Shown: positions 1 through 10,802 of the stretch, piece after piece
Position numbering within the stretch: the first letter of the stretch is position 1
Layout: every line of letters begins with the position of its first letter
Assembly: GCA_018260615.1 (NCBI GenBank)
Contig: JAGWDQ010000040.1
Coordinates: 1 to 10,802 of the forward strand
Origin: Candidatus Altarchaeum sp.
Lineage (GTDB): Archaea; Altiarchaeota; Altiarchaeia; Altiarchaeales; Altiarchaeaceae
DNA: 10,802 bases
Reading direction: 5' to 3'
The notes under the pieces: model-generated
Told to the model about the DNA's origin: nothing
Seen by the model: only the letters and a program-made list of their open reading frames with translations
The model's database searches: none
Position numbers and translations under genes: made by a program

Positions 1-44
1 TTAGAATTTAGAAATTAAATTTGCACGATTCACGGAATAATCCC

Positions 45-218
45 GACATAAAGGTTAGAGGATATTCACACAAAGTCACAGAGTATTTTAAAATCAAGAG
101 ATTTTAAAAGATTGAAAATCTCACAGATTTTCAGTATTTAAAAAATTTATTTTTTAAAGATTGAAAACTCAAAGTTTTCAGTATAACTTCCTTTATGTCC
201 TTGTGTCTTTGTGTGAGG
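45..218. repeat. Short palindromic (REP/MITE-like) intergenic element
   Basis: 66-83 TCACACAAAGTCACAGAG is a 15/18 inverted match to 199-216 CCTTGTGTCTTTGTGTGA. 45-54 GACATAAAGG is a perfect inverted match to 190-199 CCTTTATGTC. No ORF lies inside. Confidence 0.6.
113..180. repeat. Two related hairpins/palindromes in direct repeat
   Basis: 113-133 TGAAAATCT-cac-AGATTTTCA (9-bp perfect stem) and 162-180 TGAAAACT-caa-AGTTTTCA (8-bp perfect stem). Both are preceded by AAAGAT and followed by GTAT. Confidence 0.75.
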
Positions 219-239
219 GACCAATGAAAAACATATACT

Positions 240-395
240 TTAAAATAAATTAAAAAATTTTGCAAAGAAAATTAAAGCAATAATCACCACAATTACCATT
301 AATGAAAATTTAATTAGCGGTTTAATGACAAGTTTCCACAATACCAGCAATATCAACAACGCAGCAATTCCGATAACTAATGCTATCTCTATCAT
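240..395 (-). CDS. Small two-helix membrane protein, 51 aa (MIEIALVIGIAALLILLVLWKLVIKPLIKFSLMVIVVIIALIFFAKFFNLF)
   Basis: Hand-translated: ATG at 395, TAA at 242-240. Two hydrophobic stretches are separated by the basic loop WKLVIKPLIK. Same strand as all other genes. Absent from the supplied ORF track. Confidence 0.6.
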   Translation of the reverse strand: MIEIALVIGIAALLILLVLWKLVIKPLIKFSLMVIVVIIALIFFAKFFNLF

Positions 396-534
396 TTTGA
401 GATTTTTATTCTTTATTAAAATTTTGAAATAGATTATGAAACAGATTATTTGAAATATTAAAATTTAAAATAAAAATTTGTTTCTTATTTTTGATTTTTT
501 ATTGTTTAAATTTTAATTATTCTTGTTTAATTAT

Positions 535-590
535 TTTTGTTTGGTGTAGTAAATAAAAATTGACAATTTTGTTTAGTGCAGTAAATAAAA
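535..590. repeat. 24-bp imperfect direct repeat, period 32
   Basis: 535-558 TTTTGTTTGGTGTAGTAAATAAAA vs 567-590 TTTTGTTTAGTGCAGTAAATAAAA (22/24), just downstream of the trmI stop. Confidence 0.7.
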
Positions 591-598
591 TAATTCTT

Positions 599-1558
599 TT
601 ATACTTCTTTATTTTCACTTTCTATATCTGTTTGTGCTTCGTCATTTTCTTTTTCCACATCTGTTTGTGCTTCGTTATTTTCACTCTTTATATCTGTCTG
701 TTCGTCTCTATTTTCACTCTTCACATCTTTTTTCTCTTCTTCACTCTCTTTCACATCTTCTTTCTCTTCTTCACTCTCTTTCACATCTTTTTGCTCTTCT
801 TCACTCTTTTTTACCTCTTTATTTCTGGATATCAGCCGTGCCACAGTTATAAATCCTGTATGTGCTATCATCCTTGAACACGGCCTTACTACTTTCATAT
901 CCCAGTCCCGCAATACACATTCATAGGTCTCCTGAAGGAAATTTATATTTAACGCATCATGAAATTTTTTTGACTGCTCAATGCTCGGGCTGAACGAAAT
1001 CAGAATTCCCCCGATTTTTAACTTTTTCACTGCATGAGGAATAACTAACCACGGCTCCGGCAGGTCCAGAATTACCGCATCCAAATTTTCCTCGTCAATA
1101 CCTTCATATATATTTTTCATCTTTATTTCAACATTGTCAATTCCAAATCTCTCAAAATTTTTTCCCGCAATTTTCGCAAAGTCGTCCCTGATTTCATAAC
1201 TTATTACTTTTTCAGGATAAACGATATGGGCAAGAAAGATATCCAGAATTCCCGAGCCGGTTCCCGAATTTAAGACCTTGCTTCCAAAATGTAAATTTGC
1301 ATAGCCGACAATCAAAGATGCGTCCTTTAATGTGATTGCCTGCGGACCTCTTCTTGCCTTTTGCATTATGTCCGTAATATTCGGGTGAATAACCGCATAT
1401 TCAGTTCCCATATGTGTTTTCACAGTTCCTCCGACATCACAATTATTAATTTCATCTGCTTTAATCATTCCGTCTTTTGTATGCATATCTTCTCCCTTAA
1501 AGATGTATTTCCTTCCTTTAGGGTCTATTAAAATTTTCATATCAGTAAACATTTTCAT
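599..1558 (-). CDS. trmI: tRNA (adenine-N1)-methyltransferase, TrmI/GCD14 family, with a low-complexity C-terminal extension
   Basis: Family motifs RRGPQAITLKD, SAM-binding GTGSG, YEIRDDFA, catalytic LDLPEPW, FSPSIEQ and RP..RMIAHTGF. The start could be 1558, 1552 or 1540. Confidence 0.92.
   Translation of the reverse strand: MKMFTDMKILIDPKGRKYIFKGEDMHTKDGMIKADEINNCDVGGTVKTHMGTEYAVIHPNITDIMQKARRGPQAITLKDASLIVGYANLHFGSKVLNSGTGSGILDIFLAHIVYPEKVISYEIRDDFAKIAGKNFERFGIDNVEIKMKNIYEGIDEENLDAVILDLPEPWLVIPHAVKKLKIGGILISFSPSIEQSKKFHDALNINFLQETYECVLRDWDMKVVRPCSRMIAHTGFITVARLISRNKEVKKSEEEQKDVKESEEEKEDVKESEEEKKDVKSENRDEQTDIKSENNEAQTDVEKENDEAQTDIESENKEV
626..814 (-). repeat. Coding tandem repeats in the trmI tail: 3 x 33 bp and 3 x 30 bp
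   Basis: 33-bp units at 626-658, 659-691 and 692-724 (DIKSENNEAQT-like). 30-bp units at 725-754, 755-784 and 785-814 (DVKESEEEKE-like). Confidence 0.92.
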
Positions 1559-1566
1559 ATCAGTAA
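1533..1566. repeat. Perfect 16-bp tandem duplication (period 18) spanning the trmI start codon
   Basis: ATTTTCATATCAGTAA at 1533-1548 and 1551-1566. Each copy contains an in-frame ATG on the minus strand (1540 and 1558). Confidence 0.9.
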
Positions 1567-1578
1567 TTCTTTTTTAAA

Positions 1579-1887
1579 TTAGATATATGCGGCATTGTTT
1601 TCTGCGTTTTTCTTTAAATTTTTTAAATTTTCCTGTTCAATAATTATGTTCCTGTCAATTTTCTTTTCGTTAAAAAACATAAAGTCCCTTCTTAACAGCC
1701 GGACAAAAATTTTATCGGGAAGAACCTCCAATGCAATTACTCCTTCCCTTTCTAACTTTTTTATTTCTTTTTGCACTACATCCTTTCTCATTCCAATTTC
1801 TTTGACTAGTTCGTCTGTTGTTATGGGATACCTTTTCATTAAAATTTTTATTATTCGTTCCTGTAATTTGTTAGTCACATCTTTCAT
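1579..1887 (-). CDS. Winged helix-turn-helix DNA-binding protein / putative transcriptional regulator
   Basis: QERIIKIL..YPITTDELVKEIGMRKDVVQKEIKKLEREGVIALE..PDKIFVRL fits a three-helix plus beta-wing pattern. Starts 3 nt after the ligase stop. Confidence 0.75.
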   Translation of the reverse strand: MKDVTNKLQERIIKILMKRYPITTDELVKEIGMRKDVVQKEIKKLEREGVIALEVLPDKIFVRLLRRDFMFFNEKKIDRNIIIEQENLKNLKKNAENNAAYI

Positions 1888-1890
1888 TTT

Positions 1891-2940
1891 TCATTTTACC
1901 GAAGGCAGTTCAAATTTTGGCCTGATTATTTTCCATATACCTTCACTATAATCCTTATCATTAAGCATTGCAAATATTATACTTTTAAATTTTAAATTAT
2001 TTTTGGAAATATATTCCGCCTGTTCTTTTCTGCTGCCGAACTTATTTTTTATTTCTTCGGTTTTAGACAAACAATGTGTTTCTATTTCTTTAAATTTTGT
2101 CTTATACTCATCTTCCCTGTTTTTGACCCATCCGTAAAATTCATCCGGTAAATCCTTTAAAAGACCTTCTAAATTTTGCCTGTTTTTCAGACATTCGTAT
2201 ATGCTTAAAGTAGAAAAATTGGCAATTACTTTATGTAGCCGTAAGTAATCCTCACATTTGATTTTTAGCCGTAATCCATTGCTAAATTTAAATACAACGC
2301 CTTCGTCTTCATTTCCTTTTAAATTTTTAATATAGTCCAACGTCTCTTTTAAATTTTTATCTATTTTCTGAGGATATTCAAAGCCCAGCCGTTTTGCTTC
2401 TTTTATATAGTCAATTTCTTTTCCTGTTTTATTGTTAATTACCGCCAGCAAATAAAGTGTTTCTTTTCCCTGATAATCAACAATAATTTTACTTTCCGAA
2501 CAGACAATTTCAAATAAATAAGTGTAGTTCTTTTTAAAATCTTGCCTTTTAAATTTTCTCTTCCGAATATATCCGGTAGCCCAAACAGACTGTTCCGATT
2601 CAAAACTGCCCCGGGTAGCAATACATGGTTTTTCTTCGTCAAAATAAAGTATGCCTAAACAACCGTCTATTTTAACATTAATCAGAGGAATTTCCAGGGG
2701 TAGATTTTCTATTTTTGTCTCTTCTGTTTCGTTGAGATTAAAAAATTTTTTAAACGGTCTTGCTATAATATTTCCTTCCGTATCAGTTATAAGCCCTCTT
2801 GTCTGTATAGTATATTCATCCCACTTTCTTTCATACTGGCATTCTTTATTGTAATTCCATATAAATATATCAAGTGAGGGATGTTTCTTACATAAGATAT
2901 ATTTTTTTCTTTTTCTTAGTTCATCTAAATTAATGTTCAT
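1891..2940 (-). CDS. ATP-dependent RNA ligase, T4 Rnl1-like
   Basis: Nucleotidyltransferase motifs in order: I KIDG, Ia ATRGS, III YTYLFEI, IIIa LYLLAV, IV EGVVFK, V RLKIKCEDY. The N-terminal RGLI..EGNIIARPFKKFFN segment is typical of Rnl1-like ligases. Confidence 0.88.
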   Translation of the reverse strand: MNINLDELRKRKKYILCKKHPSLDIFIWNYNKECQYERKWDEYTIQTRGLITDTEGNIIARPFKKFFNLNETEETKIENLPLEIPLINVKIDGCLGILYFDEEKPCIATRGSFESEQSVWATGYIRKRKFKRQDFKKNYTYLFEIVCSESKIIVDYQGKETLYLLAVINNKTGKEIDYIKEAKRLGFEYPQKIDKNLKETLDYIKNLKGNEDEGVVFKFSNGLRLKIKCEDYLRLHKVIANFSTLSIYECLKNRQNLEGLLKDLPDEFYGWVKNREDEYKTKFKEIETHCLSKTEEIKNKFGSRKEQAEYISKNNLKFKSIIFAMLNDKDYSEGIWKIIRPKFELPSVK

Positions 2941-2996
2941 TTTAAATTTTTCATTTTCGTATATTCAACATTTAAATTCGTTAGTTAGCCATTCAT

Positions 2997-4079
2997 TTAA
3001 AATTTCATTTCCTTTAAAATTTCTCTTATTGCTAGTAAGTCAATTTTTGACTGTGGTTTTACCGTGTCGCTATAAAGATCCGAAAATAAGATGCCTGCTT
3101 TAATCAAAAAATTTAATGCCTTATAATCAACGCGAGAACAATCAGCCACATCGGAATTTTCAAATTCTTTGAACACTTCTATTACTTTTTTGAATAATTC
3201 CCCATCAGTTAATTTTAATTCGCTCAACCTTCTCCAAATGGAAGATTCGGTTATGTTTTTGTAACTATCAACTACTTCACTTAATTCTTTTCCCCACTTC
3301 TTCTTGTATATCGCCTGTATCAAATTCCCGATCTTCCCGCCGAAATTATCAATGGCATAATTTGCATCTTCATCGCTAAATTTATATTTTTTCAAAAATT
3401 TTCTTGCCGTTTCTTCATCAAAATCATCAACAACAATATAATTTGCCCTTCCATCTAACCTCGCTATCTCATGAACCTTTTTAATAAACAAAATATCCGA
3501 TGATAAGACAAAGATATAGCATAGATGCAATTCCTTTGTTAAGCGAATGAAGAACTGAAATAAGTTGTAAATCGTGAATTTATCCACATATTTATCCATC
3601 ATCTGAATCTCGTCAATTATCCACACGGGATGCTTTCCGGATGACTCCATGTCTCTCATAATATCTTTAATATGCGTAAACAAAAAGACCCTGTTTTCCT
3701 CTTTAAACCATTCATTTAGCGATTTTTCTGATGCAGGAATGCCGGAATATATCTTTGCCTTTGTGGTTTCATTTGTTTTTTGCACATCGGACTCTCCGAA
3801 TAACTTTTTGAACATACCGTCTGTTTTCCCAAACAAATCTCTCAAAAGACCAATTCCGTCAGAAAAGTCCCTAGCCCTTAAATTTGTATAAAAAACGACA
3901 TAATTGCTTGATAATTCTTCAATTAAATTTGTGATTAACGCCGTCTTTCCGGAATTCATCGGGCCATAAATGAAATTGAGCAGTTGCGGCTCTGTTTTTA
4001 AAATGTGTAAAATTTCTTCTTTTTCCCTTTCCCTGTTAAAAAATTCAATACTATATTCAAAATTTTTAGAGGCATTCAT
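2997..4079 (-). CDS. Archaeal ATPase (ATPase_2 / MJ-type STAND family), copy E, most divergent
   Basis: FFNRE N-terminus, Walker A GPMNSGKT, Walker B WIIDEIQ, and LTKELHLCYIFVLSSD. The start overlaps the copy D stop (ATGA). Confidence 0.88.
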   Translation of the reverse strand: MNASKNFEYSIEFFNREREKEEILHILKTEPQLLNFIYGPMNSGKTALITNLIEELSSNYVVFYTNLRARDFSDGIGLLRDLFGKTDGMFKKLFGESDVQKTNETTKAKIYSGIPASEKSLNEWFKEENRVFLFTHIKDIMRDMESSGKHPVWIIDEIQMMDKYVDKFTIYNLFQFFIRLTKELHLCYIFVLSSDILFIKKVHEIARLDGRANYIVVDDFDEETARKFLKKYKFSDEDANYAIDNFGGKIGNLIQAIYKKKWGKELSEVVDSYKNITESSIWRRLSELKLTDGELFKKVIEVFKEFENSDVADCSRVDYKALNFLIKAGILFSDLYSDTVKPQSKIDLLAIREILKEMKF

Positions 4080-5197
4080 TTTGTTTCAATTTCCTTTAAA
4101 ATTTCCCTTATCGCCAAAAGATCAAATTTTGACTGTGGTTTTATTATTTTTTCTCTCGTATCAACAAACAATATGTTTTTTGAAACTAAATAACACAGTT
4201 CGGGAGTTATCACGGAATATTTATAAAAGTCGTTCCCGGAAAAATTTTTCAATATCTCTGTTGTATTTTCATAATTAACATCAATGTCCTTTCCCTGGTA
4301 TTTTATCGTTACACCAATTGTCTTAATGTAGTATAACAGTTGTGCGATTTCTTCCTTTGAATCAGCAAGACCTTTTTCTACATAGTCATTTAGACCCCTT
4401 CCGATTTTCTTCTCATCTATCATCGTTGTAAGTAATGACGGTTTTCCACCAACATAGTCATTTGCCAGTTTTATCTCTTCTTCTGTAAATCCATACTTTT
4501 CCAAAAATTTTCCTGCTGTTTTTTCATCAAAATCATCAACTAACAAGTATCGGCATCTGTTTTTAAGCATTGCTTCACTATAAACCTTTTCAATAAATAA
4601 TGAATCAGAAGACAAAGCAAAAACATGGCAAAGATGTAATTCTTTCGTTAAGCGGATGAAGAAATTAAACAATTTGTAAATCAATTTTCCGTTAATTTCC
4701 AGATCCCCTATAACCTGCAATTCATCAATGATCAAAACCGGAATTTTTTCTTCACTTATTTTCAGAAAATACTCTTCCAAAAATTCAAAAACATCCTCGG
4801 AACTTTTGGTTTCAAGAAATCCGTCAAGCATATCTTTTTCTATCGGAATGCCTGACAGGTATCTTCCTGCCAGTACAAGTGCCTTTTTAGCGAGCTTTTC
4901 GCCTTTTTCTATTACCTTTTCAGATATTTCTTTTCTCTTAACTTTGAATAACACCCTTACAAATCCGCCATATTCTTTTATCAGTTTTCCCCGCAGATTT
5001 ATATAAAAAACAGCATATTTGTCTTTTGGCAAATCATCAATTAAACTCGTTATTAAAGTTGTCTTTCCGCTATTTATTGGCCCGTAAATAAAATTTATGA
5101 AATTTGGCTTTGCTCTTAAAATGCGCATAATTTCCTCTTTCTCCTTTTCCCTGTTAAAAAATTCAATGTCGTATTCAAATTTTTCGGTTGTATTCAT
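4076..5197 (-). CDS. Archaeal ATPase (ATPase_2 / MJ-type STAND family), copy D
   Basis: FFNREKE, Walker A GPINSGKT, Walker B LIIDELQ, and LTKELHLCHVFALSSDSLFIE, as in the Methanocaldococcus jannaschii paralog family. Confidence 0.92.
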   Translation of the reverse strand: MNTTEKFEYDIEFFNREKEKEEIMRILRAKPNFINFIYGPINSGKTTLITSLIDDLPKDKYAVFYINLRGKLIKEYGGFVRVLFKVKRKEISEKVIEKGEKLAKKALVLAGRYLSGIPIEKDMLDGFLETKSSEDVFEFLEEYFLKISEEKIPVLIIDELQVIGDLEINGKLIYKLFNFFIRLTKELHLCHVFALSSDSLFIEKVYSEAMLKNRCRYLLVDDFDEKTAGKFLEKYGFTEEEIKLANDYVGGKPSLLTTMIDEKKIGRGLNDYVEKGLADSKEEIAQLLYYIKTIGVTIKYQGKDIDVNYENTTEILKNFSGNDFYKYSVITPELCYLVSKNILFVDTREKIIKPQSKFDLLAIREILKEIETK

Positions 5198-5276
5198 TTT
5201 ATCTTTATTTCTTTCTGTTAAAATTATACTCCGATACCAATATGAGCAATTAAAGCAAAGACATCAAATAAATTTA
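5055..5276. repeat. Shared ATPase 5' module plus leader, present three times (also 6354-6575 and 7680-7901)
   Basis: Copies B, C and D share MNTTEKFEYDIEFFNREKEKEEIMRILRAKPNFINFIYGPINSGKTTLIT and the same leader sequence, with only scattered mismatches. Confidence 0.9.
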
Positions 5277-5389
5277 CTGTCTTGTCATTATTTAAATCAT
5301 AATATGCTTCAGAGCAAGTTAAATTTTCTAAATCTTTCTGTCCGCTTAAATATTGAGGCATTTTAACCATTCATAAGTTGTATTCATTT
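5187..5389. repeat. 13-bp direct repeats bracketing the C-D spacer (same arrangement at 7812-7824 / 8002-8014)
   Basis: GTTGTATTCATTT at 5187-5199 and 5377-5389, which reads AAATGAATACAAC on the minus strand. Confidence 0.85.
5224..5370 (-). CDS. Orphan dockerin-like mini-ORF, 48 aa (MVKMPQYLSGQKDLENLTCSEAYYDLNNDKTVNLFDVFALIAHIGIGV); may be a gene remnant
   Basis: Hand-translated, ATG 5370 to TAA 5224. Homologous to the C-terminal tail of the 9138-10580 protein (VEMLEYLSGQK...LLDVFALI). DLNNDKTVNLFD fits a dockerin/EF-hand-type Ca loop. Confidence 0.55.
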   Translation of the reverse strand: MVKMPQYLSGQKDLENLTCSEAYYDLNNDKTVNLFDVFALIAHIGIGV

Positions 5390-6496
5390 CATTTCCTTTA
5401 AAATTTCTCTTATTGCGAGCAAATCAAGTTTTGACTGCTGTTTAACATAGTCCTTAACACAATCAGCAAATAATATATTTTTACTTACCAAATATCTCTT
5501 TGCAGTTTCGTTTATTTCGTCACTGTTTCTCCTTTCAACATCTTTAAATTTTTTCATCGTTTCTAATAAGACCTCATGACTTACTGGAAATGTCGTATCC
5601 CTGACTTTTATTTCATCACCGAATTCTCTGACATCCCTTAAAATTGACTTTATTTCACTCTTTCTTTCCAAAATCATCTGTTCAATGTACTTATTTCTGT
5701 CATTAGAAAGAATATAGTCCGCTAATGTTCTCGGCTTCCCCCCCAGATAATCATAGGCAATTTTTTGTTCTTCTTTACTGATTTTATATTTTTCCAAAAA
5801 TCTTTTGATTGTTTGTTCGTCAAAATCATCAATTAGTAAATACTTACATCTTCCCTGCAGTATTGCTTCAGCATAGACCCTTTCAATGAATAATGAGTCA
5901 GAAGATAAAGCAAAGACATGACAAATATGTAGTTCTTTTGTTAATCCAATGAAGAAGTTAAACAATTTATAAATCAGTTTTCCGTCAATTTCCAGATCGC
6001 CAATCATCTGTAATTCATCAATTACCAAAACAGGCGTTTTGTGTTTTGCAATGTTTTTAAAATATTCTACAAGATAGTTAAACACATCTTCATTACTTTT
6101 TTCTTTGAAAAATGTTTCAAGCAAACTCTTATCCACAGGAATTCCATGGGATTTATATAATGTCTTTTCTCCTGTGGAAGTGATATGTTTTAAGACCTTT
6201 GTAAAAATATTTTTGATTTTTTTTAAGAATCCTCCTTCTTCAATTGCGAATAAAACCCTGATAAAATCCTCATATCTTATAATTGATTTTCTCCTTAAAT
6301 TCACATAAAAAACAACATAATTTTCAGGCAGATTTTCAATTAAATTTGTAATCAAAGTTGTCTTTCCGCTGTTTATTGGCCCGTAAATAAAATTTATGAA
6401 ATTTGGCTTTGCTCTTAAAATGCGCATAATTTCCTCTTTCTCCTTTTCCCTGTTAAAAAATTCAATGTCGTATTCAAATTTTTCGGTTGTATTCAT
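5384..6496 (-). CDS. Archaeal ATPase (ATPase_2 / MJ-type STAND family), copy C
   Basis: Walker A GPINSGKT and Walker B LVIDELQ. N-terminus shared with B and D, middle shared with A. Confidence 0.92.
   Translation of the reverse strand: MNTTEKFEYDIEFFNREKEKEEIMRILRAKPNFINFIYGPINSGKTTLITNLIENLPENYVVFYVNLRRKSIIRYEDFIRVLFAIEEGGFLKKIKNIFTKVLKHITSTGEKTLYKSHGIPVDKSLLETFFKEKSNEDVFNYLVEYFKNIAKHKTPVLVIDELQMIGDLEIDGKLIYKLFNFFIGLTKELHICHVFALSSDSLFIERVYAEAILQGRCKYLLIDDFDEQTIKRFLEKYKISKEEQKIAYDYLGGKPRTLADYILSNDRNKYIEQMILERKSEIKSILRDVREFGDEIKVRDTTFPVSHEVLLETMKKFKDVERRNSDEINETAKRYLVSKNILFADCVKDYVKQQSKLDLLAIREILKEMK
6018..6321. repeat. 304-bp identical direct repeat, copy 1 (copy 2 at 8655-8958)
   Basis: Offset 2637. 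Encodes the inter-Walker segment of copies C and A. Similarity with scattered mismatches continues down to about 5863/8500. Confidence 0.92.
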
Positions 6497-6522
6497 TTTA
6501 TCTTTATTTCTTTCTGTTAAAA

Positions 6523-6702
6523 TTATACTCTGATACCAATATTATCAATTAAAACAAAGACATCAAATAAATTTATATCGTCATCATTACTTTCAACAAA
6601 TTTATAATGTGGCTTATCATGACCTAATGTTGTCTTTTCTCAGCTTAAATATCCGGGCATTTTAACTGCATCAAAGATGCCGGTTGCTTTTTCACTTAAT
6701 AG
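6523..6702 (-). pseudogene. Remnant of a surface-protein dockerin-like C-terminal tail with an in-frame TGA
   Basis: Reads LLSEKATGIFDAVKMPGYLS*EKTTLGHDKPHYKFVESNDDDINLFDVFVLIDNIGIRV*, aligning to LLWTKAKDLFDAVEMLEYLSGQK...YYKFVGNENSEITLLDVFALIDKI. The TGA at 6642-6640 sits where the other copies have GGA. Confidence 0.8.
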
Positions 6703-7822
6703 TTAATGTGTTATCATCAATTTCTTTTAAAATTTCTCTTATACCTGTTAAAATTATCCCTGACTGTATCTTTATAGTTTCCTTTTGTGGATTTATAAAT
6801 AAAATGTTTTTCCCGGATAAATAAATCTTTTCTGCCCTGCTTATTCCCGCATCTCTTATTTCTTCCTTATCTTTAAACATTTTTAGTATTTCAATTACTT
6901 TATCTCTTTCAACGGGAATTTTTTCTTCACCTTCTTCCATCTCTATTTTTGGTTTTACATACAACAATTTATCAAGCATATCTGATATAAGGCGCCTTTT
7001 CTCAGCAATTTTCTCCTGAACAACTGAATTTATTTCTTTGCCTTCTTCAAGCAATATTCTCAAATCCCCGGGTTTCCCTCCGAAATATTTTATTGCCTTA
7101 TTTATGTCCTTAAATTTGTATTTCTTCAAAAATTTCCCTGCATTTTCTTCATCAAAATCATCAATCAAAATATAATTTGTCCTTCCTTCAAGCATCGCCT
7201 CATTATAAACCCTTTCAATGAACAAAGAGTCAGAAGACAAAGCAAAAACATGGCAAAGATGTAATTCTTTCGTTAAGCGGATGAAGAAATTAAACAATTT
7301 GTAAATCAATTTTCCGTTAATTTCCAGATCCCCTATAACCTGCAATTCATCAATGATCAAAACCGGAATTTTTTCTTCACTTATTTTCAGAAAATACTCT
7401 TCCAAAAATTCAAAAACATCCTCGGAACTTTTGGTTTCAAGAAATCCGTCAAGCATATCTTTTTCTATCGGAATGCCTGACAGGTATCTTCCTGCCAGTA
7501 CAAGTGCCTTTTTAGCGAGCTTTTCGCCTTTTTCTATTACCTTTTCAGATATTTCTTTTCTCTTAACTTTGAATAACACCCTTACAAATCCGCCATATTC
7601 TTTTATCAGTTTTCCCCGCAGATTTATATAAAAAACAGCATATTTGTCTTTTGGCAAATCATCAATTAAACTCGTTATTAAAGTTGTCTTTCCGCTATTT
7701 ATTGGCCCGTAAATAAAATTTATGAAATTTGGCTTTGCTCTTAAAATGCGCATAATTTCCTCTTTCTCCTTTTCCCTGTTAAAAAATTCAATGTCGTATT
7801 CAAATTTTTCGGTTGTATTCAT
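6692..7822 (-). CDS. Archaeal ATPase (ATPase_2 / MJ-type STAND family), copy B
   Basis: Identical to copy D from Met1 to SSDSLFIE, then a different C-terminal half. Confidence 0.92.
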   Translation of the reverse strand: MNTTEKFEYDIEFFNREKEKEEIMRILRAKPNFINFIYGPINSGKTTLITSLIDDLPKDKYAVFYINLRGKLIKEYGGFVRVLFKVKRKEISEKVIEKGEKLAKKALVLAGRYLSGIPIEKDMLDGFLETKSSEDVFEFLEEYFLKISEEKIPVLIIDELQVIGDLEINGKLIYKLFNFFIRLTKELHLCHVFALSSDSLFIERVYNEAMLEGRTNYILIDDFDEENAGKFLKKYKFKDINKAIKYFGGKPGDLRILLEEGKEINSVVQEKIAEKRRLISDMLDKLLYVKPKIEMEEGEEKIPVERDKVIEILKMFKDKEEIRDAGISRAEKIYLSGKNILFINPQKETIKIQSGIILTGIREILKEIDDNTLTIK

Positions 7823-8062
7823 TTTATCTTTATTTCTTTCTGTTAAAATTATTGTTCGGTAACAATATGAGCAATTAAAGCAAAGACATCAAGTAAATTT
7901 ACTGTCTTGTCATTATTTAAATCATAATATGCTTCAGAGCAAGTTAAATTTTCTAAATCTTTCTGTCCGCTTAAATATTGAGGCATTTTAACCATTCATA
8001 AGTTGTATTCATTTCATTTCCTTTAAAATTTCTCTTATTGCGAGCAAATCAAGTTTTGACTG
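7230..8062. repeat. 833-bp direct repeat, copy 2 (copy 1 at 4605-5437)
   Basis: See copy 1. Covers the 3' end of ATPase A, the spacer, and the 5' half of ATPase B. Confidence 0.92.
7849..7995 (-). CDS. Orphan dockerin-like mini-ORF, 48 aa (MVKMPQYLSGQKDLENLTCSEAYYDLNNDKTVNLLDVFALIAHIVTEQ); may be a gene remnant
   Basis: Hand-translated, ATG 7995 to TAA 7849. LLDVFALIAHIVT matches LLDVFALIDKIVT at the end of the surface protein. Confidence 0.55.
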   Translation of the reverse strand: MVKMPQYLSGQKDLENLTCSEAYYDLNNDKTVNLLDVFALIAHIVTEQ

Positions 8063-9124
8063 TGGTTTTATTGTCTCATTAGCACATTCGGCAAATAAAA
8101 TATTATCCTTGACAAGATACATTTTTATTACTTCACTAATATCATTGGCAGATATTTCATCTTTTTCACCAAACATTTTAAGTGTTGAAATTACCTTGGT
8201 ATAATCAACATTGTAAGAAACATTGTTATATTTTATTTCACTTCCGAATTCTTTGAGTTTTCTTAAAGTATCATTTGTTTCCTTCTTTCTGCTTTCCAGC
8301 ATTTCTTTCACTTCATTCATTATCTCTTTTCCCCTCTTTTTTGCATCTATGATTCTGATTAAATGTGCGGGCTTCCCCCCGATGTTTTTGTAAATAAGTT
8401 TCTGTTCCTCCTTGTTAATATTATATTTTCCTAAAAATTTCAAGGTTGTTTCTTCATCAAAATTATTTATTAGTAAATATCTGCACCTGTCTTTAAGTAT
8501 TGCTTCATTATAGACCCTTTCAATAAATAAAGAGTCAGAAGATAAAGCAAAGACATGACAGATATGCAGTTCTTTTGTTAAACCAATGAAAAAATTAAAC
8601 AATTTATAAATCAGTTTTCCATTAATCTCAAGACCGCCAATCATCTGTAATTCGTCAATTACCAAAACAGGCGTTTTGTGTTTTGCAATGTTTTTAAAAT
8701 ATTCTACAAGATAGTTAAACACATCTTCATTACTTTTTTCTTTGAAAAATGTTTCAAGCAAACTCTTATCCACAGGAATTCCATGGGATTTATATAATGT
8801 CTTTTCTCCTGTGGAAGTGATATGTTTTAAGACCTTTGTAAAAATATTTTTGATTTTTTTTAAGAATCCTCCTTCTTCAATTGCGAATAAAACCCTGATA
8901 AAATCCTCATATCTTATAATTGATTTTCTCCTTAAATTCACATAAAAAACAACATAATCATCAGGTAAATTTTCAATCATGTCTGTTATTAAAGTTGTCT
9001 TCCCGGAGTTTATTGGACCATAGATAAAATTGAGCAGTTGCGGCTCTGTCCTTAAAATGTTCAAAATTTCCCGTTTTTCATTTTCCCTGTCAAAAAATTC
9101 AATTTTTCGGATGTTTGGTTTCAT
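8009..9124 (-). CDS. Archaeal ATPase (ATPase_2 / MJ-type STAND family), copy A
   Basis: FFDRE, Walker A GPINSGKT and Walker B LVIDELQ. ATG 9124 is preferred over TTG 9163, which overlaps the upstream gene and adds residues absent from the paralogs. Confidence 0.9.
   Translation of the reverse strand: MKPNIRKIEFFDRENEKREILNILRTEPQLLNFIYGPINSGKTTLITDMIENLPDDYVVFYVNLRRKSIIRYEDFIRVLFAIEEGGFLKKIKNIFTKVLKHITSTGEKTLYKSHGIPVDKSLLETFFKEKSNEDVFNYLVEYFKNIAKHKTPVLVIDELQMIGGLEINGKLIYKLFNFFIGLTKELHICHVFALSSDSLFIERVYNEAILKDRCRYLLINNFDEETTLKFLGKYNINKEEQKLIYKNIGGKPAHLIRIIDAKKRGKEIMNEVKEMLESRKKETNDTLRKLKEFGSEIKYNNVSYNVDYTKVISTLKMFGEKDEISANDISEVIKMYLVKDNILFAECANETIKPQSKLDLLAIREILKEMK
8655..8958. repeat. 304-bp identical direct repeat, copy 2 (copy 1 at 6018-6321)
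   Basis: See copy 1. Confidence 0.92.
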
Positions 9125-9137
9125 AGTTTGTTTAAAT

Positions 9138-10580
9138 TTATCCTCCTGTAACAATTTTATCAATCAAAGCGAAGACATCTAATAAAGTTATCTCTGAATT
9201 TTCATTTCCAACAAATTTATAGTATCCTGGAATATTGCTATAACTTAATTGGTTGAAATTTTTCTGTCCACTTAAATATTCAAGCATTTCAACAGCATCA
9301 AAAAGGTCTTTTGCTTTAGTCCACAATAAATGTGAGTAAGAAACTCCTTCTTCAATACCCCAAACATTGTTGAAGTCCCATGCAGAATAAATGCCAATGC
9401 TCTTGTAGTAGAAATCACTCTTATTCGCTTGATTATAGGTAACGTTTGCTGAGATATTGCCTATTGCATTCGCTGGGCCGGAGCCAGTCCACCATCCACT
9501 ATTATTAACTACTGGAGAATCCCATCCAAAAAGTCCCACAAGTCCCCCAACATTAGTGGTCCCATTTACACTACCAGTTGAATAAGAATTATAGATGCCT
9601 GAAGTACCATAGAATCCACCACCAAGGCGCCCTAGATCGCCTACAAGACCGCCGACATTATTATTGCCCGAAACATTTCCTGTAGCATAAGAGTTATAAA
9701 TGTTCGCTCCGTTAATTTCTCCAATTAAACCACCAACGCTATTGTTACCTAAAACATTTCCGGTAGCATAACAATCTCTTACTGTAGCTGTATTTATGTG
9801 GCCTATCAGACCGCCCGTAGCGGTTCCCTGAGATATAACATTTCCAGTGGCAAAACATCGCTCTATTATATCTTGCCCTAAATGCCCGGCAACACCAACC
9901 AAACCACCTATATAATATGTTTCATTTGAACTGCTGGAAACAGTGGCAGCAGAGTAGGAATCATAAATTGATGTTGATTCAATTCTCCCTATCAACCCTC
10001 CACCACTATGTGAATCCGCTGAGAGTGTACCTGTGGATGAACAGTTAGTGATCACCGATGTCTCAGCCCAACCTCCCAGCGCACCAACCATGGAGTTTCC
10101 TGTTATGTTAACTTCTCTTAAGTGAACATTCCTAATAATTGCATTTTTCATACTACTTAATAACCCTACATTCGTCGAGGATGATATGTTTATGTACAGA
10201 CCTGTTATGCTTTTCTCATTTCCGTCAAGCGAACCAGTAAATGGAATATATGGGGATTCCCATACGCTACCATGACCCACAGGAATAAATCCTGCTCCGG
10301 CGTTCCAATTCTTGGTATCTGTGCAGTTTATAGAGTTATTTAGAGCATAACTTAAAGTCAAATTTTCATTCATTGCCTGTAATTGAGTGCAATTAGTAAT
10401 TATGCATGGATTTCCCGATGTTCCGTCTCCTGCCATTCCTGACGGACATGATGCATTCACATTCGTACTTAAAACCACAATAATTCCTAAAAAAACCAAA
10501 GCCAAAATCCCTAAATTTTTTAAATTTCCAAAAATTTCATTCCCCTTTGGCATTTCGCCAGCAAAATTTTTTGCATCCAT
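9138..10580 (-). CDS. Secreted GLUG-repeat surface (glyco)protein with a C-terminal dockerin-like tail
   Basis: Hydrophobic signal region ending NVNA|S. GLUG-family N-terminal signature GDGTSGNPCII..CTQLQAM...WNAGAGFIPVG...FTGSLDG. Repeated (V/I)GGL(V/I)G and (C/S)(Y/F)ATGNV motifs, and at least 14 N-x-S/T sequons. Confidence 0.85.
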   Translation of the reverse strand: MDAKNFAGEMPKGNEIFGNLKNLGILALVFLGIIVVLSTNVNASCPSGMAGDGTSGNPCIITNCTQLQAMNENLTLSYALNNSINCTDTKNWNAGAGFIPVGHGSVWESPYIPFTGSLDGNEKSITGLYINISSSTNVGLLSSMKNAIIRNVHLREVNITGNSMVGALGGWAETSVITNCSSTGTLSADSHSGGGLIGRIESTSIYDSYSAATVSSSSNETYYIGGLVGVAGHLGQDIIERCFATGNVISQGTATGGLIGHINTATVRDCYATGNVLGNNSVGGLIGEINGANIYNSYATGNVSGNNNVGGLVGDLGRLGGGFYGTSGIYNSYSTGSVNGTTNVGGLVGLFGWDSPVVNNSGWWTGSGPANAIGNISANVTYNQANKSDFYYKSIGIYSAWDFNNVWGIEEGVSYSHLLWTKAKDLFDAVEMLEYLSGQKNFNQLSYSNIPGYYKFVGNENSEITLLDVFALIDKIVTGG

Positions 10581-10598
10581 TTTACAAAATTTTAAAAC

Positions 10599-10630
10599 AT
10601 TATAAATTATTATAAATAAATTAAATTTTC
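10599..10630 (-). promoter_or_regulatory. Possible archaeal TATA box(es) for the surface-protein/ATPase block
   Basis: Minus-strand TTTATAAT at 10616-10609 and 10606-10599, with a purine run (GAAAA) upstream. The region is very AT-rich, so a chance match is plausible. Confidence 0.3.
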
Positions 10631-10780
10631 CTTTAAATAAATATTAAATTTTCCCTCCCTTTTATCGTCCCTCTCTTTCTCCGCATTTCATTTTTCCTTA
10701 TCCCTCGTATTCAATTTCCATCCTCCTCTTAATATATTCATCAAAATTTTTTTATCGTACAGGAAAGTTCGTTTTATTAT

Positions 10781-10802
10781 CCTCACACGGAGACACCGGG
10801 AC
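10781..10802. repeat. Probable left arm of a second copy of the REP-like element, truncated by the window edge
   Basis: CCTCACACGGAGACACCGGGAC is an 18/22 match to the reverse complement of 197-218. Confidence 0.55.

Follow-up and report, generated by a model that had tools for sequence, protein, structure and literature searches.

The window, that is, the whole stretch of 10,802 nt analysed, comes from Candidatus Altiarchaeum, an uncultivated archaeon of groundwater, and not from Methanocaldococcus. It carries five co-oriented open reading frames on its minus strand, which encode proteins of 371, 376, 370, 373, and 360 residues and are lettered A to E in order of transcription. They follow the 3′ end of a gene for a GLUG surface protein, and degenerate copies of this 3′ end ("stubs") separate A from B, B from C, and C from D. 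The features are:

9125–9330, minus strand: 3′ end of the GLUG surface-protein gene, the source of the stubs
8009–9124, minus strand: gene A, 371 residues, PF01637 and PF21690, with an N-terminal module of its own and insert type i1
7823–8008, minus strand: stub upstream of B, degenerate copy of the GLUG gene 3′ end
7849–7995, minus strand: 48-residue open reading frame in the stub before B
6692–7822, minus strand: gene B, 376 residues, PF01637 and PF21690
6497–6691, minus strand: stub upstream of C, degenerate copy of the GLUG gene 3′ end
5384–6496, minus strand: gene C, 370 residues, PF01637 and PF21690
5198–5383, minus strand: stub upstream of D, degenerate copy of the GLUG gene 3′ end
5224–5370, minus strand: 48-residue open reading frame in the stub before D
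4076–5197, minus strand: gene D, 373 residues, PF01637 and PF21690
2997–4079, minus strand: gene E, 360 residues, PF01637 and PF21690, its start overlapping the stop codon of D (ATGA)

The upstream regions of B, C, and D consist of a stub and a leader common to all three. Genes adjoining the array encode an RNA ligase, a tRNA methyltransferase, and the surface protein.

All five proteins match PF01637 (ATPase_2; E values 1e-39 to 1e-52, 134–179 bits with a curated cut-off of 33.2) and PF21690 (MJ1010-like_2nd; 36–71 bits with a curated cut-off of 27). The motif EFF[ND]RExE is followed by a Walker A motif, GP[IM]NSGKT, and a Walker B motif, hhIDE[LI]Q. Across 78 homologues, Phe13, Gly44, Lys45, Asp158, and Glu159 are invariant and Arg16, Glu17, and Glu19 nearly so (≥90%); in a GGKP motif, Gly249 and Lys250 are invariant, and Gly248 and Pro251 again nearly invariant (≥90%). 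PMC8195603 and PMC13581612 name an MNS clade within the STAND NTPases and cite Leipe et al. 2004 for it; its members have an hhGRExE-type motif ahead of Walker A, the Walker A and Walker B motifs themselves, a helical domain with a GxP motif, and then a winged helix. In the AF2 model of B (pLDDT 83), helices spanning residues 225–288 are followed by a winged helix (290–370), the C-terminal architecture for which the sequence-only reading had proposed structure prediction as a check. Structurally, the model comes closest to 2qen (Z 19.9) and 2fna (Z 18.7), over approximately 295 residues, followed by Orc/Cdc6, MalT, plant NLRs, TnsC, and Avs3 at Z 13–16. By predicted fold and motifs, the five proteins fall within the MNS clade of STAND NTPases, where equating EFF[ND]RExE and the other motifs with the published hhGRExE motif is our own reading; the motifs and the two closest structures agree with an earlier assignment to the STAND class. 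These two structures, PH-type PABY2304 (2qen) and SSO-type SSO1545 (2fna), share the NBD, helical domain, and winged helix of the array proteins, but belong to other MNS subfamilies and are only 16–20% identical in sequence.

MJ1010-type "archaeal ATPases" have been among the largest unexplained archaeal paralog families since the first archaeal genome. The MJ1010/MJECL15 family of M. jannaschii resembles the array proteins in both Pfam domains and in length, at 38–49% amino acid identity, although its host belongs to a different phylum-level lineage from the Altiarchaeales host of the array. C-terminal domains of this family have been solved (3bjo and 3h92), and that of the B model fits 3bjo with an rmsd of 1.3. 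As had been claimed from sequence, the family is expanded in Methanocaldococcus, with many copies per genome (at least 16 in M. jannaschii); as in Altiarchaeum, short exact tracts are shared between its paralogs. The five tandem copies punctuated by surface-protein gene stubs set the array apart.

Orc1/Cdc6 proteins likewise combine an AAA+-like NBD, a lid, and a C-terminal winged helix at a similar total length (Z 14–16). The variable inter-Walker insert of the array proteins is placed after strand 2 and before the Walker B strand, the position at which replication initiators have a DNA-contacting initiator-specific motif. An identity as Orc1/Cdc6 initiators was nevertheless rejected: the fold alone is alike, no such family is among the Pfam/NCBIfam matches, and the array proteins have STAND-type RExE and GxP motifs and approximately 15 copies per genome.

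The five genes are mosaics of shared and divergent DNA. Five exact or near-exact segments are listed here, for which "100%" may slightly overstate identity, because copies at 95–99% identity may be collapsed into one by a metagenome assembler:

B 7852–7230 and D 5227–4605, minus strand: 623-nt tract, 100% DNA identity, beginning 30 nt upstream of the ATG
A 8958–8655 and C 6321–6018, minus strand: 304-nt tract, 100% DNA identity (block i1, between the Walker motifs)
A 8062–8009 and C 5437–5384, minus strand: 54-nt exact tract, beginning at the QSK codons
7230–8062, minus strand: 833-nt block of the A 3′ end, intergenic stub, and B 5′ part, equal to 4605–5437
4605–5437, minus strand: partner copy of the 833-nt block, with the C 3′ end, stub, and D 5′ part, at an offset of 2625 nt

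The two copies of the 833-nt block differ at six positions in this assembly and at none in a second assembly (contig L100). At the 5′ ends, exact tracts of 155 nt (B and C) and 159 nt (C and D) both stop at TTLIT, and the identity of B and D stops at codon 198 (SSDSLFIE). Outside the tracts, identity falls to 30–65% (60-nt windows); synonymous difference (pS) is 0 within tracts and 0.6–0.8, that is, saturated, outside them. The DNA-identical blocks that had been noted for B and D and for A and C are thus the 623-nt and 304-nt tracts, and the sharp switches from identity to divergence described at TTLIT, SSDSLFIE, and QSK coincide with tract ends. A second N-terminal type shared by A and E holds as a likeness (82–85% nucleotide identity) but not as an identity tract.

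The blocks extend to dispersed members of the family, of which the genome contains approximately 15 paralogs, tandem and dispersed, with blocks in common. Block i1 is identical in A, C, and the paralogs C20, C81a, and C81b, making five genes on three contigs. Among the paralogs, C136 and C44a come nearest to A in the C-terminal half. In B, the 5′ 593 coding nucleotides are those of D, and the 3′ 356 nt are identical to a dispersed paralog on contig C130; the 5′ part of D is that of B, and its 3′ 467 nt are identical to a different paralog, on contig C117. Gene C joins the B/D N-terminal module to insert i1 and to a C-terminal half 77–97% like paralog C104. Gene E is the most diverged copy and lacks an identity tract, with Walker A and Walker B intact. 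The tracts and the table of modules agree that no two genes combine shared and divergent blocks in the same way, as the sequence-only reading had it.

All four combinations of insert types i1 and i2 with winged-helix types W1 and W3 are present, which requires recombination. A GENECONV-type permutation test gave the lowest attainable value (P ≤ 0.0005) for 32 of 91 paralog pairs; in the longest runs, 210–373 polymorphic sites are concordant. Breakpoint positions show tract ends clustered at residues 42–59, 158–166, 189–200, and 353–371, at conserved ATPase motifs, and these zones take in most windows in which nucleotide identity across the family peaks. Apart from C44a, which is truncated, every copy is a full-length gene whose motifs are intact. 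With tracts beyond chance and incompatible module combinations, the family bears the hallmarks of ectopic gene conversion; block copying between its members is real and recent, and the earlier view of a recombination-driven mosaic stands.

The same pattern is present in independent and finished genomes. Closed genomes of M. jannaschii and of a second Methanocaldococcus (G036) contain exact inter-paralog tracts of 136 nt and of 527, 275, and 254 nt, respectively, compared with 623–833 nt for the longest in the array. In a tandem pair of Ca. A. hamiconexum, the C-terminal region is 97–100% identical and the adjoining insert 52–65%. Contig L100 (JGI, 28.4 kb) is collinear with the entire window, with 34 mismatches and no gaps, and an HGW-Altiarchaeales-2 scaffold retains the order GLUG-A-B-C. 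All 34 differences between the assemblies fall inside the array, and the 4.7 kb of flanking sequence has none; seven of them are changes common to B and D. From these array-confined differences and matching changes, exchange is ongoing, with the proviso that exact identity and the "concerted" B/D changes could partly reflect consensus choice where assemblers merged copies.

Purifying selection acts throughout, the variable parts included. In the conserved core (residues 158–206), pN is 0.04 and pS 0.56–0.76, so the core is conserved because of purifying selection and not DNA identity. In the C-terminal variable half, dN/dS is 0.07–0.30 in five moderately diverged pairs, although pairwise dN/dS is a blunt measure and could miss positive selection at few sites. 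Of the two expectations previously set for the modules, a purifying core is borne out and a diversifying C-terminus is not; a diversifying family in the sense of dN/dS above 1 was rejected on the same values.

We consider it very probable that approximately 15 small ATP-switch proteins of the MNS STAND type (NBD, helical lid, and winged helix) evolve by repeated homologous exchange around a constant core. Exchange between tandem and dispersed copies would proceed by ectopic gene conversion and unequal crossing-over. Exchanged tracts of 0.1–0.8 kb have both ends in the few stretches that are still alike in the DNA of all copies: the start of the gene together with the shared stub and leader, Walker A, Walker B, sensor-1 (SSDSLFIE), and the last helix (QSK…REILKE). 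Because tract ends fall in these few DNA-conserved motif stretches, the catalytic core stays constant while the N-terminal segment, the inter-Walker insert, and the lid with winged helix are reassorted. The proteins would work as switches driven by nucleotide, and a nucleic acid or another ligand may be bound by the winged helix and the inter-Walker insert.

Short-read metagenome assembly might have produced such a mosaic by joining pieces of paralogs or strains, or by reusing one repeat node. The genome is a draft of 148 contigs, the identical blocks exceed short-read length, and the two assemblies differ at 34 positions, all of them in repeats; in a sister scaffold (L101), the shared blocks are precisely where 308 nt are deleted and a gap of 99 Ns lies, and contigs of other Altiarchaeales MAGs end within genes of this ATPase family. 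An assembler cannot, however, make identity between sequences that are 40–60% identical, which means that the DNA itself must contain common blocks in differing surroundings. Read depth in the blocks fits two to five copies (assembly 31-mer multiplicity correlates with depth in run X1 at r = 0.80, and summed depth of the i1 block is approximately 5.7 times the single-copy level). Copy-specific variants are kept in both assemblies (six sites upstream of B and D here, five A-versus-C sites in L100), so copies were not always merged. Gene order agrees in two assemblies and one scaffold, where the evidence for linkage across the 300–830-nt identical blocks is short-read assembly, probably from a single study site in all cases, and tracts of the same kind occur in closed isolate genomes. 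An assembly artefact is therefore very unlikely.

A possible but less probable account is a single recent tandem duplication of approximately 2.63 kb, from A-stub-B to C-stub-D, with parts later replaced from dispersed copies and with neutral concerted evolution in place of sustained exchange. The constant 2625-nt offset along the 833-nt block, which crosses a gene boundary and a stub, fits such an event, as do the copy of the upstream gene's 3′ end before each of A to D and the purifying selection throughout. One event, however, leaves unexplained the i1 identity in five genes on three contigs and the presence of all four module combinations, and the 3′ halves of B and D match different dispersed loci. 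The parts said to be replaced have reached saturation at synonymous sites and therefore still call for several independent exchanges. The duplication view and repeated exchange differ chiefly over how many events took place and what adaptive value they had.

The sequence-only reading had likened the array to NLR clusters, as a diversifying sensor set. An archaeal counterpart of NLR/Avs clusters, in which recombination is selected for recognising new viruses, is unlikely, and the immune-sensor reading is not supported. In its favor, the STAND-type NTPase module aligns with plant NLRs, CED-4, Apaf-1, and Avs3 (Z 12–15), and the family has expanded in a lineage-specific manner with high turnover: 15 copies here, 16 or more in M. 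jannaschii, and no more than 64% amino acid identity to the copies of sister species. Two near-identical populations differ in the array alone, Ca. Altiarchaeum is under heavy attack by lytic viruses (PMC8324899), and toxin-antitoxin-like genes (PIN and HicB-like, named from sequence alone) lie near some dispersed copies. Against it, the proteins of 360–376 residues end after the winged helix, and neither a C-terminal sensor domain (TPR, LRR, WD40, or other) nor an effector domain (nuclease, protease, TIR, or SIR2) was found in Pfam matches or the structure model; sensor domains of defence-associated STANDs usually have at least 400 residues by themselves, and many STAND clades have no defence link (PMC13581612). 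PADLOC returned only weak, P-loop-level matches (mad8 and PDC-S01, E values 1e-5 to 1e-2). No defence neighborhood was found at the array, at the dispersed copies, or at an ANME homologue: the window holds the RNA ligase, tRNA methyltransferase, and surface-protein genes named above, and the other copies sit among mostly housekeeping genes. The low dN/dS of the variable module also argues against diversifying sensors, and shuffling of modules between populations was not seen, combinations being unchanged across three assemblies (the two others from approximately 99% identical populations).

The likeness to NLR/Avs/Apaf-1 receptors is that of a nucleotide-binding module of the same fold, and to plant NLR clusters that of a clustered multigene family with mosaic paralogs made by recombination. 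In contrast to NLR clusters, the variable parts of the array are under purifying selection, and parts of the NTPase module itself are exchanged rather than sensor repeat units. Non-reciprocal copying of segments between paralogs also underlies the pilE/pilS and vlsE cassette systems, but the array lacks an expression site and silent cassettes. The mtrA duplicates of Methanococcales (PMC4632066) show the same type of copying with resulting identity tracts. Compared with known gene-conversion mosaics, the tracts of the array are bounded by enzyme motifs, and a link to surface antigens is not known.

The analysis shows that motif-bounded blocks pass between MJ1010-type family members in Altiarchaeum, which is uncultivated, as well as in cultured Methanocaldococcus. 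It is tempting, if improbable, to speculate that in both lineages approximately 15 minimal STANDs, whose ligand- or DNA-contacting parts (the inter-Walker insert and the lid plus winged helix) are often reassorted by motif-bounded gene conversion, achieve combinatorial recognition without a repeat sensor, as a cassette-like archaeal analogue of a diversifying NLR cluster and possibly against viruses or plasmids. If reassortment is adaptive, it would be a way of diversifying a STAND protein without such a sensor. The inter-Walker insert and the lid with winged helix are marked as the units of variation, and the paralogs provide natural domain-swap sets for biochemistry. Whole-gene trees of the MJ1010-type family are unreliable, and block exchange accounts for the breaks in metagenome assemblies at these genes.

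The window is an entire contig (10.8 kb) of a draft genome of 148 contigs (2.23 Mb, 87% complete). Among named genomes, Candidatus Altiarchaeum/Altarchaeum MAGs are the closest to it, which makes the host an Altiarchaeon and not Methanocaldococcus. Five tandem paralogs (A-E) lie between a surface-protein gene and an RNA ligase gene, and B, C and D are each preceded by a stub, a degenerate copy of the surface-protein gene 3′ end.

Features of the locus, in transcription order
9138-10580, minus strand: GLUG-motif surface protein gene, first in transcription order
9125-9330, minus strand: GLUG gene 3′ end, ~190 nt, before A
8009-9124, minus strand: gene A, PF01637 + PF21690
7823-8008, minus strand: stub before B, holding a 48-aa ORF (7849-7995)
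6692-7822, minus strand: gene B, PF01637 + PF21690
6497-6691, minus strand: stub before C, carrying a stop
5384-6496, minus strand: gene C, PF01637 + PF21690
5198-5383, minus strand: stub before D, holding a 48-aa ORF (5224-5370)
4076-5197, minus strand: gene D, PF01637 + PF21690
2997-4079, minus strand: gene E, PF01637 + PF21690
1891-2940, minus strand: T4 Rnl1-like RNA ligase gene (PF09511), starting 56 nt downstream of E
1579-1887, minus strand: small winged-helix protein (102 aa), after the RNA ligase gene
599-1558, minus strand: GCD14/TrmI-type methyltransferase

Matches of A-E to PF01637 (ATPase_2) and PF21690 (MJ1010-like second domain) are well over the curated cut-offs, and no NCBIfam model matches the ATPases. 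The methyltransferase tail (599-830, the 3′ part of the gene) is acidic and derives from 30-66-nt tandem repeats encoding SEEE.KDVKE units.

An AlphaFold2 model of B, built from 78 homologues (pLDDT 83, pTM 0.82), comprises a P-loop domain (~13-220) with a poorly ordered loop (89-112) within the inter-Walker insert, a helical lid (225-288) and a winged helix (290-370). The top structural matches are PABY2304 (2qen, Z 19.9) and SSO1545 (2fna, Z 18.7), which represent the MNS clade's other two branches; the clade is named in PMC8195603 and PMC13581612. They are followed, at Z 13-16, by Orc/Cdc6, MalT, plant NLR resistosomes, TnsC and Avs3. The 78 homologues conserve an FF[ND]RExE motif ahead of Walker A and, within the lid, a GGKP motif. 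Together, the structural matches and motifs justify the STAND NTPase class proposed in the sequence-only reading. Orc/Cdc6 proteins contact DNA via the winged helix and via an insert that lies between strand 2 and Walker B; the variable parts of the ATPases would occupy corresponding positions. The ATPase is most likely a nucleotide-driven switch.

Within the array, stretches of exact identity alternate with strongly diverged sequence. B 7852-7230 equals D 5227-4605 over 623 nt, and A 8958-8655 equals C 6321-6018 over 304 nt; the inter-Walker inserts, reported earlier as identical in B and D and, separately, in A and C, fall within these tracts. The final 54 nt of A and C are also exact, as is a 5′-terminal stretch of about 155 nt in B, C and D. 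The latter bears out a shared N-terminal module in these three genes, but the second type assigned to A and E was overstated, these two being only 82-85% identical in that module. Switch points follow TTLIT (codon 47) and fall at SSDSLFIE (codon 198) and QSK, and the sharp transitions previously noted at these motifs coincide with the exact-tract boundaries. Outside the tracts, 60-nt windows are 30-65% identical, and synonymous differences are saturated, at a proportion of 0.6-0.8. The conserved core (residues 158-206) has a pN of 0.04 and a pS of 0.56-0.76, and its constancy thus stems from protein-level selection, not copying. "Exactly identical" is an upper bound throughout, as metagenome assemblers may collapse copies of 95-99% identity.

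Across nine contigs, the genome has about 15 close paralogs. The flanks of the dispersed copies bear no relation to the window contig, indicating separate loci and not strain variants. The 3′ 467 nt of D are exactly those of a copy on contig C117, and the 3′ 356 nt of B those of one on C130. C20, C81a and C81b also have the 304-nt insert of A and C in identical form, and 504 nt are common to C44b and C81a. Each gene is, as first suggested, a different module combination, and blocks are shared between genes of the array and dispersed copies. Typing the modules at 90% identity shows all four pairings of insert type (i1/i2) with winged-helix type (W1/W3), in C20, D, C81a and C44b, which requires recombination. 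The floor of a GENECONV-type permutation test (P <= 0.0005) was reached by 32 of 91 paralog pairs. Tract ends are concentrated at the gene start, Walker A (residues 42-59), Walker B (158-166), the sensor-1 region (189-200) and the last helix (353-371), zones that contain most of the windows of top family-wide nucleotide identity (0.71-0.90). Homologous recombination among the copies is the best explanation for this mosaic, with exchange presumably starting and ending at conserved motif-coding stretches and at the stub and leader that B, C and D share upstream. The sole clearly broken copy among the 15 is C44a (contig C44, 41477-42579), which is frameshift-truncated at 279 aa, with a C-terminal remnant in another frame.

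Identical blocks in a metagenome-derived contig could be products of assembly; a second assembly, a sister scaffold, read depth and finished genomes argue against this. A 28.4-kb JGI metagenome contig (L100) is collinear with the entire window and extends beyond both ends, with 34 mismatches and no gaps; it also keeps the RNA ligase and 102-aa winged-helix neighbors downstream of E. The HGW-Altiarchaeales-2 scaffold (L101), whose flanking housekeeping (tRNA-synthetase) DNA matches L100 at about 99% identity, has the gene order GLUG-A-B-C, as in the window. It lacks exactly the shared blocks, with a 308-nt out-of-frame deletion at the inter-Walker insert of A (4858/4859) and 99 N at the 5′ block of B (5643-5741), an example of this ATPase family breaking short-read assemblies. 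Summed contig depth in sequencing run X1, a crude measure, correlates with assembly-predicted 31-mer multiplicity (Pearson r = 0.80), reaching about 5.7x single-copy over the insert, which has five copies, and about 2.2-2.5x in the shared blocks of D (3972-5054). Logan contigs of X1 and of a second run, X2, break at repeats and so do not bridge the identical blocks, and the three assemblies of the locus are short-read and probably from one site. The ATPase segments of L101 are 98.8-99.9% identical to the window, whereas its positions 3142-4858, covering the GLUG surface-protein gene and the start of A (window 10695-8973), are only 92.5% identical; the GLUG surface protein is a local divergence hot spot between HGW-Altiarchaeales-2 and the window strain.

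The window and L100 differ at 34 places, all within 4074-8897 and none in 4.7 kb of flanks; the chance of this under random placement is about 0.57^34. Seven of the 34 are identical substitutions at matching places in B and D (offset 2625). Of these seven, six affect third codon positions, and the window's genome has no single paralog with all seven alternative bases. For an 833-nt block running from the end of A or C through the stub to the start of B or D, the two copies are identical in L100 and differ at six sites in the window. The reverse holds for A and C, with five differing sites in L100 and none in the window. Some copy-specific variants thus survive in each assembly. The pattern fits gene conversion after separation of the two populations, though the assemblers' choice of consensus could also have produced these differences.

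Members of the family in other genomes, finished isolate genomes included, have similar tracts. Exact paralog tracts of up to 136 nt were found in M. jannaschii (contigs of 1,664,970 and 58,407 bp), a result that rests on a codon-alignment scan, as whole-gene blastn HSPs conceal short tracts. One exact tract of 79 nt joins a paralog on the chromosome to one on the extrachromosomal element, indicating exchange between replicons too. In a second closed Methanocaldococcus genome (G036), copies lying more than 1 Mb from each other share tracts of 527, 275 and 254 nt. In a Ca. A. hamiconexum tandem pair (CCXY01000062), the C-terminal regions are 97-100% identical and include an exact run of 200 nt, and the adjoining insert is just 52-65% identical. 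No long near-identical tracts were found among the assembled copies of the Altiarchaeales MAGs CG2_30, GA_1_1, A3 and WOR_SM1_SCG, where several contigs end within family genes.

The ATPase family and its expansion have long been known. Gene conversion in Methanococcales has been described for mtrA (PMC4632066), and our literature search found no paper on gene conversion or motif-bounded block exchange in this PF01637 + PF21690 family.

The array had been likened to NLR-type immune sensors, a role we consider unlikely. A few toxin-antitoxin-like genes adjoin ATPase copies, but the surroundings of the array and the dispersed copies are mostly housekeeping genes, and PADLOC returned only weak, P-loop-level matches. 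The A-E proteins end after the winged helix, without sensor repeats or an effector. A diversifying C-terminus had been expected; dN/dS in the C-terminal module is 0.07-0.30 in moderately diverged pairs, and the same module combinations occur in three related assemblies. Many STAND clades are without a defense link (PMC13581612).

Stubs similar to those in the array adjoin dispersed paralogs on C104, C136, C81 and C44, and may supply flanking homology for movement or duplication of the ATPase genes. Both contig ends (68-258, 10745-10802) carry a hairpin-rich dispersed repeat with matches of 75-93% identity on more than 20 other contigs and a depth of 30-40x single-copy in both runs. A CRISPR array was considered and rejected for this high-copy sequence, which is dispersed and not a spaced array. 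The repeat resembles a MITE and probably explains why the contig stops there.

Follow-up and report, generated by a model that had tools for sequence, protein, structure and literature searches.

The window, which is the whole stretch of DNA that was analysed, is an entire 10.8-kb contig (10,802 nt) of a Candidatus Altiarchaeum metagenome-assembled genome (MAG). It carries a surface-protein gene, a row of ATPase genes and, set among them, further copies of the surface-gene 3' end (here called tails, or orphan tails where the rest of the surface gene is absent), with every feature of this set on the minus strand (Table 1). The preliminary description of this DNA had placed the surface gene, the tails, the two mini-ORFs and the stop-containing remnant correctly throughout, and its 29/33 DNA match was reproduced, the two 33-mers differing at 4 positions. 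A hydrophobic N-terminus is visible in the translation of the surface-protein gene. The ORF listing starts ATPase A at the TTG at 9163, but the ATG at 9124 is, judged from the sequence, the most likely start codon. In orphan tail B, the first 8 tail codons are missing and helix 1 carries a Leu-to-Pro change.

Table 1. Features of the surface gene, tail and ATPase set in the window.
Feature	Coordinates	Strand	Remarks
Surface-protein gene, 480 aa	9138..10580	-	N-terminal signal/anchor, GLUG repeats, dockerin-like C-terminal tail; Pfam Glug E=8e-20
Intact tail A, last 59 codons of the surface gene	9138..9317	-	AF2 model: two helices, pLDDT 78
ATPase A, ATPase_2 N-domain and MJ1010-like C-domain	8009..9124	-	Pfam ATPase_2 E=2e-52, MJ1010-like_2nd E=1e-19
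11-nt ATPase-start remnant, junction type ii	8002..8012	-	Overlaps the ATPase A stop, directly before tail B
Orphan tail B, 48-codon mini-ORF	7849..7995	-	Dockerin_1 19.9 bits, below cut-off
Conserved spacer, tail stop to ATPase start	7823..7851	-	Part of the ATPase unit
ATPase B	6692..7822	-	Last 8 codons overlap the beginning of tail C, in a different frame
Orphan tail C, remnant	6523..6702	-	In-frame TGA at 6640-6642
ATPase C	5384..6496	-	100% identical to A across ~300 nt of the N-domain
11-nt ATPase-start remnant, second copy, junction type ii	5377..5387	-	
Orphan tail D, 48-codon mini-ORF	5224..5370	-	Near-identical to B; 3' end resembles C instead
ATPase D	4076..5197	-	N-terminal part 100% identical to B
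ATPase E	2997..4079	-	Abuts D with overlapping stop and start, no tail between

The window is a patchwork of 100%-identical blocks, among them one shared by units B and D that spans the tail and ~600 nt at the 5' end of the ATPase gene (~780 alignment columns in total). Because the contig was assembled from short reads and contains such identical internal stretches of 300-780 nt, the order and mosaic of units A-D may be in part an assembly product; near-identical repeats in a MAG assembly could also distort details. The alternation of tails and ATPases was seen again in further contigs and assemblies. Counts of ATPase copies taken from short-read MAGs of the Altiarchaeum lineage should be regarded as unreliable.

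All five ATPases of the window matched ATPase_2 (PF01637; 134-179 bits) and MJ1010-like_2nd (PF21690; 36-71 bits) above the respective cut-offs, and the ATPase matched PDB 3bjo with E=2e-13. They share the two-domain architecture and the tandem arrays of ATPase_2 proteins with an MJ1010-like C-terminal domain (PDB 3bjo, 3h92), which are multi-copy in Methanocaldococcus jannaschii; separation of the paralogs by surface-gene tails, however, is peculiar to Altiarchaeum. The tail-less abutment of ATPases D and E is the arrangement of ATPase arrays outside the genus. Searches with PADLOC and NCBIfam returned weak P-loop-level matches only, none of them convincing, and a literature search on PF01637 and archaea yielded nothing useful. 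A fusion of ATPase and tail by read-through or frameshifting was considered and rejected: the frames differ, stops intervene, and a secreted anchor on a cytoplasmic ATPase is implausible.

The tail had been described as dockerin-like, and profile and structure searches found some similarity of this kind, though only at a borderline level. The best tail paralog, on contig C88, reached 22.8 bits against Pfam Dockerin_1 (PF00404) over profile positions 2-55 of 57, just short of the gathering threshold of 22.9 bits. Within the window the two mini-ORFs scored best (19.9 and 18.0 bits), and the intact tail, searched as part of the full surface protein, had no Dockerin_1 match in the Pfam profile search, in agreement with the earlier remark that the mini-ORFs have the more canonical Ca-loop. 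A PDB profile search with the tail returned dockerins only (E ~0.8), and in a Foldseek search with the AF2 model the matches of best TM (ranks 2-3 by E-value) were dockerins, at TM 0.54-0.55 and an rmsd of 2-3 A, but with E ~5. Like type I dockerins (PF00404; PDB 4uyp_B, 5m2o_B, 6kg9_A), the tail is a ~60-residue C-terminal module of secreted proteins with two predicted helices, each of which follows a D-x-N-x-D-type loop in some tail paralogs, and cohesin genes occur in the same genome, where three Cohesin (PF00963) matches above the cut-off, on C84 and C130, are candidate partners. Unlike type I dockerins, the tails score at or below the family cut-off, the ATPase-linked ones lack the first loop, many copies carry a YYKF-type insert in place of the second, and the ATPase-linked subfamily is restricted to one genus. 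Distant paralogs (C88:27889, C60, C87) have both Ca-binding loops; in the ATPase-linked subfamily the second occurs only in DLNND- and DLDNN-type centres. On these comparisons, homology of the tail to dockerin is plausible but borderline; a literature search on Altiarchaeum and dockerin found no paper.

The linkage of tails to ATPases, on which the preliminary description turned, recurs in the genome, in three sister species and in A. hamiconexum. Genome-wide, all 12 classifiable orphan tails (12/12) adjoin ATPase paralogs, and a tail or tail fragment lies at most 35 nt upstream of 8 of the 15 ATPase genes and at most 30 nt downstream of 9 of the 15. This is far above chance, since only ~0.01 adjacencies would be expected for ~31 copies of the tail and 15 ATPase genes spread over 2.2 Mb. 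An ATPase follows only 3 of the ~19 tail-bearing surface genes. What is stranded between the tandem ATPase genes are copies of the last 40-180 bases of surface-gene ends. Tails bracket ATPases on both sides and are also found after the final ATPase of arrays (contigs C104, C136, C81 and C44); on C104 and C136 an ATPase lies between direct tail repeats while the surface gene remains intact (intact versus orphan tail, 93% identity over 168 nt and 80.5% over 190 nt, respectively). Other arrays occupy places without a surface gene (C44, C81, C117). The units carry the ATPase gene alone, without a transposase, integrase or other mobile-element gene, and no recombinase is linked to them; one array on C81 additionally has a small HicB-like ORF. 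No tails were found in ATPase arrays outside the genus. A metagenome scan for the tail end plus spacer gave no matches, and a scan with a shorter tail motif gave 11 contigs, 1 of which (A. hamiconexum) has a tail fragment near an ATPase.

A remnant of the ATPase start codon region is present at every ATPase-to-tail junction. Junctions of type i (C104, C136, G002:C39) and type ii (C40, including both copies in the window, and C44) have a 10-11-nt ATPase-start remnant beside the upstream stop codon; type iii was found in G000, G001 and G002. The strings shared at the junctions between ATPase start and tail are 6-10 nt long, and short microhomology is present between the two ends of the tail and those of the unit. 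A single junction type is found with different centre types, which argues that the orphans were not created locally, one per locus. Each orphan centre type is also present in surface genes; genome-wide there are four types, defined by indels, the same as in expressed tails, and the three types distinguished earlier hold roughly within the window, where B resembles D, and A and C share a longer YKFV-type centre. As had been proposed, the orphan centres match the tails of other surface-protein paralogs, not that of the adjacent gene. The earlier view of the repeat unit as a surface-protein tail plus an ATPase is also borne out, as the unit does include both; it is amended by the tails after the last ATPase, the ATPase-start remnants at the junctions and the evidence that the orphans were not made one per locus.

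Decay is widespread among the orphans. Among ~20 in five genomes, an ATG-led frame spans most of the tail in only 3, two of which are copies of each other. The remainder have stops (orphan C of the window, G002:C39, G003:C212), frameshifts (a 2-nt insertion on C136), lost start codons (G002:C39, C44), or are reduced to stubs of 13-22 codons. The orphan on C104 has a 57-codon ATG-led frame, one base past the ATPase stop. At the orthologous helicase/argJ site, G001 has nothing but a fused scar composed of an ATPase 3' end and a partial tail. The smallest fragments always retain the last ~45 nt of the tail. This piece borders the spacer on C81, C44 and G002:C149, and in G002:C102 and G001:C53 it comes immediately after the stop codon of the ATPase upstream; its retention could mean that it is under selection.

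We consider it probable that the orphan tails are non-coding relics of dockerin-type surface-gene 3' ends that were absorbed into the repeat unit of an amplifying ATPase family; most likely they go untranslated, being recombination scars rather than concealed mini-proteins, and now move and increase in number along with the ATPase genes. In the order of events that we infer, tandem arrays of directly abutting ATPase_2/MJ1010-like paralogs would be the ancestral state. A few illegitimate recombinations at short microhomologies in the Altiarchaeum lineage would have joined the first ATPase codons to the tail start and the tail stop region to the spacer upstream of the ATPase, placing ATPase genes between ~170-bp direct repeats of a gene end and leaving the surface gene intact. 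Homologous recombination between these repeats, and between ATPase N-domains, would have amplified, contracted, relocated and homogenised the units, and orphan centres would have been exchanged through gene conversion with the ~19 bona fide tails. The tails would have no functional protein product, and any role would be passive, as homology blocks; it is possible that they act as recombination anchors, as suggested previously, at least in this passive sense. Against this reading stand the three orphans with open ATG-led frames, the retained last ~45 nt and the failure of the loci compared to give a clean empty site. No new molecular machine is revealed by these observations. A short, highly conserved coding module of many genes can come to flank the members of an unrelated gene family as a repeat, and the captured module may then drive the amplification, contraction and spread of that family. 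The 48-codon ORFs should not be annotated as genes.

These scars resemble tandem-duplication joints and gene-fragment relics of illegitimate (microhomology) recombination, in that the start stub of the next gene is fused to an unrelated gene end at shared strings and the fragments decay later; here, however, the scar has spread to at least five loci in four to five species, and gene conversion from functional paralogs has overwritten its centre. Nobusato et al. reportedly described, in 2000, insertion with long target duplication for restriction-modification genes. Such insertion, followed by amplification, is the closest known parallel to the arrangement seen here. Furuta, Abe and Kobayashi (2010; PMC2853133) describe restriction-modification genes that inserted with long target duplication and amplified via the flanking repeats, with no archaeal cases after filtering. 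As in those cases, a gene without a transposase or integrase lies between direct repeats of more than 30 bp that copy the 3' end of a host gene, the host gene is intact and the unit is tandemly amplified; the repeats on C104 (168 nt) and C136 (190 nt) both exceed the 30-bp criterion of that study. Unlike those cases, the cargo is an archaeal ATPase paralog in place of a restriction-modification system, the repeat is a multi-copy gene module (~19 genomic copies), and the junctions are old and common to several species.

The same parallel bears on a more active role for the tails, which we consider rather unlikely: the ATPase could belong to a cassette that propagates itself, has the tail repeats as its functional ends, amplifies via these repeats and can be released, similar to the life cycle proposed for restriction-modification systems. 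Such an integrase-free cassette would home to the dockerin-coding ends of surface genes without breaking them and would shuffle anchor modules among these genes; if true, Archaea would have a counterpart to the restriction-modification 'insert with long duplication, amplify, release' cycle. The direct repeats around an ATPase beside an intact surface gene on C104 and C136, the microhomology of the unit with both tail ends, the tandem amplification with 100%-identical blocks and the precedent in the literature (PMC2853133) are all consistent with it, as is an ortholog of the C104 surface gene without an ATPase in G003 (C191; 80% identity over 2.7 kb, one tail, downstream flank not collinear). 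Nevertheless, none of the orthologous slots compared gave a clean filled/empty pair with collinear flanks: empty-site comparison at three loci gave a scar for C44 and unrelated filler or variable content for C81 and C136. Several arrays lack any surface gene, a linked recombinase is absent, and the junctions are few, old and shared among species, which fits inheritance and homologous recombination, not repeated new insertions.

It is less likely still that the tail 3' end and the spacer owe their retention to a promoter or leader that they would provide for the next ATPase, such that only duplicates including it stay expressed. The persistence of the last ~45 nt in the smallest fragments would suit this role, as would G003:C212, where the spacer has been lost and the ATPase start directly follows the tail end, and the orphan beside argJ, whose conservation between species (88%) is the same as that of argJ itself. 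However, tail-less ATPases in relatives have the spacer alone, terminal orphans precede no ATPase, and AT-rich boxes are ubiquitous in a genome of 33% GC.

We see very little prospect that the orphans serve as a reserve of alternative anchor modules, from which gene conversion would supply expressed surface genes and so switch the cohesin-like partner. The centres do fall into the same four types as those of expressed tails, exchange is evident, the tail centre of the C104 surface gene is unlike that of its G003 ortholog and matches that of its own downstream orphan, and the genome has cohesin-domain genes. Yet the linkage to ATPases would be left unexplained, and many orphans are damaged by Leu-to-Pro changes, stops or truncations and would thus be poor donors.

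Least credible is the earlier suggestion that the 48-mers are translated as small cytoplasmic ATPase adaptors, for although the window has two open 48-codon frames with its best Dockerin_1 scores, and C104 a longer one, the ~20 orphans in five genomes are mostly broken, the linkage is absent outside one genus, the mini-ORFs have no signal peptide, no first loop and only part of helix 1, with a helix-breaking proline, and all five codon differences between B and D (5/5, in a small codon-position comparison of two pairs only) are non-synonymous.

Copies of the dockerin-like C-terminal end of surface-protein genes, detached from any surface gene (orphan tails), lie among the five ATPase genes of the window, which is the complete 10,802-bp contig C40 of a 2.2-Mb, 33% GC MAG. 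All window genes are on the minus strand (see table). ATPases A and B, and likewise C and D, are separated by 48-codon ORFs, and B and C by a remnant with an in-frame TGA; D and E have no tail in between, and their stop and start overlap. As the preliminary description proposed, all three inter-ATPase pieces are homologous to the final 180 nt of the surface gene in a four-way DNA alignment, and the 29/33 identity it quoted for tail sequences is correct. At the far end of the window, the tRNA methyltransferase has an acidic, Lys/Glu/Ser-rich C-terminal extension of ~90 residues with imperfect repeats, opposite which the other strand reads as a long Phe/Leu-rich pseudo-ORF.

Features of the window and of related contigs (G000, genome holding the window; G003, sister species)
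Feature	Position	Strand	Details
Surface protein, 480 aa	first in transcription order	minus	signal/anchor sequence and GLUG repeats (Pfam Glug, E=8e-20)
ATPases A-E, five paralogs	2997-9124	minus	ATPase_2 and MJ1010-like C-domain
Orphan tail B	7849-7995		mini-ORF
Orphan tail C	6523-6702		remnant
Orphan tail D	5224-5370		mini-ORF
T4 Rnl1-type RNA ligase	1891-2940	minus	directly 3' of ATPase array (Pfam RNA_lig_T4_1, E=3e-21)
Small HTH gene	1579-1887	minus	Lrs14/Sta1-like; after RNA ligase gene
tRNA methyltransferase	599-1558	minus	GCD14/TrmI-like
HicB/UPF0150-like ORF	G000:C81:12588-12857
~55-nt element	G000:C81:12854-12907
~90-nt repeat	G000:C136:105-198
Three cohesin-domain ORFs	G000:C84:26181-27569 and C130:12868-13221
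Dockerin-like loops, canonical	G000:C84, 26907 and 32737		tblastn matches
~27-nt tandem repeats	G003:C212 (L080:1980-2100)		before tail-less ATPase spacer
~27-nt tandem repeats	G003:C215:1930-2040		before orphan half-tail
Surface gene with broken tail	G003:C223:9100-9400

An intact tail ends about 19 long ORFs in this genome, which holds 15 full-length ATPase paralogs of the subfamily and two fragments. A genome-wide count of tail-to-ATPase adjacencies, the check named in the preliminary description, bears out the association: every one of the 12 classifiable orphan tails or fragments adjoins an ATPase gene (three each on C40, C44 and C81, one each on C104, C117 and C136), with ~0.01 adjacencies expected by chance. 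Tails lie ≤35 nt upstream of 8 of the 15 ATPases (≤180 nt upstream of 10) and ≤30 nt downstream of 9; four ATPases (C40-E and those on C20, C130 and C16) are tail-less, and an ATPase comes next after a surface gene in three cases only (C40, C104, C136). The suggested repeating unit of tail plus ATPase fits the upstream tails, but arrays also end in a tail, which follows the final ATPase on C104, C136, C81 and C44, so that ATPases are bracketed by tails and not just preceded by them.

The association extends beyond the window, to other contigs of the genome and to the sister species G001-G003; in a search of 30 relatives, the only matches to DNA of a tail-spacer-ATPase junction came from the genus's three other species. 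One G003 contig (C212) reads ATPase, broken tail, frameshifted ATPase, tail; four G002 contigs have tail-ATPase or ATPase-tail, G001 has an ATPase followed by a tail stub, and A. hamiconexum carries a tail fragment ~830 nt upstream of an ATPase gene and in the same orientation. Relatives of the ATPases from another Altiarchaeales lineage, Methanocaldococcus and other MAGs often form tandem arrays, and no tails were found in those examined; the linkage was therefore acquired within this lineage and does not belong to the ATPase mechanism. Between the helicase and argJ genes, G000 (C44) carries two ATPases and three tail pieces, whereas G001 has only a scar, an ATPase 3' end fused to a partial tail, indicating that recombination contracts, or expands, the arrays. 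In G003, the gene orthologous to the C104 surface gene (80% identity, 2.7 kb) carries a single tail, no ATPase and a different downstream flank, and the C81 and C136 slots are occupied by other DNA in relatives; comparison of these sites with relatives yielded no clean filled/empty pair. Tails also decay in place, as in a long G003 surface-protein gene (C223) whose tail is broken by a stop between its two helices, with no ATPase nearby. Tandem ~27-nt repeats of one family occur at two G003 sites.

A conserved spacer of ~30 nt runs from the tail stop codon to the ATPase start. Since this spacer also lies upstream of tail-less ATPases (G003:C212, G002:C102), it is part of the ATPase unit; it is missing after stand-alone surface genes, although ~9 nt at their ends match its first bases. 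Three types of ATPase-to-tail junction occur. In type i (C104, C136, G002:C39), an ATG plus a 10-nt string identical to ATPase codons 3-6 comes after the ATPase stop, and the tail then runs from its first codons. In type ii (window B and D, C44), an 11-nt ATPase start overlaps with the ATPase stop, as it does where two ATPase genes directly abut, and the tail runs from its ninth codon; in type iii (C81, C44, G002:C102, G001:C53), the last ~45 nt of tail immediately follow the ATPase stop. Every type is common to several loci, and types i and iii also to several species, which argues for few founding events, older than the species split. As we read the junction DNA, the ATPase-start stubs point to short microhomologies as the sites where tails were joined into arrays whose ATPase genes abutted; codons 3-5 of the ATPase and the opening codons of the tail have a 7-nt string in common. 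On C81, a small HicB/UPF0150-like ORF separates the first ATPase of the array from an orphan tail with spacer, so tail plus spacer can precede a non-ATPase gene; overlapping its stop codon is an element with dozens of genomic copies (81-90% identical, many at contig ends), probably a MITE-like repeat. The 256-codon 'surface gene' of C136 starts inside a repeat present on many contigs of G001-G003 (85-97% identity), and is thus probably itself a truncated remnant.

Of the ~20 orphans that five genomes contain, only window B and D, which are copies of each other, and the C104 orphan retain a frame that opens with ATG and spans most of the tail. Others have in-frame stops (window C, G002:C39, G003:C212), lost start codons (G002:C39, C44), a 2-nt insertion (C136) or a 1-nt deletion (C81), or are shortened to 13-22 codons. 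In B and D the first loop is missing along with part of helix 1, and this helix carries a Leu-to-Pro change found in several other orphans. Frames broken in most orphans, together with B/D codon differences that are all non-synonymous (5/5), speak against the earlier idea of expressed 48-mers; the mini-ORFs are probably not genes.

Identity between B and D is 100% across about 780 alignment columns, which comprise the tail and the opening ~600 nt of the ATPase gene; the assembly is a short-read MAG, and 100%-identical repeats within the contig reach ~780 nt. A and C share 300 nt at 100% identity, spacer and gene start are 100% identical among B, C and D, and blocks of 90-94% identity link different paralogs at different loci. 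The N-terminal ATPase domains of A-E are near-identical, homogenised in 100%-identical blocks, and each gene closes with conserved last ~20 codons; for the C-terminal MJ1010-like domains, DNA identity is just 30-60%. The arrangement resembles a variable 'specificity' domain placed between conserved recombination blocks. Alignment of 18 tails gave four indel-defined types of the variable tail centre, each common to orphans and genuine surface genes; junction types i and ii each occur with two centre types. Gene conversion, working through the conserved tail ends, has therefore exchanged the centres. On C104, intact tail and orphan match at 93% identity across 168 nt; on C136 the figure is 80.5%.

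Most likely, the tails are recombination scars that came to serve as direct repeats on either side of the ATPase cassettes, a family that is amplifying, with gene conversion keeping scar tails similar to genuine ones. The closest described parallel is that of bacterial restriction-modification genes, where insertion with long target duplication is followed by amplification through the repeats (PMC2853133). Alternatively, the cassette may actively target surface-gene tails, or the retained tail 3' end may carry the ATPase promoter.

The dockerin assignment of the tail is borderline, though the evidence is all in one direction. With Pfam Dockerin_1, the mini-ORFs score below the cut-off of 22.9 bits (19.9 and 18.0), and the window surface protein's own tail gives no match; the most canonical paralog of the genome, on C88, reaches 22.8 bits across the entire profile. 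A PDB search with a profile of 14 tails returned dockerins only (E about 0.8), and the AlphaFold tail model (two helices, pLDDT 78) has its best, non-significant TM-scores with PDB dockerins (0.54-0.55). We treat the tail as a putative lineage-specific, partly degenerate dockerin-like anchor; when 61 genomes of the class were compared, its subfamily turned up in four, which belong to a single genus. The cohesin-domain proteins of C84 and C130 are candidate partners of the tail family, and canonical dockerin-like loops lie near the cohesin ORFs on C84.
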